From contig JBBRQQ010000001.1 of NCBI GenBank assembly GCA_038226155.1, positions 55,548 through 119,547 of the forward strand: DNA of 64,000 bases, in the 5' to 3' direction. How positions within the stretch are numbered: the stretch's first letter is position 1; each line of letters begins with the position of its first letter. The stretch is from Burkholderiales bacterium (GTDB lineage Bacteria > Pseudomonadota > Gammaproteobacteria > Burkholderiales > Burkholderiaceae_C). Shown piece by piece: positions 1-64,000 of the stretch. A model generated the notes under the pieces. It did not search any database, had not been told where the DNA came from, and saw only the letters and a program-made list of their open reading frames with translations. Both the position numbers and the translations under genes were made by a program.

Positions 1-235
1 CCTGCTGCTGCGGCGTGAGGTTTTTATGCACAATACCAATGCCGCCTTCTTGCGCGATGGCAATGGCTAGTCGTGCCTCGGTCACGGTGTCCATTGCAGC
101 GGAAACGAGCGGCAAATTCAAACGAATGTTGCGCGAAAACTGGGTGGAAAGCGAGGTGTCCTTTGGCAGGACCTGGGAGAACGCTGGCACCAACAATACG
201 TCGTCGAAGGTGAGCGCTTTGCCGAGTAGGCGCAT
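1..235 (-). CDS. guaB: IMP dehydrogenase, N-terminal 78 codons (gene runs off the window start)
   Basis: Reverse-strand translation from the ATG at 235-233 gives [72 protein letters not shown], a canonical GuaB N-terminus. It is absent from the ORF track because it is truncated by the window edge. Confidence 0.9.
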
Positions 236-388
236 AGGGATAGCTCCAAAAACATGATTGTACCCTTGCCTTTTGAGCCATCAGTACTAACCCTGACGGT
301 GCCCATAACTTGTGAGGTGATGTAAATGCCGAGCTTTTTTGGACCTGGTTGCCATCCAAACCAGAGGCTGCAACGTTAAACTCAACAA

Positions 389-931
389 ATGGACCTCAAA
401 AAGCTCTTGAAACCCCTCATCCTGGCGCTAGCAGCCGGCTCGTTTACAGTGGCCGCTGTTGCCCAGTGGCAATGGATAGACAAGGATGGCCACAAAGTGT
501 TCAGCGACCGCTCGCCGCCCGCTGATATTCAGGAAAAAAGCATACTCAAGCGCCCTGCCGGCAGCGTTCGTGCACCGTTCCCCTCAGAAGCTGGGGCAGC
601 CGCGGCGGCGGTGGCAAAGCCGTCTCTAGCTGGTTCTGCGCCTTCGGCAAAGGCCAGTGCGCCCAAGCTTTCGGGTAAAGATGCGGGGCTGGAGGCGAAG
701 AAAAAGAAAGCCGAAGAAGAAGAAACCGCCAAGAAGAAGGTTGAAGAAGAAAAAGTGGCTAAAACCAAATCCGAGAACTGTGATCGCGCCAGAAACGGGT
801 TAGCCACCTTGCAGTCCGGTGTCAGGATGGCATCTGTCAATGCCAAGGGTGAGCGCGAGATCTATGACGAAGCCAAGCGGGCGGCAGAGACCAAACGTAC
901 CCAGGAAGTGATAGACGAGAACTGCAAATAG
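389..931 (+). CDS. DUF4124 domain-containing secreted protein
   Basis: Signal peptide followed by WQWIDKDGHKVFSDRSPP, which is DUF4124-like. The middle is A/K/E-rich low complexity. Confidence 0.7.
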   Translation: MDLKKLLKPLILALAAGSFTVAAVAQWQWIDKDGHKVFSDRSPPADIQEKSILKRPAGSVRAPFPSEAGAAAAAVAKPSLAGSAPSAKASAPKLSGKDAGLEAKKKKAEEEETAKKKVEEEKVAKTKSENCDRARNGLATLQSGVRMASVNAKGEREIYDEAKRAAETKRTQEVIDENCK

Positions 932-976
932 CTTTGCCCCGATAGTGACTGGTCTGTAAGCCCGTCAATACCCGAT

Positions 977-1306
977 TTAATAACCAGCTTTTGCGCCTGG
1001 CCTGGTGGCGGCAAACAGCCCTGCACCCTTTGCGCCTTGCTGATTAAACCGTTCCCTGCGCGCGACCTTGGGGTCGACGCGCAGACCGCGATAAATCTCC
1101 ACGCGGTCCTTGTCCCGTAGCAATTTGCCCGCAGCGACACGCCTGCCCCAGATACCCAGCAGCAACGGCTGCAGTCGCAAAACCGGGAACTCATCAAGAA
1201 CACCTGTGCTTTCTATGGCCTGCAAAGCCGTGCTGCCCGGCTCCAGGTCAAGCGCCCATTCGCGGATCTGGCGTGCGGCAGGACAATAGATGACAGAAAT
1301 GTTCAT
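977..1306 (-). CDS. rnfH: RnfH family ubiquitin-fold protein (UPF0125)
   Basis: 109 aa starting MNISVIYCPAARQ... with DRVEIYRGL, sitting directly downstream of ratA. The ratA-rnfH pair opposite smpB is a widely conserved arrangement. Confidence 0.8.
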   Translation of the reverse strand: MNISVIYCPAARQIREWALDLEPGSTALQAIESTGVLDEFPVLRLQPLLLGIWGRRVAAGKLLRDKDRVEIYRGLRVDPKVARRERFNQQGAKGAGLFAATRPGAKAGY

Positions 1307-1333
1307 GTCATACCCGAAGGCATAGCGCCGCTG

Positions 1334-1780
1334 TCAGGCCGCCTCATAGACCTGTTCAGCTCTTTTTACAAAGGCATCCACCAGGCTGCCCGCAATCTTG
1401 TCAAACACTGGCCCCACCAGAGCAGCCAGGGCGGCATTGTCGAAGTCATAGCCCAGCGTGAATTCGATCTTGCAAGCGCGTTCACTGGCCTTGCCAACCG
1501 GGTTGAAGTCCCATTGGCCATCAAGCTTTGAAAAAGGCCCGTCTACCAGCTTTAGCGACACCTTACGGTCTTTCTCGTGGGTGTTGCGGGTGGTGAAAGC
1601 CTGCTTGATACCGGCCATTGAAAGCCCGACCTTTGCGGTCATGCCGTGCGCATCTTCCTTGAGAACCAACGCTTCATCGCACCAGGGCAAAAACTCCGGG
1701 TAGCGGGCAACGTCGGTCACCAATGCAAACATTTCAGCAGCGCTGTACCAGATCAGGACGGACTTGTGGACGGTTTTCAT
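1334..1780 (-). CDS. ratA: SRPBCC/RatA family ribosome-association toxin (Coq10-like)
   Basis: MKTVHKSVLIWYSAAEMFALVTDVARYPEFLPWC matches the RatA/YfjG family. I prefer the internal ATG at 1780 over the ORF-track start at 1801. Confidence 0.8.
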   Translation of the reverse strand: MKTVHKSVLIWYSAAEMFALVTDVARYPEFLPWCDEALVLKEDAHGMTAKVGLSMAGIKQAFTTRNTHEKDRKVSLKLVDGPFSKLDGQWDFNPVGKASERACKIEFTLGYDFDNAALAALVGPVFDKIAGSLVDAFVKRAEQVYEAA

Positions 1781-1835
1781 ACAATCAGAGGTTGGGCACA
1801 ATTGTATTTGGCTCTGTAGCCCTTAACTTTCAATC

Positions 1836-2405
1836 ATGGTCACCAAAGCCGCATCCTTAATTCAAAAAACCGCTGCATCGACTTCAGGCAAAGCCGCCGG
1901 AAAAATATCAGACGGCACCATCACCAAATTAAGTGCCAAAGCGGCAGCGGCCGCGGTACGCATTGCCGATAACAAAAAAGCGCTTTTCAATTACCACATT
2001 GAAGAGCGTTTTGAAGCTGGAATGGTGCTCGAAGGCTGGGAAGTCAAGTCCGTGCGCGAGGGCAAAGTACAACTGACTGACGGCTATGTGGTCATCCGCA
2101 ATGGCGAGATTTTTGTCATTGGCTGCCAGATCAACCCGCTGGGTACAGCATCAACCCATGTGCGGCCCGACTCTGTGCGCACTAAAAAGCTGCTGATGCA
2201 CAAGGACGAAATCAAACGTCTCATGGGCAAGGTCGAGCAAAAGGGCTTTACGCTGGTGCCGCTCAACATGCACTGGAAAGCCGGGCGTGTGAAGTGCGAG
2301 ATTGGACTGGCCAAGGGCAAAGGCGAGCACGACAAACGCGACACCATCAAGGACCGTGAAGGCAAGCGCGAAGTGGAGCGTGCGATGAAGTCGCGAAGCC
2401 GCTGA
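1836..2405 (+). CDS. smpB: SsrA-binding protein SmpB, with an unusual ~40-aa N-terminal A/K/S-rich extension
   Basis: [43 protein letters not shown] is the SmpB core. There is no in-frame ATG, GTG or TTG between 1836 and that core. Confidence 0.9.
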
Positions 2406-2531
2406 TATGGCCCCCACGTTCGCTCGCTACCCGTAGTTCTCTGCCCCCCGAGGGGGCCGCTGCGCCTGCAGCCCGGCAAAGCCGGTTCTGCGGCCCCTGC
2501 TTGGAGGGAAGATGCCGACACGTTTTCTGTA

Positions 2532-3671
2532 CTAAAGGTCGCGCAGCGGATGCGTATCGGCTGTCCAAGGGCTGACAAAGAACGCATCTGCCATATCGGG
2601 TTTCACGTCTTCAATGCGCTTGGGAGACCATTTCGGTGTGTAGTCTTTGTCAACCGCCAAAGCGCGTATGCCTTCGACCGTTTCACTGGCCCCGCCCGGG
2701 CGCAAGTGAAAGCACTGCCACACCATGTCGCGCTCCATGCGCAGGTCGTCGGCAAAAGTCATGGTGCGTGCCCGGCGGATTTGCTCCAGCGTGACATGCA
2801 GCATGAGCGGTGAGCGTTTGCGCAAAACCGCTGCCGTTTTATACGCCCACGGGTCCTGCGACTTTTCCAGCGCATCAACGATGTGTTTGACGCGTAGCAG
2901 CGAAAAATAGCTGTCAATAATGGCTGTAGAGGCCGCAGGACTTGCGTGACCAGCTATTAATTCAGTAGCAATCCATTGATCGAATTCGGCGACAGACCCA
3001 AAAATCTGGTTGCCCAGCGAGTTCCACAGCACCGGCAATTGGGTGGCATCAAGTTTGATGTCAGCCAGGCCATAACCGATAGCCTCGTCCGCCCCAATCA
3101 CATCCCCCGTCAGCGCCAGGTATTCGCCAACATGGCCAGGGCAACGGCTTAAAAAGTAACCCCCACCAACGTCAGGAAACAGCCCAATGTTGGTTTCGGG
3201 CATCGCCATTTTGGTGTCCTGCGTGACGATGCGCAGTCTTGCCCCCAATGAAATACCCAAACCGCCACCCATGACCACGCCATCCATAAACGCGATGTAG
3301 GGCTTGGGGTAGGTCTTGATCAGATGGTTGAGCGTGTATTCCTCGGTGAAGAAATCTTCAAGCGCCTGAAGCTGGTCGGCATGACCCGACAGCGCAGCCT
3401 GGTGAAAAAACCGGATGTCACCACCCGCGCAAAATCCGCCGAACAAGCTTTCAGGCGTGCCGGGCCGTCCGACCTTGTTGGTGCCGCGTATCGCCACCAG
3501 CATTACGGCCGGGTCATCCCTGAACGCCAGCAAAGCCTCGGACAAATCGCGCACCATTTGCAGGCTGAGCGCGTTAAGCGCCTTGGGGCGATTCAGCGTG
3601 ATGAAGCCGACCTGGCCGCGCATCTCGGTCAGCACCTCGCCGCTGGTCCTGGGTTGGTATGTCTGGTTCAT
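2532..3671 (-). CDS. enoyl-CoA hydratase/isomerase family protein (3-hydroxyisobutyryl-CoA hydrolase-like)
   Basis: Starts MNQTYQPRTSGEVLTEMRGQVGFITLNRPKALNALS and contains FCAGGDIR and AFMDGVVMGGGLG crotonase motifs. Its ATG (3671-3669) overlaps the upstream gene's TGA by 4 nt (ATGA). The 601-aa track ORF is a frame read-through artefact. Confidence 0.85.
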   Translation of the reverse strand: MNQTYQPRTSGEVLTEMRGQVGFITLNRPKALNALSLQMVRDLSEALLAFRDDPAVMLVAIRGTNKVGRPGTPESLFGGFCAGGDIRFFHQAALSGHADQLQALEDFFTEEYTLNHLIKTYPKPYIAFMDGVVMGGGLGISLGARLRIVTQDTKMAMPETNIGLFPDVGGGYFLSRCPGHVGEYLALTGDVIGADEAIGYGLADIKLDATQLPVLWNSLGNQIFGSVAEFDQWIATELIAGHASPAASTAIIDSYFSLLRVKHIVDALEKSQDPWAYKTAAVLRKRSPLMLHVTLEQIRRARTMTFADDLRMERDMVWQCFHLRPGGASETVEGIRALAVDKDYTPKWSPKRIEDVKPDMADAFFVSPWTADTHPLRDL

Positions 3672-4603
3672 GCTCTCTGTCTCCATCCCATCAATTCGTT
3701 GGCAGCCAGCGCGCCCATGACCAGCAAGCCACCGATCAAAACGCTGGCAGCCGGCACCTCGCCAGCACCCAGCCAAGCTAACAGGATGCCAAAAATAATC
3801 TCCAGCAACGCCAGCAAGGACACCTCCGGCGCCTTCAGCACCCGCGCGCAGATCACGGCCAGCACGCACGGAATTGCCAGTTGTACCAAGCCGAGCAGGG
3901 CCAGCAGGCCCAGGTCGCGACCGGTGGCGGCAAACGGAAAGGCCAGCGGCAAGGTCACCAGCGAGGAAAGCGCTGCGCCCACCAGCACGGCAGGCACCAA
4001 GTCGATTTTTTCGCCCTGTGCCTGACTGCGCTGCACCACGGTCCAGTTCACAGCGGCGGCCATCGGCACCAGCAGGGCCACCAGAGTGCCTGCGAACTGC
4101 CCGATGCCGCCGCCCAATTTGAGCTGACTGCCATACATCCAGGCAATTCCCGCGCCGGCCACGGCAATGGCCACCCAGGTCCTCGGCGCAATGCGGTAAC
4201 CGACGAAGATACGTCCGATCAGTGCGGTCAGCAAGGGGCCCAGAGCCATGGTCACCAGCACATTGGCAACCGTGGTCATGGTCAGCGCCAGCATGAAGGC
4301 TGTGAACATGATGCTCCAGCAGATGCCGGAGATCCACAAATAGCGACCCGCGTGACGGATTCCGAAAAAAATCTGACGCCCCTTGAACATCGGCAGTAAC
4401 ACCAGCAGCGACAGCAAGGTGAAGAAGCTGCGCCAGAAGGTCACTTCAAAGCTGCGCGCCGACTCAAGGTGACGCGTGACCACACCGGCGATCGACCACA
4501 TCAGAGTGATCAGGATCATCAACAGAACGGCCCGGTTATGTGTGAGTTTCATCAACGGCAGGAAGCTACACGCTAGTAGAGCGACCGTGGGGGTCGCATT
4601 CAC
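3668..4603 (-). CDS. DMT (EamA) family transporter
   Basis: Ten predicted hydrophobic helices, with EamA-like LMWSIAGVVTR and a repeated half-structure. An alternative start is MKLTHN at 4552. Confidence 0.8.
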   Translation of the reverse strand: MNATPTVALLACSFLPLMKLTHNRAVLLMILITLMWSIAGVVTRHLESARSFEVTFWRSFFTLLSLLVLLPMFKGRQIFFGIRHAGRYLWISGICWSIMFTAFMLALTMTTVANVLVTMALGPLLTALIGRIFVGYRIAPRTWVAIAVAGAGIAWMYGSQLKLGGGIGQFAGTLVALLVPMAAAVNWTVVQRSQAQGEKIDLVPAVLVGAALSSLVTLPLAFPFAATGRDLGLLALLGLVQLAIPCVLAVICARVLKAPEVSLLALLEIIFGILLAWLGAGEVPAASVLIGGLLVMGALAANELMGWRQRA

Positions 4604-4615
4604 CGTGGGGGCAAA

Positions 4616-6439
4616 CTACCTCCCCGCGCGCTTGCGATCGCTTTCCGTCAGGTGGCGCTTGCGTAGGCGAATTGACTTGGGTGTAATTTCAACCAGCTCG
4701 TCCTCCTCTATGAATTCAACACCGTACTCCAGCGTGCATTCGATAGGCGGGGTGATCTTGATCGCGTCTTCCTTGCCGCTGACGCGGAAGTTGGTAAGCT
4801 GCTTGGTGCGCGTGGCGTTGACCACCAGATCGTTGTCGCGGCTGTGGATGCCGACAATCATGCCCTCATACACCGGGTCGTTGGCCTTGACGAACATGCG
4901 GCCACGGTCGTCGAGCTTGCCCAGTGCGTAGGTGAAAATTTCACCAGCATCCATGGAAATCAGCACACCGTTTTTGCGGCCACCGATTTCGCCCTTATGC
5001 GGCTCATAGCTGTCAAAGATGTTGGAGATCAGGCCAGTGCCACGTGTCAGGTTTAAAAACTCGTTGGTAAAACCGATCAGGCCACGCGCCGGGATGCGGT
5101 ATTCCAGGCGGACGCGGCCACGGCCGTCCGGGTCCATATTGCTCAACTCGCCTTTGCGCTCGCCCAGCGCCTGCATCACGCCACCCTGGTGCTGCTCTTC
5201 GATGTCGGCAGTCACCAGCTCGATTGGCTCGTGTTTTTCACCATTCACTTCTTTCATCACCACGCGCGGCTTGGACACAGCCAACTCGAAACCTTCGCGG
5301 CGCATGTTTTCCAGCAAGATGGTCAGGTGCAACTCGCCCCGACCCATGACTTCAAAAATACCTTCTTCGTCGGTTTCCTTGACGCGCAGGGCCACGTTGT
5401 GTTGCAGTTCCTTTTGCAGGCGGTCCCAGATCTGGCGGCTGGTGACGTACTTGCCCTCACGGCCAGCCAATGGGCTGGTGTTGACGCAGAAGTTCATGGT
5501 CAGCGTCGGTTCATCGACCTTGAGCATGGGCAGTGGCATGGGGGTGATGGGGTCGGTGATCGTCACGCCAATGCCGATGTCAGTCAGGCCGTTGATCAAT
5601 ACGATCTCGCCAGGGCCGGCTTCATCAGTCTGCACGCGCTCCAGGCCCTGGAAGGTCAACACCTGGTTGACCCGACCCTTTACAGCCTTGCCATCCGGGC
5701 CTTCCATCACCACCACGTCCATCATCGGCTTGATCGTGCCCTGACTGATGCGGCCAACGCCAATACGCCCCACAAAGGTCGAGAAATCAAGCGCGGAAAT
5801 CTGTAGTTGCAGCGGTGCAGCCGGGTCACCCTGCTGGTGAGGCACATGCTCGAGAATGGTGTTGAACAGCGCCGACATGTCGGGGCCCCACTGCTCGTTT
5901 GGCGGACCTTCCACCAGCGACGACCAGCCGTTGATACCTGAGGCGTATACAACAGGGAAATCAAGCTGTTCGTCAGTGGCGCCGAGTTTGTCGAATAAAT
6001 CGAAGGCGGCGTTAACCACATAGTCAGGGCGCGCACCGGGTTTGTCGACCTTATTCACCACCAGAATGGGTTTGAGGCCCAAGGCCAGCGCCTTTTTGGT
6101 CACAAAGCGGGTCTGGGGCATGGGCCCTTCCTGCGCGTCAATCAGCAACACCACGCCGTCGACCATCGACAGCGCGCGTTCGACCTCCCCGCCGAAGTCG
6201 GCGTGGCCAGGGGTATCGACAATATTAATGTGCGTGCCTTCCCAGGTTACGGCGCAGTTCTTGGCCAGAATGGTGATGCCCCGTTCTTTTTCGATGGCGT
6301 TGTTGTCCATCACGGTATCGACGACTTTTTCGTGCTCGGCAAAAGTGCCGGACTGGCGCAGCAGTTGGTCGACCATAGTGGTCTTGCCATGATCGACGTG
6401 GGCGATGATGGCGATGTTGCGGATTTGCTTGTGGCTCAT
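4616..6439 (-). CDS. typA: translational GTPase TypA/BipA
   Basis: MSHKQIRNIAIIAHVDHGKTTMVDQLL, DTPGHADFGGEVER and NKVD G-motifs; 607 aa. Confidence 0.95.
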   Translation of the reverse strand: MSHKQIRNIAIIAHVDHGKTTMVDQLLRQSGTFAEHEKVVDTVMDNNAIEKERGITILAKNCAVTWEGTHINIVDTPGHADFGGEVERALSMVDGVVLLIDAQEGPMPQTRFVTKKALALGLKPILVVNKVDKPGARPDYVVNAAFDLFDKLGATDEQLDFPVVYASGINGWSSLVEGPPNEQWGPDMSALFNTILEHVPHQQGDPAAPLQLQISALDFSTFVGRIGVGRISQGTIKPMMDVVVMEGPDGKAVKGRVNQVLTFQGLERVQTDEAGPGEIVLINGLTDIGIGVTITDPITPMPLPMLKVDEPTLTMNFCVNTSPLAGREGKYVTSRQIWDRLQKELQHNVALRVKETDEEGIFEVMGRGELHLTILLENMRREGFELAVSKPRVVMKEVNGEKHEPIELVTADIEEQHQGGVMQALGERKGELSNMDPDGRGRVRLEYRIPARGLIGFTNEFLNLTRGTGLISNIFDSYEPHKGEIGGRKNGVLISMDAGEIFTYALGKLDDRGRMFVKANDPVYEGMIVGIHSRDNDLVVNATRTKQLTNFRVSGKEDAIKITPPIECTLEYGVEFIEEDELVEITPKSIRLRKRHLTESDRKRAGR

Positions 6440-6506
6440 GATGGGCTTTCTAAAAACTAAAACTCAAAAACTCAAAAACTTTGGTCAAAATCTAAACGGC
6501 AAAAAA

Positions 6507-7472
6507 TCAATGTGCGGCTTGCAATATGTCCTGGACTTCAATCGGGCTCAGCAGACGCTGGGGAATCAGCTCATCAGCTGTGATGTGGGCTGACCCTAGA
6601 AAAGCAGGTGGGTCAGACCCATAGACCTGTACCAGCGGTGCGTCGGCACCCCACTGGCCGGGTGTGCCCCGCCTGCGCAGGCCACTTAAAAACCGCCCTG
6701 CATTGTCGGCATCCAATGTGACAGACGGATAATTGCTGACCAGTGACTGCGCTGGCAGCAGGCGCGCTTCACGCTCCGGCTCTGTCATGGCCTCTAGCGC
6801 CGCAAGACTGACGCACTGGTCGGCCACAAAACCACCGGTTTCAATACGCCGCAGCGAGCCGAGGTGAGCACCGCAGCCAATAGCCTCGCCAATGTCTTCA
6901 CCGAGCGTTCGAATGTAAGTGCCTTTACTGCACCTCACTATGATTTTAATAGCTGGTCGCGCCCGTGTATCTTGGTCCACAGCCATTTTTAGCTTGTAAA
7001 TAACGATGTTTCGAGCCTCTCGCTCGACCTCTTCGCCACGCCGGGCGTATTCGTACAAAGCCTTGCCGTCCTTCTTGAGGGCTGAGTACATAGGCGGAAT
7101 TTGCGCCAGCGGGCCGGTGAAATGGGCCGTTATGTCTGCAAGCAGTTCAGGTGTGATGGTGGGTACAGGCCGCGTCTCGGTCACTTCGCCCTCAGCATCC
7201 CCCGTGCTGGTTTTTTCACCCAACACCAACAGGGCCTCATAGGTTTTGTCGGCGTCGAGCTGGATCTGGCTGAATTTGGTGGCCGCGCCAAAGCACAGTG
7301 GCAACACGCCCGTCGCCAGCGGATCCAGCGTGCCCGTGTGACCAGCTTTGTCAGCGCGCAGCAACCACTTAGCCTTTTGCAAGGCCTGGTTGCTAGAAAG
7401 GCCGATTGGTTTATCAAGCAGCAACACCCCGTGCACAGGGCGCCTCTGCACCTTTGTGCGGAGTTTCTGCAT
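6507..7472 (-). CDS. truB: tRNA pseudouridine(55) synthase
   Basis: GVLLLDKPIGLSSNQAL, GHTGTLDPLATGVLPLCFG and CSKGTYIRTLGEDIG motifs. Confidence 0.95.
   Translation of the reverse strand: MQKLRTKVQRRPVHGVLLLDKPIGLSSNQALQKAKWLLRADKAGHTGTLDPLATGVLPLCFGAATKFSQIQLDADKTYEALLVLGEKTSTGDAEGEVTETRPVPTITPELLADITAHFTGPLAQIPPMYSALKKDGKALYEYARRGEEVEREARNIVIYKLKMAVDQDTRARPAIKIIVRCSKGTYIRTLGEDIGEAIGCGAHLGSLRRIETGGFVADQCVSLAALEAMTEPEREARLLPAQSLVSNYPSVTLDADNAGRFLSGLRRRGTPGQWGADAPLVQVYGSDPPAFLGSAHITADELIPQRLLSPIEVQDILQAAH
6937..6995 (+). repeat. In-CDS copy of the dispersed GCTAT-hairpin/CGCCCGTA repeat, inside truB
   Basis: ACTATGATTTTAATAGCTGGTCGCGCCCGTGTATCTTG matches the 43007 copy at 31 of 38 positions. 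It then continues collinearly through ATTTTTAGCT. Confidence 0.7.
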
Positions 7473-7474
7473 GG

Positions 7475-7849
7475 TTAATCTTCTTGAGCGCGGGAAGAAA
7501 CCGCCTTGGCAATCAGGGCGTTCATGTCGGCCGCACGCTCCGTGGTGCGGTCGAAGTGGAAATGCAAAGTCGGCACGGTGTGCGTCATCAGGCGTTTGAA
7601 AAGGCCGTTGCGCAGGAATCCGGCGGCCTGGTTAAGCGCTTCTTCGCACTCCTTCGGGTCGCCTACCAGCACACTGAAATAAACCTTGGCATGCGCGTAA
7701 TCAGCAGTCACTTCAACCGACTGAACCGTCACCATCCCGACCCGAGGATCTTTCAATTCGCGCGCGATCAGTTCCGTCAGATCACGCTGGATCTGATCGG
7801 CAACCCGAAAGCCGCGATTGGGGGTGGATGATTTTTTGCGCATGCTCAA
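7475..7849 (-). CDS. rbfA: ribosome-binding factor A
   Basis: [44 protein letters not shown]; sits between infB and truB. Confidence 0.9.
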
Positions 7850-7862
7850 GCTTTTGGCACTA

Positions 7863-10772
7863 TCAAGCTGTCTCTAGCGTTCTGGCCACTTCGCGGATTT
7901 CAAAGAACTCCAGGATGTCGCCAACCTGGATGTCGTTGTAACCCTTGACGTTCAAGCCGCACTCGAAGCCTTCCTTGACTTCCTTCGCATCGTCCTTGAA
8001 GCGCTTGAGTGAGTCGAGCTCGCCCGTGAAGACGACGACGTTCTCGCGCAGCAAACGCAGCCTGGCAGCGCGGCGAACCACACCCGCCGTGACCATACAG
8101 CCGGCAATCGAGCCGATCTTGGACACCTTGAACACCTGACGAATCTCGGCATTGCCGATGATTTCTTCTTTTTTGTCCGGTGTCAGCATGCCCGACATGG
8201 CGGCCCTGAGCTCGTCTACTGCGTCATAAATGATGTTGTAGTAACGAATGTCAACGCCGTTGTTCTCTGCCTGCTTGCGCGCCTGTGCATCTGCACGGGT
8301 GTTGAACCCGATCAGTACGGCTTTCGACGCAATCGCCAGGTTGACATCGGATTCCGAAATGCCACCGACACCCGAATACACCAATTGCACCTTGACCTCA
8401 TCGGTCGAGAGTTTGAGCAACGACTGGGCCAGTGCTTCCTGCGAGCCCTGCACGTCGGCCTTGATGATGATGGGCAGCATCTTGACCTCGCCACCACCGA
8501 TGTCGGCAAACATGTTCTCCAGCTTCGAAGCCTGCTGCTTGGCCAGCTTGGTATTGCGGAACTTGCCTGCACGATAGGTGGAAATCTCTCTGGCGCGACG
8601 CTCGTCCAGCATGACGATGAAGTCATCACCGGCCTGGGGAACCTCGGTCAAGCCTTGAATTTCAACCGGAATGGACGGGCCTGCGGTCTTGATGGTTTTG
8701 CCGTTCTCGTCCAGCATGGCGCGCACGCGCCCGTAGGTTGAACCTGCCAGCACCACGTCGCCTGCCTTGAGCGTGCCGGATTGCACCAGCACGGTCGCAA
8801 CCGGACCGCGGCCTTTGTCCAGCCGGGCTTCAATCACCAGGCCTTTGGCCAGCGCGTCAACCGGGGCGCGCAGCTCAAGCACCTCGGCTTGTAGCAACAC
8901 CTGCTCCAGCAGCGTGTCGATGCCGGCACCGGTACGTGCCGACACGGGCACAAACGGTGAGTCACCGCCGAACTCTTCGGGCACCACCTGCTCGGTCACC
9001 AGTTCACCCTTGACGCGATCCAGGTTGGCGTCGGGTTTGTCGATCTTGTTGATGGCCACGACGATGGGAACACCTGCTGCCTTGGCATGCTTGATGGCTT
9101 CCTTCGTCTGCGGCATCACGCCGTCATCCGCTGCGACCACCAGAATCACGATGTCGGTTGCCTGTGCACCACGGGCACGCATGGCGGTAAACGCTTCGTG
9201 GCCCGGGGTATCCAGGAATGAGATCATGCCACGTGGTGTTTCCACATGGTAAGCACCGATGTGCTGGGTAATGCCACCAGCTTCGCCAGAGGCTACCTTG
9301 GCGCGGCGAATATAGTCCAGCAGCGAGGTCTTGCCATGGTCAACGTGACCCATGACGGTAACCACAGGTGCGCGTGGCAACGATTCAGCCTGCTGGCCTT
9401 GCACGTCATCATCGGTGAAGGCTTCCGGATCATCAAGCGACGCAGTGACGGCCTTGTGGCCCATCTCTTCGACCACGATCATCGCGGTGTCCTGATCCAG
9501 CGGCTGGTTGATGGTTGCCATCATGCCAAGTTTCATCAAATGCTTGATCACCTCGCCCGACTTGATACTCATTTTGTGTGCCAGCTCGGAGACTGTGATG
9601 GTCTCGGGCACATGAACCTCAATTACCTTGAACTCGGTGGGCGCTACAAAGTTTGACTCAGTGCGTGCATCGCGGTCGTTGGTGCGTCTGCCGCGCGGGC
9701 CACCCCGGAAGTTGCCGCGTCCAGGTACAGGTGTAGCACCGCGACTTGGCAAGCCTTTTTTCTTGGCTGCTTCATCTTTCCAGGTTGACGACAGGTTCTC
9801 GGACTTGACTTCTTTTTTACCTGCACCGCCCGGGGCTGCAGGTGTGCCTGGCGCGCTTTTGGCTGGGCCGGGCGAGCCGACTGGTTTGTGCAAAGTGCCC
9901 TTGATGGCCGCTTTAGGGTCAACGTGCGGCACCAGTACGCGCTTGGGTGCAGACATCATGGCGCGAATGCCAGCGGCCTCGGCTTCTGCCTTGTGGCGAC
10001 GGTCCTGCAGTTCTTTTGCCTTGGCAGCATCTGCCTGAAATTCTGCGGTGGCCTTCGCTTTAGCGGCAGCTTGAGCAGACGCCTGGACGGCGGCTGCCTC
10101 GGCAACTTTGCCGGCCTGCGCTGCTGCAGCGGCTTCTGCTGCCTTTGAGGCTTCAGGGTTCAGTGCTTTTGCGGGAGTTTTTTGAATCTTCCCAATGCTG
10201 GGTTTGGTTTTCGCCGCAGCATCTGCAGCTGCTTTGGCGCTTTCGGCCTCAGCGACCTGGCGCGCTTCTTCCTGAGCCGCTTCCTTGGCCCCTTGCTCTT
10301 CACGCAGGCGACGTTTTTCGGTCAGTTCTGCCTCTTGGCGGCGTAGCAATTCGGCGTGGCGATTGGCCTCGCCTTCACGCCGGATCAGTTCTGCATCGTC
10401 AACAACCTGTGCCTGGGGGGCAGCAGCCACTTCAGACTGCGCTTCTTCAGCAGGCAAATCAGAACCATCTTCACGTTTGACAAAAGTACGCTTTTTACGC
10501 ACCTCCACCTGAATGGTGCGTGCCTTGCCGGTGGCATCAGCCTGTTTGATTTCACTGGTGGATTTTTTCACCAGCGTGATTTTTTTGCGCTCGGCCGAGA
10601 CAGTGCCATGACTGGCCTGCAAAAACCCAAGCAACTTCTGCTTGTCGGACTCTGACAAATGGTCGCTGGCCTCTGCCTTGGCGACCCCTGCGCTGGTCAA
10701 TTGCTCGATCAGTGTGGCAGTGGATTTATTCAGTTCAGCTGCGAATTCAGCGACGGTAGTGGTACTGGACAT
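7863..10772 (-). CDS. infB: translation initiation factor IF-2
   Basis: [26 protein letters not shown]-domain, A/K/E-rich linker and [17 protein letters not shown]-domain. I chose the start at 10772; the track ORF start at 10877 would overlap nusA. Confidence 0.95.
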
Positions 10773-10800
10773 ATTTGGTTTTCCTGACTGGCCTCCATGA

Positions 10801-12327
10801 TCATTGCTCTTCGGCAACTGCGGGTGCAGGTGCCACAACAGCAGCCGCTTCATCGGTAAACCAATGTGCGCGTGCAATCATGATGAGGGCAGTGGCTTCG
10901 TCCGCAGACTGGCCGGTAATATCGGTTAGTTCGTCCGTGGCCAGATCGGCCAGGTCGTCGCGGGTGTTGATGCCCGCTGCATTGAGCTTTGCAATCAATT
11001 CAGGAGTCAGGCTCTCGACATCACGCAGGTTTTGCGAGACACCTTCGGCATTTTCTTCCTTGGCAATTTCCATGGTCAGCAGTGCGTCTTTGGCGCGCGT
11101 GCGCAGCTCATTGACGGTGTCTTCGTCAAACGACTCGATCTCCAGCATCTCTTGCAGCGGCACGTAGGCCACTTCTTCGAGGCTGGTGAAGCCTTCGGAG
11201 ATCAGGATATCGGCGATTTCTTCGTCCACATCGAGCTTTTCCATGAACAGCTTGCGGCTGCTATCGGTTTCAAGCGACTGTTTCTCAAGCGACTCGTCGG
11301 CCGTCATGATGTTGATCTTCCAGCCCGTCAATTCGGCTGCCAGACGCACGTTCTGGCCACCACGGCCAATGGAAATAGCCAGATTTTCTTCATCAACCAC
11401 CACGTCCATGGCGTGACGTTCTTCGTCCACCACGATGGACGAGACGTTGGCAGGTGCCAGTGCACCGATAACGAACTGGGCCGGATCTTCGCTCCACAGC
11501 ACGATGTCGACGCGCTCCCCGGCGAGCTCGTTGGTCACGCCATTGACGCGGGTACCGCGCACACCGACGCAGGTGCCAATCGGGTCAACGCGTTTGTCAT
11601 GTGACAGCACGGCGATTTTTGCGCGTGAGCCCGGGTCACGGGCGCAGGATTTGATCTCCAGTAGGCCCTGTTCAATCTCAGGCACTTCCTGGCGGAAAAG
11701 TTCAATCATGTATTCGGGTGCAGAGCGCGACAGAATGATGGGCGCACCACGCAGTGTGTTGTCGACTTCCATAATCATGGCTCGTACGCGATCACCAGAG
11801 CGCAGATTTTCTTTCGGAATCATGTCGCTGCGACGCAGGCGGCCTTCGACGCGGCCGGACTCAACGATAATGTCGCCCTTGTCCATGCGCTTGACAGTGC
11901 CAACAAAGATCTTGTCGCCACGCGACATGAAATCATTGAGCAGCATTTCGCGCTCGGCATCACGAATTTTTTGCAGAATGACCTGCTTGGCTGCCATGGC
12001 ACCAATGCGGCCAATCGGCATGCTTTCAACCGGTTTTTCAATGAAATCGCCTTCTTCGATGTCGGCAATCTCGTCACGCGCGTCACTTACCAGTTCTTCT
12101 GCTTCAGGGTTTTGCAGACCGGCTTCATCCGGCACCACCAGCCAGCGGCGGAAGGTTTCATAGTTGCCGCTGTCACGGTCAACAGCAACCCGGATGTCAA
12201 CTTCACCGGGGTAGATTTTTTTGGTGGCTTGCGCAAGGGCGAGCTCGACCGCGCCGAAAACCACGTCGCGTTCGACATTTTTTTCGCGCGAGATGGCATC
12301 AACCAACATCAACATTTCGCGATTCAT
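10801..12327 (-). CDS. nusA: transcription termination/antitermination factor NusA
   Basis: [38 protein letters not shown]1 and KH regions, and an acidic C-terminal repeat. Confidence 0.95.
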
Positions 12328-12361
12328 TTCACAGGCCTTTCACTCTAATTTTCTAAATGAC

Positions 12362-12970
12362 TCAAGCCTCAGTGGCTTGGCTGTCTGGTTTGGCTTGCCT
12401 TACTTCTTTGGGCTTGCGGCCTTTGAAGTCAACAATCGGTGCCAGTCGGGCTGACGCAATTTCATCCAAGGTAAAACCCAATGCCTGCAGCGGTGCAGGC
12501 ACTCTTTTTTTGCTCATCTTCTGCCCGGGTTTGCCAACCGGCTCATCACTCCAGACAATTTGCCAGCCACCTGACTCAGCATGCTCCAGCGTTCCCCGAA
12601 ATTTTTTCTGGTTTGCTGATATGGTTGATCCGGCCACTGCGGCCACGCCAATTGGCGCTTTCAATGTCAGGTCAATCAGCTCACCAGCAAAACGCTCAAA
12701 TTCTTTTTCAGTCCGCAGCGACCTGTCGATTCCGGGCGAGCTCACCTCAAGCCGGGAATACGCCGCGCCGTCTACTTCCAGCACAAACTGCAATTGGCGC
12801 GTGACTTTTTCGCAGTCTTCCGCGTTCACAAACTGCTCGGCTTCAGCAACATACGGCATGTCAATCGTCACGCGCAACAAGCCACCACCGGTGCGTTCAA
12901 TGTCAACCAGGTCGTAACCCAGTCCAGTGACGGTTTGCTCGATCGTTTCGTTGGTGCTTTGAGAAGCCAT
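12362..12970 (-). CDS. rimP: ribosome maturation factor RimP
   Basis: GYDLVDIERTGGGLLRVTID and LEVSSPGIDR motifs; first gene of the nusA-infB operon. Confidence 0.9.
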   Translation of the reverse strand: MASQSTNETIEQTVTGLGYDLVDIERTGGGLLRVTIDMPYVAEAEQFVNAEDCEKVTRQLQFVLEVDGAAYSRLEVSSPGIDRSLRTEKEFERFAGELIDLTLKAPIGVAAVAGSTISANQKKFRGTLEHAESGGWQIVWSDEPVGKPGQKMSKKRVPAPLQALGFTLDEIASARLAPIVDFKGRKPKEVRQAKPDSQATEA

Positions 12971-13010
12971 TCAATATCAAAAACAGTATCTAAATCTAAA
13001 AACAAACGCC

Positions 13011-13041
13011 CAAAAAAAATGGGCGGTGAAAACCCGCCCAT
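13011..13041 (-). terminator. Rho-independent terminator downstream of the yej-like operon
   Basis: The minus strand reads ATGGGCGG-GTTTTCA-CCGCCCAT followed by a run of 7 T. It lies 66 nt after the yejF-like stop. Confidence 0.8.
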
Positions 13042-13106
13042 TTGGTCGTGAAGCTAGTATTCTAACCCGTATAACTCCTAATTGCAACCGTATCGGCCTG
13101 CTCGCT

Positions 13107-14711
13107 CTAGCTATGTGCGGCCACCAGCGCTTGGGTATACGGATGCTGCGGCGCTTTTAATATGGCGCTTACCGACCCTGTTTCAACCACCACCCCATCC
13201 TTCATCACCAAAACCTGGTGCGCCATGGCGGCGATCACGTCCACATCGTGGGTGATCAGCAAATAGCTCAAACCGTGCTCCCTTTGCAGCCTCTGCAACA
13301 GTTGCAAAACCTGCTTCTGGATGGTGACGTCCAATGCGCTGGTAGGTTCGTCCAGCACCAATAGTTGCGGTTCTACCATCAGTGCCCGCGCAATGGCGAT
13401 ACGCTGCCTCTGCCCGCCCGAAAACTCGTGCGGATAACGCTGCAGAATATTGGCAAACTGGGCCTCATGCATGCCAACGTCGGCCAATGACTTCAGCACG
13501 CGTTGCCGACGCTCTGCAGCGCTCAGGCCGGGTTGGTACACCTGAAGTCCCTCGCCAACAATTTCTTCAATCGTCATGCGCGGCGACAGCGATGAAAACG
13601 GGTCCTGAAACACCACCTGCATAGCCTGGCGTATGGCTTTATTGCTGGCTGAATGACCGCTCCAGGCCTTGCCGATCACCTCCAGTTGGCCTTCATGCGG
13701 ATGCAGGCCCAGCGCTGCCAACGCCAGACTGGACTTGCCAGAACCCGACTCACCCATCACACCCAGCGTTTGCCCAGCCGGAATCTCAAAACTGGCACCC
13801 CGCACCGCTACAAACCGGCCCGCCTTGAACCAGCCTTTAAACCCCGACATTGAAACCGAATAGCTGACGCGCAGGTCTTTGGCCTTCATCACGGCGGGTA
13901 GTGACAGATCTGGCGTCACCCCGTGAACATCGCGTGTCGGTGTACTTTCGATCAGCTTGCGAGTGTAGGCATGCTGCGGATTGCTGAAAACATGGTCAAC
14001 CGCGCCATGCTCGACGATGTACCCGTCTTCCATCACCGCTACGCGCGTCGCAAAACGGCGCACCAGGTTCAGGTCATGCGTGATCATCAGTACAGCCATG
14101 CCATTTTTTCGCTGCAAATCAGCCAGCAAATCAAGGATTTGGCTGCGCACCGTCACGTCAAGCGCCGTGGTTGGCTCATCGGCTAGCAGCAGCATGGGCT
14201 TGCAAGCCAGCGCCATGGCGATCATGGCGCGCTGGCGCTGGCCACCCGAGAGCTGGTGCGGGAAGGAACGCGCCCGCCGTTCGGGTTCGGCAATGCCCGT
14301 ATCTGCTAGCAATTTAATAGCTGCCTGTGCTGATTCTGATTGGGTCAGGCCCATTTTTAGCTGCAAAACTTCGGCAATCTGGTCGCCCACACTGAAAAGC
14401 GGATTCAGCGCCGTCATCGGCTCCTGAAAAATCATCGAAATGTCCTGCCCACGAATGCCGCGCAACTGGCGTTCCGGGGCCGCCAGCAAATCGACTTCGC
14501 CCGCACGTCCTTGAAACACGGCGCTGCCGCCCAGCGATGCGTTTTGCACCAGCCGCAGCAGGCTAAGGGCGGTCACTGTTTTACCCGAACCTGACTCACC
14601 TACCAGTGCCAGCTTTTCGCCGGGCGCTATTGAAAAGTCAATGCCGTGGACGACCTCTTTGCCCGCAAAAGAAATTCCCAGGCCTTTGACTTCGAGAAGG
14701 GGTTTACTCAT
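13107..14711 (-). CDS. yejF: peptide/microcin-C-type ABC transporter, fused double ATPase
   Basis: Two Walker A motifs (GESGSGKT, GESGSGKS), two LSGGQRQR signatures and two Walker B motifs; 534 aa. Confidence 0.85.
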   Translation of the reverse strand: MSKPLLEVKGLGISFAGKEVVHGIDFSIAPGEKLALVGESGSGKTVTALSLLRLVQNASLGGSAVFQGRAGEVDLLAAPERQLRGIRGQDISMIFQEPMTALNPLFSVGDQIAEVLQLKMGLTQSESAQAAIKLLADTGIAEPERRARSFPHQLSGGQRQRAMIAMALACKPMLLLADEPTTALDVTVRSQILDLLADLQRKNGMAVLMITHDLNLVRRFATRVAVMEDGYIVEHGAVDHVFSNPQHAYTRKLIESTPTRDVHGVTPDLSLPAVMKAKDLRVSYSVSMSGFKGWFKAGRFVAVRGASFEIPAGQTLGVMGESGSGKSSLALAALGLHPHEGQLEVIGKAWSGHSASNKAIRQAMQVVFQDPFSSLSPRMTIEEIVGEGLQVYQPGLSAAERRQRVLKSLADVGMHEAQFANILQRYPHEFSGGQRQRIAIARALMVEPQLLVLDEPTSALDVTIQKQVLQLLQRLQREHGLSYLLITHDVDVIAAMAHQVLVMKDGVVVETGSVSAILKAPQHPYTQALVAAHS

Positions 14712-15748
14712 ATCTGGTTTACTTTTCGGGGATCCAGCGCATCGCGCAAGGCATCACCCATAAAAGTCAGCAGCAGTAAGGTGATGACGAGCACCGCAAA
14801 GGTCGAGAGGGAAATCCACCAGGCATCGATATTTGCCTTCCCCTGGTTGAGCAATTCGCCAAGCGATGGTGTGCCCGGCGGTACGCCCAGGCCCAGAAAA
14901 TCAAGTGCAGTCAGCGCCAAAATAGCGGCACTCATGCGAAACGGCAGGAAGGTGACGACCGGTGTCATGCTGTTAGGCAGTATGTGCCGCCACATGATGT
15001 GCAGATTGCTCACGCCTAACGCTTTTGCGGAGCGCACATAGTCCAGCTGGCGGTTACGTAAAAATTCAGCTCGTACATAGTCGGACAGGCCCATCCAGCC
15101 GAACAAACTGAGCAAAAATAGCAGCAACGCGACGCTGGGCGCAAACACTGCACTGAAAATAATCAGCAAATACAGCTCGGGCATGGAACCCCATATTTCC
15201 ATAAAGCGCTGAAAAATCAGGTCGGTTTTGCCCCCTGCGTAACCCTGTATGGCCCCGGTTATCACGCCAATCACGACACCGATCACCGTCAGCGCCAGAC
15301 CGAAAAGAACACTCAAACGAAACCCGTAGATCAGCTGGGCCAGCAGATCCCTGCCCCGGTCATCGGTGCCAAAAAGATTGTCACGTGACGGCGCAGAAGG
15401 GTTTGGCTCTTTGGCAAAGTAGTTGATGGTTTTCGGGCCATAGGGGTTGGGCGGGTAAACAGCCCAGTTGCTACCCTGCTTTATTTTGTCCTTGATAAAG
15501 GGGTCAAGGTAGTCGGCAGGCGTATCAAAGTCACCGCCGAACGTTTTTTCTGAATAGTCCTTTATCAGGGGAAAGTAGAGCTTGCTCTCATAGCTCACGA
15601 CCAGCGGCTTGTCGTTGGACAGCACCTCGGCAAACAGGCTGAACACCACCAGGACGCAGAACAGCATCAGGCTATAAAACCCAAGCCTGTTACGACTAAA
15701 GCGCTGCCAGGCGCGTTTGCCAGGACTGAGCGACACGGTATTAGTCAA
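14708..15748 (-). CDS. yejE: ABC transporter permease (YejE-like)
   Basis: BPD-type permease with an N-terminal TM helix and a dipeptide-permease-like core. Overlaps yejF by 4 nt. Confidence 0.85.
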   Translation of the reverse strand: MTNTVSLSPGKRAWQRFSRNRLGFYSLMLFCVLVVFSLFAEVLSNDKPLVVSYESKLYFPLIKDYSEKTFGGDFDTPADYLDPFIKDKIKQGSNWAVYPPNPYGPKTINYFAKEPNPSAPSRDNLFGTDDRGRDLLAQLIYGFRLSVLFGLALTVIGVVIGVITGAIQGYAGGKTDLIFQRFMEIWGSMPELYLLIIFSAVFAPSVALLLFLLSLFGWMGLSDYVRAEFLRNRQLDYVRSAKALGVSNLHIMWRHILPNSMTPVVTFLPFRMSAAILALTALDFLGLGVPPGTPSLGELLNQGKANIDAWWISLSTFAVLVITLLLLTFMGDALRDALDPRKVNQI

Positions 15749-16775
15749 ACTTCACCCTTGGGTCTACCCAAACGTAGCAAAGGTCGCTGATCAATTTTGT
15801 AACAAGCCCAATCAGCGTGAAAAGGTAAAGGGTGCCCAGTACCACCGGGTAGTCGCGGCGTATCACGCTTTCATAACTCAGCAGGCCCAGACCATCGAGT
15901 GAAAACAGCGTTTCAATCAGCAGTGAGCCGGTAAAAAAAGCACCAATAAAAGCCGCCGGAAAGCCGGTGATGATGGGTATCAGCGCGTTGCGAAACACAT
16001 GCTTGTACAACACCTTTTGCTCGCTCAAACCCTTGGCGCGCGCCGTCAGCACATATTGCTTTCTGATTTCTTCAAGAAATGAGTTTTTGGTGAGCACCGC
16101 AGTGACGGCAAAACTGCCCAGCACCATGGCAGTAATTGGCAAGGTGATGTGCCACAGGTAGTCCACAATGCGCGCGCCCCAACTCAAGGTTTCCCAGTTG
16201 CTGGATGTCAGCCCGCGCAGCGGAAACCACTGCAATTGCCCGCCAAACACCACCAGCAGCGCCACGCCCAGCACAAAGCCGGGAATGGCGTAGCCAACCA
16301 GTACGATTAGCGTAGTCCAGAAGTCAAACCGCGTCCCTGCCCTGACCGCCTTGGCCACGCCCAGCGGCACGGCGATGAGGTAGCTGATAAAAAACGTCCA
16401 CAAGCCCAGACTGACGGACACTGGCAGTTTGTCCTTGACCAGTTGCCAAACATCCTTATGCTGGTAAAAGCTGTTGCCCAGATCAAAGCGGGCAAACTGC
16501 TTGAGCATCTGCCAAAAGCGTTCATGCACGGGTTTGTCAAAGCCATAAAGCACCTTGATTTCTGCAATGCGCTCCGCGTCCACGCCCTGCCTGCCCCGGT
16601 AACCGCCGCCCGATGCGGCGGCACTCTCGCCGCCAGAGTCACGCCCCTGCAGCTGCGCCACCATTTGCTCGACCGGGCCGCCCGGCACAAACTGCACCAT
16701 GGCGAAGGTCAGCAGCAGCACGCCGAAGAGCGTCGGAATCATCAGCAGCAGGCGTTTGAGGATGTAGCTGGCCAT
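15741..16775 (-). CDS. yejB: ABC transporter permease (YejB-like)
   Basis: [34 protein letters not shown] is a DppB/YejB-type N-terminus. Confidence 0.85.
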   Translation of the reverse strand: MASYILKRLLLMIPTLFGVLLLTFAMVQFVPGGPVEQMVAQLQGRDSGGESAAASGGGYRGRQGVDAERIAEIKVLYGFDKPVHERFWQMLKQFARFDLGNSFYQHKDVWQLVKDKLPVSVSLGLWTFFISYLIAVPLGVAKAVRAGTRFDFWTTLIVLVGYAIPGFVLGVALLVVFGGQLQWFPLRGLTSSNWETLSWGARIVDYLWHITLPITAMVLGSFAVTAVLTKNSFLEEIRKQYVLTARAKGLSEQKVLYKHVFRNALIPIITGFPAAFIGAFFTGSLLIETLFSLDGLGLLSYESVIRRDYPVVLGTLYLFTLIGLVTKLISDLCYVWVDPRVKFD

Positions 16776-18601
16776 TATTTATTGGAACTTGATGCCCACC
16801 AGGTGCTCATCGCCCAGGTGCCGGCTTCGTAATACGGCGGAATGATGGACGGCAGGACAAACCGGCCCGGACGGTAGCCAATCAGGAAGGCATCGCCATA
16901 GTATTGCGGCACAGAGTAAAAACCGTTGGTCAGCACGCGGTCGAGTGTACGCATGGCGGTGGCCAGTTCTGGTCTGGTTTTGGCGCTGACCACTTTTCGT
17001 AGCAGCGCATCAACAGCCGGGTCGGCCAAGCCCCAGACGTTGGACGAGCCGGGTGTTTTGGCAGCCTCGGAGCCCCAGCGCTCCAGCAGTTCGCCGCCAG
17101 GTGCGGTGCTGCCGGGTAGGCGCGCAGTGGTGACTTCAAAATCAAATGCGTCCATTTTTTGTTTAGACAGTGAGAAGTCCACCACGCGGTAGCTCAGCGT
17201 GATACCCAGCTTTTCAAGCGCTTTCTGAAATGGTCCTACAACCCGTATCAGCGACGGTTGATCGCTTAAAAACTCCATGGTGAAAGCTTCTCCCCTGGGG
17301 TTGCGCAGCGCGCCATCTTTGTAGGCCCAGCCCGCCGCTTTCAGCAGCGCTTGAGCCTGGCGGAGATTGTCTCGCAGGCTGTTGGGAGCTTGAGTCGAGG
17401 GCGATACCGGTACGGCACCAAATACCTCGGGTTGGAGCTTGCCGCGCAGCGGTTCCAGCAGCGCCAGCTCGTCAGGTTTAGGCGTACCGGTGGCCTGAAA
17501 TTCACTGTTAGGGAAGTAACCGTTGACGCGTTTGTAGATACCGTAAAAAAGCTGGCGGTTCATCCACTCAAAATCAAGCGCCAAACCAATCGCTTGTCGC
17601 ACCCGAATATCCTGAAACTGTGGCTTGCGCAGATTAAAGATGTAACCCTGAAAATCCCCAGGGTTGCGGTTTTCAAAAGCCCGCTTGACGAGTTCGCCCG
17701 AGGTGAACTGCTTGCCGGTGTACTGGCGCGCCCAGTTGCGCGAAATGAACTCCCTCAGAAAATCATATTCACCAGCCTTGAGTCCTTCAAAGCGTGAGGT
17801 TTCATCGAGGTAAATCTTGAAGGTCACGCGGTCAAAGTTGAACTGGCCCTTGCGCGTAGGAAGGTCCACGCCCCAGTAGTTCGGGTCGCGCACATAAGTG
17901 ATGTCGCGGCCCACGACAGACGTTGCAGGTTTGTAGGGGCCGGAGCCGATCGGTACCTCTTCAACAATCTTGTCAAACGGCTTGCTGCTACCGCCCACTT
18001 GCCCCCAGCGCCTGCTGAACACTGGCATACCACCCACCACCAGTGGCAGTTCCGGGTTGGGCGTTGCAAAGTCAAAACGTACCACCCGCTCGGACACCAC
18101 CGTCACGCCTTTGACCTCAGCGTAAATCGTGCGGTACTGCGGTGCTGCGAGCTTGCTGATGAGCTGGGTGTATGAATGCAGCACGTCGGCAGCCAGCACC
18201 GGCGTGCCGTCGTTAAAACGGGCTTTGCTATTTAAACGGAAAGTGGCAGAAAGCCCGCCCGGTGCAACATCCACATCATCAGCCAGCAAGCCATAAGCCG
18301 TGGTCGGTTCCTCGGAGTTGCCAATCAGCAGACTTTCGATCATCAGCGTGCCGATGCCGTAAGGTGCAGTACCCCGCAGCGTGAAGGGGTTGAACTTGTC
18401 GAAATTGGTAGGCCGGGTCGGCGGCACCATGCGAATCTCGCCGCCCTTGGGCGCTAATGGGTTGACGTGGCTGAAGTTGCTGAAACCGGGGGGGTATTTG
18501 ATGTCACCAAACTGGGCGTAGGCGTGGGCGGCGCTAGCGCATGGCGCCAACCAAGTGGCAACAAGAGCAAATAAAACCGAAAAAACCGATAAAGCGCGCA
18601 T
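16775..18601 (-). CDS. yejA: family-5 extracellular solute-binding protein (YejA-like)
   Basis: About 600 aa with signal peptide [25 protein letters not shown] prefer the start at 18601; the track start at 18637 abuts divergent fabI. Confidence 0.8.
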
Positions 18602-18637
18602 GCGACAATTCTGCAAGATTTTCAAGAAAGATTGCAC

Positions 18638-19441
18638 ATGGGTTTTCTAACTGGCAAAAAATTATTAATCACAGGGGTATTAAGCAACCGCTCCATTGCC
18701 TACGGCATTGCCAAAGCCTGCCACGCACAAGGCGCAGAGCTGGCCTTCAGCTACCAGGGCGAGCGCTTCAAAGATCGCATTACCGAATTTGCCGCCGACT
18801 TTGGCTCAAAATTAGTGTTTGACTGCGACGTGAGCAGCGACGAACAAATTGCGCAATTGATGACTGACCTGACCCAGACCTGGCCCACCTTCGACGGCTT
18901 TGTCCACGCCATCGGCTACGCCCCGCGCGAAACCATTGCCGGCGACTTTCTCGACGGCCTGTCGCGTGAGGGCATCAAGATTGCCCACGACATCAGCGCG
19001 TACAGTTTCCCAGCCATGGCCAAGGCTGCCCTGCCCTACCTGAACGACAAATCGTCCGTGCTGACGCTGACCTATCTGGGCGCTGAACGCGTGGTGCCCA
19101 ACTACAACACCATGGGCCTGGCCAAGGCCAGCCTGGAGGCATCGGTGCGCTACCTGGCCGAATCACTCGGCAGCAAAAAGCGCGGAATGCGCGCCAACGG
19201 CATCAGCGCCGGCCCTATCAAAACCCTGGCTGCCAGCGGCATCAAGGGCTTCGGCAAAATCCTGAGCGTGGTCGCAGAAGCCTCGCCGATACGCCGCAAT
19301 GTGACGATTGAAGACGTCGGCAACGTCGCCGCGTTTTTGCTCAGTGACCTGGCAGCAGGCGTGAGTGCCGAGATTACCTACGTCGATGGTGGTTTCAGTA
19401 ATGTTGTGGGTGGGATTGCGGAGCCGGCTGATTCGGCCTAA
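18638..19441 (+). CDS. fabI: enoyl-[acyl-carrier-protein] reductase (NADH)
   Basis: [27 protein letters not shown], and [19 protein letters not shown] carrying the Tyr/Lys catalytic motif. Confidence 0.9.
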
Positions 19442-19454
19442 AGCCAGCATTTTG

Positions 19455-19535
19455 GCCTGAAAAATGCATTTTTCAGGCACTAAATACGGCTCTAGCCCAA
19501 TAAGTACGGGCGTGAACAGCTATTTTATTTATAGC
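19455..19535 (-). repeat. Intergenic copy D of the dispersed repeat, including a perfect 24-nt palindrome
   Basis: The reverse strand of 19498-19535 reads GCTATAAATAAAATAGCTGTTCACGCCCGTACTTATTG. Positions 19455-19478 read GCCTGAAAAATGCATTTTTCAGGC, which is its own reverse complement. Confidence 0.8.
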
Positions 19536-19601
19536 AATTATTTTTGGTCGAAGCGTTCGACTGGTTTTTTTAATGTCGAAGTTAGGTAAAAGGAACACAT
19601 C

Positions 19602-20378
19602 GTGCAGATTACCGGAAACACCCTTCTCATCACAGGCGGCGGCTCAGGTATTGGGCGGGCGCTGGCTGAGGCATTTCATGCCAAAGGCAACCACGTCATC
19701 ATCGCTGGACGCACTCAAGCCTTGCTTGATCAGGTCGTAGCCGCCAACCCCGGCATGGCGCGAGCGGTACTTGACATTGAAAATGCCGAGACGATCAAAG
19801 CCTTTGCCGCGCAACTTGTCAAAGATCACCCGGCGCTCAATGCCGTCATTCACAACGCAGGCGTCATGCGTAATGAAAACCTCAAAAAAGATGATGCAAC
19901 GGTAGCAGAGGAAACCATCGCCACCAACCTGCTTGGCCCGATACGCCTTAACGCTGCGCTGATGCAGCACCTGCTGGAGCAGCCTGGCGCAACGGTGATG
20001 ACCGTCTCATCCGGCCTGGCTTTCATGCCGCTGGCCATGACCCCAAGCTACTGCGCCAGCAAGGCGGCCATCCACTCGTACACTGAGTCGCTGCGCTACC
20101 AGCTCAAAGACACCGCTGTACAGGTGATGGAACTGGTACCGCCCTACGTACAGACCACCTTGATGGGCGAGCGCCAGGCCAATGACCCGCACGCCATGCC
20201 GCTGGCCGCGTTTATCAGCGAAGTCATGGGTTTGATCGAGTCGCAACCCGATGCCAACGAAATTTGCGTGGAGCGTGTCAAAGCCCAGCGCGGCGCGGCC
20301 AGCAGCGGTGGTTACGGTGCATTTTTCAAGCAGTTCAATGACGCCATGCTGGCGGCGCGGGGCGGTGAGATAGCCTAG
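19602..20378 (+). CDS. short-chain dehydrogenase/reductase family oxidoreductase
   Basis: GTG start; TGGGSGIGRALA Rossmann motif, NAG, and S...YCASKAA catalytic motif. Confidence 0.8.
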   Translation: MQITGNTLLITGGGSGIGRALAEAFHAKGNHVIIAGRTQALLDQVVAANPGMARAVLDIENAETIKAFAAQLVKDHPALNAVIHNAGVMRNENLKKDDATVAEETIATNLLGPIRLNAALMQHLLEQPGATVMTVSSGLAFMPLAMTPSYCASKAAIHSYTESLRYQLKDTAVQVMELVPPYVQTTLMGERQANDPHAMPLAAFISEVMGLIESQPDANEICVERVKAQRGAASSGGYGAFFKQFNDAMLAARGGEIA

Positions 20379-20459
20379 CAGCCCACAAACCGAAACCGGA
20401 CAGGCTCGCGGCTTGGCGACAGGTCAGCACGCTGTGAGCTGGAAGTTTGAGATATCTGC

Positions 20460-22757
20460 CTACTTCTTCACGCAATCGGCGTAGTACCGCAACTTGCCTT
20501 TGGCATCCACCTGCTCGACCAGGCCGTGGATGTCGGTCTCAAAACCGGGACACTGCGAATTGAATTCGCGTGCAAACTTCAAATAATCAACAATCTTTTT
20601 GTTGAACACTTCGCCTGGAATCAGCAGAGGAATACCCGGCGGGTATGGCGTGACGAGGCCAACCGTGACGCGGCCTTCCAGCTGGTCGATCTCGACCCGC
20701 TCGGTCTTGCGCTGGGCGATGTGGGCGTAGGCATCGCTGGGCTTCATGGCCGGGGTCAGGTCGCTCTGGTACACCTCGGTGGTCAGTCGCGCAATGTCGT
20801 ACTTGGCATACAGCGTGTGAATGTGCTGGCATAAATCGGCCAGTCCCATGCGCTCGTATTTGGGAAACTTCTGGCAAAACTCGGGCAGGATGCGCCACAT
20901 CGGCTGGTTCTTGGCGTAATCGTCCTTGAATTGCTGCAAGCCAGTCAGCAGCGTGTTCCAGCGGCCTTTGGTAATGCCGATGGTGAACATGATGAAGAAG
21001 CTGTAAAGGCCGGTTTTTTCAACGATCACGCCGTGCTCGGCGAGGAATTTCGTCACGATGGATGCCGGGATGCCTGTTTTTGCGAACTTGCCGTTCAGGT
21101 CCAGCCCCGGTGTGACGATGGTGCACTTGATGGGGTCCAGCATGTTGAAGCCAGTGGCCATCTGACCAAAGCCGTGCCAGTTGTTGGCTCCATTTTTGGC
21201 AGTTTTGGCGCTGCGTGACTCGCCCTTGATGATCCAGTCTTTCGACTCGCCAATGCCTTCCTCCACCACCTTGTCGGGGCCCCAGACCTTGAACCACCAG
21301 TCATCACCGTACTCTTCGTCAATCTTGCGCATGGCACGCCTGAAGTCGAGCGACTCGGCAATGCTTTCCTCAACCAGCGCAGTGCCGCCGGGCGGCTCCA
21401 TCATGGCCGCGGCAACATCGCAACTGGCAATGATGCTGTACTGCGGCGAGGTCGACGTGTGCATCAAATAGGCCTCGTTGAAGAGGTGCCTGTCCAGCTT
21501 GACCTCCTGCGAGTCCTGCACCAGCACATGGCTGGCCTGGCTGATGCCGGCAAGCAGTTTATGGATTGATTGGGTTGCGTACACCACCGCCGTCTTGGGG
21601 CGGATGCGATTTTTGCCCATCGAATGGTAGGTGCCGTAGAAGGGGTGAAACGCGGCGTGCGGCAGCCAGGCTTCGTCAAAGTGCAGGTTCTCGATATACC
21701 CATCGAGCATGCCTTTGATGGTTTCGGTGTTGTAGAGCACGCCGTCGTAGGTGGACTGCGTGAGCGTGAGCACGCGAGGCTTGACCTTGGCTGCATTAAA
21801 GCCTTTAACTCCCTTGAGCAGCGGGTTGGCGGCGATCTTGGCTTGAATAGCCTCAGGCTCAAATTCGCTTTGCGGAATCGGCCCGATGATGCCGAAATGG
21901 TTGCGCGTCGGCTTCAAAAATACCGGCACCGCGCCCGTCATGATGATGGCGTGCAAGACGGACTTGTGGCAGTTACGATCAACCACCACAACATCATCAG
22001 GCGCCACAGTATGGTGCCAGACTATCTTGTTGCTGGTCGATGTGCCGTTGGTGACGAAAAAGCAATGGTCAGCGTTGAAGATGCGGGCCGCGTTGCGCTC
22101 GCTGGCGCCAATTGCACCATCGTGGTCAAGCAGTTGCCCAAGCTCTTCAACCGCGTTGCAAACGTCGGCGCGCAGCATGTTTTCGCCATAAAACTGGTGG
22201 TACATCTGGCCGACCGGGCTTTTCAAAAACGCCACACCTCCAGAGTGCCCGGGGCAATGCCATGAATACGATCCATCTTCGGCGTAATCAAGTAACGCCT
22301 TGAAAAACGGCGGTTGTACGCCTTCAAGATAGCTTTTGGCTTCGCGCAGAATATGGCGCGCCACAAACTCTGGCGTGTCCTCAAACATGTGAATGAAGCC
22401 ATGCAGCTCGCGAAGGATATCGTTTGGAATGTGGCGTGAAGTTTTGGTTTCACCGTAAACGTAAATCGGTACGTCCAGATTCTTACGGCGCACCTCTTCA
22501 ATGAAGGTGCGTAAATTCAAAACCGCCGGGTCTAGATCAGGGCCGGGGGTGAACTCCTCATCGTCAATCGACAGTATGAAAGCGCTGGCCCGGCTTTGCT
22601 GCTGGGCAAACTGCGAGAGGTCGCCGTAGCTGGTAACGCCCAGCACTTCAAAGCCTTCGGTCTCTATGGCCTGCGCCAGCGCACGAATGCCGAGACCGGA
22701 GGTGTTCTCGGAGCGGAAGTCTTCGTCAATGATGACGATGGGGAAGCGAAATTTCAT
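20460..22757 (-). CDS. biodegradative-type Orn/Lys/Arg decarboxylase (PLP-dependent)
   Basis: N-terminal wing domain MKFRFPIVIIDEDF and PLP-lysine motif ATQSIHKLLAG; about 765 aa. I prefer the start at 22757. Confidence 0.9.
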   Translation of the reverse strand: MKFRFPIVIIDEDFRSENTSGLGIRALAQAIETEGFEVLGVTSYGDLSQFAQQQSRASAFILSIDDEEFTPGPDLDPAVLNLRTFIEEVRRKNLDVPIYVYGETKTSRHIPNDILRELHGFIHMFEDTPEFVARHILREAKSYLEGVQPPFFKALLDYAEDGSYSWHCPGHSGGVAFLKSPVGQMYHQFYGENMLRADVCNAVEELGQLLDHDGAIGASERNAARIFNADHCFFVTNGTSTSNKIVWHHTVAPDDVVVVDRNCHKSVLHAIIMTGAVPVFLKPTRNHFGIIGPIPQSEFEPEAIQAKIAANPLLKGVKGFNAAKVKPRVLTLTQSTYDGVLYNTETIKGMLDGYIENLHFDEAWLPHAAFHPFYGTYHSMGKNRIRPKTAVVYATQSIHKLLAGISQASHVLVQDSQEVKLDRHLFNEAYLMHTSTSPQYSIIASCDVAAAMMEPPGGTALVEESIAESLDFRRAMRKIDEEYGDDWWFKVWGPDKVVEEGIGESKDWIIKGESRSAKTAKNGANNWHGFGQMATGFNMLDPIKCTIVTPGLDLNGKFAKTGIPASIVTKFLAEHGVIVEKTGLYSFFIMFTIGITKGRWNTLLTGLQQFKDDYAKNQPMWRILPEFCQKFPKYERMGLADLCQHIHTLYAKYDIARLTTEVYQSDLTPAMKPSDAYAHIAQRKTERVEIDQLEGRVTVGLVTPYPPGIPLLIPGEVFNKKIVDYLKFAREFNSQCPGFETDIHGLVEQVDAKGKLRYYADCVKK

Positions 22758-22930
22758 AATGATTCTGTAGGGCGAGGACAAATTGTGGGGCGCCTGGAAA
22801 GCGCAGCGGAGCTGGCGACGCCAGGCCGAATCAGCGAAGTGTACGGAAATAAAATGGCAACGTACCAGCAGCGGCTTGTAATTGCCTCAAAATGTCTCAC
22901 ATGTCCTACAAAACCTGAAAGGAGATTGGT

Positions 22931-23374
22931 ATGGCTGAATCAACTATCTGGTGGCTGCTGGCGGGTGGCGCTGTCGCCATAGAGCTGGCAACCGGGACGT
23001 TTTACCTGCTGATGATCAGCCTGGGGCTGATAGCTGCGGCGATCGCTGCACATTTGGGTCTGCACTTGACTGGGCAGATCATCACTGCGGCCATGGTGAG
23101 CGGTGGCGCGGTGGCGCTCTGGCACTGGCAAAGTATGCGCAGGCCACAGGCCCAGCCCGCCAGTTCAAACCGCGACGTGCACATTGACATTGGCGAGCCC
23201 GTGCAAGTTGCGCAGTGGAATACCGATGGCACGGCAACGGTCAAATACCGTGGTGCAAACTGGACTGCTGTGCTGGCCAGGCCTGTCGCCGCGCCCGCAC
23301 TTGAGGCAAACGCTACGGGGCTGTTTCGTATCAAGGAGCTGATTGGCAACAGACTTGTCATCGAGAAGGTTTAA
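22931..23374 (+). CDS. NfeD family membrane protein
   Basis: Two or three N-terminal TM helices plus a C-terminal OB-like tail (GTATVKYRGANWTAV), immediately upstream of an SPFH gene. Confidence 0.8.
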   Translation: MAESTIWWLLAGGAVAIELATGTFYLLMISLGLIAAAIAAHLGLHLTGQIITAAMVSGGAVALWHWQSMRRPQAQPASSNRDVHIDIGEPVQVAQWNTDGTATVKYRGANWTAVLARPVAAPALEANATGLFRIKELIGNRLVIEKV

Positions 23375-23429
23375 GCTGATTTGAACCTGGGCCAGGCAGC
23401 CTGGATATTTGATTTACTGGAGAAAATTT

Positions 23430-24341
23430 ATGGAAATCGCACTCGTCATCCTCATCGTCGCAGTCATCTTTATTGTGCGAAGCATCAAGGTCGTGCCGCA
23501 GCAAAACGCCTGGGTCGTCGAGCGTCTGGGAAAATACCACGGCAGTCTGACGCCGGGCCTGAATTTTCTGGTGCCTTTTGTTGACCGTGTTGCCTACAAA
23601 CACAGCCTGAAGGAAATCCCGCTCGATGTACCCAGCCAGGTCTGTATCACGCGTGACAACACGCAGTTGCAGGTGGACGGCATTCTCTACTTTCAGGTAA
23701 CCGACCCTATGCGAGCCAGCTACGGCTCATCGAACTACATCGTAGCCGTCACGCAGCTCGCGCAAACCTCGCTACGCTCAGTCATCGGCAAGCTTGAGCT
23801 CGACAAAACCTTTGAAGAGCGCGACATCATCAATGCCCAGGTGGTCGCAGCGATTGATGAAGCTGCGTTGAACTGGGGTGTGAAGGTGCTCCGCTACGAA
23901 ATAAAAGACCTGACCCCGCCGAAAGAAATCCTGCACGCCATGCAGTCGCAGATCACCGCTGAACGCGAAAAGCGCGCTCTGATTGCCGCATCCGAAGGCC
24001 GCCGCCAGGAGCAAATCAACATCGCCACCGGCGAGCGCGAAGCATTTATTGCCCGGTCTGAAGGCGCAAAGCTGGCTGCCATCAATAACGCTCAAGGTGA
24101 AGCCGCCGCCATACTGGCCGTAGCTGATGCCAACGCCAAGGCGATTGAGATGGTCGCCGCTGCGATTCGCCAGCCGGGCGGCGAGCAGGCCGTGCAGCTT
24201 AAGGTCGCTGAAAAGGCTGTCGAGGCCTATTCGCAAGTGGCAAAAGATTCCAAAACCACGCTGATTGTGCCGAGCAACATGACTGAAGTATCTGCATTAA
24301 TTTCCTCTGCCATGAAGATGGTTCAAAGTAACAAGGTCTGA
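23430..24341 (+). CDS. SPFH/band-7 (stomatin/paraslipin-like) protein
   Basis: MEIALVILIVAVIFIVRSIKVVPQQNAWVVERLGKY, and a LELDKTFEERD..INA core. Confidence 0.9.
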   Translation: MEIALVILIVAVIFIVRSIKVVPQQNAWVVERLGKYHGSLTPGLNFLVPFVDRVAYKHSLKEIPLDVPSQVCITRDNTQLQVDGILYFQVTDPMRASYGSSNYIVAVTQLAQTSLRSVIGKLELDKTFEERDIINAQVVAAIDEAALNWGVKVLRYEIKDLTPPKEILHAMQSQITAEREKRALIAASEGRRQEQINIATGEREAFIARSEGAKLAAINNAQGEAAAILAVADANAKAIEMVAAAIRQPGGEQAVQLKVAEKAVEAYSQVAKDSKTTLIVPSNMTEVSALISSAMKMVQSNKV

Positions 24342-24351
24342 TTCGATAACG

Positions 24352-24726
24352 ATGGACACGCAAAATGTTTTAGGCACTGCACTGGTGCCTTGCTCTTATG
24401 ACCCGTTAACCGGCTATTTTCGAGACGGTTGCTGCAAATCCGACTCGTCGGATCATGGCTCGCACCTGATCTGTGCCCGCGTAACAGATGCCTTTCTGGT
24501 TTTTTCAACTGCACGCGGCAACGACCTGGTAACGCCGCGCCCCGAATACCGCTTTGCAGGCCTTAAGGCGGGTGACCGCTGGTGCCTGTGCGCCAACCGC
24601 TGGCGTGAAGCTTTAGAAGCTGGCGCAGCGCCGCCCGTGGTATTGGAGTCAACCCACCTTGGCGCACTAAAGTTTGTGACCATGGCGCAGCTCGAAAAAC
24701 ACCGTTTTCAGGATGCTCTTCAGTGA
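24352..24726 (+). CDS. DUF2237 family protein
   Basis: NVLGTALVPCSYDPLTGYFRDGCC...DRWCLCANRWREA is the characteristic DUF2237 Cys pattern. Confidence 0.8.
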   Translation: MDTQNVLGTALVPCSYDPLTGYFRDGCCKSDSSDHGSHLICARVTDAFLVFSTARGNDLVTPRPEYRFAGLKAGDRWCLCANRWREALEAGAAPPVVLESTHLGALKFVTMAQLEKHRFQDALQ

Positions 24727-24762
24727 GCCCCGTCGAGGCCACTGCTACAATCACAACCAAAC

Positions 24763-24852
24763 GGAAGGGTGGATGAGCGGTTTAAGTCATACGCCTGGAA
24801 AGCGTACGTGGGGTTAAACCCACCGCGGGTTCGAATCCCGCCTCTTCCGCCA
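24763..24852 (+). tRNA. tRNA-Ser (anticodon GGA)
   Basis: 90 nt. Acceptor GGAAGGG pairs with CTCTTCC (one G.T pair). Anticodon arm is TACGC-CTGGAAA-GCGTA. It has a long variable arm, a GGTTCGAATCC T-loop and an encoded CCA. Confidence 0.95.
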
Positions 24853-24863
24853 AGTAGTCAATG

Positions 24864-24892
24864 AAAAAAGCCACCTCTCGGTGGCTTTTTTT
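24864..24892. terminator. Bidirectional intrinsic terminator
   Basis: AAAAAAGCCACC-TCTC-GGTGGCTTTTTTT between tRNA-Ser (+) and the convergent binding-protein gene (-). Confidence 0.85.
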
Positions 24893-24914
24893 ATGGCTAC
24901 AGAAAGCGCATCTA

Positions 24915-26045
24915 TTAGTTCAGCGGAAATTTCTTGCCATCTTTGTAGACGTACAAGGTGATGGCCGGGTTTTTCAGCTCACCATTGGGCTCAAAGGCGA
25001 TCGTTGTGGTTACGCCCTTGAAGTTGGTTTTGATCAGCTCCGGGGTATAGACCTTGGGGTCGGTTGAATTGGCGCGCTTCATGGCGTCGACCAGCACGAA
25101 AGTGGCGTCGTAGGTGTAAGGGCTGTAAACCTGAAATTGTTTTGGAAATTTGGCTTCGTAGCGCTTCATCCAGGCTTCGCCGCCGGGCATTTTGGCCAGC
25201 GAGGCACCGCCTTCAGCGCAAACCACATTACCAATGGTTTTTGCACCAGCGGCCAGTTTGGCGATTTCTGCGGTACAGATGCCGTCACCGCCAAAGAATT
25301 TGACGTTGTTCATGCCAAGCTGCTCCATCTGGCGTAGCATCGGGCCTGCCTGCGAGTCCATACCGCCGTAGAAAATCGCATCCGGGTTTTTGGCTTTAAC
25401 AGCCGTCAGAATAGCCATGAAGTCAGTCGCTTTGTCGGTTGTGAACTGCTCATCCACGACCGTCATACCTTTGGCCATTGCGGTTTTCTTGAATACCTCG
25501 GCAACACCCTGGCCGTAAGCGGTTCGGTCGTCAATGATGGCAACGCGCTTGAGTTTGAGGGCATCAGCAGCATAAAAAGCCAGCCCGGCACCCAAGGCCA
25601 AGTCGTTGGCGATGATGCGGTAGGTGGTTTTGTAACCCGGCTTGGTCAGGTTGGGATTGGTTGCCGCGCCGGTTACGTGGGGAATGCCGCAGTCGTTGTA
25701 CACCTTGGATGCGGGGATGGTGGTGCCGGAATTGAGGTGGCCAACGACTCCAGCTACTTTTGCATCGCACAATTTTTGTGCGGCTGCGGTGCCCTGTTTT
25801 GGATCGGCAGCATCGTCTTCAGCAACGATTTCAAACTTGATTTTCTTGCCGCCAATAACGATGTTCTGGGCGTTCAGGTCTTCAATCGCCATGCGCACGC
25901 CATTTTCGTTGTCCTTGCCATAGTGGGCTTGCGAACCTGAAAGCGGTGCAACGTGACCAATCTTGACGATCGTGTCTTGCGCTGAGGCCATGCCGGTCAG
26001 CGTTGCGAGAGCAGCCAAGGCTGTCAGTTTGAATTTCATTTGCAT
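24915..26045 (-). CDS. branched-chain amino acid ABC transporter substrate-binding protein (LivK family)
   Basis: Signal peptide, then IVKIGHVAPLSGSQAHYGKDNENG. Type-I periplasmic binding fold; 376 aa. Confidence 0.85.
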   Translation of the reverse strand: MQMKFKLTALAALATLTGMASAQDTIVKIGHVAPLSGSQAHYGKDNENGVRMAIEDLNAQNIVIGGKKIKFEIVAEDDAADPKQGTAAAQKLCDAKVAGVVGHLNSGTTIPASKVYNDCGIPHVTGAATNPNLTKPGYKTTYRIIANDLALGAGLAFYAADALKLKRVAIIDDRTAYGQGVAEVFKKTAMAKGMTVVDEQFTTDKATDFMAILTAVKAKNPDAIFYGGMDSQAGPMLRQMEQLGMNNVKFFGGDGICTAEIAKLAAGAKTIGNVVCAEGGASLAKMPGGEAWMKRYEAKFPKQFQVYSPYTYDATFVLVDAMKRANSTDPKVYTPELIKTNFKGVTTTIAFEPNGELKNPAITLYVYKDGKKFPLN

Positions 26046-26216
26046 AAAAATACTCCGGTTAAGAACTTGTGAAAACTTTTGAATGGCTGTGAGCAGATTT
26101 TGTTATGCCACGGGCAAGAACATATCGCAATTTTCGCGCCCGCACCATAGCAACGTCCCTAGTTTGGTTTTAATGAAGAACGTCTTAGGGTAAAGCCTAT
26201 TCGGGCAGTGCCGAAT

Positions 26217-26531
26217 TCATTTGCCTTGCGGCGATAGCTCCTGCGCCACCGCCTGACTGACCGACTCGCGCACCACCAGCTCGATTTCTTCGCGAAGCCG
26301 CGGCCCAAGGGCTTGGGTGTGCGCCAGAATCACCTGCCCTACGGCTTCCCGCAGTCGCCGTTCAAGCACCAGGTCAACTCGCTGCATCACGCGGTGTACC
26401 ACCTGGTCTTCCAGCAGTTCGATGGCTGCAGGCGTGGAGACAAAAGGCATCCGCTGCTCCCGCGCCAGGATCGGCTGGACGACATCCGTCAGGGTGGGTA
26501 CAAAACGTGGTGGCACTGGCAACTGGCTCAT
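26217..26531 (-). CDS. hypothetical protein translationally coupled to holC
   Basis: Starts MSQLPVPPRFVPTLTD. Its ATG overlaps the holC TGA (ATGA). Predicted helical, with no domain I recognise. Confidence 0.5.
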   Translation of the reverse strand: MSQLPVPPRFVPTLTDVVQPILAREQRMPFVSTPAAIELLEDQVVHRVMQRVDLVLERRLREAVGQVILAHTQALGPRLREEIELVVRESVSQAVAQELSPQGK

Positions 26532-26965
26532 GCGGCCTCCCGGCTTGCTGACAGGTCGTTTTGTTTTAATGGGTAACCCATGTCCTTGTAATGTTTCCAA
26601 CGCTGACGCCCGACAAGCTTGTCGTTTTCCTGCCCCGAGACCACTTCAATGAAGCGTTGAAAGCGTTCAAAGTCATCGGGTACTTTTTGCCCGAGATTGA
26701 TCAACACCCTGTCTGCCGGGCAACTCTCAAGCTGGTCTGCCAGCAGCACGGGAGTCGCCGCCAGCAGCTGCCCGTTCGACGTTGCCATGCAATGCGGTAC
26801 AAACTCGGTGGGCGAAAAGCGCCATAGCAACTGGTCAAGTTCTGTCAAAAGTCCGGGTTCTGCCGTAACCACGGCCTTGACACCTGTGCGGCAGGCTTTG
26901 CGCAACAGGCGGCAGGTATAGGCGAGTTTGTCGGGCACGTTGAAATGAAATTCAATCTCGGTCAT
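26528..26965 (-). CDS. holC: DNA polymerase III subunit chi
   Basis: MTEIEFHFNVPDKLAYTCRLLRKA...LLWRFSPTEFVPH is the chi family pattern. Overlaps pepA by 4 nt, as in the classical pepA-holC pair. Confidence 0.85.
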   Translation of the reverse strand: MTEIEFHFNVPDKLAYTCRLLRKACRTGVKAVVTAEPGLLTELDQLLWRFSPTEFVPHCMATSNGQLLAATPVLLADQLESCPADRVLINLGQKVPDDFERFQRFIEVVSGQENDKLVGRQRWKHYKDMGYPLKQNDLSASREAA

Positions 26966-28509
26966 GTAGCGCGGAGCTTGGTAGCGCTGGACGGTTTGGT
27001 GACGGGTTTAATTCTGGATTGCCGGGATTTTGCCGGGGCCATATCGGTCTTTACCGCCTTGACTGTCTTGACGGCCTGATCCAGGAGGTAGTCCACCAGC
27101 AGTCCAACGGGCCGGCCTGTCGAGCCTTTGGCTGCCCCACCCTTCCAGGCGGTGCCGGCAATGTCCAGATGCGCCCACGGGAATTTGCTGGTGAAGCGCT
27201 GCAAAAACTTGGCTGCAGTGACAGCGCCACCCGCACGGCCGGCGACGTTGGCTACATCGGCAAAATTGGTTTTAAGTCCTTCGGCATATTCATCATCCAG
27301 CGGCATGCGCCAGCACAGATCAAGGGACGACTCCCCGGCTTCTGAAAGCGCCTTCGCCAGCGCGTCGTCACTGGAAAACATTCCGCTGCGCACGCCGCCA
27401 AGGGCCACCACGCAGGCACCCGTCAGCGTGGCGATGTCCACCACCGCCTTCGGCTTGAAGCGCTCGGCATAGGTCAGCGCATCGCACAACACCAGACGGC
27501 CTTCTGCGTCGGTGTTGAGGATTTCAATCGTCTGCCCGCTCATGCTGGTCACCACGTCGCCGGGCTTGACGGCGCGGCCATCGGGCATGTTCTCGCAGGA
27601 TGGGATCAGCCCCACTACGTTGATGACCGGCTTCAGTTCCGCAAGTGCCCTGAAGGTGCCCAGCACGCTGGCCGCACCGCACATGTCGAACTTCATTTCG
27701 TCCATCTCGCCAGCGGGCTTGATGGATATGCCGCCGGAATCAAAAGAAATGCCCTTGCCGACCAGAACGATTGGGGCTGCAGTTTTTGCAGCGCCGTCGT
27801 AACGCAGCACGATAAAACGCAAAGGCTCTACGGAGCCCTGGGCCACCGCCATGAAGGACCCCATGCCCAGTTTGGCGACTTCTCTGGGGCCCAGAATGTC
27901 AACCTTGATCTTTGGCAACTTGCCCAACTCTCTCGCCGCACCTGCAAGCAGGACTGGCGTGGCGTGATTGGCAGGGCGATTACCCCATTCCCTGGCCAGC
28001 GCGATGCCTTTGGCCAGGCCAACACCCTTGTCAAAACCCGATTTACACATAGCCGCATCTGGGACCGCCACCACCACACGCTCGACAGGCTTGGTGACCG
28101 CTTTCGACTTCGTCGCGGTATACGAGTAGGCCGCATCGCCAGCTGCTACCACGGCAGCGCGCACCACATCCGCAGACAACACTGGCAAGGCGCCCAAACT
28201 CAGTAGCACGCGTTTCACGTTGCTGTTTTTAAGTGCGCCCATCGCCGCCAGCACCGCAGCCCGCACATTTTTTGCGCTGCCATCGCCAACCCCGACCAGC
28301 ACCAGTCGCGTCGCCGCAATGCCCGCCGGGCGGTAACTGACCAGCAACTTGCCCGGCTTGGCTTCAAAATCGCCCGCCTTGATGGCCTGTGCCGCCAGTT
28401 GTGATGCCGGGTCATTACCCGCTATGGCTGGTTGAGCAAGTACCACCAGCGCATCGCATTTTTCAGTGCAAACACGGGCAAAGGTGAATGTTTTAAGTTC
28501 AAAGTCCAT
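26962..28509 (-). CDS. pepA: leucyl aminopeptidase (M17)
   Basis: LVGKGISFDSGGISIKP and NTDAEGRLVLCDAL metal-site motifs. Start taken at MDFELKTF (28509). Confidence 0.9.
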   Translation of the reverse strand: MDFELKTFTFARVCTEKCDALVVLAQPAIAGNDPASQLAAQAIKAGDFEAKPGKLLVSYRPAGIAATRLVLVGVGDGSAKNVRAAVLAAMGALKNSNVKRVLLSLGALPVLSADVVRAAVVAAGDAAYSYTATKSKAVTKPVERVVVAVPDAAMCKSGFDKGVGLAKGIALAREWGNRPANHATPVLLAGAARELGKLPKIKVDILGPREVAKLGMGSFMAVAQGSVEPLRFIVLRYDGAAKTAAPIVLVGKGISFDSGGISIKPAGEMDEMKFDMCGAASVLGTFRALAELKPVINVVGLIPSCENMPDGRAVKPGDVVTSMSGQTIEILNTDAEGRLVLCDALTYAERFKPKAVVDIATLTGACVVALGGVRSGMFSSDDALAKALSEAGESSLDLCWRMPLDDEYAEGLKTNFADVANVAGRAGGAVTAAKFLQRFTSKFPWAHLDIAGTAWKGGAAKGSTGRPVGLLVDYLLDQAVKTVKAVKTDMAPAKSRQSRIKPVTKPSSATKLRAT

Positions 28510-28574
28510 AATTGAAGGTCCGGCCAATCAGAAAATTAGTGAAATAAAAGCAGCATAAAGCGATTTCCCAGTCA

Positions 28575-29693
28575 ATGTTATTCCAATCTTCGATTCGCAG
28601 AGAGCTGGCCCGCAGCTTTGGGGCCACGCTGGTGGTCATCATCACCATTGTGCTGACCATTGTGCTGATCCGAACGCTGGGTCAGGCATCAAGAGGCATC
28701 ATCAACCCCCAGGATGTGATGCTGTTCATGGCCTATTCGGCGCTCGGCCGCTTACCGACCATCCTGACGCTGTCGCTCTTCATCGCCATGGTCGGCACAC
28801 TGTCACGCATGTACCGGGACAGCGAAATGGTGGTCTGGTTCACCACCGGGCAAAGCCTGACGGTTTTTTTGCGCCCATTGTTTCGCTTTTCATGGCCTGT
28901 TCTGCTCATCATTGCGCTGGTGTCGATGTTTGTCTGGCCCTGGACAAACCAGCAAACCAAGGATATGAAAGAGCGCTACGAAGGCCGTAGCGACCTGGAC
29001 CGCCTGGCCCCGGGGCAGTTTCAGGAATCGTCCAGTGGTAACCGCGTTTTCTTTATTGACCGGGATGCCTCGGTTAACCAGAAATCGAGCAGCAACGTTT
29101 TCATTGCTGCCAACGAAAACGGAAAGAACTCGATCACAACAGCCCGCTCGGGCAGGATTGAAACGACCGGCAGCAGCCAGGTCATGCTGCTGCAAAACGG
29201 CGAACGCCTTGAAAGCGAGGTCGGCAAGGCGGGAATGAAAATCACCGAATTCGAGGAGTACGGCAGTAAGAACGGAGATGCCACCCAGCTCAATATTGAC
29301 GCAAGCGATGCAAAATTGCTGTCCGTTCCCGTCCTCATTAAATCGCAGACCCGCGCCAATGCCAGCGAGCTTGCCTGGCGGCTGGGGCTGGCATTGGCTG
29401 CCGTCAATTTTGTGGTTCTGGCCGCCGCACTGGCCAGTGTCAACCCGCGCGGCGGGCGCAGTGGCAACCTGATTTTTGTGGTGCTGACCTTTCTGGTCTA
29501 CAACAACCTCATCAACCTTGGGCAAAGCTGGATTTTTGGTGGATCTGTTAGCTTTGGTGCCCTCCTTGTGATACTGCACGGCGGAGTTCTGCTTCTGGCT
29601 TTGGCCTGGCTATTCAAACGCAATGCGAACTGGACCCTGCGGTCAGCGCTGCGCAGACGCGGCGCCAGACCTAACCGGGCAGGTGCAGCATGA
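28575..29693 (+). CDS. lptF: LPS export ABC transporter permease LptF
   Basis: YjgP/YjgQ family architecture (3 TM, periplasmic beta-jellyroll, 3 TM), divergent from pepA as in many proteobacteria. Confidence 0.85.
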   Translation: MLFQSSIRRELARSFGATLVVIITIVLTIVLIRTLGQASRGIINPQDVMLFMAYSALGRLPTILTLSLFIAMVGTLSRMYRDSEMVVWFTTGQSLTVFLRPLFRFSWPVLLIIALVSMFVWPWTNQQTKDMKERYEGRSDLDRLAPGQFQESSSGNRVFFIDRDASVNQKSSSNVFIAANENGKNSITTARSGRIETTGSSQVMLLQNGERLESEVGKAGMKITEFEEYGSKNGDATQLNIDASDAKLLSVPVLIKSQTRANASELAWRLGLALAAVNFVVLAAALASVNPRGGRSGNLIFVVLTFLVYNNLINLGQSWIFGGSVSFGALLVILHGGVLLLALAWLFKRNANWTLRSALRRRGARPNRAGAA

Positions 29694-30880
29694 AGACCAT
29701 TCGCCGCCTGATATACGGCGAGGTGCTGGCCTCCATTGCGCTGGTGGCGACAGGTTTTTTGGCGCTGTTCTTCTTTTTTGACCTGGTCGATGAGCTGCAA
29801 TACCTGGGTAAAAACAACGGCCTGCCAACGGCAAATGATATTTACCAGATCCGTCATGCGATGGCCTATGTTGGCCTGCTGGTGCCCAACCATCTCTACG
29901 AGTTGCTGCCGATTTCGGTATTAATAGGTACCATTTTTGTGATGGCCAGGCTTGCGCAGAGCTCCGAATACACCATACTTCGCACCAGCGGTCTCGACCC
30001 CTGGCGCGCCCTGAAATTGCTGCTAGGCCTGGGTGCCTTTTTTGTGGTCTTTAGTTTTGCGATCGGCGACTATGTTGCGCCTGCCAGTGAAAAGGCTGCG
30101 CAGTTGCTCAAGGCCAAGTACCAAAGCACCATCACTGTCGGGCAGACGGGTGCCTGGTTAAAGGAAAAACAACCCTACAACACCTATGTCGCGAACGTCA
30201 AAACCCTGTCCACGCGCAACGAGATGGTCGGTGTACAGATTTTCGAGTTCAACAATAAAGGCCTGGTGGTGTCGGTCACGCGGGCACCCATGGCGACTTT
30301 TGGCGATGACGACTCCTGGCTGCTCAAAGATGCCATACGCTCTGAATTTGATGTTCCGGTGACCAGCCAGAACGCCAGCGTAAATCCCGGCGACATCGTG
30401 AGCAAAAGTGCCAGTCCGACTCACAAAAGCAGGCAAAGCGCCGGGGTCAACCGCACCGTGACTGACAACTTCCGCTGGCCCACAGGCATCACGCCGGAGA
30501 TGGTGTCGGTGGCGCTGCTCAAGCCGGAGCGCATGGCTACCTACGATCTGTTTACCTACATCCGCCATCTGGATGCCAACGGTCAGGCCGCGCAGCGATA
30601 TGAAATCGAGTTCTGGAAAAAGGTTTTTTACCCGCTCAGTTGTCTGGTGATGGTGATACTGGCCCTGCCTTTTGCTTACCTGCACTTTCGTACTGGCGGT
30701 ATCGCCGGCTATGTCTTTGCCGGTGTGCTGATCGGTATCAGCTTTTTCCTGCTCAACAACGTGTTTGGCTATGTTGGCAACCTGCAAAACTGGCAGCCGT
30801 GGCTGGCAGCCGCGACGCCGGGCTTGCTCTATATGGCTATTTCGCTCGGAGCGTTTGGCTGGCTTGTACTAAGACGGTAG
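29690..30880 (+). CDS. lptG: LPS export ABC transporter permease LptG
   Basis: Second YjgP/YjgQ paralogue, overlapping lptF by 4 nt. Confidence 0.85.
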   Translation: MKTIRRLIYGEVLASIALVATGFLALFFFFDLVDELQYLGKNNGLPTANDIYQIRHAMAYVGLLVPNHLYELLPISVLIGTIFVMARLAQSSEYTILRTSGLDPWRALKLLLGLGAFFVVFSFAIGDYVAPASEKAAQLLKAKYQSTITVGQTGAWLKEKQPYNTYVANVKTLSTRNEMVGVQIFEFNNKGLVVSVTRAPMATFGDDDSWLLKDAIRSEFDVPVTSQNASVNPGDIVSKSASPTHKSRQSAGVNRTVTDNFRWPTGITPEMVSVALLKPERMATYDLFTYIRHLDANGQAAQRYEIEFWKKVFYPLSCLVMVILALPFAYLHFRTGGIAGYVFAGVLIGISFFLLNNVFGYVGNLQNWQPWLAAATPGLLYMAISLGAFGWLVLRR

Positions 30881-30897
30881 ACGAGGTGATAAACCCA

Positions 30898-31266
30898 ATG
30901 ACACCAGCCACCACCGGCATTATTCTTTTTGCCCATGGCTCGCGCGACGAGCAATGGCGTTTGCCCATCGAAGCTGTGGCGTTGCAGATAAAACAGCGCG
31001 AACCAGCAACTCAGGTACGCTGTGCCTATCTCGAAATGTGTACCCCTTCACTGCCAGAAGCCGCCATTGAACTGATAGCTGCCGGTGCCCTGCAGTTAAA
31101 GGTTTTTCCGCTTTTTCTGGGTGTAGGCAAGCACGCAAGGGAAGACTTGCCTCTCCTGATCGAGCAAGTTCGAACAGCGCATCCGGATGTGCAGGTTGAT
31201 TTGCTTCCCGCGGCAGGCGAGTACGCGCAAATGACTACCGTCATGGCAGATATCGCTCTGTCTTGA
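30898..31266 (+). CDS. CbiX/SirB-type sirohydrochlorin chelatase (short form)
   Basis: MTPATTGIILFAHGSRDEQW...VFPLFLGVGKHARED is a CbiX-like motif. The track ORF from 30640 is an upstream read-through overlapping lptG. Confidence 0.7.
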   Translation: MTPATTGIILFAHGSRDEQWRLPIEAVALQIKQREPATQVRCAYLEMCTPSLPEAAIELIAAGALQLKVFPLFLGVGKHAREDLPLLIEQVRTAHPDVQVDLLPAAGEYAQMTTVMADIALS

Positions 31267-31347
31267 GGAGTTTTTGGGGATCTGACCCCAGTAACCCTTA
31301 CCCCGCACCAAAGGCATAATGAAACCAATAATTAGCCTGAATTCGAT

Positions 31348-32292
31348 ATGAACCTTCATCAATTTCGCTTTGTTCAGGAAGCGGTTCGCCGCAACCTCAA
31401 CCTGACCGAAACCGCCAGAGCGCTGCACACTTCGCAACCCGGTATTTCCAAGTCCATCATTGAGCTTGAAGAAGAACTCGGCGTTGAAATATTTGCCCGC
31501 CACGGCAAACGCTTAAAGCGCGTGACCGAGCCCGGCGACCATGTGCTCAAAAGTATTGAGATCATCATGCGCGAGGTTGGCAACCTGCGGCGCATTGGCG
31601 AGCAGTACTCCGCACAAGACAGCGGCACGCTGTCGATTGCCACCACCCACACACAGGCACGCTATGTATTGCCACAGCCAGTTGCAAAACTGCGCGAGGC
31701 CTTCCCTAACGTCAACGTCAGCCTGCACCAGGGCTCCCCAGATCAGGTGGCCAAAATGGTGATTGATGAAGTGGCTGAAATCGGCATTGCGACCGAGTCG
31801 CTGACGCAATACAGCGAGCTGATTACCCTGCCCTGCTACGAGTGGCAGCACATGCTGGTGCTGCCGGTGGCGCATCCGCTTGCCGGTAAAGACAACATCA
31901 CGCTGGAAGACCTGGCTGCCGAGCCGCTAATTACCTACCACCCGTCCTTCACCGGCCGTACCAAGATTGACGCTGCCTTTGCCGCCAAGCGCCTGGACCC
32001 CCGTGTCGCACTGGAAGCGATTGACTCGGATGTCATCAAGACTTATGTGCGGCTTGGTCTGGGGGTCGGCATTGTGGCTGAAATGGCCGTCAAGGACGAT
32101 GGTAGCAACAGTGACCTGGTGGCGATTCCGGCGGGCAATCTGTTCGGTGTCAACGTCGCGCGCGTGGCGTTCAAGCGCAGCGCCTACCTGCGCAATTTTG
32201 TCTATACCTTTGCACAACTCCTGAGCGACAAACTTGAACGCAGCGTGATCGAAAAAGTCATGTCTGGCCATATCAGCGACTACGAACTTTAG
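31348..32292 (+). CDS. cysB: CysB-family LysR-type transcriptional regulator
   Basis: MNLHQFRFVQEAVRRNLNLTETARALHTSQPGISKSIIELEEELGVEIF is highly CysB/Cbl-like. Confidence 0.85.
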   Translation: MNLHQFRFVQEAVRRNLNLTETARALHTSQPGISKSIIELEEELGVEIFARHGKRLKRVTEPGDHVLKSIEIIMREVGNLRRIGEQYSAQDSGTLSIATTHTQARYVLPQPVAKLREAFPNVNVSLHQGSPDQVAKMVIDEVAEIGIATESLTQYSELITLPCYEWQHMLVLPVAHPLAGKDNITLEDLAAEPLITYHPSFTGRTKIDAAFAAKRLDPRVALEAIDSDVIKTYVRLGLGVGIVAEMAVKDDGSNSDLVAIPAGNLFGVNVARVAFKRSAYLRNFVYTFAQLLSDKLERSVIEKVMSGHISDYEL

Positions 32293-32443
32293 GGCACTTC
32301 TATAAATTCATTTTTCGAGCGAATTGCTGCGTTGCGCGGTGCTCGAAATCCTCACGTACATGAAGTACGTTCCGGTTCCTGCGCTCCGTGCGCCTTGCAC
32401 TTCATCCCGAAAATCTGAATTTCTAGAAATGCCCTTTAAAATC

Positions 32444-33625
32444 ATGCACACTACAACCTTCACAGAACGCACGCCGCATCTGCAGACCAAACTGCCAGCC
32501 GTCGGCACCACCATCTTCACCGTGATGTCGGCACTGGCAGCAGAGAAGAAGGCCGTCAACCTAGGTCAGGGTTTTCCGGACTTTGAATGTGACCCTGCCC
32601 TGGTCAATGCCGTCACTGATGCCATGCAGCGCGGCTTGAATCAGTACCCGCCCATGCCCGGTGTGCCGGTGCTACGTGAAGCCATCTCCAGCAAGCTGCT
32701 CAAACTGCACGGGCACCGCTATGACCCGAACACTGAGATCACGGTCACTGCAGGAGCTACACAGGCCATCATCACGGTCATATTGGCAGTCGTCCACCCC
32801 GGTGACGAGGTCATCGTGCTGGAGCCCTGCTACGACAGCTATGTGCCCAACATCGAACTTGCTGGCGGTAAAGTCGTGCGCGTTCCCTTGAGGCCAGGCA
32901 GCTTCCGGCCTGACTTTGACAAAATCAGCGCCGCCATCACGCCCAGGACGCGCGCCATCCTCATCAACTCGCCACACAACCCGAGCGCCACCGTCTGGAC
33001 TAAAGCCGACATGCTCACGCTGCAAGACATACTTGCACCCACCGACGTGCTGCTCATCAGTGACGAGGTGTATGAGCACATGGTGTTTGACGCTGACAAA
33101 GGGCAGGTTCATCAAAGCGCCATACGCTTTCCTGGTCTGGCGGCGCGTGCTTTTGTCGTCAGCAGCTTTGGCAAGACCTACCATGTCACCGGCTGGAAGG
33201 TCGGCTACGTTGCCGCGCCAGCAGTATTAACGGCCGAGTTCCGCACGGTGCACCAGTTCAATGTATTCACCGTCAACACACCGGCTCAATACGGACTGGC
33301 GAGCTACATGCTTGATGAACGTCCGTATCTTGACTTGCCAGCCTTCTACCAGCGCAAGCGCGACCTGTTTCGCGCAGGGCTGGCCAAGACCCGGTTCAAG
33401 CTGCTGCCCAGCGAAGGAAGCTACTTCCAGTGCGTTGACATTTCGGAAGTCAGTAACTTGAACGAAGCCGACTTCTGTAAATGGCTGACGACAGAAATTG
33501 GTGTGGCCGCGATTCCGCTCTCGGCGTTTTACGGCGATGGGTTCGACCAGCGTGTGGTGCGATTCTGTTTTGCCAAAAAAGACGAAACGCTGAATGCGGC
33601 GTTGGCGCGGCTGGCAAAACTGTAG
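32444..33625 (+). CDS. class I/II PLP aminotransferase (YbdL/methionine aminotransferase-like)
   Basis: LGQGFPDF, NSPHNPS and SSFGKTYHVTGWKVGY (PLP lysine). Start chosen at MHTTTF (32444); 32429 is also possible. Confidence 0.85.
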   Translation: MHTTTFTERTPHLQTKLPAVGTTIFTVMSALAAEKKAVNLGQGFPDFECDPALVNAVTDAMQRGLNQYPPMPGVPVLREAISSKLLKLHGHRYDPNTEITVTAGATQAIITVILAVVHPGDEVIVLEPCYDSYVPNIELAGGKVVRVPLRPGSFRPDFDKISAAITPRTRAILINSPHNPSATVWTKADMLTLQDILAPTDVLLISDEVYEHMVFDADKGQVHQSAIRFPGLAARAFVVSSFGKTYHVTGWKVGYVAAPAVLTAEFRTVHQFNVFTVNTPAQYGLASYMLDERPYLDLPAFYQRKRDLFRAGLAKTRFKLLPSEGSYFQCVDISEVSNLNEADFCKWLTTEIGVAAIPLSAFYGDGFDQRVVRFCFAKKDETLNAALARLAKL

Positions 33626-33738
33626 GTCATGCCCCCCTCTCCGGCTGTCAGCATTTGCTGACGATTGAATGCGCCTTGCGCCTAGTGGTTTCTTGACAAC
33701 TTACGGCAAGAATGGAGCCACATAAAAAGGAGTTTTCA

Positions 33739-33897
33739 ATGTCCCTCTCACTCATTCTTCTCATCGTCTTGATCCTCATCCTCGTTGGCGCACTGCCAAC
33801 CTGGGGGCACAGCCGCAGCTGGGGTTATGGTCCCAGCGGTGGGCTTGGCCTAGTGGTCATCATCCTGGTGGTGCTGCTGCTTATGGGACGAATCTGA
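33739..33897 (+). CDS. DUF3309 family small membrane protein
   Basis: MSLSLILLIVLILILVGALPTWGHSRSWGYGPSGGLG, with an AAGGAG Shine-Dalgarno about 7 nt upstream. Confidence 0.7.
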   Translation: MSLSLILLIVLILILVGALPTWGHSRSWGYGPSGGLGLVVIILVVLLLMGRI

Positions 33898-33913
33898 TTT
33901 TCGATTTCCAGAC

Positions 33914-33950
33914 AAAAAAGGGCCTTGCATATTGCATGGCCCTTTTTTTT
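33914..33950. terminator. Bidirectional intrinsic terminator
   Basis: AAAAAAGGGCC..TGCA-TAT-TGCA..GGCCCTTTTTTTT between the DUF3309 gene (+) and hrpA (-). Confidence 0.8.
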
Positions 33951-33969
33951 GACTGCCTGCAAACCGCTA

Positions 33970-36900
33970 TCAGCTGTTAATTTGCTGCCAGGCTTTGTCC
34001 AGGCGCTTGATGCTAATCGGCTGCGGCGTGCGCAGCTCCTGCGCAAAAAAGCTCACCCTCAGCTCTTCCAGCAACCAGCGAAACTCCTGCATGCGCGCAT
34101 CGCTTGCGCCTTTACGCTCTGCCAACAGGCGCCAGTAGCGTTGCTCTTGTGGCTTTAACTCTGCCATGCGAGCCGCATCACGGGCCGGGTCTGCCCGCCA
34201 CTTTTCAAGTCGAGCGGTGATGGCTTTCAGATAACGTGCAAAGTGCTGCAACTGCACATACGGCGTGGTCGTCAAAAACCGCTTGGGCACCAGGCGCTGC
34301 AACTGCTGGCCTGCGTCCTGCGCAGCATCCACCGCATTTTTGATGTCCTTGATCTTGCGTTGAGCCGCAGCGTATTCAGTCAATATGCCTGCGGCAAGGC
34401 GCGAGATTTCGCTGGCAATCAGGGTCAGCCTGCCGCGCCCATCTTCCACACGCTTTTTAAACTCAGCTTCGTTGGTTGGCAAGGGGTCGAGCAGAAATGC
34501 CCGATCCAGCGCCACTTCAAGGATCTGGCCACGCAGCTCTTCAACTGTGCCACCTCCAGAGTTGTCTGGCGCGCGGCCTACAAGCATGTAGCTGGCGGCC
34601 ATCTTCTGCAAGTCGGGCAGGTTCTTCTCGAGGTACTTGAGTGCGTCTTTTATTTGTAAGGAAAACAGCCGCCTCAAACCAGCGCGGTGCCTGGCCAGCG
34701 CCATCTCAGGCTCGTCAAATACCTCAATAGTCACAGCATCAGCCAAGTCAATCAGCGCCGGAAAACCAATCAGTGTTTGCGAGCCTTTTTTGATCTCCAT
34801 AAGCTCAGGCAGCTCGCCAAAGCTCCAGGCGGTGTAGCGCTCGGGCACCTTTACAGCGGCAGGCTTTGCTATGTTTTTAGTAGCTGCTAGCGCCCGTATT
34901 TGTTGGGCTTCAGTCGTTTTTTGCCCTTCAAATTGACCTAAATCAGTGGTTTTTGCGTCTTCAAGTGCAAAATCAGGCAGATTCTTCAAACTTGCCAGCG
35001 CCTGAAAGGCCCCACGCGCTTGCGAGCCCAGTTCGCCCTTAAGCCCACCTAGACTGCGACCCGTGCCCAATTGCCGGCCATGCTCGTCCAGCACCCGAAA
35101 GTTCATGAACAAATGCGCCGGCAGCATCTCCAGCTTCATGTCACCACGCTTGATGTCGAGCGAAGTCTTGTCAACCACCAGCTTGAGAACGGCATCCGTC
35201 AAAGAACCCGTGCCAAATACTTCTGCCTGATTCAACTGCTCTGCCATGCGTGCAGCGGTTTCAGGTAAGGGCACGAGGCGGGAGCGTGGTCTTTGGTGCA
35301 GGGTTTTAATCAAAGCCTGTACCTTGTCTTTAAGCATTCCAGGCACCAGCCATTCGCAGCGCTCTTCATTGACCTGGTTGAGCGCAAACAGCGGCACGTC
35401 AATCGTCACACCGTCTTTGGCGTCCCCTGGCTCATGCAGATAGGTCGCCGTGCAGTCCACACCGCCCAGCCGGATCACCTTGGGAAAGGCCTGCGTCGTG
35501 ATGCCTGCGGCCTCATGGCGCATCAGCTCTTCACGGGTTAGCAGCAGCAGCTCGGGCTGCTTTTTAACCTCGTCCCTATACCAGTGTTCAAAGCTTGCAC
35601 CGCCGCAAATGTCAAGCGGCAGTTGCTGGTCATAAAAAGCGTAGATCAGCTCTTCATCGACCAACACGTCTTGCCTGCGCGCCTTGTGTTCGAGGTCTTG
35701 CACCTGGTGTATGAGCTTTTCATTGGCATTTAAAAACGGCAGCCTGGTGTCCCAGTTTCCAGCGACCAATGCTTCGCGAATAAAAATCTCTCGCGCAGTG
35801 ATCGGGTCAACCCTGCCAAAGTTGACGCGTCTGCCGCTGTAGACGACCAGGCCATAGAGCGTTGCACGCTCCAGCGCGGTAACTTGCGCAGCCTTCTTTT
35901 CCCAGTGCGGGTCAAGCAACTGTTTACTGAGCAGATGCCCCGCCACCTGCTCTATCCACGCCGGGTCAACGTTGGCGATACCGCGGCCAAACAGGCGTGT
36001 GGTTTCGACCAGCTCGGCCACCACAATCCAGCGGCCCGGTTTTTTGGCTAAACGCGCACCCGGATGGCGGTAAAACTTGATGCCGCGTGCGCCCAGGTAC
36101 CAGTCTTCTTCATCGCTCTTGCAACCGATGTTACCCAACAGACCACAAAGCATGGAGAGATGCAATTGCTCGTAGCTTGCAGGCTTTTTATTTAACTCCC
36201 ACCCTTGCTCGCCCACGGTGCTGACGAGTTGGGAATGGATATCGCGCCATTCGCGTACCCGGCGCATGTTGATGAAGTTTTCTCTCAACAAATTTTCGTG
36301 CTGTCTATTCGTCAGTTTATGCACTGCATCATGGCCACCACGCGAAGCACCCAGCCACTTCCACAGCTTGAGGTAGCCTGAAAATTCGCTCTTGTCGTCA
36401 TCAAACTTGGCATGTTGATGATCCGCCTGGGCCTGCTTGTCCATGGGCCGGTCTCGCACGTCCTGCACGCTGAGGGCACTGGCAATTACCAGCACTTCGT
36501 CGAGCGCGCCACGCTCCTTGGCCTCCAGGATCATGCGGCCAACGCGCGGGTCTAGCGGCAGTTTTGACAGCGTCCAGCCAACAGGCGTTAGCTCGTTGTC
36601 AAGATCCACCGCGCCCAGCTCAGCCAGCAGCTGGTAGCCATCGACAATCGCGCGCTTTTGCGGTGGCTCGATAAATGCAAAATCTTCAACCGCACCCAGT
36701 TGCAGCGCCTTCATGCGCAAGATCACCGATGCCAGCGAACTGCGCAAAATTTCCGGGTCAGTAAAGCGTGTGCGACCTGAAAAATCCTGCTCGTCATAAA
36801 GTCGTATGCAGATGCCATCAGCCACCCGCCCGCAACGCCCTGCCCGCTGGTTGGCCGCCGCCTGCGAGACAGGCTCAACCATCAACTGCTCGACCTTGCT

Positions 36901-37923
36901 CCTGAAACTGTAGCGCTTGACGCGTGCCGTACCAGCATCAATTACAAAACGGATGCCCGACACGGTGAGCGACGTTTCAGCCACGTTGGTTGCCAGCACA
37001 ATGCGCCTGCCAGAGTGGCTGTCAAAAATGCGGTCTTGCTCGGCCTGGCTCAGGCGGGCAAACAGCGGTAGCACTTCGGCGTTGCGATTGAGCGGCTGGT
37101 GTGCGAGGTGCTTGCGCAGGTGGTCAGCCGCTTCACGAATCTCGCGCTCGCCGGGCAGAAAAATCAAAATATCGCCAGCGCTGTGCGGGCTTAACCAAAG
37201 CTCGTCGACTGCGTCGGCAATCGCATCATTCAGGTCATAGTCGCGCGACTCTTCGTATGGGCGATATCTCTGTTCAACCGGAAACATCCGTCCCGACACC
37301 ATGATCGTAGGCGCTGGCCCTTTTGCAGAGCTGAAGTAATCCGCAAACCGCTGCGCATCAATCGTGGCCGAGGTGATGATGACCTTGAGGTCAGGCCGGC
37401 GCGGCAGCAACTGGCGCAAATAGCCGAGCAAAAAGTCAATGTTCAGGCTGCGCTCATGCGCCTCGTCAATGATGATGGTGTCGTAGGCATTCAGAAGGGG
37501 GTCGGTCTGCGTTTCGGCCAGCAATATGCCGTCGGTCATCAGCTTGACCGAGGCGTCACGGCTCAGGCGATCCTGAAAGCGCACCTTGTAGCCCACCACA
37601 TCGCCGAGCGGCGTTTTAAGCTCTTCAGCAATACGCTTGGCTACGCTGGATGCGGCGATACGCCGGGGCTGTGTGTGGCCTATGAGTTTGCCGCGCTGGC
37701 CCGCCGGGTAGTTGAGCTTGCCCCGACCCATAGCCAGCGCAATTTTGGGCAACTGCGTGGTTTTGCCCGAGCCGGTTTCACCGCAGACGATGACGACCTG
37801 GTGCGCCGCTATGGCCGCGGCGATCTCATCGCGTCTGCCGGATACCGGCAGCGATTCAGGAAACTCTATGGGCAGCAATTTGGCTGAAGATGGCAAAAGT
37901 AAGGACAAGGACGGCAAGGCCAT
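33970..37923 (-). CDS. hrpA: ATP-dependent RNA helicase HrpA (DEAH box)
   Basis: GETGSGKTTQLPK, DEAHERS, TSAT and QRAGRCGR motifs; 1317 aa. Confidence 0.95.
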   Translation of the reverse strand: MALPSLSLLLPSSAKLLPIEFPESLPVSGRRDEIAAAIAAHQVVIVCGETGSGKTTQLPKIALAMGRGKLNYPAGQRGKLIGHTQPRRIAASSVAKRIAEELKTPLGDVVGYKVRFQDRLSRDASVKLMTDGILLAETQTDPLLNAYDTIIIDEAHERSLNIDFLLGYLRQLLPRRPDLKVIITSATIDAQRFADYFSSAKGPAPTIMVSGRMFPVEQRYRPYEESRDYDLNDAIADAVDELWLSPHSAGDILIFLPGEREIREAADHLRKHLAHQPLNRNAEVLPLFARLSQAEQDRIFDSHSGRRIVLATNVAETSLTVSGIRFVIDAGTARVKRYSFRSKVEQLMVEPVSQAAANQRAGRCGRVADGICIRLYDEQDFSGRTRFTDPEILRSSLASVILRMKALQLGAVEDFAFIEPPQKRAIVDGYQLLAELGAVDLDNELTPVGWTLSKLPLDPRVGRMILEAKERGALDEVLVIASALSVQDVRDRPMDKQAQADHQHAKFDDDKSEFSGYLKLWKWLGASRGGHDAVHKLTNRQHENLLRENFINMRRVREWRDIHSQLVSTVGEQGWELNKKPASYEQLHLSMLCGLLGNIGCKSDEEDWYLGARGIKFYRHPGARLAKKPGRWIVVAELVETTRLFGRGIANVDPAWIEQVAGHLLSKQLLDPHWEKKAAQVTALERATLYGLVVYSGRRVNFGRVDPITAREIFIREALVAGNWDTRLPFLNANEKLIHQVQDLEHKARRQDVLVDEELIYAFYDQQLPLDICGGASFEHWYRDEVKKQPELLLLTREELMRHEAAGITTQAFPKVIRLGGVDCTATYLHEPGDAKDGVTIDVPLFALNQVNEERCEWLVPGMLKDKVQALIKTLHQRPRSRLVPLPETAARMAEQLNQAEVFGTGSLTDAVLKLVVDKTSLDIKRGDMKLEMLPAHLFMNFRVLDEHGRQLGTGRSLGGLKGELGSQARGAFQALASLKNLPDFALEDAKTTDLGQFEGQKTTEAQQIRALAATKNIAKPAAVKVPERYTAWSFGELPELMEIKKGSQTLIGFPALIDLADAVTIEVFDEPEMALARHRAGLRRLFSLQIKDALKYLEKNLPDLQKMAASYMLVGRAPDNSGGGTVEELRGQILEVALDRAFLLDPLPTNEAEFKKRVEDGRGRLTLIASEISRLAAGILTEYAAAQRKIKDIKNAVDAAQDAGQQLQRLVPKRFLTTTPYVQLQHFARYLKAITARLEKWRADPARDAARMAELKPQEQRYWRLLAERKGASDARMQEFRWLLEELRVSFFAQELRTPQPISIKRLDKAWQQINS
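34868..34978 (+). repeat. In-CDS copy of the dispersed repeat, inside hrpA
   Basis: GCTATGTTTTTAGTAGCTGCTAGCGCCCGTATTTGTTG matches the 43007 copy at 32 of 38 positions. It extends to AAAATCAGGC at 34969-34978, giving 111 nt or 37 codons. Confidence 0.75.
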
Positions 37924-37989
37924 GAAGCCATTCCCAAAAGCTCTGGATTATCGGCTGTCACAGCTACAGGCTGCGTCCAGGGGATTTTC

Positions 37990-39213
37990 TCAGGCCTGCG
38001 AAAGCACCGGCAATTCAACGATCTCGCCACTACCGTGGTCAAACCAGGCAATGCGGCTGGCATAGCTCATGGCGGTGAGAGACATACCCTTTGCCATGGC
38101 TAAAGCACTGGCTCCCCCTACTTCGGGGTTTGAAATCATCAGCACGCTCACGCCGACACTCGCCACCCAGATTGTGCTTTCTGCCTCCAGCCGGGTCACA
38201 TCGCTATTGGTATTGAGTACCAGCGGTTTGCTCAGTTTGAACTGTATTCGGCGAGCCAGATTGATCAACTGTCCGCTGTCCCTGCAATTACGCATCATGA
38301 GTAAAAAACCGTCGTGCCCCAGCCGACCCATCTCGACATAGTCCGGCACGACACGGCGCAATCGGGCAGCCGTCACAAAAAGCGCATGGTTGACTGCAGC
38401 CGCGCCGTGCAGTTGCTCAAGCGCATACAGGTTGTCGATACTTATCACCATCATGCCCATCGGCTGGGGTTCCTTGCGAAAACTCTTGAACACCGCCCCC
38501 ACCAAATGTCCGGTTTCAGAGTGCGAACGCAAGCGCGTGACGGGGTCATAGCTGGGCCCGTATGCCATCACCTTGTGCAGCTCGATCAGGTAGGCATAGC
38601 GCGCCCACAAAACCCATGCCATGGCCGAAAGGTACAAGGTGGCTGCGGTGGCACTGACGGAATGAACCAGCCAGGGCACATGTTCCCGGTCAAGCGCAAT
38701 CCAGCTCAAGCCCGCCAGGGCTACCAGCATGGATAAAACACCGACCGTCGCAAGGCGCGCCAAACGGTCACCTCGCAGCACACTGCGCACGCTCATGGCC
38801 AGGGCGACGCAGGCAAGAAGGCCGGCAGTAGCCAAGCCAAGGGCCAGCGCGTGCAGCGGCTGCAGCATCCAGCCTGCACCCAGAATGGCCATGCCAAGGC
38901 CTATCAAGACCAGGCCGACACGTTGCTGCACCGGTCCTGACTTGAGCACACCCAGCACGGAAAGCAGCAAATAAGTCAGCAAAACTGCGACGAGCCCTGC
39001 AACCTGCGCCAGAAATCGTGCCATGGTATCGGCGTTGCTGATGGGCAGGCCACCCAGAAATGCCAGAACAAAAAAGCCCGATGCCAGCGCCGCCAGCGCT
39101 GCATTGACTGCCACACGCCGCAGCGAACGGGCATAGGCCAGCACAGAGCCCAAAAGCATCCATGCCACGGTACCGAAGTAGCAGCCCCACAAAGCAATTG
39201 CCAGTTTTTCCAT
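37990..39213 (-). CDS. multi-TM membrane protein with a C-terminal degenerate GGDEF-like domain
   Basis: About 7 N-terminal TM helices. The C-terminal region DPVTRLRSH...MMVISIDNLYALEQLHGAAAVNHALFVTAARL...GRLGHDGFLLMM resembles a diguanylate-cyclase fold with GGDEF replaced by GHDGF. Confidence 0.6.
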   Translation of the reverse strand: MEKLAIALWGCYFGTVAWMLLGSVLAYARSLRRVAVNAALAALASGFFVLAFLGGLPISNADTMARFLAQVAGLVAVLLTYLLLSVLGVLKSGPVQQRVGLVLIGLGMAILGAGWMLQPLHALALGLATAGLLACVALAMSVRSVLRGDRLARLATVGVLSMLVALAGLSWIALDREHVPWLVHSVSATAATLYLSAMAWVLWARYAYLIELHKVMAYGPSYDPVTRLRSHSETGHLVGAVFKSFRKEPQPMGMMVISIDNLYALEQLHGAAAVNHALFVTAARLRRVVPDYVEMGRLGHDGFLLMMRNCRDSGQLINLARRIQFKLSKPLVLNTNSDVTRLEAESTIWVASVGVSVLMISNPEVGGASALAMAKGMSLTAMSYASRIAWFDHGSGEIVELPVLSQA

Positions 39214-39444
39214 CGCGTTCGAGGTTAACGCTGTCCGTCCAATCAGGCAACACTTACCGCAGGCGATTTGCCTCTACGGTGTCTCGCTACACCCACGCTA
39301 TACATACGCCGTGGACAGGCCAAAACGCGACATTAGCGGCCCCTGGTGCTTTACACTTATTTGAACCGGCCCAATCTCGACTCCGAGCGGCTCATAGCGC
39401 CTCCTGGAGTTTTATAGCGCCACCAGAACCCAAAAACCGAAAGC

Positions 39445-40800
39445 GTGTCCATGTCTGCCGTCTTCAACTTCACGTTTGTTCCCTGGTTCCGGTCTGTTGC
39501 GCCGTACATCCACACGCATCGCGATAAAACCTTTGTAGTCGGCATTGCCGGTGAGGCGATCGCCGCCGGCAAGCTGCAACACATTGCGCAAGACCTGGCG
39601 CTGATTCAAAGCATGGGCGTGAAGATCGTTCTGGTGCATGGCTTCAGGCCACAAGTCAATGAGCAGCTCGCAGCCAAGGGCCACGAAGCAAAGTACTCGC
39701 ACGGCATGCGCATCACCGACGAAGTCGCACTTGACTGCGCACAAGAGGCCGCGGGCCAGTTGCGCTTTGAGATCGAGGCCGCCTTCAGCCAGGGGCTGCC
39801 CAACACCCCCATGGCCGGTGCCACGGTGCGCGTGATTTCTGGCAACTTCATCACCGCCCGTCCCGTCGGCATCGTCGATGGCGTGGACTTCAAGCATTCA
39901 GGCCTGGTACGCAAGGTCGATACCGCAGGCATTATGCGCACGCTTGACTTTGACGCCATGGTGCTACTGTCGCCTTTCGGCTATTCACCAACTGGCGAAG
40001 CTTTTAACCTGACGATGGAAGAAGTTGCCACCAGTGTGGCGATTGAACTGCAGGCTGACAAACTAATTTTCCTGACTGAAATCCCCGGTATACGCACCAA
40101 CCCCGACCAGCCCGAAAGCGAAGACAATCCCATCGATACCGAGTTGCCGCTGGCCGCCGCTGAAAAGCTGCTGGCCCAGCTACCCAACCCGAAACAACCT
40201 ACCGACACCGCGTTCTATTTGCAGCACTGCGTCAAGGCCTGCAAGAACGGTGTGGAGCGCAGCCACATCTTGCCATTCGCGGTAGATGGCTCGCTGCTGC
40301 TGGAAATTTACGTGCATGACGGCATCGGCACCATGGTCATTGATGAAAAGCTTGAAGAGCTGCGTGAAGCCACCGCTGACGACGTGGGCGGCATACTGCA
40401 ATTGATAGAGCCATTCGAAAAAGACGGCACACTTGTCAAGCGCGACCGCACCGAGATCGAACGTGATGCAGACCACTACACCATCGTCGAACACGACGGC
40501 ATTATTTTTGCCTGCGCCGCCCTCTACCCCTACCCGGAAGCCAAAACCGCCGAGATGGCGGCCCTGACCGTATCACCCCAAAGCCAGGGGCAGGGTGACG
40601 GCGAAAAAATCCTGAAGCGCATAGAGCAACGCGCCAGAGCCGCCGGCCTGCAAAGTATTTTTGTACTGACCACACGCACCATGCACTGGTTCATCAAGCG
40701 CGGTTTTGTACAAATGGACCCCGACTGGCTACCCGAAGCCCGCAAGCGCAAATACAACTGGGATCGCAAGAGCCTGGTGCTGGTTAAAAAGCTGAGTTGA
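39445..40800 (+). CDS. argA: amino-acid N-acetyltransferase (N-acetylglutamate synthase)
   Basis: FVPWFRSVAPYIHTHRDKTFVVGIAGEAI kinase-like domain plus a C-terminal GNAT domain (QGQGDGEKILKRIE). Confidence 0.9.
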   Translation: MSMSAVFNFTFVPWFRSVAPYIHTHRDKTFVVGIAGEAIAAGKLQHIAQDLALIQSMGVKIVLVHGFRPQVNEQLAAKGHEAKYSHGMRITDEVALDCAQEAAGQLRFEIEAAFSQGLPNTPMAGATVRVISGNFITARPVGIVDGVDFKHSGLVRKVDTAGIMRTLDFDAMVLLSPFGYSPTGEAFNLTMEEVATSVAIELQADKLIFLTEIPGIRTNPDQPESEDNPIDTELPLAAAEKLLAQLPNPKQPTDTAFYLQHCVKACKNGVERSHILPFAVDGSLLLEIYVHDGIGTMVIDEKLEELREATADDVGGILQLIEPFEKDGTLVKRDRTEIERDADHYTIVEHDGIIFACAALYPYPEAKTAEMAALTVSPQSQGQGDGEKILKRIEQRARAAGLQSIFVLTTRTMHWFIKRGFVQMDPDWLPEARKRKYNWDRKSLVLVKKLS

Positions 40801-40833
40801 GCACCTCAGTCAATTAAAAAAGCCCCGCAGGTT

Positions 40834-40866
40834 GCTACAGTTTTAGTAGCTGGCCACGACCGATCT
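40834..40866 (+). repeat. Truncated intergenic copy C of the dispersed repeat
   Basis: GCTACAGTTTTAGTAGCTGGCCACGACCGATCT. It has a perfect GCTAC/GTAGC stem and abuts the stop codon of the acyltransferase gene. Confidence 0.65.
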
Positions 40867-41926
40867 AACCCCGCCGCTTGCTCCAGTCACGCAGCGGCCT
40901 TTCAAAATACTTTTCACTGAGCAGCGCAAAACCAAAGGCACTGAACAGCACCGCTACGCCGAAAAGCAATCGGCCTGCAATTGGCCATTGCTCTGGGCTC
41001 ACAATTGTGAGTCTTGGCAACACCACATACGTCAAACCAAAAAAGATCACCGGGTGCAACAGGTAAAGACCATATGTGGCATCGCCCAGGTGCTGCGCGG
41101 CGCTCGACAGGCGGCTTTGAAGTTGCAGCCGTGATGCAATATGTACCAGCAAAAAGCACAGGCCGCCCAGAAGTAGTCCGCGCCAGCCAATCAACTCTTC
41201 GCCGCCCCTGGTGGGGTTGACCGCCAGCATCAGGGCGAAGCCGGCAAGAAGCGCCAACACGCCCAAGGTGCTGGACGAAAAGTTTTCAAAAACTTTTTTG
41301 CGGTGCGCCACACCTATCATGCAGCCGCCCATAAAGTACGCCGCAAATGCAGGTACCTGGTGGTAGGCCTCCAAGCGCGGCGCGGTAGCGGTCTGGCCTA
41401 CGGTGGCGTAAATCCAGGCCAGTTGCAGTGCCAGCAATGCGCCAAACAAACCCCATACCAAACACCGCGATCTAAAGCTCAAAATCAACAAGGGAAAGAG
41501 CAGATAAAAAATCGCTTCGATTCCCAGCGACCAGCCGCCCACCAGCACGGCATGGGTAGACGGATTGAAAAAACCAAATACAAAAAGCGCGTTCGACACA
41601 TACATACCCAGCAAGTCAAGCGTAGCGCCCTCTTTCAGTAACTTCCACGGCAGCACAACCAGCATCAGCGCGAGGTAAAGCGGTGCAAGCCGCAGGTAGC
41701 GCACCCACAAAAAGCTGCGAAAAGAAAACTGGCCAGAGCTAATGCGCCCGGCGTAGGTGTAGGCCAGGCTGGCACCGGACAACACAAAAAACAGGTACAC
41801 GCCATAAGTCCCAAACACATGCAGTTCGGTCACTTTCTGCCAATACAGCAGGTGGTAGCAGGTCACGGCAATAGCGCACAGGCCGCGCAGCAAGTCCCAT
41901 CCCAGCACGCGTTCAAGGGTTTTCAT
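40865..41926 (-). CDS. acyltransferase family 3 integral membrane protein
   Basis: GWDLLRGLCAIAVTCYHL, about 10 TM helices, 353 aa. Confidence 0.8.
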   Translation of the reverse strand: MKTLERVLGWDLLRGLCAIAVTCYHLLYWQKVTELHVFGTYGVYLFFVLSGASLAYTYAGRISSGQFSFRSFLWVRYLRLAPLYLALMLVVLPWKLLKEGATLDLLGMYVSNALFVFGFFNPSTHAVLVGGWSLGIEAIFYLLFPLLILSFRSRCLVWGLFGALLALQLAWIYATVGQTATAPRLEAYHQVPAFAAYFMGGCMIGVAHRKKVFENFSSSTLGVLALLAGFALMLAVNPTRGGEELIGWRGLLLGGLCFLLVHIASRLQLQSRLSSAAQHLGDATYGLYLLHPVIFFGLTYVVLPRLTIVSPEQWPIAGRLLFGVAVLFSAFGFALLSEKYFERPLRDWSKRRG

Positions 41927-43005
41927 AAGGCCTCAATCAACGACATATCGGGCTTGGCAAGCCAGGCCGAGAACTCATCAGCCAGTTGCTCTGCCTGCGA
42001 GGTCGATTGTGACCACGCTTTGACGCGCGCCTGCAAGTCAGGCCCATAGCGCACAAAGTCGGTACGGTCAGGCAGCTTGCTGTTGGGCAATGTTTTGATC
42101 CATTCAGCGCTTGGGGCCAGCACCACCATATTGTCCAAAAAAGGCGTTGCGCCATGCCGCCATTTCAGGCCTTTGTCTAACCAGCCGGGCACGATAGCTT
42201 TTTGAAAATGCGGGTACAACACCAAAGGCGCACTGGGCTCGGGCGCCTTGTAATTGAGGTGAAGGTGGTAATCGGTGATGCCGCCGTCCCAGTAGGCCCC
42301 CGGCGGCGCACCGGGAATGTTATGCACGGCGCGCAGCACAAACGGAATCGAGCAACTGGCTTGCAGTGCGGGCTGAAAGTTGGCTTCATCCAGATGGATT
42401 TGCCGGGTGCGGTAATCGCTGCCTGAAAACGGCAATGCAGCGCCCTGGCTCGAGAACACCACCCGTTCCAGCCAGGCACCCATTGCCTTGCGGTGCAGGC
42501 TGTTGCTCAGAAAAGCGCCAAGGTAGCCAAGCGGCGTGGCAATTTTGTGCTCGCGCGTCAGCACATGGCGGCCGCGTGACGTGACGATATGCAGCTTGTA
42601 ACGTGGGTGCTGCAAAACCTCTTGCGCCCTGCCGCGGTAAAAGTCTTGCAGGCTTTTACCGAACTGCTCGCTCACCACATCTGCGCTGGGCCGCTTTTGC
42701 CCAGGCTGCAGTTCGTAGTGAGTGGCAATGTAGTCGCGCTCCAGCCGTTTGAAGGCCGCTACCGGGTCATCAAGGCAAGCCGTCGCCATGCGCCACGCAC
42801 CTATGGAGGCGCCCACCAGATGCACCGGCTGAGTGCTCGTCGACAACCAGTCGCCAAAAATAAATCGATCCAGCGGCCCGAGAACCAACCCCTTGGGTCC
42901 ACCCGCAGCACCGGGGACGATGCCCACGTCCGCAGGTCTGAGTCCGTTTTGCTCGATGTGCAGCCGCGCCTTGGGGCCAGCGTAAATACGCAGAACATTT
43001 TTCAT
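41923..43005 (-). CDS. patatin-like phospholipase family protein
   Basis: Oxyanion GAAGGPKG, nucleophile elbow GASIGAW, and catalytic Asp in YWDGGITDY. Overlaps the downstream acyltransferase gene by 4 nt. Confidence 0.8.
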   Translation of the reverse strand: MKNVLRIYAGPKARLHIEQNGLRPADVGIVPGAAGGPKGLVLGPLDRFIFGDWLSTSTQPVHLVGASIGAWRMATACLDDPVAAFKRLERDYIATHYELQPGQKRPSADVVSEQFGKSLQDFYRGRAQEVLQHPRYKLHIVTSRGRHVLTREHKIATPLGYLGAFLSNSLHRKAMGAWLERVVFSSQGAALPFSGSDYRTRQIHLDEANFQPALQASCSIPFVLRAVHNIPGAPPGAYWDGGITDYHLHLNYKAPEPSAPLVLYPHFQKAIVPGWLDKGLKWRHGATPFLDNMVVLAPSAEWIKTLPNSKLPDRTDFVRYGPDLQARVKAWSQSTSQAEQLADEFSAWLAKPDMSLIEAL

Positions 43006-43006
43006 T

Positions 43007-43096
43007 GCTATTATTTTAGTAGCTGGTCACGCCCGTATTTATTGACTTGTGGCTATTTTTAGCTGTTGAAAATGGCTTTTTTTGGGTTTTTCAGGC
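43007..43096 (+). repeat. Intergenic copy A of the dispersed repeat (full length)
   Basis: GCTATTATTTTAGTAGCTGGTCACGCCCGTATTTATTG...GGCTATTTTTAGCTG...TTTTTCAGGC. It starts 2 nt upstream of the patatin ATG. Confidence 0.8.
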
Positions 43097-43114
43097 TCCG
43101 GATATGAAATCAGC

Positions 43115-45520
43115 TTACTTTTTCAGCCCTGCAAGCTTGCTGAAGGCTGATTCCATCGCCGACGGCGCTGCGGCTTGCGGCGCACGTGTCGGCCCTGCGC
43201 CATAACCACCACCACGCTGACTGCCTGTCGGTCTTGCGCCTTCAAAACGGTTGTCGCGAGGTGCGTCCCGTCGCGCGGTGCCCCCGGGAGACCCGGCTAC
43301 GTTACCCAGCTTCATGGTGAGGCCAATCCGCTTGCGGGCAACATCCACCTCGGTCACGCGCACCTTGACGATGTCGCCGGTTTTGACGACCTCGCGCGCA
43401 TCAGTCGTGAACTTGTGGCTGAGCTGGCTGACATGTACCAGCCCGTCCTGATGCACACCAATGTCGATGAAGGCACCAAACGCGGCGACGTTGCTGACGG
43501 TACCTTCAAGCTCCATGCCTTCTTTTAAATCCTGGATGGCTTCCACACCGTCGTTAAAGCGCGCCACCTTGAAATCGGGGCGCGGGTCACGGCCCGGCTT
43601 CTCCAACTCGGCAATGATGTCCTTGACGGTAATCACACCAAACTTGTCGTTTGCAAACAGCTCGGGTTTTAGCGTTTTGAGCATGTCGGCGCGGCCCATC
43701 AGCTCAGCCACAGGCCTGCCCGTGTGCAGCATGATTTGCTCGACAACGGCATAAGTCTCGGGGTGAACACCTGTCATGTCGAGTGGGCTGGTGCTGGCGT
43801 GCAAACGTAAAAACCCTGCGCTTTGCTCAAAGGTTTTGGCGCCCAGTCCGGTGACCTTGAGCAAGTCTGCGCGACTGGCAAACGCACCATTCGCATCGCG
43901 CCAGCGCACCACTGACTTGGCCACCGTTTGTGAGAGACCAGAGACGCGGGCCAGCAAAGGCACGCTGGCCGTGTTCAGGTCAACGCCCACGCTATTCACG
44001 CAATCTTCAACAACGGTGTCCAGGCTGCGCGCCAGCTCGCTCTGGTTCACGTCGTGCTGGTACTGGCCCACTCCAATTGATTTCGGGTCAATCTTCACCA
44101 GCTCGGCCAATGGGTCTTGCAGGCGGCGCGCAATGCTGGCCGCGCCGCGCAGGCTCACGTCCACGTCGGGCATCTCTAAACTAGCGAATTCGCTGGCTGA
44201 ATAGACCGACGCACCAGCTTCGCTGACGACGACTTTCTCAATTTTGGCATCCGAATTTTTGGCGAGTTGCTTCATCAGGTCAGCAGCCAGTTTGTCGGTC
44301 TCACGGCTCGCCGTGCCGTTGCCAATCGCAATCAGATTAACGCCGTGCTTTTCACACAGCTTGCCAAGGGTATGCAGCGAGCCCTCCCAATCCTTGCGCG
44401 GCTCATGCGGGAAGACGGTTGCCGTCTCTACCAGCTTGCCGGTACTATCCACTACCGCAACCTTTACCCCGGTGCGAATGCCGGGGTCCAGTCCCATCAC
44501 CACTCTTGGCCCGGCAGGTGCGGCCAACAGCAGGTCGCGCAGGTTGTCGGCAAATACCTTGATGGCGACTTTTTCGGCGCCTTCCCTTAGCCTGGTGAAC
44601 AGGTCACGCTCCAGAGACAAACTGAGCTTGACGCGCCAGGCCCAGGCGACGCATTTACGTATCAGGTTGTCAGCAGGCCGGGCCTTGTGGCTCCATTTCA
44701 AATGCAATGCGATTTTGCCTTCCGCCAATGACACCACGGGGCCAGCCTTCACGCCCGCTGCGATTTCAGGTGGCTCGGGCAACACGAGTTTTGCATCCAG
44801 AATCTCCAGGCCGCGTCCGCGAAAAACTGCCAGCGCCCGGTGCGACGGCACCCGGCCAATCGGCTCGTTATAGGCAAAGTAGTCTCTGAATTTTGCGATG
44901 TCTGCGTGGTTCCCATCTTTCCCCGTGACCAGCTTCGACGTAAACAAACCTTCGCTCCACAGCCAATTGCGCAATGACTGCACCAACGCAGCATCTTCTG
45001 CCCAGCGCTCGCTCAAAATATCGCGGACGCCATCGAGAACTGCTTGCGCGGTAGTGAAGTCGTCGCCAAGTTCGTTTTTTTCAAGCTTCACAAACGCGGC
45101 AGCCTCATCAAGCGGCACGAGTGACGGATCAGCAAACAACTTGTCTGCCAGCGGCTCAACGCCCGCTTCACGCGCAATCTGGCCCTTGGTACGGCGGCGC
45201 GGTTTGTAGGGCAGGTACAAATCCTCAAGGTCTTGTTTGGTTGCTGCAAATTCAATCGCGGCACGCAGCTCAGGGGCTAGCTTGCCTTGTTCGTCAATGC
45301 TTTTTAAAACCGCTTCGCGGCGCTCTTCAAGCTCACGCAGGTAACCAAGGCGGTATTCAAGTTCGCGCAACTGGATGTCGTCGAGACCGCCCGTTGCCTC
45401 CTTGCGGTATCGGGCAATAAAGGGGACTGTGGCACCGCCGTCAAGCAGATCGACAGCGATTTTGATTTGATGCTCGTTGACTTTTATTTCAAGCGCGATC
45501 TGGCGGATAATTTTTTGCAT
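43115..45520 (-). CDS. tex: Tex family transcription accessory protein (S1 RNA-binding)
   Basis: MQKIIRQIALEIKVNEHQIKIAVDLLDGGATVPFIARYRKEATGGLDD, YqgF-like and HhH regions, and a C-terminal S1 domain (GTVSNVAAFGAFIDIG). Start set at 45520. Confidence 0.9.
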   Translation of the reverse strand: MQKIIRQIALEIKVNEHQIKIAVDLLDGGATVPFIARYRKEATGGLDDIQLRELEYRLGYLRELEERREAVLKSIDEQGKLAPELRAAIEFAATKQDLEDLYLPYKPRRRTKGQIAREAGVEPLADKLFADPSLVPLDEAAAFVKLEKNELGDDFTTAQAVLDGVRDILSERWAEDAALVQSLRNWLWSEGLFTSKLVTGKDGNHADIAKFRDYFAYNEPIGRVPSHRALAVFRGRGLEILDAKLVLPEPPEIAAGVKAGPVVSLAEGKIALHLKWSHKARPADNLIRKCVAWAWRVKLSLSLERDLFTRLREGAEKVAIKVFADNLRDLLLAAPAGPRVVMGLDPGIRTGVKVAVVDSTGKLVETATVFPHEPRKDWEGSLHTLGKLCEKHGVNLIAIGNGTASRETDKLAADLMKQLAKNSDAKIEKVVVSEAGASVYSASEFASLEMPDVDVSLRGAASIARRLQDPLAELVKIDPKSIGVGQYQHDVNQSELARSLDTVVEDCVNSVGVDLNTASVPLLARVSGLSQTVAKSVVRWRDANGAFASRADLLKVTGLGAKTFEQSAGFLRLHASTSPLDMTGVHPETYAVVEQIMLHTGRPVAELMGRADMLKTLKPELFANDKFGVITVKDIIAELEKPGRDPRPDFKVARFNDGVEAIQDLKEGMELEGTVSNVAAFGAFIDIGVHQDGLVHVSQLSHKFTTDAREVVKTGDIVKVRVTEVDVARKRIGLTMKLGNVAGSPGGTARRDAPRDNRFEGARPTGSQRGGGYGAGPTRAPQAAAPSAMESAFSKLAGLKK

Positions 45521-45659
45521 GGGGCTTGAAAGGAATGAGAAATTGGGCCTGTTTATGCAGGCAAACCGACGCTGCGGGAGGGCATTGTCCCACAGCAAAA
45601 ACTGTGCGCACGCATGAGACTAAAAGTTGTTTAGGTAACGCTTTTTCAAGGAGATCATC

Positions 45660-46169
45660 ATGCGCGCAAGAACCATCTTTCTCATCACCGCCATACTGGC
45701 TTTGGCGGCATTTGCTGCGCTCAACGTGGATGAATTTACCCGTAGCAGCGTTCTCAGTCTCGGCTTCACGACCATTAAGTTGCCTTTGGGCCTCATTATG
45801 CTGTTGCTGCTGGTGATATCTGTGGTCGTATTTCTGGGGAGTACGCTTTACATGCAAAGCACCAACCTGCTTGAAACCCGAAAATACGCACGCGAGCTGA
45901 GTGCCCAGCGCGAATTGGCAAACAAGGCCGAGGCCTCACGCTTCACCGAACTGCGCACGCACCTGGATGCACAAACAGCCGCAACTGTGAGCCGCGAGGC
46001 CGCCAACGCGACCGTAATGGCCGAGCGCCTGAGCCGCGCGCAGGCAGCGCTGATGCTGCGAATTGAACAATCAGACGGAGCAACAGCCGCCTACATGGGC
46101 CAGCTTGAGGATCGCGTTGAACGAAAAATTAGCCACATCTCGCCACCGACCCGCGCGCCTCTGTTGTAA
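45660..46169 (+). CDS. hypothetical membrane protein (two TM helices plus coiled coil, LapA-like)
   Basis: MRARTIFLITAILALAAFAAL and LPLGLIMLLLLVISVVVFLG helices, followed by a charged helical tail. Confidence 0.5.
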   Translation: MRARTIFLITAILALAAFAALNVDEFTRSSVLSLGFTTIKLPLGLIMLLLLVISVVVFLGSTLYMQSTNLLETRKYARELSAQRELANKAEASRFTELRTHLDAQTAATVSREAANATVMAERLSRAQAALMLRIEQSDGATAAYMGQLEDRVERKISHISPPTRAPLL

Positions 46170-46261
46170 GAAAAGACCAATGTCCTCGACCAATATGCAA
46201 CCGGGTTGATTTCAGCGCGGCGGTCGGCCTTTGCGCCGTCTCATCTTGAAGGAGATGCCTC

Positions 46262-47032
46262 ATGTCATCATTATCTCGTTCCGTTGCTACACAATTAATA
46301 GCTGCTTGCGTCGTCACGGCCTGCGCTACAGCAGCTCTGGCCCAGCAAAACCAGTGCAGCGTCAAATCCGGCTCGACGCTGACCCCGGTGGTCGAGCTCT
46401 ACACCTCCGAGGGCTGCAGCTCCTGTCCACCTGCCGACAAATGGGCCTCCACCCTTAAGGACAAAGCCAAAGCTGGTGAATTGGTGGTTCAGGCCTTTCA
46501 CGTCGGTTACTGGGACTACATCGGCTGGGTAGACCGTTTTGCCGCACCAGGTTATACAAACCGCCAGCGTGACGTTGCAGCCAAAAACAATTTGCGCAGC
46601 ATCTACACGCCGCAAGCAGTACTGAACGGCAAGGATTGGCCCAACTGGGGTAGCCGACCTGGAGCTGGCGAGCCCGCTCGCGCCAGCATTGCATTAACGC
46701 AACTCGGGACTGACCAGTTTGAAGCAAGCGTGTTACCAGTGTCTTCATTGCCAACATCGCCAAGCTGGTCGGCCTACTGGACGATTACCGAACATGGACA
46801 CAACTCTAAAGTGGCAGCTGGTGAAAACGCTGGAGAATTTTTAAAGCATGACTTTGTGGTGCGCCAATACACGCAGGCTGGGGAATACAAAACCAGCGAC
46901 ACCCTTCCGCAAAAACTGACCTTTCGCAGCATCGCCTCAACGCCCGGTCATGCGCGGCAGGTCAATCTGGTGGTGTTTGACACAAAGACTGGCAAAACCT
47001 TGCAGGCGGTGAGCTTGCAGTGCGCAACCTGA
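46262..47032 (+). CDS. DUF1223 domain-containing secreted protein
   Basis: VELYTSEGCSSCPPADKW and HVGYWDYIGWVDRFA are DUF1223 hallmarks. Confidence 0.8.
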   Translation: MSSLSRSVATQLIAACVVTACATAALAQQNQCSVKSGSTLTPVVELYTSEGCSSCPPADKWASTLKDKAKAGELVVQAFHVGYWDYIGWVDRFAAPGYTNRQRDVAAKNNLRSIYTPQAVLNGKDWPNWGSRPGAGEPARASIALTQLGTDQFEASVLPVSSLPTSPSWSAYWTITEHGHNSKVAAGENAGEFLKHDFVVRQYTQAGEYKTSDTLPQKLTFRSIASTPGHARQVNLVVFDTKTGKTLQAVSLQCAT

Positions 47033-47136
47033 GATTGCTTGATCACACGCTGCCGACATTAAGCCAAACTTAAAGAGATGCAGAGCGAGGGCTTTTCATC
47101 GCCATAGCGACCATAGCGAGGTTAAGCTCGCGCCAC

Positions 47137-47688
47137 ATGCAGCCCAACCTACCACCCAAAGACAAATCAATCATCCAACAACTCCTGCGCAAGCTGTTTC
47201 TGGTGCCAGTGGTTTTGGTACTGCTGTTTGAAGAATGGGGTTGGGAGCCGCTGGCCCGGTGCTTCAACGCCCTGGCCCGGTTGCCGCTGTGGGGTGCAGT
47301 GGAGCGGCGCATCGCAAGCTTGCCGCCATGGGCCGCACTGCTGGCGTTTGCAGTGCCGGTGTTGGCACTGGTGCCCATCAAGCTGCTGGCGCTTTACTTA
47401 TTGGGCAATGGCCATCTGGTGATGGGTTTGGGTCTGGTGATGGGCGCCAAGATAACAGGCACTGCCTTTGCAGCGCGGCTGTTTCAGCTGACAGAACCGG
47501 CGCTGATGCGTCTTCACTGGTTTGCACGGCTGTACACACCCTGGAAAATCTGGAAAGACCGCATGCTGGAGCAGGTGCGTAACTCTGCCCCGTGGCGACG
47601 CTTCAAAGCCCTGAAGGCGCGTTGCAAGACAGCAGCAGCGCAACTGTGGCTGACCTTGAGAGCGCGGTTTTCAAGTAGCATTGATTAG
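47137..47688 (+). CDS. hypothetical membrane protein
   Basis: 183 aa with 3-4 hydrophobic helices; no domain recognised. The coding call rests on length, codon usage and lack of a competing ORF with a recognisable domain. Confidence 0.5.
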   Translation: MQPNLPPKDKSIIQQLLRKLFLVPVVLVLLFEEWGWEPLARCFNALARLPLWGAVERRIASLPPWAALLAFAVPVLALVPIKLLALYLLGNGHLVMGLGLVMGAKITGTAFAARLFQLTEPALMRLHWFARLYTPWKIWKDRMLEQVRNSAPWRRFKALKARCKTAAAQLWLTLRARFSSSID

Positions 47689-47706
47689 TCGCATCGCTAT
47701 AACTTT

Positions 47707-47790
47707 GCTATAGTTTTAATAGCTACTCGCGCCCGTATTGATTGAGCTTCGAGTGATTTATGCATAAAAAATGGGCTGAAAATTGCTTAA
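47707..47790 (+). repeat. Intergenic copy B of the dispersed repeat
   Basis: GCTATAGTTTTAATAGCTACTCGCGCCCGTATTGATTG followed by ...GGGCTGAAAATTGC, upstream of serA. Confidence 0.8.
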
Positions 47791-47866
47791 AAGCCGACTT
47801 TAAAGCTCAAGCGGGTGAAACAAGCCTTCACTACACGCGGTTTTTGCTTTGCGACATACTTCCCGC

Positions 47867-49096
47867 ATGACTCAAACCTCTCTCGACAAAGCTCAAATCA
47901 AATTTTTGCTGCTGGAGGGCATTCACCCTTCAGCGATCAAGGTACTCAAAAGTGCCGGTTACAGCAATATTGAGAGCCTGCCTGGTGCGCTGGAAGGCCA
48001 AGAGCTGAAAGCCAAAATTGCTGATGCACATTTTGTTGGCATTCGCTCGCGCACCCAGCTGACTGCCGATGTGTTTGCGCATGCGCACAAGCTGGCTGCT
48101 GTGGGGTGCTTTTGCATTGGCACCAACCAGGTTGATTTGAACGCCGCGCGCGAACGTGGCATTGCCGTGTTTAACGCGCCTTTTTCCAACACGCGCTCAG
48201 TGGCGGAGCTGGTACTGGCCGAGGCCATACTGCTTTTGCGCGGCGTACCCGAAAAGAGCGCAGTTGCGCACCGGGGCGGCTGGCTAAAGTCGGCTGAAAA
48301 TTCGTATGAGATTCGCGGCAAAACGCTGGGCATTGTCGGCTATGGCTCCATCGGCACGCAGCTCTCGGTGCTGGCCGAAGCACTCGGTATGCATGTCGTG
48401 TTTTTTGATGTGGTGACCAAGCTGTCATTGGGTAATGCGCGGCAAATCGCTGACTTGAAAGAACTGTTGGCAATGTCTGATGTGGTGACGCTGCACGTTC
48501 CCGAGCTGGACTCCACCCAATGGATGATTGGCGAGGCCGAAATTGCATCCATGAAGCCAGGGGCCGTACTGATAAACGCCTCACGCGGCACGGTGGTTGA
48601 AATTGAACCGCTGGCAAAGGCCCTGGTTGACAAAAAACTGCTGGGTGCAGCGATCGACGTTTTCCCGACTGAGCCCAAGAGCAACAAAGACAGTTTCGAG
48701 TCGCCCCTGCGCGGTCTGGACAACGTCATACTCACTCCGCACGTCGGTGGCTCAACCGTGGAAGCACAGGAAAACATCGGTGTTGAAGTCGCTGAAAAGC
48801 TGGTGAAATACAGCGACAACGGCACCTCCACCTCGTCTGTCAACTTTCCCGAAGTCGCCCTGCCCGCCCACCCCGGCAAGCACCGCCTGCTGCACATTCA
48901 CCGCAACGTGCCGGGTGTGCTCTCGGAAATCAACAAAGTGTTCGGTGCCAACCACATCAACATCGCGTCGCAATTCCTGCAAACCAACGGCGACATTGGC
49001 TATGTGGTGATTGATATTGACGCTGCACACTCCGACAAGGCGCTTGACATGCTGGCAGACGTGCCAGGCACGATTCGCAGCCGGGTCTTGTTTTAA
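47867..49096 (+). CDS. serA: D-3-phosphoglycerate dehydrogenase
   Basis: IKFLLLEGIHPSA, the GIVGYGSIGTQLS NAD motif, and a C-terminal ACT domain. ATG at 47867; the track start at 47849 is TTG. Confidence 0.9.
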   Translation: MTQTSLDKAQIKFLLLEGIHPSAIKVLKSAGYSNIESLPGALEGQELKAKIADAHFVGIRSRTQLTADVFAHAHKLAAVGCFCIGTNQVDLNAARERGIAVFNAPFSNTRSVAELVLAEAILLLRGVPEKSAVAHRGGWLKSAENSYEIRGKTLGIVGYGSIGTQLSVLAEALGMHVVFFDVVTKLSLGNARQIADLKELLAMSDVVTLHVPELDSTQWMIGEAEIASMKPGAVLINASRGTVVEIEPLAKALVDKKLLGAAIDVFPTEPKSNKDSFESPLRGLDNVILTPHVGGSTVEAQENIGVEVAEKLVKYSDNGTSTSSVNFPEVALPAHPGKHRLLHIHRNVPGVLSEINKVFGANHINIASQFLQTNGDIGYVVIDIDAAHSDKALDMLADVPGTIRSRVLF

Positions 49097-49137
49097 GCGC
49101 TTACATTGGCAATATTAAAACGCAAGAAATCCATCCC

Positions 49138-49773
49138 ATGAAGCTTAAACCTGCCGCTTGGCTTGGAGTACTTTTTGTATTGACCTTTTTTGGAGAACCG
49201 GCCATGGCCACCGAAGAACCAGCGTTCACCGCCAGTATGAAAGAAGGCGCTTTCGAAGTCCGCAGCTACCCAGCTTTGGTAGCGGCGCAAGTCAGCGTGA
49301 CGGGCACGCGAGATGAGGCGTCGAGCGCTGGCTTCAAACTGCTGGCGGGATATATTTTTGGCGGAAACACGCGCCGACAGAGTATTGCAATGACAGCACC
49401 GGTGGTGCAGGCGCAGTCCGGCAGCGAGACCATCGCCATGACCGCCCCGGTGATTCAGACCCGCGTGCCCGGGCAATCTGGCGCGTGGACGGTGCGCTTC
49501 ATCATGCCGGCGACCTACACCCTGGACTCCTTGCCAACGCCCAACGATGCCAAAGTGCAATTGATGGTATTGCCACCAGCACGATTCGCCGCGGTTACCT
49601 TCTCCGGCCTTGCCGGTGAAGACGATGTGGCGCTGCGAACGACAGAGCTGAACGCCTACATCACGAGCCACGCATTGCAGGCAGATGGCCCGCCGGCCCT
49701 GGCCCGCTACAACCCGCCATGGACGCCGTGGTTCATGCGGCGCAACGAGGTCCTTGTTGCGGTCAGGCCCTAA
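49138..49773 (+). CDS. SOUL haem-binding family protein, secreted
   Basis: EEPAFTASMKEGAFEVRSYPALVAA, GFKLLAGYIFGGN, and IAMTAPV occurring twice. Confidence 0.75.
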   Translation: MKLKPAAWLGVLFVLTFFGEPAMATEEPAFTASMKEGAFEVRSYPALVAAQVSVTGTRDEASSAGFKLLAGYIFGGNTRRQSIAMTAPVVQAQSGSETIAMTAPVIQTRVPGQSGAWTVRFIMPATYTLDSLPTPNDAKVQLMVLPPARFAAVTFSGLAGEDDVALRTTELNAYITSHALQADGPPALARYNPPWTPWFMRRNEVLVAVRP

Positions 49774-49902
49774 GTACACTCCTGCGAAGTTGATTCCTGC
49801 AACTGTGAGGAATTTTCCGATGCGGAGCCGCAGATAGGCGTTTGACTGTGGTGAGCGCGAGTTCGACTCGCTGAATCAACAAAGGTCTGCATATTCGCGG
49901 AA

Positions 49903-50484
49903 CTACTGCGCTGGCACTTGCAGGCCCAGCAAGCGCGCCAATTCAGCTGTCGGCATAGAGCCCTCCTGCTTGACCAACTGGCCCGTCTGGGCGTTGATGG
50001 CCACCACGGTAGGAATCGACGCAAAGCCGAAGCGGTTCATCAGCTCGGTATTTTTCTTGACGGCGTCTTTTTGCGCGTCACTGTTATTTGCCGCGCTAAT
50101 CCCGCCTGTTTTGGCCATCATCGACGCTTCATGCGCTTCCATGGCGGCTGCCCCGTCGCTGGCGGCCAGTAGGGCGGCACCCTGCGAGCTGCTGGCGGCA
50201 TTCATCAGAGCCACTGGAATCCAGACAAATCTGGCCTGCGATTTAAGCGGCTTGGCGGCGTACCAAAGCGCGCCGCAATGCGGGCACTGGGCATCAAAAA
50301 ATACGTAAACCGTGCGCGCGCTCATGGCGGAGCCGACGGTGAAGCCTTTGGCCTCGGCGCTGATTAAATCAATGGATAAGGGCGCAGTAGCCGTTTTGGC
50401 CGGCGAATTACTGGTCGATTCACTGCAACCAGCGATCAAAAAACCGGCTGCTAACAATACGCTGAGAAAGATTCTGGATGTCAT
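49903..50484 (-). CDS. thioredoxin-fold thiol:disulfide interchange lipoprotein (DsbA/DsbG-like)
   Basis: Starts MTSRIFLSVLLAAGFLIAGC (lipobox). CPHC active site in FFDAQCPHCGALW. The 396-aa track ORF is a read-through over the usp region. Confidence 0.75.
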   Translation of the reverse strand: MTSRIFLSVLLAAGFLIAGCSESTSNSPAKTATAPLSIDLISAEAKGFTVGSAMSARTVYVFFDAQCPHCGALWYAAKPLKSQARFVWIPVALMNAASSSQGAALLAASDGAAAMEAHEASMMAKTGGISAANNSDAQKDAVKKNTELMNRFGFASIPTVVAINAQTGQLVKQEGSMPTAELARLLGLQVPAQ

Positions 50485-50553
50485 GGTCGGAAGGTTAAAA
50501 AAATGGGTCGGCTGAAAAAAGACGCAACTACAAAGGACAAAGAATAGCCGAAC

Positions 50554-50573
50554 GTGGTCTACCGCACATACAG
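50554..50573 (+). promoter_or_regulatory. Shared 20-mer, site 1: GTGGTCTACCGCACATACAG
   Basis: 19 of 20 positions identical to 55989-56008. Lies in the divergent dsbG-like/usp intergenic region, about 60 nt upstream of the usp ATG. Confidence 0.45.
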
Positions 50574-50634
50574 CATGCAACAAAACGCTGACTATAGACC
50601 GTCGCCATGTATCAACCAAACCAGGAGCGTTCCT

Positions 50635-51057
50635 ATGAAGATCCTGCTTGCCGCCGATGGCAGTCCATTCACCCAAAAAGCGCTGGAATTCATCACAGCC
50701 CGCAAAAGCGCTCTCATCGATGGCGATGAGCTGCTGGTAGTTAACGTGCAGGCACCCGTTCCGAGCCGCGTCACCACCATGCTGGGCTCTGCCGAGGTAG
50801 CCAGTTACCACGCGGAGAAATCCACCGAGGTGTTGGCTCCCATCAAGACATTCCTGGAAGACCACGCCATACGCCACCGTTGCATGGCGGTGGTTGGCAG
50901 TGCAGTGGAAGAGATTATTTTTGCGGCAAAAAACGCGCATGCCGACATGATCGTCATGGGTACACATGGTCACGGCTGGATTGGTCGCGCCGTAATGGGC
51001 AGCGTTGCCCAGCGCGTAGTGACCGACAGCGAGATCCCCGTTTTGCTGGTCAAGTAA
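50635..51057 (+). CDS. universal stress protein (UspA family)
   Basis: MKILLAADGSPFTQKALEFI, and MGTHGHGWIGRAVMGSVAQRVV carrying the G-x2-G-x9-G(S/T) ATP motif. AGGAG lies 8 nt upstream. Confidence 0.85.
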   Translation: MKILLAADGSPFTQKALEFITARKSALIDGDELLVVNVQAPVPSRVTTMLGSAEVASYHAEKSTEVLAPIKTFLEDHAIRHRCMAVVGSAVEEIIFAAKNAHADMIVMGTHGHGWIGRAVMGSVAQRVVTDSEIPVLLVK

Positions 51058-51105
51058 AAAAGCCCTCCCTGCCGCAACAAAACCGCGCCACAACCGAAAG
51101 CCGCC

Positions 51106-52170
51106 ATGAAAGCATTAATCTACGACGGCCCCGGGCTGAAGAGCCTTGCAGACCGCCCCAAGCCCGAGATTCGCGCGCCATCGGATGCCATCGTCCGCAT
51201 CACGCGCACCACGATCTGCGGTACAGACCTGCACATCCTCAAAGGCGATGTGCCTACCTGCAAGCCGGGAACCATCCTCGGTCACGAGGGCATCGGCGTG
51301 GTGGAATTCGCAGGTTCAGCCGTGACTGCCTTCAAACCGGGTGACAAGGTCCTGATCTCCTGCATCACGGCCTGTGGCCGCTGCGAGTATTGCCGCAGGG
51401 GCATGTATTCGCACTGCACCACGGGCGGCTGGATTCTCGGCAACAGCATAGACGGCACGCAGGCTGAATATGTGCGGATTCCCCATGCCGATACCAGCCT
51501 GCACCCCCTGCCCGACGGCCTAAAGGTCGCCGACGAAGAGGCGCTGGTCATGCTCAGCGACATTCTGCCGACCGGATTTGAATGCGGCGTACTCAACGGC
51601 AAAGTGCAGCCCGGCACAACCGTAGCCATTGTGGGTTCGGGCCCTATCGGGCTGGCAGCCCTGCTGACGGCCCAGCTGTATTCACCTGCCGCCATCATCA
51701 TGGTGGACCTGGACGACAACCGGCTCGCCGTCGGCAAAAAATTCGGCGCGACAGCCACGGTCAATAGCGCTGACGGCACGGCGGCGCAGCAGGTGATGAT
51801 GCTCACAGGCGGCCGGGGTGTCGACACCGCCATCGAAGCGGTAGGAATTCCCGCCACCTTCGAGCTGTGCCAGGACATCGTGGCACCGGGCGGCACTATC
51901 GCCAACGTAGGGGTACACGGCGTCAAGGCCGACCTGCACCTGGAGCGGCTGTGGTCGCACAACATCACCATCACCACGCGGCTGGTTGACACGGTCTCAA
52001 CGCCCATGCTGCTAAAAACCCTGCAATCGGGCCGAATTGATGCCACGCAGCTGATCACGCACCGCTTCACGCTGACACAGATTTTGCAGGCTTACGACAC
52101 CTTCAGCCAGGCGGCGGACACCAAGGCCCTTAAGGTCATCATCGAAGTACCAGACAAGGGCAAGGAATGA
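51106..52170 (+). CDS. zinc-dependent alcohol dehydrogenase family protein
   Basis: GHEGIGVV catalytic Zn, CGRCEYCRRG structural Zn, and GSGPIGL Rossmann motif. Confidence 0.9.
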   Translation: MKALIYDGPGLKSLADRPKPEIRAPSDAIVRITRTTICGTDLHILKGDVPTCKPGTILGHEGIGVVEFAGSAVTAFKPGDKVLISCITACGRCEYCRRGMYSHCTTGGWILGNSIDGTQAEYVRIPHADTSLHPLPDGLKVADEEALVMLSDILPTGFECGVLNGKVQPGTTVAIVGSGPIGLAALLTAQLYSPAAIIMVDLDDNRLAVGKKFGATATVNSADGTAAQQVMMLTGGRGVDTAIEAVGIPATFELCQDIVAPGGTIANVGVHGVKADLHLERLWSHNITITTRLVDTVSTPMLLKTLQSGRIDATQLITHRFTLTQILQAYDTFSQAADTKALKVIIEVPDKGKE

Positions 52171-52265
52171 TCACCATAGCCGACGGCACAACGGGCAAGC
52201 GCATCGCGCTGGGCGTGGCGCTGGCCGCGTTGCTGGTGGTCTTTGCACTGACGTACTGGCCATGA
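52167..52265 (+). CDS. candidate 32-aa single-TM peptide between the ADH and P-type ATPase genes
   Basis: MITIADGTTGKRIALGVALAALLVVFALTYWP. Its ATG overlaps the ADH TGA (ATGA). Too short for the ORF track, so the coding status is unproven. Confidence 0.3.
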   Translation: MITIADGTTGKRIALGVALAALLVVFALTYWP

Positions 52266-52296
52266 TTGGGCTACATGACCAAGATCCTGTAACGCC

Positions 52297-55137
52297 ATGA
52301 CACAGCCCGCCGGGCTTGATGACCCGTCCGTCAAAGGTATCGACGTCGTTGCAGCGGCAGCTGATGGAAATCTCGACAACGGCCTTGCGCAGCAGGAGGC
52401 CTCGCGAAGGCTCTCGCAGAATGGGTCCAACGAGCTGCGCTCTGCGCCGCTGGTGCCTGCGTGGCGGCGTTTGCTGTCACAGTTTCAAGATCCGCTGATT
52501 TACCTGCTGCTGGTCGCCATCACCATCTCGCTGGCAGCCTGGGCTGTTGAGGGTCGGCAAGGTTGGCCCATTGATGCCGTGGTGATCGCAATAATGGTTT
52601 TGCTCAATGGCGCGCTGGGCTATCTGGAGGAAGCCAAAGCCCGCGATGCCGTCGCTGCCCTGGCGCGCATGACGCAGGCAAGCTCCAACGTGATCCGGGG
52701 ATCACAAAAGATGCTTGTGCCCAGTGCTGACCTCGTCGTCGGTGATTTGCTGGTTCTGGGCGAAGGTGATGCCGTAGGTGCCGATGCCCGCCTGGTTCAG
52801 GCTACCGCATTGCACGTGCAGGAGGCGTCACTAACGGGTGAAAGCCAGGCCGTCGTGAAAAACGTCGCCACTCTGCCAGAGCCGACCACCATCGGCGACC
52901 GGCTCAATATGGTTTTTAAGGGCACGATGGTGGTGCAGGGTCAGGCCCGTGCGGTTGTAACGGCAACCGGTAGGCAGACCGAGATGGGTGCCATCGCCGA
53001 TATGCTTAATGCAACGGTCGAAGCGCCGACACCGCTGGAACAAGAAGTCTCCCGAATCGGCGGCATGCTGGGCATAGCGGTGATCGTGATTGCTTTAGTG
53101 GTGGTGAGCACCATTTTGTACATCTCCGACATAAGCTCTGCAAGTGATGTGCTCAAGGTATTGCTGCTGGGCGTTGCGCTGGCGGTAGCAGCTGTGCCCG
53201 AGGGGCTACCGGCTATTTTGTCGGTGGTGTTGGCACTCGGCGTCAGGCGTATGGCTGGACATAAGGCCATCGTTAAAAAGCTGTCGTCCGTGGAAACGCT
53301 GGGCTCTGCAACGGTCATCTGCAGCGACAAGACCGGCACCTTGACCCGCGCAGAGATGACAATTGTGCGTATCGCCACGGCTTCGGGCATCACCAGCGTT
53401 ACCGGCGTGGGCTACGTGCCCGATGGCCATGTCGAATCTGCAGGCACTTCGATCGTCTCTGGCGCGCTGTTTGATGAACAGGCCATGCTGCTAACCCGTG
53501 GTTGCCTGGCAGGTAATGCCAGCCTGAGCCAGGGTGCCGATGGCCAATGGTCTATTCAGGGCGACCCCACCGAGGCGGCCTTCTGGGTGGCGGAGCTAAA
53601 GCTGGGCGTGTCTGCACAGCGCCAGCAGCACTTTGAGCGCATCGGGCAACTTCCCTTTACCGCTGTGCGCAAGATGATGTCAACGATAGAGATTGACCAC
53701 GACCACGGCGACCAGATAATCGTCATCACCAAGGGCGCACCAGACGTGCTGCTGCAGCGGTGTTCGCACCAGCAGATAGGACCCGACATCGTGCCGCTGG
53801 ACGAGGCACAGCGCGCACGTATCGTGGCTAATGTTGATGCACTGTCAGACGAGGCGCTACGTACACTTGCGGTGGCCTGGCGGCCGCTGCTGGCGGACGA
53901 AGACCAAACGGCAACCGAGACACTCGAACAAAACCTGGTATTCGTCGGAACCGTCGGCATGATGGATCCTCCGCGCGAAGAGGCTGCAGTGGCCATCCGC
54001 GAGGCACAACAGGCGGGCATACGGATCATCATGATTACCGGCGACCACCCGCGTACTGCCGTACGTATCGCGACCGACCTCGGCATCGTCCAGGCCAGCG
54101 CGCCGGTACTGACGGGCGTTGAAATTGACACACTGGACAAAGCTGCTTTCGCGGCAGCGACCCGCACCACATCGGTCTACGCAAGGGTGTCGCCTGCACA
54201 CAAACTGCGCATCATCGATGCCTTGCAGGCCGATGGCAATGTCGTGGCCATGACAGGCGATGGTGTCAACGATGCACCGGCACTAAAATCTGCAGACATC
54301 GGTATCGCAATGGGCGTGACAGGAACCGAAGTCGCCAAGGACGCAGCCAAAGTGATTTTGGTCGATGACAACTTCGCCACCATTGTGCAGGCGGTGCGCG
54401 AGGGCCGCAATGTTCTGGACAACATCCGCAAGTTTCTGCGTTATCTGCTGTCTTCCAATATGGGCGAGGTGTTGACGGTATTTCTCGGGGTGGTAGGTGC
54501 AGGCGTGATCGGCCTCACGCAACCCGGTATGGCCGTCGTATTGCCACTGCTGGCGACGCAGATTCTATGGCTCAACCTGATCACGGACTCATGGCCTGCA
54601 CTCGCCATGGGAATTGATCCGCCGACAGACGATGTCATGCAACGCCCGCCAAGGCACCCGGACGACAGGGTGATGGATGCACGCATGTGGATGGGGGTAT
54701 TCGAGATCGGGACGGTTATCGCTGTTGTGACGCTGCTCACCATGGATATTTACCTGCCCGGCGGTCTGATAGAGGGAACTGGGGACCTTGCTACGGCGCG
54801 CAGCGCAGGGTTTACGGTGCTGGTTCTTGCGCATTTGTTCAATTGTTTTAGTGCGCGATCTGAAACGGCAAGCGCTTTTGCACACCTGTTTTCGAATGCG
54901 TGGCTCTGGGGTGCTGTTGCACTGTCGGGTCTGCTACAGATTGGCGTGGTACATGTGCCCGTCCTGAACATCGCCTTCGGCACAGCGCCACTCACGGCGA
55001 ACCAATGGCTGGTGTGCGCAGCCATGGCAAGTGTGCCCCTTTGGTACAGCGAATTACGAAAACTTGCGGGCCGTACCTGGCGCTCATCACGCTCTTCACG
55101 CCGAGCACTGGTTTCAGTCCATGGCAAAACATCATGA
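52297..55137 (+). CDS. cation-transporting P-type ATPase (P2/Ca2+-Mg2+-like)
   Basis: CSDKTGTLT phosphorylation site, TGES, MITGDH and MTGDGVNDAPALK motifs; about 10 TM helices; 946 aa. Confidence 0.9.
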   Translation: MTQPAGLDDPSVKGIDVVAAAADGNLDNGLAQQEASRRLSQNGSNELRSAPLVPAWRRLLSQFQDPLIYLLLVAITISLAAWAVEGRQGWPIDAVVIAIMVLLNGALGYLEEAKARDAVAALARMTQASSNVIRGSQKMLVPSADLVVGDLLVLGEGDAVGADARLVQATALHVQEASLTGESQAVVKNVATLPEPTTIGDRLNMVFKGTMVVQGQARAVVTATGRQTEMGAIADMLNATVEAPTPLEQEVSRIGGMLGIAVIVIALVVVSTILYISDISSASDVLKVLLLGVALAVAAVPEGLPAILSVVLALGVRRMAGHKAIVKKLSSVETLGSATVICSDKTGTLTRAEMTIVRIATASGITSVTGVGYVPDGHVESAGTSIVSGALFDEQAMLLTRGCLAGNASLSQGADGQWSIQGDPTEAAFWVAELKLGVSAQRQQHFERIGQLPFTAVRKMMSTIEIDHDHGDQIIVITKGAPDVLLQRCSHQQIGPDIVPLDEAQRARIVANVDALSDEALRTLAVAWRPLLADEDQTATETLEQNLVFVGTVGMMDPPREEAAVAIREAQQAGIRIIMITGDHPRTAVRIATDLGIVQASAPVLTGVEIDTLDKAAFAAATRTTSVYARVSPAHKLRIIDALQADGNVVAMTGDGVNDAPALKSADIGIAMGVTGTEVAKDAAKVILVDDNFATIVQAVREGRNVLDNIRKFLRYLLSSNMGEVLTVFLGVVGAGVIGLTQPGMAVVLPLLATQILWLNLITDSWPALAMGIDPPTDDVMQRPPRHPDDRVMDARMWMGVFEIGTVIAVVTLLTMDIYLPGGLIEGTGDLATARSAGFTVLVLAHLFNCFSARSETASAFAHLFSNAWLWGAVALSGLLQIGVVHVPVLNIAFGTAPLTANQWLVCAAMASVPLWYSELRKLAGRTWRSSRSSRRALVSVHGKTS

Positions 55138-55223
55138 ACATACCCGCGGCCAAAACGTTCCACACAATACCTGTCGGGTCACAATCAACACCTTACTGAC
55201 CTCCCTGTCCAGAGAACCACACC

Positions 55224-55913
55224 ATGAGACATATTGAGCGGCACAGAACGTCCCGCATCGGCTGGCTGAGGGCTGCCGTGCTCGGGGCGAATGACGGCAT
55301 CGTTTCCACCGCCAGTCTGATGCTCGGTGTTGCAGCCGCGCATGCGTCCCAGAGCAACATTTTGCTCACCGGCATTGCCGGACTCGTCGCCGGTGCCATG
55401 TCCATGGCGGCCGGGGAATATGTTTCTGTCCATTCGCAGGCTGATACAGAGAAGGCCGAACTGGCGCGTGAGAGCGCCGAGATTGCAGCCGATGCCGATG
55501 CTGAAAAACGCGAGTTAACGGCGATCTATGTCGCCCGCGGGCTTGATCAGACGCTGGCGCTGCAAGTAGCAACCCAACTGATGGCGCATGACGCCCTGGG
55601 TGCCCATGCGCGCGATGAGCTGGGCATTTCAGACACGCTAAGCGCCCGCCCCACCCAGGCAGCGCTGGCATCTGCTGCCAGTTTTGCGGTGGGTGCAGGG
55701 CTACCCGTTGCGGTGGCGACGCTGGCATCTGGCAACAACCTGCCTTACTGGATTTCGGGTACTTCTCTTGTTTTTTTGGCCTTGCTGGGTGCAGTTGCCG
55801 CCCGTGCGGGCGGAGCCAACACACTGACCGGGGCTTTGCGTATCACTTTCTGGGGGGTACTTGCCATGGTCATCACCGCAGCCATCGGTGCAGCGGTCGG
55901 GACTTCAATTTAG
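55224..55913 (+). CDS. VIT1/CCC1 family iron/manganese transporter
   Basis: GWLRAAVLGANDGIVSTASLMLGVAAA, a central acidic helix region and C-terminal TM helices. Confidence 0.85.
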   Translation: MRHIERHRTSRIGWLRAAVLGANDGIVSTASLMLGVAAAHASQSNILLTGIAGLVAGAMSMAAGEYVSVHSQADTEKAELARESAEIAADADAEKRELTAIYVARGLDQTLALQVATQLMAHDALGAHARDELGISDTLSARPTQAALASAASFAVGAGLPVAVATLASGNNLPYWISGTSLVFLALLGAVAARAGGANTLTGALRITFWGVLAMVITAAIGAAVGTSI

Positions 55914-55988
55914 GGTCTTCACGTCTCCGTCTTCGCGCAGATGCTTCCTGTCCGGTGTTTTAATCAGGTAGCGCATAAAGGCTACTAT

Positions 55989-56008
55989 GTGGTCTACCGC
56001 ACAGACAG
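55989..56008 (+). promoter_or_regulatory. Shared 20-mer, site 2: GTGGTCTACCGCACAGACAG
   Basis: 19 of 20 positions identical to 50554-50573, about 95 nt upstream of the hybrid kinase ATG. Confidence 0.45.
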
Positions 56009-56102
56009 AGTATAGCGAAACTGTGAATATCAACAGGTGCTACTTTCTGTCAGCACGAGACTATTGACACGCACGTTCGTTTTACTACTATAAAAATCGG
56101 TC

Positions 56103-58220
56103 ATGCCCCAAACCAACAGCCTCAGCCTTCTCGATGATATTGCGCGGGCTGACGGCATAGAAATTAAACGCCAGGAGGCGCTGCTCAAAACGGGCGCACT
56201 GCAAAACGCCGTTCTTACGAGTGAAAATTTCTCCATCATTGCGACGGACGAAAAAGGCATCATCCAGCTGTTCAACGTGGGCGCCGAGCGGATGCTGGGC
56301 TACATGGCAGCCGATGTGGTCAACAAGATCAACCCCAGCGACATCCATGACCCGCAAGAGGTGATGGCGCGGGCGCAGGCCCTGAGCCTTGAGCTGGAAA
56401 CCTCCATCACCCCCGGCTTTGAGGCGCTGGCCTTCAAGGCATCACGCGGTATTGAAGACATTTACGAGCTGACCTACATCTGCAAGGATGGCAGCCGCTT
56501 TCCGGCCATCGTGTCGATCACGGCGCTGCGCGATGACGTCAGCACCATCATTGGCTACCTGTTGATCGGTACCGACAACACCGTGCGCAAACGGGCAGAA
56601 GAAGAGCAAAACAGGTTAGAGCAGCGCCTGCGTGACCAGCAGTTCTACACGCGCTCCCTGATCGAGTCCAGCGTCGATGCGCTGATGACCACCGATCCCA
56701 AGGGCTACATCACGGACGTCAACAGGCAAATGGAGGAGTTGACAGGCCGTACACGCGATGAACTGATAGGAGCGCCGTTCAAGCACTATTTCACAGACCC
56801 GGATCGGGCGCAGGCGGGCATCGACAAGGTCCTCAGGGAGACCAAGGTCACCAACTATGAACTGGTCGCACTCAGCAGCAAAGGTGTGCAAACGCTGGTG
56901 TCCTACAGTGCGAGCACTTTTTACGATCGCGACCGGCAGTTGCTGGGCGTATTCGCCGCAGCCCGCGACATCACCGACAGAAAACTGATTGATCTCATTC
57001 TTCAGGAAAAAAACATCGAACTGGAAAACGCGATCGCATTCGCCGAGAAGGCGAATCGCGCGAAGTCGGATTTTCTGTCCAGCATGAGCCATGAGCTGCG
57101 CACGCCGTTGAGCGCCATTCTTGGCTTTGCTCAATTGATTGAGTCGGGTACGCCGCAGCCCACACCGTCACAAAAGCGCAGCGTTGATCAGATCCTCCAA
57201 TCCGGCTGGTATCTGCTGGATCTCATCAACGAAATTCTTGACCTGGCATTGATTGAGTCCGGCAAACTGTCGTTGTCGCTGGAGCCCGTGTCGCTGGCTG
57301 ACGTCATGCAGGAATGCGAAACCATGATTGAGCCACAGGCAGAAAAGCGTGGCATCAGTGTGTCTTTCCCCCTACTTAGTGTGCCTATATTTGTCAAAGC
57401 TGACCGCCGCCGACTTAAACAGGTGCTTATCAACCTTTTGTCAAACGCCATCAAATACAACAGCCCACGCGGCACCGTCGCCGTCGCCTGCAAGGTAATG
57501 ACACCACAACAAATCCGCATCTGCGTTGAAGACACGGGAGCCGGCCTGAGCGCCGAGAAGATTGAGCAACTGTTTCAGCCCTTCAATCGTCTTGGGCAAG
57601 AAGCTGCCGCTGAACAAGGCACTGGCATTGGCCTTGTCATGACCAAGCGGCTGGTCGAGTTGATGGGTGGCCTTATTGGTGTCGAAAGCCAGGTCGGAAA
57701 AGGCAGCATCTTTTGGCTCGAGTTGAACGTTACGACTGCGGAGAAGCTGCATGTTGGCACACTTGATGTCGCCACAGACGCTGTACCCACGTTGGGTGAA
57801 GGTTCCAGGATAGCTACCCTGCTGTACGTGGAGGACAACCCGGCCAACCTGATGCTGATTGAAGACCTGGTTGCACGCCGCCCCGACCTGCGCCTGCTGT
57901 CGGCCAGAGACGGTATCAGTGGCGTGGAAATTGCTCGCACCGCATTGCCAGATGTCGTTTTGATGGACATTAACCTGCCCGGCCTCAGCGGCATACAGGC
58001 CATGCGCATCCTGGCTACAGATGTGACCACCGCCCATATTCCGGTGGTAGCACTGAGTGCCAATGCCATGCCAAGCGATATCAAAAAAGGCCTGGAGGCG
58101 GGCTTTTTCCGTTACCTCACCAAGCCGATCAAGATCAATGAATTTATGACAATACTTGGCGAAGCACTCGAATTTTCAAAGCTTCAAACCGCTCACTCCA
58201 ATGCAAAGGTAAACGCCTGA
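56103..58220 (+). CDS. cytoplasmic PAS-PAS hybrid sensor histidine kinase/response regulator
   Basis: Two PAS regions, H-box SHELRTPLSAILGF, N/G boxes (NLLSNAIKY, GTGIGL) and a C-terminal REC domain (VLMDINLPGLSG). No TM helix. Confidence 0.9.
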   Translation: MPQTNSLSLLDDIARADGIEIKRQEALLKTGALQNAVLTSENFSIIATDEKGIIQLFNVGAERMLGYMAADVVNKINPSDIHDPQEVMARAQALSLELETSITPGFEALAFKASRGIEDIYELTYICKDGSRFPAIVSITALRDDVSTIIGYLLIGTDNTVRKRAEEEQNRLEQRLRDQQFYTRSLIESSVDALMTTDPKGYITDVNRQMEELTGRTRDELIGAPFKHYFTDPDRAQAGIDKVLRETKVTNYELVALSSKGVQTLVSYSASTFYDRDRQLLGVFAAARDITDRKLIDLILQEKNIELENAIAFAEKANRAKSDFLSSMSHELRTPLSAILGFAQLIESGTPQPTPSQKRSVDQILQSGWYLLDLINEILDLALIESGKLSLSLEPVSLADVMQECETMIEPQAEKRGISVSFPLLSVPIFVKADRRRLKQVLINLLSNAIKYNSPRGTVAVACKVMTPQQIRICVEDTGAGLSAEKIEQLFQPFNRLGQEAAAEQGTGIGLVMTKRLVELMGGLIGVESQVGKGSIFWLELNVTTAEKLHVGTLDVATDAVPTLGEGSRIATLLYVEDNPANLMLIEDLVARRPDLRLLSARDGISGVEIARTALPDVVLMDINLPGLSGIQAMRILATDVTTAHIPVVALSANAMPSDIKKGLEAGFFRYLTKPIKINEFMTILGEALEFSKLQTAHSNAKVNA

Positions 58221-59143
58221 TGACTACAGCAACAGATATCCTGAAAGCCCGTGTACTGATCGTGGATGACCAGCCGGTTAACGTGATGCTGCTTGAGCAA
58301 TTGTTGGGCGAGGCGGGTTACACCAGCGTGACGTCCACCATGCAGCCACAAGAAGTGTGCCCGCTGCATGAGGCCAACCCGTACGATTTGATATTGCTGG
58401 ATTTAAAAATGCCAGGCATGGACGGCTTTCAGGTCATGCAGGGGCTCAAGGCTAGCGTCAGGCTAAGCGCTGCCAATGACTACTTGCCCGTCATTGTGCT
58501 GACAGCAGAGCCGGCCCATAAACTGCGCGCACTACAGTTTGGTGCCAGGGACTTCATCAGCAAACCGTTTGATCTTGTTGAAGTTAAAACCCGCATTCAC
58601 AACATGCTCGAAGTTCGGCTTTTGTACAAAACCATTGAAGAACACAACGCGCTGCTCCAGCAAACGGTGCGGGAGCGTACCGCCCGGCTGATACTCAGCG
58701 ATGACCTCCTTTCAGCACTTCAAAAACCAGTTTACGACTGGTATTGGGAGCAAAGCGAAACAGGTCAGTTCACCACGGTATCGGGCCCTATTCTGGATAT
58801 TGTTGGGCTTCGTGTGACGTCTTTTTTCGGCGCTCAAAGCGATGAAGAAATGTCAGGCTGGAATCCAGCTGAAAAAATGGCACTGCAACAAAAAATAGCT
58901 GCTCGGCAACCATTCAGGGATTTTGAATTCAGCCGCGGAAACGCTGACGGGTCAACCCAGCAGTTTCAGGTTAGCGGGGAACCCCTGTTTAACAGTTCGG
59001 CCGAATTTATTGGTTTTCGGGGTGTGGGGGCCGAAACTTTTCGAAACGGCAAACTGCTTGAGGCGACCTTGTCAAGCCACCATATCAACCAACTGCAACA
59101 TACCGGTCTGCCCGTGCGGCATCATGCACCGCTGGCAAATTAG
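58220..59143 (+). CDS. response regulator (REC) with a C-terminal PAS-like domain
   Basis: VLIVDDQPVN...DLILLDLKMPGMDGF...KPF REC domain, then WYWEQSETGQFTTVSG...GFRGVG PAS-like. The start overlaps the kinase stop (TGATG). Confidence 0.85.
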   Translation: MTTATDILKARVLIVDDQPVNVMLLEQLLGEAGYTSVTSTMQPQEVCPLHEANPYDLILLDLKMPGMDGFQVMQGLKASVRLSAANDYLPVIVLTAEPAHKLRALQFGARDFISKPFDLVEVKTRIHNMLEVRLLYKTIEEHNALLQQTVRERTARLILSDDLLSALQKPVYDWYWEQSETGQFTTVSGPILDIVGLRVTSFFGAQSDEEMSGWNPAEKMALQQKIAARQPFRDFEFSRGNADGSTQQFQVSGEPLFNSSAEFIGFRGVGAETFRNGKLLEATLSSHHINQLQHTGLPVRHHAPLAN

Positions 59144-59594
59144 ACCCGAGCAAGTCAACCGGTTTTCGGCCACCTAACCAAGAGTTGGGTTGGGCGAACC
59201 ATGCGGTCAGCATCCACTCGTCAAAAACATCCGTCAACTCACCCAGTATTTTGCGCGGGCCGTGCTTGAACGATAGGCTCTCAAGGTCGAATTGAAACAT
59301 CGGTACCCAGAACGCACTTCGCCACTGAAAGCTGCAGATCTCTCGAGAAGCCATGGCTCTGCCAAGGCTAGCCACATCACCCATTTTTAGGTCCTCCAGC
59401 ATCATGGCCAGTTCATCGCCCCGCACGACACCTCCTGTGCTGCGAAAGGCAGCCAGCAACGTCGCCACACCAACGCTGGTAGGGACACCGCTTATCCGGT
59501 CAAATACTTTGCTACCAGTACAGTAATCGGGCACAACACTGAGGGAATTTGACGCGGACATTGGCTGCGCCAGCGCATTCAAGGCGATGCTCAT
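59085..59594 (-). CDS. hypothetical protein with a DUF2384-like (Xre/MbcA/ParS antitoxin-type) C-terminus
   Basis: The C-terminus WFAQPNSWLGGRKPVDLLGSNLPAVHDAARADRY resembles the DUF2384 toxin-binding domain. The start is uncertain: ATG at 59594 or 59621, or GTG at 59726. Confidence 0.5.
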   Translation of the reverse strand: MSIALNALAQPMSASNSLSVVPDYCTGSKVFDRISGVPTSVGVATLLAAFRSTGGVVRGDELAMMLEDLKMGDVASLGRAMASREICSFQWRSAFWVPMFQFDLESLSFKHGPRKILGELTDVFDEWMLTAWFAQPNSWLGGRKPVDLLGSNLPAVHDAARADRYVAVG

Positions 59595-59676
59595 ATGCGC
59601 GCTTTTGCTGAAAAAAGGCATGCCGGGCTGCGCCGCAAAACCGGCATCTATTTTCTGCACTGCTTGTATCGGCAAT

Positions 59677-60072
59677 TTATGCAGAAAGTGGTGACCGTTG
59701 AGGCCGATGGCGCTGTTGCCGCTCACGCGTCAAGACGCTGTGCAATTGATCCAGTGCCTCAACACATTCCAGAACCGTCACCCTGGTTTTGTCATCGGCC
59801 TGATGAGATGCGGCAACAGACGAACACAACCTGTCATGGACAGCGTGGAACAGTTTGTCCCAGTCTTCAATAGAGATTTCTGACAGGGCGTTCATTTCAG
59901 GTGGCTGTTTTATCAATTGCTGGGCGGGCTGGATTCGCAGCATCATCATGGCCATCTCGGCCAAGCCTTCATGCTGCGGAAGAGGTTTTAAAGCAAGAGG
60001 GGTCATGGCAAAGCTTTCGTTGAGCGGGTGGTCGGTTATCGCCTGTTGTAGATCTACTTTAAAATCCCACAT
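59677..60072 (-). CDS. hypothetical 131-aa protein (helical, no recognised domain)
   Basis: ORF preceded by AAGG. The C-terminal half EDWDKLFHAVHDRL...VLECVEALDQLHSVL is predicted helical. An alternative start is at 60006. Confidence 0.45.
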   Translation of the reverse strand: MWDFKVDLQQAITDHPLNESFAMTPLALKPLPQHEGLAEMAMMMLRIQPAQQLIKQPPEMNALSEISIEDWDKLFHAVHDRLCSSVAASHQADDKTRVTVLECVEALDQLHSVLTRERQQRHRPQRSPLSA

Positions 60073-60083
60073 TTACCTTGGTC

Positions 60084-60101
60084 TGTTCGGTAACGCACAT
60101 A
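60084..60101 (-). promoter_or_regulatory. Shared 18-mer leader/operator, site 1 (reads TATGTGCGTTACCGAACA toward the 131-aa ORF)
   Basis: Exact reverse complement of 61849-61866, 12-29 nt upstream of the ATG at 60072. Confidence 0.45.
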
Positions 60102-60177
60102 CGTACAGATATTTACGAAAAATGAACGCCTGCACAGTTGTGTCATTCCCGCCTTCGCGGGAATAGCAGTAAAAATC

Positions 60178-60870
60178 TCAACCGAGGATGTTGGCGTAAT
60201 TTTTTTGGTCAGCGGCGTAGCACACGCAGGCAGCACCTTCAAGGCCGGGGCGGTCAATAACCCTGATCTTGCCCCGGCTGTATTCAATCAGCCCCTTGCG
60301 TTGCAAAGCGCCAGCAGCAGCAGTGACTCCCTCACGCCGCACACCCAGCATAAAAGCCAGAAACTCCTGGGTAACTTGAAAGCTGTCGAAATGCGAGCGG
60401 TCATGGCTCATCAACAGCCAGCGCGCCAGACGTGGCTGTATCGAGTGAAAACGCAGGCAGATAGCCGCTTCGGCAAGCTGGGCCATGAGCACGTAAAGGT
60501 AACGGTTGAGCACGCCTCTCAAGGCAGCACTGCTGGCGAGTTCGGTTTTGAAAGCCTTTGTACCAATACGCCAGGACGTGCCAGCGCCTTGCACCAGCGC
60601 ATACAGCGGTGCGGTGACCACACCCAGCGCCAGCTGCGCACCCAACATGCCTTCGCTGCCCACGATGCCAACCTCTAAGCCGGGCTTGCCCTCAATATCG
60701 GCAACCAGAGAAATAAAACCGTTAGTCGGAAAGTAAACGTAGCGTGTGGGCTTGCCCGGCTGGCAAAGCGCTTCGCTGAGCACCAGTTTGACGGGCTCGC
60801 ACAGCGCGAGAAAGCGCGTGCGGTCTTTGCGAGGCAATAGCTCGATCAAATGGTTTTCGACAGGTTTCAC
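60178..60870 (-). CDS. Crp/Fnr family transcriptional regulator
   Basis: cNMP-binding-like beta-barrel and C-terminal HTH (TQEFLAFMLGVRREGVTAAAGALQRKGLI), followed by a CVCY motif. Confidence 0.85.
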   Translation of the reverse strand: MKPVENHLIELLPRKDRTRFLALCEPVKLVLSEALCQPGKPTRYVYFPTNGFISLVADIEGKPGLEVGIVGSEGMLGAQLALGVVTAPLYALVQGAGTSWRIGTKAFKTELASSAALRGVLNRYLYVLMAQLAEAAICLRFHSIQPRLARWLLMSHDRSHFDSFQVTQEFLAFMLGVRREGVTAAAGALQRKGLIEYSRGKIRVIDRPGLEGAACVCYAADQKNYANILG

Positions 60871-61028
60871 GAGAAGCTCTCTGGTGTGCTGCTGCCCTTC
60901 AGGTTGAAGGAATGAGCCACGACCCTGCTGCTACCTGTTGCAGTCTAGATCGGTGCCGCAGTCTAACCATACACATCGCTGGCACTCTGTGCGTAAGCCC
61001 ACATAGTTACAAATGGATGCAAGATTAT

Positions 61029-61760
61029 TCAGGCCGACAATTGGTGCGGCAGCAATCTGTCGTACTCTTTTTTCACAACCGCATAGCATTCGCAGCTGCG
61101 CTTTTCAAGCCCCGCGCGGTCGAGCACAGAAATACGGCCACGGCTATATTTGATAAGCCCGGCATCTTGCAATTTGATAGCGCCTTCGGTCACGCCCTCC
61201 CGGCGCACGCCGAGCATGTTGGCGATCAACTCCTGCGTCATCGTCAGTTCGTTGCCCTGCAAGCGATCCAGACTCAGCAGCAGCCAGCGGCACAACTGCT
61301 GATCCAGCGTATGGTGCCGGTTACAGACCGCTGTTTGCGACATTTGCGTGATCAGCGCCTGGGTATAACGCAGCAGCAAATGCAATGCCGGTCCAGCGCG
61401 GTCGAACTCGTCCATCATGGTTTTGGCCGTGAGCCGAAAACCCTCCCCTCCACTTTGCACCACTGCGCGACTGGGGGTTGAGCCACCCCCCATAAACAAT
61501 GACACCCCCACCAAGCCTTCATTGCCGACAACGGCAATTTCTGCCGATGCGCCGTTTTCCATCACATAAAGCAGCGAAACAATGGCGGTGGCTGGAAAGT
61601 AGATGTGACTGAGTGTTTTGCCCGACTCATAGAGCACATGGCCGAGCGGCAGGTCCACCCATTCAAGTTTTGGCAGCCAGCGCTTCCACTCCGCATCTGG
61701 CAATGCAGCGAGCAACTGGTTTTGCTTCGGGTCAGTAGTTTTTTGTTTGGAAACGGCCAT
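61029..61760 (-). CDS. Crp/Fnr family transcriptional regulator (tandem paralogue)
   Basis: Same architecture. HTH is TQELIANMLGVRREGVTEGAIKLQDAGLI, followed by a CECY motif. Confidence 0.85.
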   Translation of the reverse strand: MAVSKQKTTDPKQNQLLAALPDAEWKRWLPKLEWVDLPLGHVLYESGKTLSHIYFPATAIVSLLYVMENGASAEIAVVGNEGLVGVSLFMGGGSTPSRAVVQSGGEGFRLTAKTMMDEFDRAGPALHLLLRYTQALITQMSQTAVCNRHHTLDQQLCRWLLLSLDRLQGNELTMTQELIANMLGVRREGVTEGAIKLQDAGLIKYSRGRISVLDRAGLEKRSCECYAVVKKEYDRLLPHQLSA

Positions 61761-61848
61761 CTCGAGATTTTTTCTGTGTCACCGACGTGGCATCAACTTT
61801 GTGACGATTTTCTTAATTTATGTATTTTAGACATTCATCGCGAATATA

Positions 61849-61866
61849 TATGTGCGTTACCGAACA
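61849..61866 (+). promoter_or_regulatory. Shared 18-mer leader/operator, site 2: TATGTGCGTTACCGAACA
   Basis: Exact inverted copy of 60084-60101, followed directly by AAGGAG. Lies upstream of the ATP-grasp gene. Confidence 0.45.
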
Positions 61867-62001
61867 AAGGAGTTTTTTAGTTACGAAATGTATGTAGGAC
61901 GCCGCCACCAATGGTGTGTTTGGCCCTCATGCGCCTTGCTTAGGCAAAGAATGCAAGCCAAACTACGAACGGTTTTTTGACCTCACCACTTCCCTAAATA
62001 G

Positions 62002-63099
62002 ATGCTTTCTGTTTGCACCGAATCTGAACCCCTGCATTGCGCGACCACAGGCGGCGCGCTGGAGCGCCTGCCCAAATGGCTGATTTGCGTACCACTGGTC
62101 TTGCAGTGGCTTTACCTTGCCTTGCGCCACGGCAGTGCCAGCCTGCCATCCTCAGCGAACCCATGCATCACCGCAGGCGGACTGGTCGGTGAAGGCAAGC
62201 GCGAGTATTTTCAAGGCATGGGTGCGCTAGCGCGTGCCGCTACAGCACCGTGGTGCGCCATCACGCCAGGGCCTGGCCGCTTGATGCAAAACATCCATGC
62301 AACCATGCAGAACGCGGGTCTGGCCTTTCCGGTGGTGGCCAAGCCCGATTTGGGCATGTGCGGTTTTGGCGTGCGGCTGATTGCCAATGCCAGCGAACTG
62401 GCCCTCTACCTCGCGGCCTTTCCGCCACTGCAGGTGGTGGTGTTGCAGGCTTACCTGGCAGATGTAGGCGAGGCGGGCATTTTTTATGCGCGGTACCCAG
62501 ACCAGGGACAAACCAAAATTCAAGGCCACATCATCGGGCTGGCGCTACGCCATTTCCCGCAAGTCACGGGGGACGGCCTGAAAACAACGGGCGAACTGAT
62601 TACTGAAAGCGCACGTACCCGGCGGCTTCTTGACACGGCTCACCACGAGTTGAGCGCAGACACCAGCGCAATCCCTCAGGCGGGGGAAGTCGTCAGGCTT
62701 GCAACCATTGGCTCAACCCGCGTCGGCGGTCTTTACACCGACGGCGGAGAGCACATCACCGCCGAACTCACGGCAGCCATTGATGCCATTGCGCGCGACA
62801 TGCCGCAGTTTCACTTCGGGCGTTTTGACGTGCGTTTCTCAAGCCTTGCAGAGCTGCGCGAAGGGCGTGGCATCAGGATCATGGAAATCAATGGTGCAGG
62901 CTCGGAAGCTATAGAGGCCTGGGACCCTGCCACGCCTTTGTTTGATGCGCTGAGCATTATTTTTGCCAAGCAAAGTTTGCTGTTTAAAATCGGCTCGGCC
63001 ATGCGCAAGCGCGGTCACCGCCCTGTCAGCCTGCGCAAGCTGGCCAGGTTGCACTTTATGCAGCAGCGGCTGCTGGATCAGTACCCGCCTTCGAATTAG
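62002..63099 (+). CDS. ATP-grasp domain-containing protein (carboxylate-amine ligase-like)
   Basis: FPVVAKPDLGMCGFGV, VVLQAYL and GRFDVRF...IRIMEINGAGSEA resemble the ATP-grasp nucleotide and Mg sites. The N-terminus has a hydrophobic stretch. Confidence 0.7.
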   Translation: MLSVCTESEPLHCATTGGALERLPKWLICVPLVLQWLYLALRHGSASLPSSANPCITAGGLVGEGKREYFQGMGALARAATAPWCAITPGPGRLMQNIHATMQNAGLAFPVVAKPDLGMCGFGVRLIANASELALYLAAFPPLQVVVLQAYLADVGEAGIFYARYPDQGQTKIQGHIIGLALRHFPQVTGDGLKTTGELITESARTRRLLDTAHHELSADTSAIPQAGEVVRLATIGSTRVGGLYTDGGEHITAELTAAIDAIARDMPQFHFGRFDVRFSSLAELREGRGIRIMEINGAGSEAIEAWDPATPLFDALSIIFAKQSLLFKIGSAMRKRGHRPVSLRKLARLHFMQQRLLDQYPPSN

Positions 63100-63324
63100 C
63101 CGGGACGCCCAAAGGCTGGCGCCCGGTCAATGAGGTGCGGCAGCAGGTAACGGCGTACCCTGCAAATGCAGCAACTTCCACGCTGCGCCGTCATGCTCCC
63201 AAACCGCCAGGTAGGTGTTGGCCACTTCACGGGGATTACCGCTGGTGGAGTTTGTCATATTCAAATTATGTTGACGGCGGGTTAAGTCAGGTGCAATGGC
63301 AGTGGCGAGGATAGCTGTTAACTT

Positions 63325-64000
63325 TCACAACGGATCTGGGGTTTGAAATGAAAAGCGCTGCAGTCGCTGCAGTACGCGCTGATCGCTATTGGTGTCCGGA
63401 GTACTCAGGTCAAGGTAGGCAAACACATAACGGTCCGGCCTTAAAAGCATGGCGTCGGCCCCGGCGCTGCGGATGATTTGTTCCAGTGTGCCATCGGCAT
63501 CGCGTATTTCGCATGCTCGCGGTGCGGGCCATGCGGGTGGATGCGAGGCCTGCGGTATGAAGTCGTCGCTCTGCGCAATCACCGCCACGTGCTTGCAGAC
63601 AAGGCCAGCAGACTCGAACGACTTCATCACGCCAGCATCGCCCTTAAGCGTCAGCAACGCAAAGCCGTGGCCCAGCACATCGTCAAGCAAGATCCGTTTA
63701 CCACCTGGTAATTCAACCAGTGGCTGAGGCAACAACTGTCCGGCTGGTACCAGCGTGGCGGCATCGTCGCCAGGCACAAAAAAACCTGCAAAAAAACGCG
63801 GCTTGGGTTTGAACTTGAGTTGCAACACATAGTCGCGTGCAGGCCAGTACAAGCTGGCCAACTTGAGCAAGCCCTGCATCAGCATCGCCGCACCTACAGA
63901 TTTGGGCTGCATGAACTGGCCGATACGTACTGCCATTTTTATCAGTGCCCAGGCGTGTGGCTTACGCTCTGCCTCGTAACTCTCAAGCAGTGCGGCAGGC
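63325..64000 (-). CDS. FAD-dependent aromatic-ring monooxygenase, C-terminal part (MhpA-like; gene runs off the window end)
   Basis: The frame stays open upstream of the track start: ...PAALLESYEAERKPHAWALIKMAVRIGQFM. The C-terminal thioredoxin-like tail reads ADAMLLRPDRYVFAY. Confidence 0.75.
   Translation of the reverse strand, partial: PAALLESYEAERKPHAWALIKMAVRIGQFMQPKSVGAAMLMQGLLKLASLYWPARDYVLQLKFKPKPRFFAGFFVPGDDAATLVPAGQLLPQPLVELPGGKRILLDDVLGHGFALLTLKGDAGVMKSFESAGLVCKHVAVIAQSDDFIPQASHPPAWPAPRACEIRDADGTLEQIIRSAGADAMLLRPDRYVFAYLDLSTPDTNSDQRVLQRLQRFSFQTPDPL

Follow-up and report, generated by a model that had tools for sequence, protein, structure and literature searches.

The analyzed window, a 64,000-nucleotide stretch of a Burkholderiales genome, contains the gene hrpA and, inside this gene, a copy of a short dispersed repeat. 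The features of this locus are the following.

33970..37923, minus strand: hrpA, an intact ORF of 1317 aa for an ATP-dependent RNA helicase, host of the repeat copy
34866..34940, plus strand, antisense to hrpA: conserved ~75-nt core of the hrpA copy, encoding roughly LGQFEGQKTTEAQQIRALAATKNIAK
34864..34985, plus strand: full extent of the similarity to the intergenic copies of the window (three-copy profile, E = 2.6e-13, model positions 8-138)

HrpA and the repeat copy in its linker

Judged by sequence, the host gene is predicted to encode HrpA, a DEAH-box RNA helicase including the C-terminal DUF3418 region. Its top match among solved structures is the full-length HrpA of Escherichia coli (9ggr/9gft, E = 0), which aligns in two blocks, query residues 16-977 and 1032-1316. 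The HrpA orthologues of Polaromonas are 85-96% identical to the window HrpA, and the Pfam domains DEAD, Helicase_C, HA2, OB_NTP_bind, and DUF3418 were found on the orthologues.

Two profiles were used for the repeat. The three-copy profile was built solely from three intergenic copies of the window. The core profile was built from 110 copies of other genomes and was searched over 1 Mb, where it gave 205 matches; the reversed and the triplet-shuffled versions of the same 1 Mb gave no match with E < 0.01, which excludes chance similarity. At 34866-34940 the core profile matches without gaps over model positions 5-79 (nhmmer, E = 4.8e-14).

The initial annotation had described an in-frame repeat element of 111 nt in hrpA. 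The letters quoted there for 34868-34905 are exact and occur once in the window. They agree, as had been reported, with the intergenic copy at 43007-43044, herein referred to as copy A, at 32 of 38 positions; the agreement is 31 of 38 with 47707-47744 and 30 of 38 with a copy in truB. The sequence AAAATCAGGC indeed sits at 34969-34978, and its counterpart TTTTTCAGGC closes the 43003 copy at 43087-43096. The translation had also been given correctly: the copy is read in HrpA as ...PDFALEDAKTTDLGQFEGQKTTEAQQIRALAATKNIA..., residues 983-1019, directly ahead of ERYTAWSFGELPE. The profile E-values and the intact ORF confirm that hrpA, although of full length, contains a genuine in-frame copy of the intergenic repeat family. 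The span of 111 nt needs qualification, as the similarity over the full length is weaker and only a core of ~75 nt is well conserved, the remainder being a lineage-specific and weakly conserved tail. The full extent of the similarity, 34864..34985, approximately coincides with a patch that is non-homologous to the hrpA allele of genome L005, and it includes residues 983-1019. The copy also differs from its host in composition: the GC content is 0.43 in the core vs. 0.57 in hrpA, and GC3 is 0.25 in the patch vs. 0.66 in the gene.

In the protein, residues ~983-1019 are part of a disordered, hypervariable, and indel-tolerant linker in the C-terminal region, which lies between a helix ending in ...ARGAFQALASLKNL and the conserved ERYTxWSFGELPE strand. 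The AlphaFold model of the window HrpA has a mean pLDDT of 92.4 and a pTM of 0.83. Its sole low-confidence region comprises residues 981-1025, with pLDDT below 50 at residues 991-1004 and 1007-1019, in agreement with a floppy surface loop: the encoded residues 983-1019 are the only disordered stretch in an otherwise confident model. The orthologue alignment agreed with the expected difference in length as far as E. coli and the majority of distant HrpAs are concerned, which carry only ~10 residues at the position of the repeat. The E. coli protein has 10 residues opposite 54 in the window HrpA at the linker site, and the majority of distant HrpAs have 44 residues where the window HrpA has 88. 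Among 120 orthologues, the linker segment is hypervariable and contains the recurring motif ...SNRPxAQxGRAQAAPExIA, which is what the family consensus encodes in antisense. The peptide encoded by the repeat would be a tolerated spacer rather than a new domain.

In the frame used in hrpA, the family consensus contains two TAA stops; these codons are GAA and CAA in the hrpA copy, and both would have had to change for the copy to become readable. The open frame and its conservation suggest that the segment is translated. The claim that only one frame can be tolerated was correct for the hrpA copy, which has several stops in both other frames of the coding strand, and incorrect for the family as a whole, since other frames or the opposite orientation are used in genes for ThiL, DadA-like, YgfZ-like, and AceE proteins.

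Repeat copies in the window and in Polaromonas genomes

Beside the hrpA copy, the following matches to the family were found in the window.

6938..7007, plus strand, antisense to the host: second in-frame copy, in truB (ORF 6507..7472, minus strand); E = 1.7e-12; encodes IVIYKLKMAVDQDTRARPAIKIIV
19466..19539, minus strand: intergenic copy; E = 6e-16; palindrome CCTGAAAAATGCATTTTTCAGG in the tail
43004..43076, plus strand: intergenic copy A, in the spacer between a patatin-like gene and tex; E = 5.6e-10; tail reaches ~43123
47704..47778, plus strand: intergenic copy; E = 4e-12
40832..40862, plus strand: partial copy, limited to the left 31 nt, in the spacer of convergent genes; three-copy profile E = 8.5e-4; repeat family D2
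14302..14368, plus strand, antisense to the host: weak, decayed or ancestral element-like stretch in the gene for a yejF-like ABC ATPase (13107..14711, minus strand); three-copy profile E = 1.6e-4
2940..2974, minus strand: short partial match in the same sense as an enoyl-CoA hydratase-like ORF (2532..4337, minus strand); E = 1.1e-3, three-copy profile only

The truB copy has the same orientation and frame as the hrpA copy, and truB is intact despite it. With the three-copy profile, of which it is itself a seed, copy A gave E = 1.2e-27. The partial copy at 40832..40862 is conserved in L001 at 7116-7146. The yejF-like stretch scores 13 bits with the core profile and encodes ...TQSESAQAAIKLLAD, and the orthologous site in L015 matches with E = 2e-11. 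The match at 2940..2974 (repeat group I6, 83% identity over 29 nt) is of doubtful significance.

The core of the family, ~75 nt long, has the sequence ttGCTATnnATTTAATAGCTGCTTGCGCCCGTATTTATTGGGCTAGAGGCCTATTT. Its copies are dispersed and have a GC content of ~42%. The consensus has a sharp left edge, where it carries the AT-rich palindrome GCTATTAA-T-TTAATAGC, and a diffuse right edge. The blocks TAGCTG and CGCCCGT are strongly conserved and keep a fixed register in over 100 copies, which come from many species; their strictness is partly imposed by the search pattern itself. The core also contains A(G/A)TAGC and, after it, a short hairpin, GCCC-N9-GGGC. Nearly all of the at least 112 matches to the strict pattern lie in Polaromonas genomes, and the family is essentially confined to this genus. 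In addition to the intergenic copies, there are copies at no fewer than 15 different sites in protein-coding genes. Several long ORFs across copies (GC-rich antisense ORFs, e.g., #20, #40, and #132) were taken as spurious or as part of an upstream leader and left out of these in-gene counts.

RNAalifold found no consensus RNA structure on the plus strand of 131 distinct copies and only a 3-bp helix on the minus strand. Reverse-complement matches of the left end were no commoner than in the reversed control, and the k-mers next to the left edge were found again downstream at no higher frequency than control k-mers. A MITE was therefore rejected, as the tests for TIRs and TSDs were no better than their controls and the right edge is diffuse. 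A known RNA family was rejected as well, since the Rfam gathering scan gave nothing but a tRNA and nothing at the copies of the family. An approximate RAYT probe had no match with E < 0.5 within the 1 Mb that surrounds the copies. The family appears to be undescribed so far, being dissimilar to the BRE repeats and having no match in Rfam or in the literature searched, unless it corresponds to the MITE cited for Polaromonas JS666.

In other Polaromonas genomes, in-frame copies were found in yejF-like, pgi, purK, lpxK, ansA-like, thiL, and aceE genes. Three host proteins have nearly unchanged lengths, in comparisons that refer to a core of 23-25 codons: the window TruB has 4 residues more than E. 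coli TruB, the YejF-like protein has 1 residue less than Rv1281c, and Pgi has 1 residue less than 9fzt. Other hosts are presumably longer, by ~15 residues in AceE, ~7 in ThiL, and ~6 in the asparaginase, relative to the E. coli sequences.

No length variation was found among 120 TruBs. Between the window and L050, truB is identical at 22-27 of 30 positions along the gene and at 11 of 30 across a gap-free, sharply bounded patch of 60 nt, which has a GC3 of 0.39 vs. 0.62 for truB. Over-extension of the TruB and YejF matches was ruled out, as the alignments run over model positions ~3-77 without a gap; for TruB, the sharp bounds of the patch exclude it as well. At the yejF-like site, no indels were found in ~100 YejF homologues from several genera, and the yejF alleles span a range from native-like to element-like. 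The homologues of genera without the family encode ..EVLQLKxGL.....SAQAAIELLA.TGI, and the antisense translation of the core reads ASNRPLAQ*IRAQAAIKLIA.

History of the hrpA copy and its mode of entry

Orthologous hrpA copies were found in L001, L002, L004, L006, L007, L008, and L020 (E = 1e-10 to 1e-14), and almost all of the 120 closest HrpAs share the peptide motif. The copy is recognizable where HrpA is 87-96% identical and has decayed in lines rich in GC, such as JS666. In the rooted NJ tree, the motif-less P0080/L005 is sister to all others and the JS666 type branches within the motif-bearing relatives. The position of L005 as the most distant lineage is supported by its identity at 4-fold sites, which is the lowest (0.38 vs. 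0.50-0.76 for the others). The copy in hrpA is thus neither private to the window genome nor recent: it was acquired once, after the split of L005 (NC_groundwater_594) and before the radiation of the other sampled Polaromonas, and has been inherited vertically since. The linkers of L005 and JS666 could themselves be copies decayed beyond recognition and not repeat-free ancestors.

In orthologue pairs, the identity of the hrpA core exceeds that of 4-fold sites (0.96 vs. 0.76, 0.82 vs. 0.68, and 0.61 vs. 0.50), in a comparison that mixes codon positions. The slower evolution of the core hints at a constraint at the DNA or peptide level, which the notion of a neutral spacer does not cover.

The expectation of a discrete gain of 37 codons was not borne out. 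The hrpA regions of the window and of L005 are both 573 nt long, with homology lost over ~120 nt, and the L005/P0080 linker has an identical total length and no similarity to the repeat. Expansions of 30-80 residues at the linker site were also found in metagenomic relatives and in Tepidiphilus. The equal length (573 vs. 573 nt) could be a coincidence, as the length of the region varies among L003 (537 nt), L006 (561 nt), and L007 (573 nt).

On the whole, we consider the following account likely: a copy of the Polaromonas repeat, shown to lie in the HrpA linker, was acquired once, was inherited, and entered as a patch over a linker of similar length. The last element is less certain than the rest; the repeat seems to have been laid over a pre-existing linker and not added as a block. 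The copies in the truB, yejF-like, and pgi genes would follow the same pattern of replacement as that proposed for hrpA. A possible route would be templated repair or gene conversion from another copy of the element, and an alternative one would be insertion with a compensating deletion; by either route, selection would retain only the events that preserve the frame, the length, and a compatible peptide. Gene conversion normally requires flanking homology, and none is visible in the GC-rich truB allele of L050. No pair of alleles with and without the repeat shows a clean difference in length, and the mode and direction of entry are deduced from few lineages.

The nearest alternative is a plain insertion of the RPE (Rickettsia palindromic element) or MITE type, by which a mobile element of ~111 nt added 37 codons to a surface loop of HrpA and only insertions with an open frame survive. 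It would account for a region by which the window HrpA exceeds those of E. coli and most others and which is disordered in the AlphaFold model, AT-rich, and foreign in codon usage, as well as for the presumed lengthening of AceE, ThiL, and asparaginase relative to the E. coli sequences; there is also ample precedent for in-frame fusions in RPE, ERIC, and the 107-bp Correia element. We nevertheless regard it as unlikely. The L005 allele is equally long without the element, linkers of comparable size occur in related HrpAs that lack the family, and neither TIRs or TSDs above the control nor a long stem-loop were found. Moreover, the net change amounts to only -1 to +4 residues in TruB, YejF, and Pgi, and the conserved unit is ~75 nt and not 111 nt.

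The in-gene occurrences of equal length would also be expected if the core were a functional DNA or RNA motif, i.e., a recognition site of a nucleoid, recombination, or uptake-type protein that accumulates at any site tolerating it, genes included, by biased conversion or by a drive of the kind proposed for uptake signal sequences. The fixed register of the blocks TAGCTG and CGCCCGT in over 100 copies, the AT-rich palindrome at the left end, the conservation of the hrpA core above that of 4-fold sites, and the gradation of yejF alleles from native-like to element-like all point the same way. However, a motif of more than 60 bits is not assembled by point mutation, so template copying would still be needed; the strictness of the blocks derives in part from the search pattern, the 4-fold-site comparison mixes codon positions, and the 131 copies have no consensus RNA structure. 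Competence and a binding protein are purely hypothetical here, and we find this explanation very improbable. The least probable is the reverse direction, by which the family was born from a fragment of hrpA, truB, or yejF and the copies in genes are its source or homologues. Its attraction is that YejF homologues without the family already encode nearly the translation of the core at unchanged length. A yejF origin, though, would explain one site only and would still need a mechanism of transfer. The hrpA and truB patches are compositionally foreign by GC3 (0.25 and 0.39 vs. 0.66 and 0.62), the earliest-branching lineage lacks the patch, even though an intergenic copy is present in its genome (L050), and the core stands in the same register in at least 12 unrelated genes, most of which must therefore be recipients.

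For yejF taken by itself, replacement may not apply: the native peptide of other genera already reads ..SAQAAIELLA.., and instead of having been overwritten, the gene may have been pre-adapted as a target or may even have given rise to the family. A wider form of the patch reading can be offered only tentatively, as it is more doubtful than the account given for hrpA. It holds that a ~75-nt block was copied in frame over native sequence of equal length in essential genes (truB, yejF, pgi, lpxK, and hrpA), in a conversion-like manner without the hallmarks of a transposon, that it was kept for the lifetime of the genus, and that the family was perhaps seeded from a yejF fragment.

Comparison with known repeats and signals

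RPEs are small repeats that occur between genes and are fused in frame into conserved housekeeping genes (Ogata et al., 2000, as summarized in PMC2229807 and PMC10969869). The resemblance to them pointed out in the initial annotation extends to the interspersed family, the in-frame position, and the intact host. It does not extend to a long stem-loop, TIRs, or TSDs, nor to the replacement in truB, yejF, and pgi. As far as those summaries describe RPEs, both systems leave the host genes intact, occupy a surface and unstructured position (for the hrpA copy), and place a recurrent element peptide in unrelated proteins. According to the same accounts, RPEs are 105-150 nt long, reside in reduced intracellular genomes, and add 30-50 residues, whereas the Polaromonas unit is ~75 nt long, belongs to a free-living betaproteobacterium, and brings about zero net change of length in TruB, the YejF-like protein, and Pgi. 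The Polaromonas family also lacks a long stem-loop and terminal inverted repeats, and its consensus is closed in the frame it uses most. An RPE adds its own length to the host protein, which was not found in TruB, YejF-like, and Pgi; the length of the hrpA linker is variable. The phenomenon can be called RPE-like, with an unusual signature of overwriting; simple insertion does not explain the equal-length replacement.

ERIC, YPAL, and the 107-bp Correia element also have open frames that are fused to host ORFs (Delihas, 2007, PMC2229807). Like the Polaromonas family, they are non-autonomous and use several frames and orientations. They differ in having TIRs, TA target duplications, and stable stem-loops, none of which were found in the Polaromonas family, which is shorter and restricted to Polaromonas. 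The BRE repeats are present in 29 copies in Polaromonas sp. JS666 and occur in other Comamonadaceae, some of them wholly within coding sequences (Hot et al., 2011, PMC3110155). They have 69% GC and a length of 75-91 bp, are often in tandem, and read TTTTTTTGGCCGCGGGCCGCCCAAGGCAAAAAAGCCCCC... (PMC3110155). Identity with BRE was rejected, since the units of the published List S1 are GC-rich and, by inspection, unrelated to the dispersed family of ~42% GC.

The USS and DUS of Pasteurellaceae and Neisseriaceae resemble the family in having copies within coding sequences, unchanged gene lengths, and preferred tolerated frames. Their cores have 9-12 nt (~30 nt extended) and are reachable by point mutation, in contrast to the block of ~75 nt in a fixed register. 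A motif of the uptake-signal type was rejected on account of this conserved length, only the equal-length occurrence in genes being similar to USS. The A(G/A)TAGC and GCCC-N9-GGGC of the core recall the GTAG head and hairpin of REPs. REP/REPIN elements, which are associated with the RAYT Y1 transposases, are likewise short, highly abundant, and without TIRs or TSDs, but they are GC-rich palindromes of 20-40 nt and hardly ever lie within genes; the Polaromonas copies showed no paired REPIN arrangement.

Small repeats that invade housekeeping genes in frame have been described mainly from Rickettsia, where the phenomenon is commonly linked to genome reduction. Here, events of this kind extend across a free-living and environmentally widespread genus. 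Surprisingly, where a copy lies in a well-folded protein, it takes the place of native residues and the length hardly changes. If this holds genome-wide, it would point to an uncharacterized process of templated patch-copying in bacteria, a mode of repeat-protein co-evolution distinct from insertion of the RPE or MITE type, and would provide a natural experiment on how much foreign sequence is absorbed by a protein core. The hrpA and truB copies, being vertically inherited and dated, permit decay and constraint to be measured. The family can also serve as a genus marker, and it is a source of AT-rich islands with atypical codons, by which gene callers, HGT detectors, and recombination scans could be led astray.

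The repeat family and its copy in hrpA

The initial annotation described a repeat of 37 codons inserted in-frame into the helicase gene hrpA at 34868-34978 and likened it to Rickettsia palindromic elements (RPE). The window features are the following.

33970-37923, minus strand: hrpA ORF containing this segment
19466-19539, minus strand: intergenic copy of the AT-rich interspersed repeat
43004-43076, plus strand: intergenic copy
47704-47778, plus strand: intergenic copy

The hrpA product has 1317 aa and includes ...LKNLPDFALEDAKTTDLGQFEGQKTTEAQQIRALAATKNIAKPAAVKVPERYTAWSFGELPE...; the peptide quoted for the segment corresponds to residues 983-1019. Its top match among solved structures is full-length Escherichia coli HrpA (9ggr/9gft, E=0), and its nearest database proteins are Polaromonas HrpAs (85-96% identity). 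The sequence reported at 34868-34905 is exact, lies inside this ORF, occurs once in the window, and is identical to 43007-43044 at 32 of 38 positions. The AAAATCAGGC/TTTTTCAGGC correspondence between the hrpA segment and the intergenic copy was also correct, as was the closure of the other two coding-strand frames, which contain several stops. In the hrpA frame, two TAA codons of the family consensus are GAA and CAA in the window copy. The patch is foreign in composition, with a GC content of 0.42 vs 0.57 for the whole gene and a GC3 of 0.25 vs 0.66.

A repeat search in the window clustered 34864-34924 with 6933-6993, 43003-43063, and 47703-47763 (72-77% identity over 61 nt), with reverse-strand relatives at 19460-19538 and 2944-2972. 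A profile built from the three intergenic copies only matched 34864-34985 at E=2.6e-13 with near-complete model coverage. The pattern GCTATNNNTNNARTAGCTNNTNNCGCCCGT, scanned over one genome per species, was found in at least 112 stretches; among the matches listed, nearly all belong to Polaromonas and a few to Hylemonella, Rhodoferax, and Burkholderiales MAGs. From 110 of the listed copies, anchored and gapped alignments yielded an approximately 75-nt core, ttGCTATnnATTTAATAGCTGCTTGCGCCCGTATTTATTGGGCTAGAGGCCTATTTnatncntAAAAa, with a sharp left edge and a diffuse right side. Over 1.0 Mb (the window and all loci), the core profile had 205 matches, including the hrpA copy (E=4.8e-14) and the window intergenic copies (E=6e-16, 4e-12, and 5.6e-10). 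When reversed and when triplet-shuffled, this 1 Mb gave no match below E=0.01. Judged by sequence, the hrpA segment is a real member of the family.

The family appears to be undescribed. Rfam has nothing at the repeat sites, and no description was found in the literature searched; the Polaromonas MITE mentioned in the JS666 genome paper could be the same family. The beta-proteobacterial repeat element (BRE) of Bordetella and Polaromonas was rejected as its identity, the published repeat being GC-rich and different in sequence.

Age and protein context of the hrpA copy

The segment was found in all 120 closest HrpAs. It is hypervariable, yet contains a recurring block, ...SNRPxAQxGRAQAAPExIA, which equals the family consensus translated in antisense, GPF*ASNRPLAQ*IRAQAAIKLIAI. 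At the DNA level, the orthologous site was scored at E 1e-10 to 1e-14 in seven loci from other genomes (L001, L002, L004, L006, L007, L008, and L020); no score was obtained in L003 (JS666-like, locus GC 0.65) and L005 (protein P0080). In the NJ tree of HrpA, built without the linker and rooted with P0122, P0133, and P0121, P0080/L005 is sister to all other sequences, and the JS666 type is nested in a clade of motif-bearing relatives. Identity of the window hrpA at 4-fold degenerate sites is 0.38 to L005 vs 0.50-0.76 to the others. Together, the site scores, tree, and identities indicate a single acquisition after the L005 split; since then the copy has been inherited vertically and has decayed in GC-rich lines. 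On this sequence evidence, the copy is ancient and genus-wide. The L005 genome has a family copy elsewhere on the same contig (L050), so the refutation proposed in the initial annotation, a segment shared by genomes devoid of the family, does not stand. Between orthologues, the hrpA core is more conserved than 4-fold sites (0.96 vs 0.76, 0.82 vs 0.68, and 0.61 vs 0.50); therefore, some constraint or homogenisation acts on it.

The alignment with E. coli HrpA falls into two blocks (query 16-977 and 1032-1316), separated by 54 residues here vs 10 in E. coli. Across 50%-identity cluster representatives, the span holding 88 residues here has 44 in most HrpAs. Closer relatives (37-65% identical; metagenomic proteins and Tepidiphilus) have variable low-complexity expansions at exactly the same site. 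The C-terminal 617 residues, modelled with AlphaFold, gave a confident structure (mean pLDDT 92.4, pTM 0.83). Its low-confidence exception is model residues 281-325 (protein 981-1025), which have essentially no secondary structure; pLDDT drops under 50 at 291-304 and 307-319. The element-encoded residues thus coincide with the single linker predicted to be disordered, which joins a long helix to the following beta strands.

In P0121, the closest non-Polaromonas representative, the linker at this site has SLPSPPGRGQGEGK...SPHPSPLPKGEGA and resembles a translated GC-rich palindrome of REP type, distinct from the present family. Across Burkholderiales, repeats may have landed in the HrpA linker more than once. 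Immediately past hrpA, and oriented opposite to it, a 52-aa ORF without Pfam match is called in several Polaromonas lineages (L001 14030-14188; L003 14044-14202; L005 14015-14173; L006 13987-14145); the corresponding window position is just downstream of the hrpA gene.

Equal-length patches in hrpA and other genes

Between the same protein anchors, the hrpA region is 573 nt in both the window and L005, so a simple gain of 37 codons did not hold. Homology of 18-26/30 disappears for about 120 nt before returning. Hallmarks of an inserting element are absent from the family: neither target-site duplications (TSD) nor terminal inverted repeats (TIR) were found above control, and no conserved stem-loop was found. 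In structure, the family is not RPE-like. The observation itself is confirmed and its interpretation partly supported: what stands of the earlier reading is a true in-frame copy, apparently undescribed, in the disordered HrpA linker; a length-adding insertion is not demonstrable.

Beyond that site, the main lead is in-gene patches of equal length: truB has one in the window, and other Polaromonas have them in yejF and pgi.

Repeat copies inside other genes (orientation and frame as in hrpA unless indicated; several other long copy-spanning ORFs that look spurious are left out)
truB: window 6938-7007 (gene 6507-7472, minus strand), antisense, E=1.7e-12, encoding ...KMAVDQDTRARPAIKIIV
YejF-like ABC ATPase: L015 1898-1967; decayed version at window 14302-14368 (gene 13107-14711, minus strand)
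Pgi: L036, L067
PurK: L096, L097
Asparaginase: L026, L030
LpxK, partial copy: L026, L030
PHA-depolymerase tail, M48-like protein, DUF455-like protein: other Polaromonas loci
ThiL, DadA-like oxidoreductase, YgfZ-like protein: opposite orientation
AceE: third frame

In other Polaromonas loci, copies in the hrpA orientation and frame give several proteins an AQxIRAQAA(T/I/P)xxIA-type peptide. Across the element-encoded stretch, TruB has 4 residues more than E. coli TruB, and length is constant in 120 Polaromonas TruBs. The L050 truB has LKLAPATDVSGQPAVWLVARCSKG at the same site, equal in length; the window and L050 genes agree at 22-27/30 along the gene and at 11/30 within a patch of some 60 nt, free of gaps, whose position coincides with the core. 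The YejF-like protein is 1 residue shorter than Mycobacterium tuberculosis Rv1281c across the region, with the element-encoded ALSIRAQAAIKLLAD aligned onto the native helix KKAARRRAVELLDLV; about 100 YejF homologues (Variovorax, Rhodoferax, Acidovorax, Ramlibacter, and others) have no indel at the site. Pgi is 1 residue shorter than 9fzt, with NPPPAQKGRAQEATEKIADEL aligned onto a 22-residue stretch. Because these lengths are nearly unchanged, the core appears to substitute for native sequence in folded proteins, not to add 23-25 codons.

That this replacement pattern reflects a distinct mechanism is somewhat less likely than not. The pattern could result from a templated patch (another copy serving as donor in gene conversion or template switching), from insertion and then a compensating deletion, or from strong survivorship of events wherever the encoded and native peptides are alike. 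In the case of yejF only, the stretch could be the origin of the family itself: homologues of other genera already have ..SAQAAIELLA.TGI, a native peptide similar to the translated element, and the site would be the source of the family or else a target that was pre-adapted.

As separate observations, the truB copy sits in a well-folded part of TruB, its patch being sharply bounded and of equal length relative to the earliest-branching Polaromonas truB, and the yejF-like stretch (window 14302-14368; L015 1898-1967) overlies a conserved helix before the ABC signature.

Comparison with known repeats and additional observations

Small repeats fused in frame to host ORFs are an established finding for RPE, ERIC, YPAL, and the 107-bp Correia element. 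The Polaromonas repeat shares with them a dispersed family, in-frame copies in conserved genes, and, for the hrpA copy, a surface-loop position. It differs in host (a free-living betaproteobacterium), in size, in having no palindromic or TIR/TSD architecture, and in the replacement signature.

A near-perfect palindrome, CCTGAAAAATGCATTTTTCAGG, is located in the tail of the 19539-19466 copy (window 19435-19498), and TTTTTCAGGC is also found at the end of the 43003 copy. In L015, a family copy near position 455 (minus-strand orientation) has directly downstream of it the tandem units ...CCCCGCTGGGGGAGGCGAGATA(T)AAAT..., which belong to another, unrelated repeat family. L051, a contig labelled as an Asaia bogorensis MAG, has two strict Polaromonas repeat copies (254-283 and 2160-2189); the bin is alphaproteobacterial, and the contig is probably mis-binned. 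The only Rfam gathering-threshold match in the window is an 87-nt tRNA gene (24763-24849, plus strand). The left end of the repeat has a borderline match of about 30 nt (2940-2974, minus strand; E=1e-3) within an enoyl-CoA hydratase-like ORF (2532-4337); match and gene share their sense, and the encoded peptide is ..IATELIAGHA...
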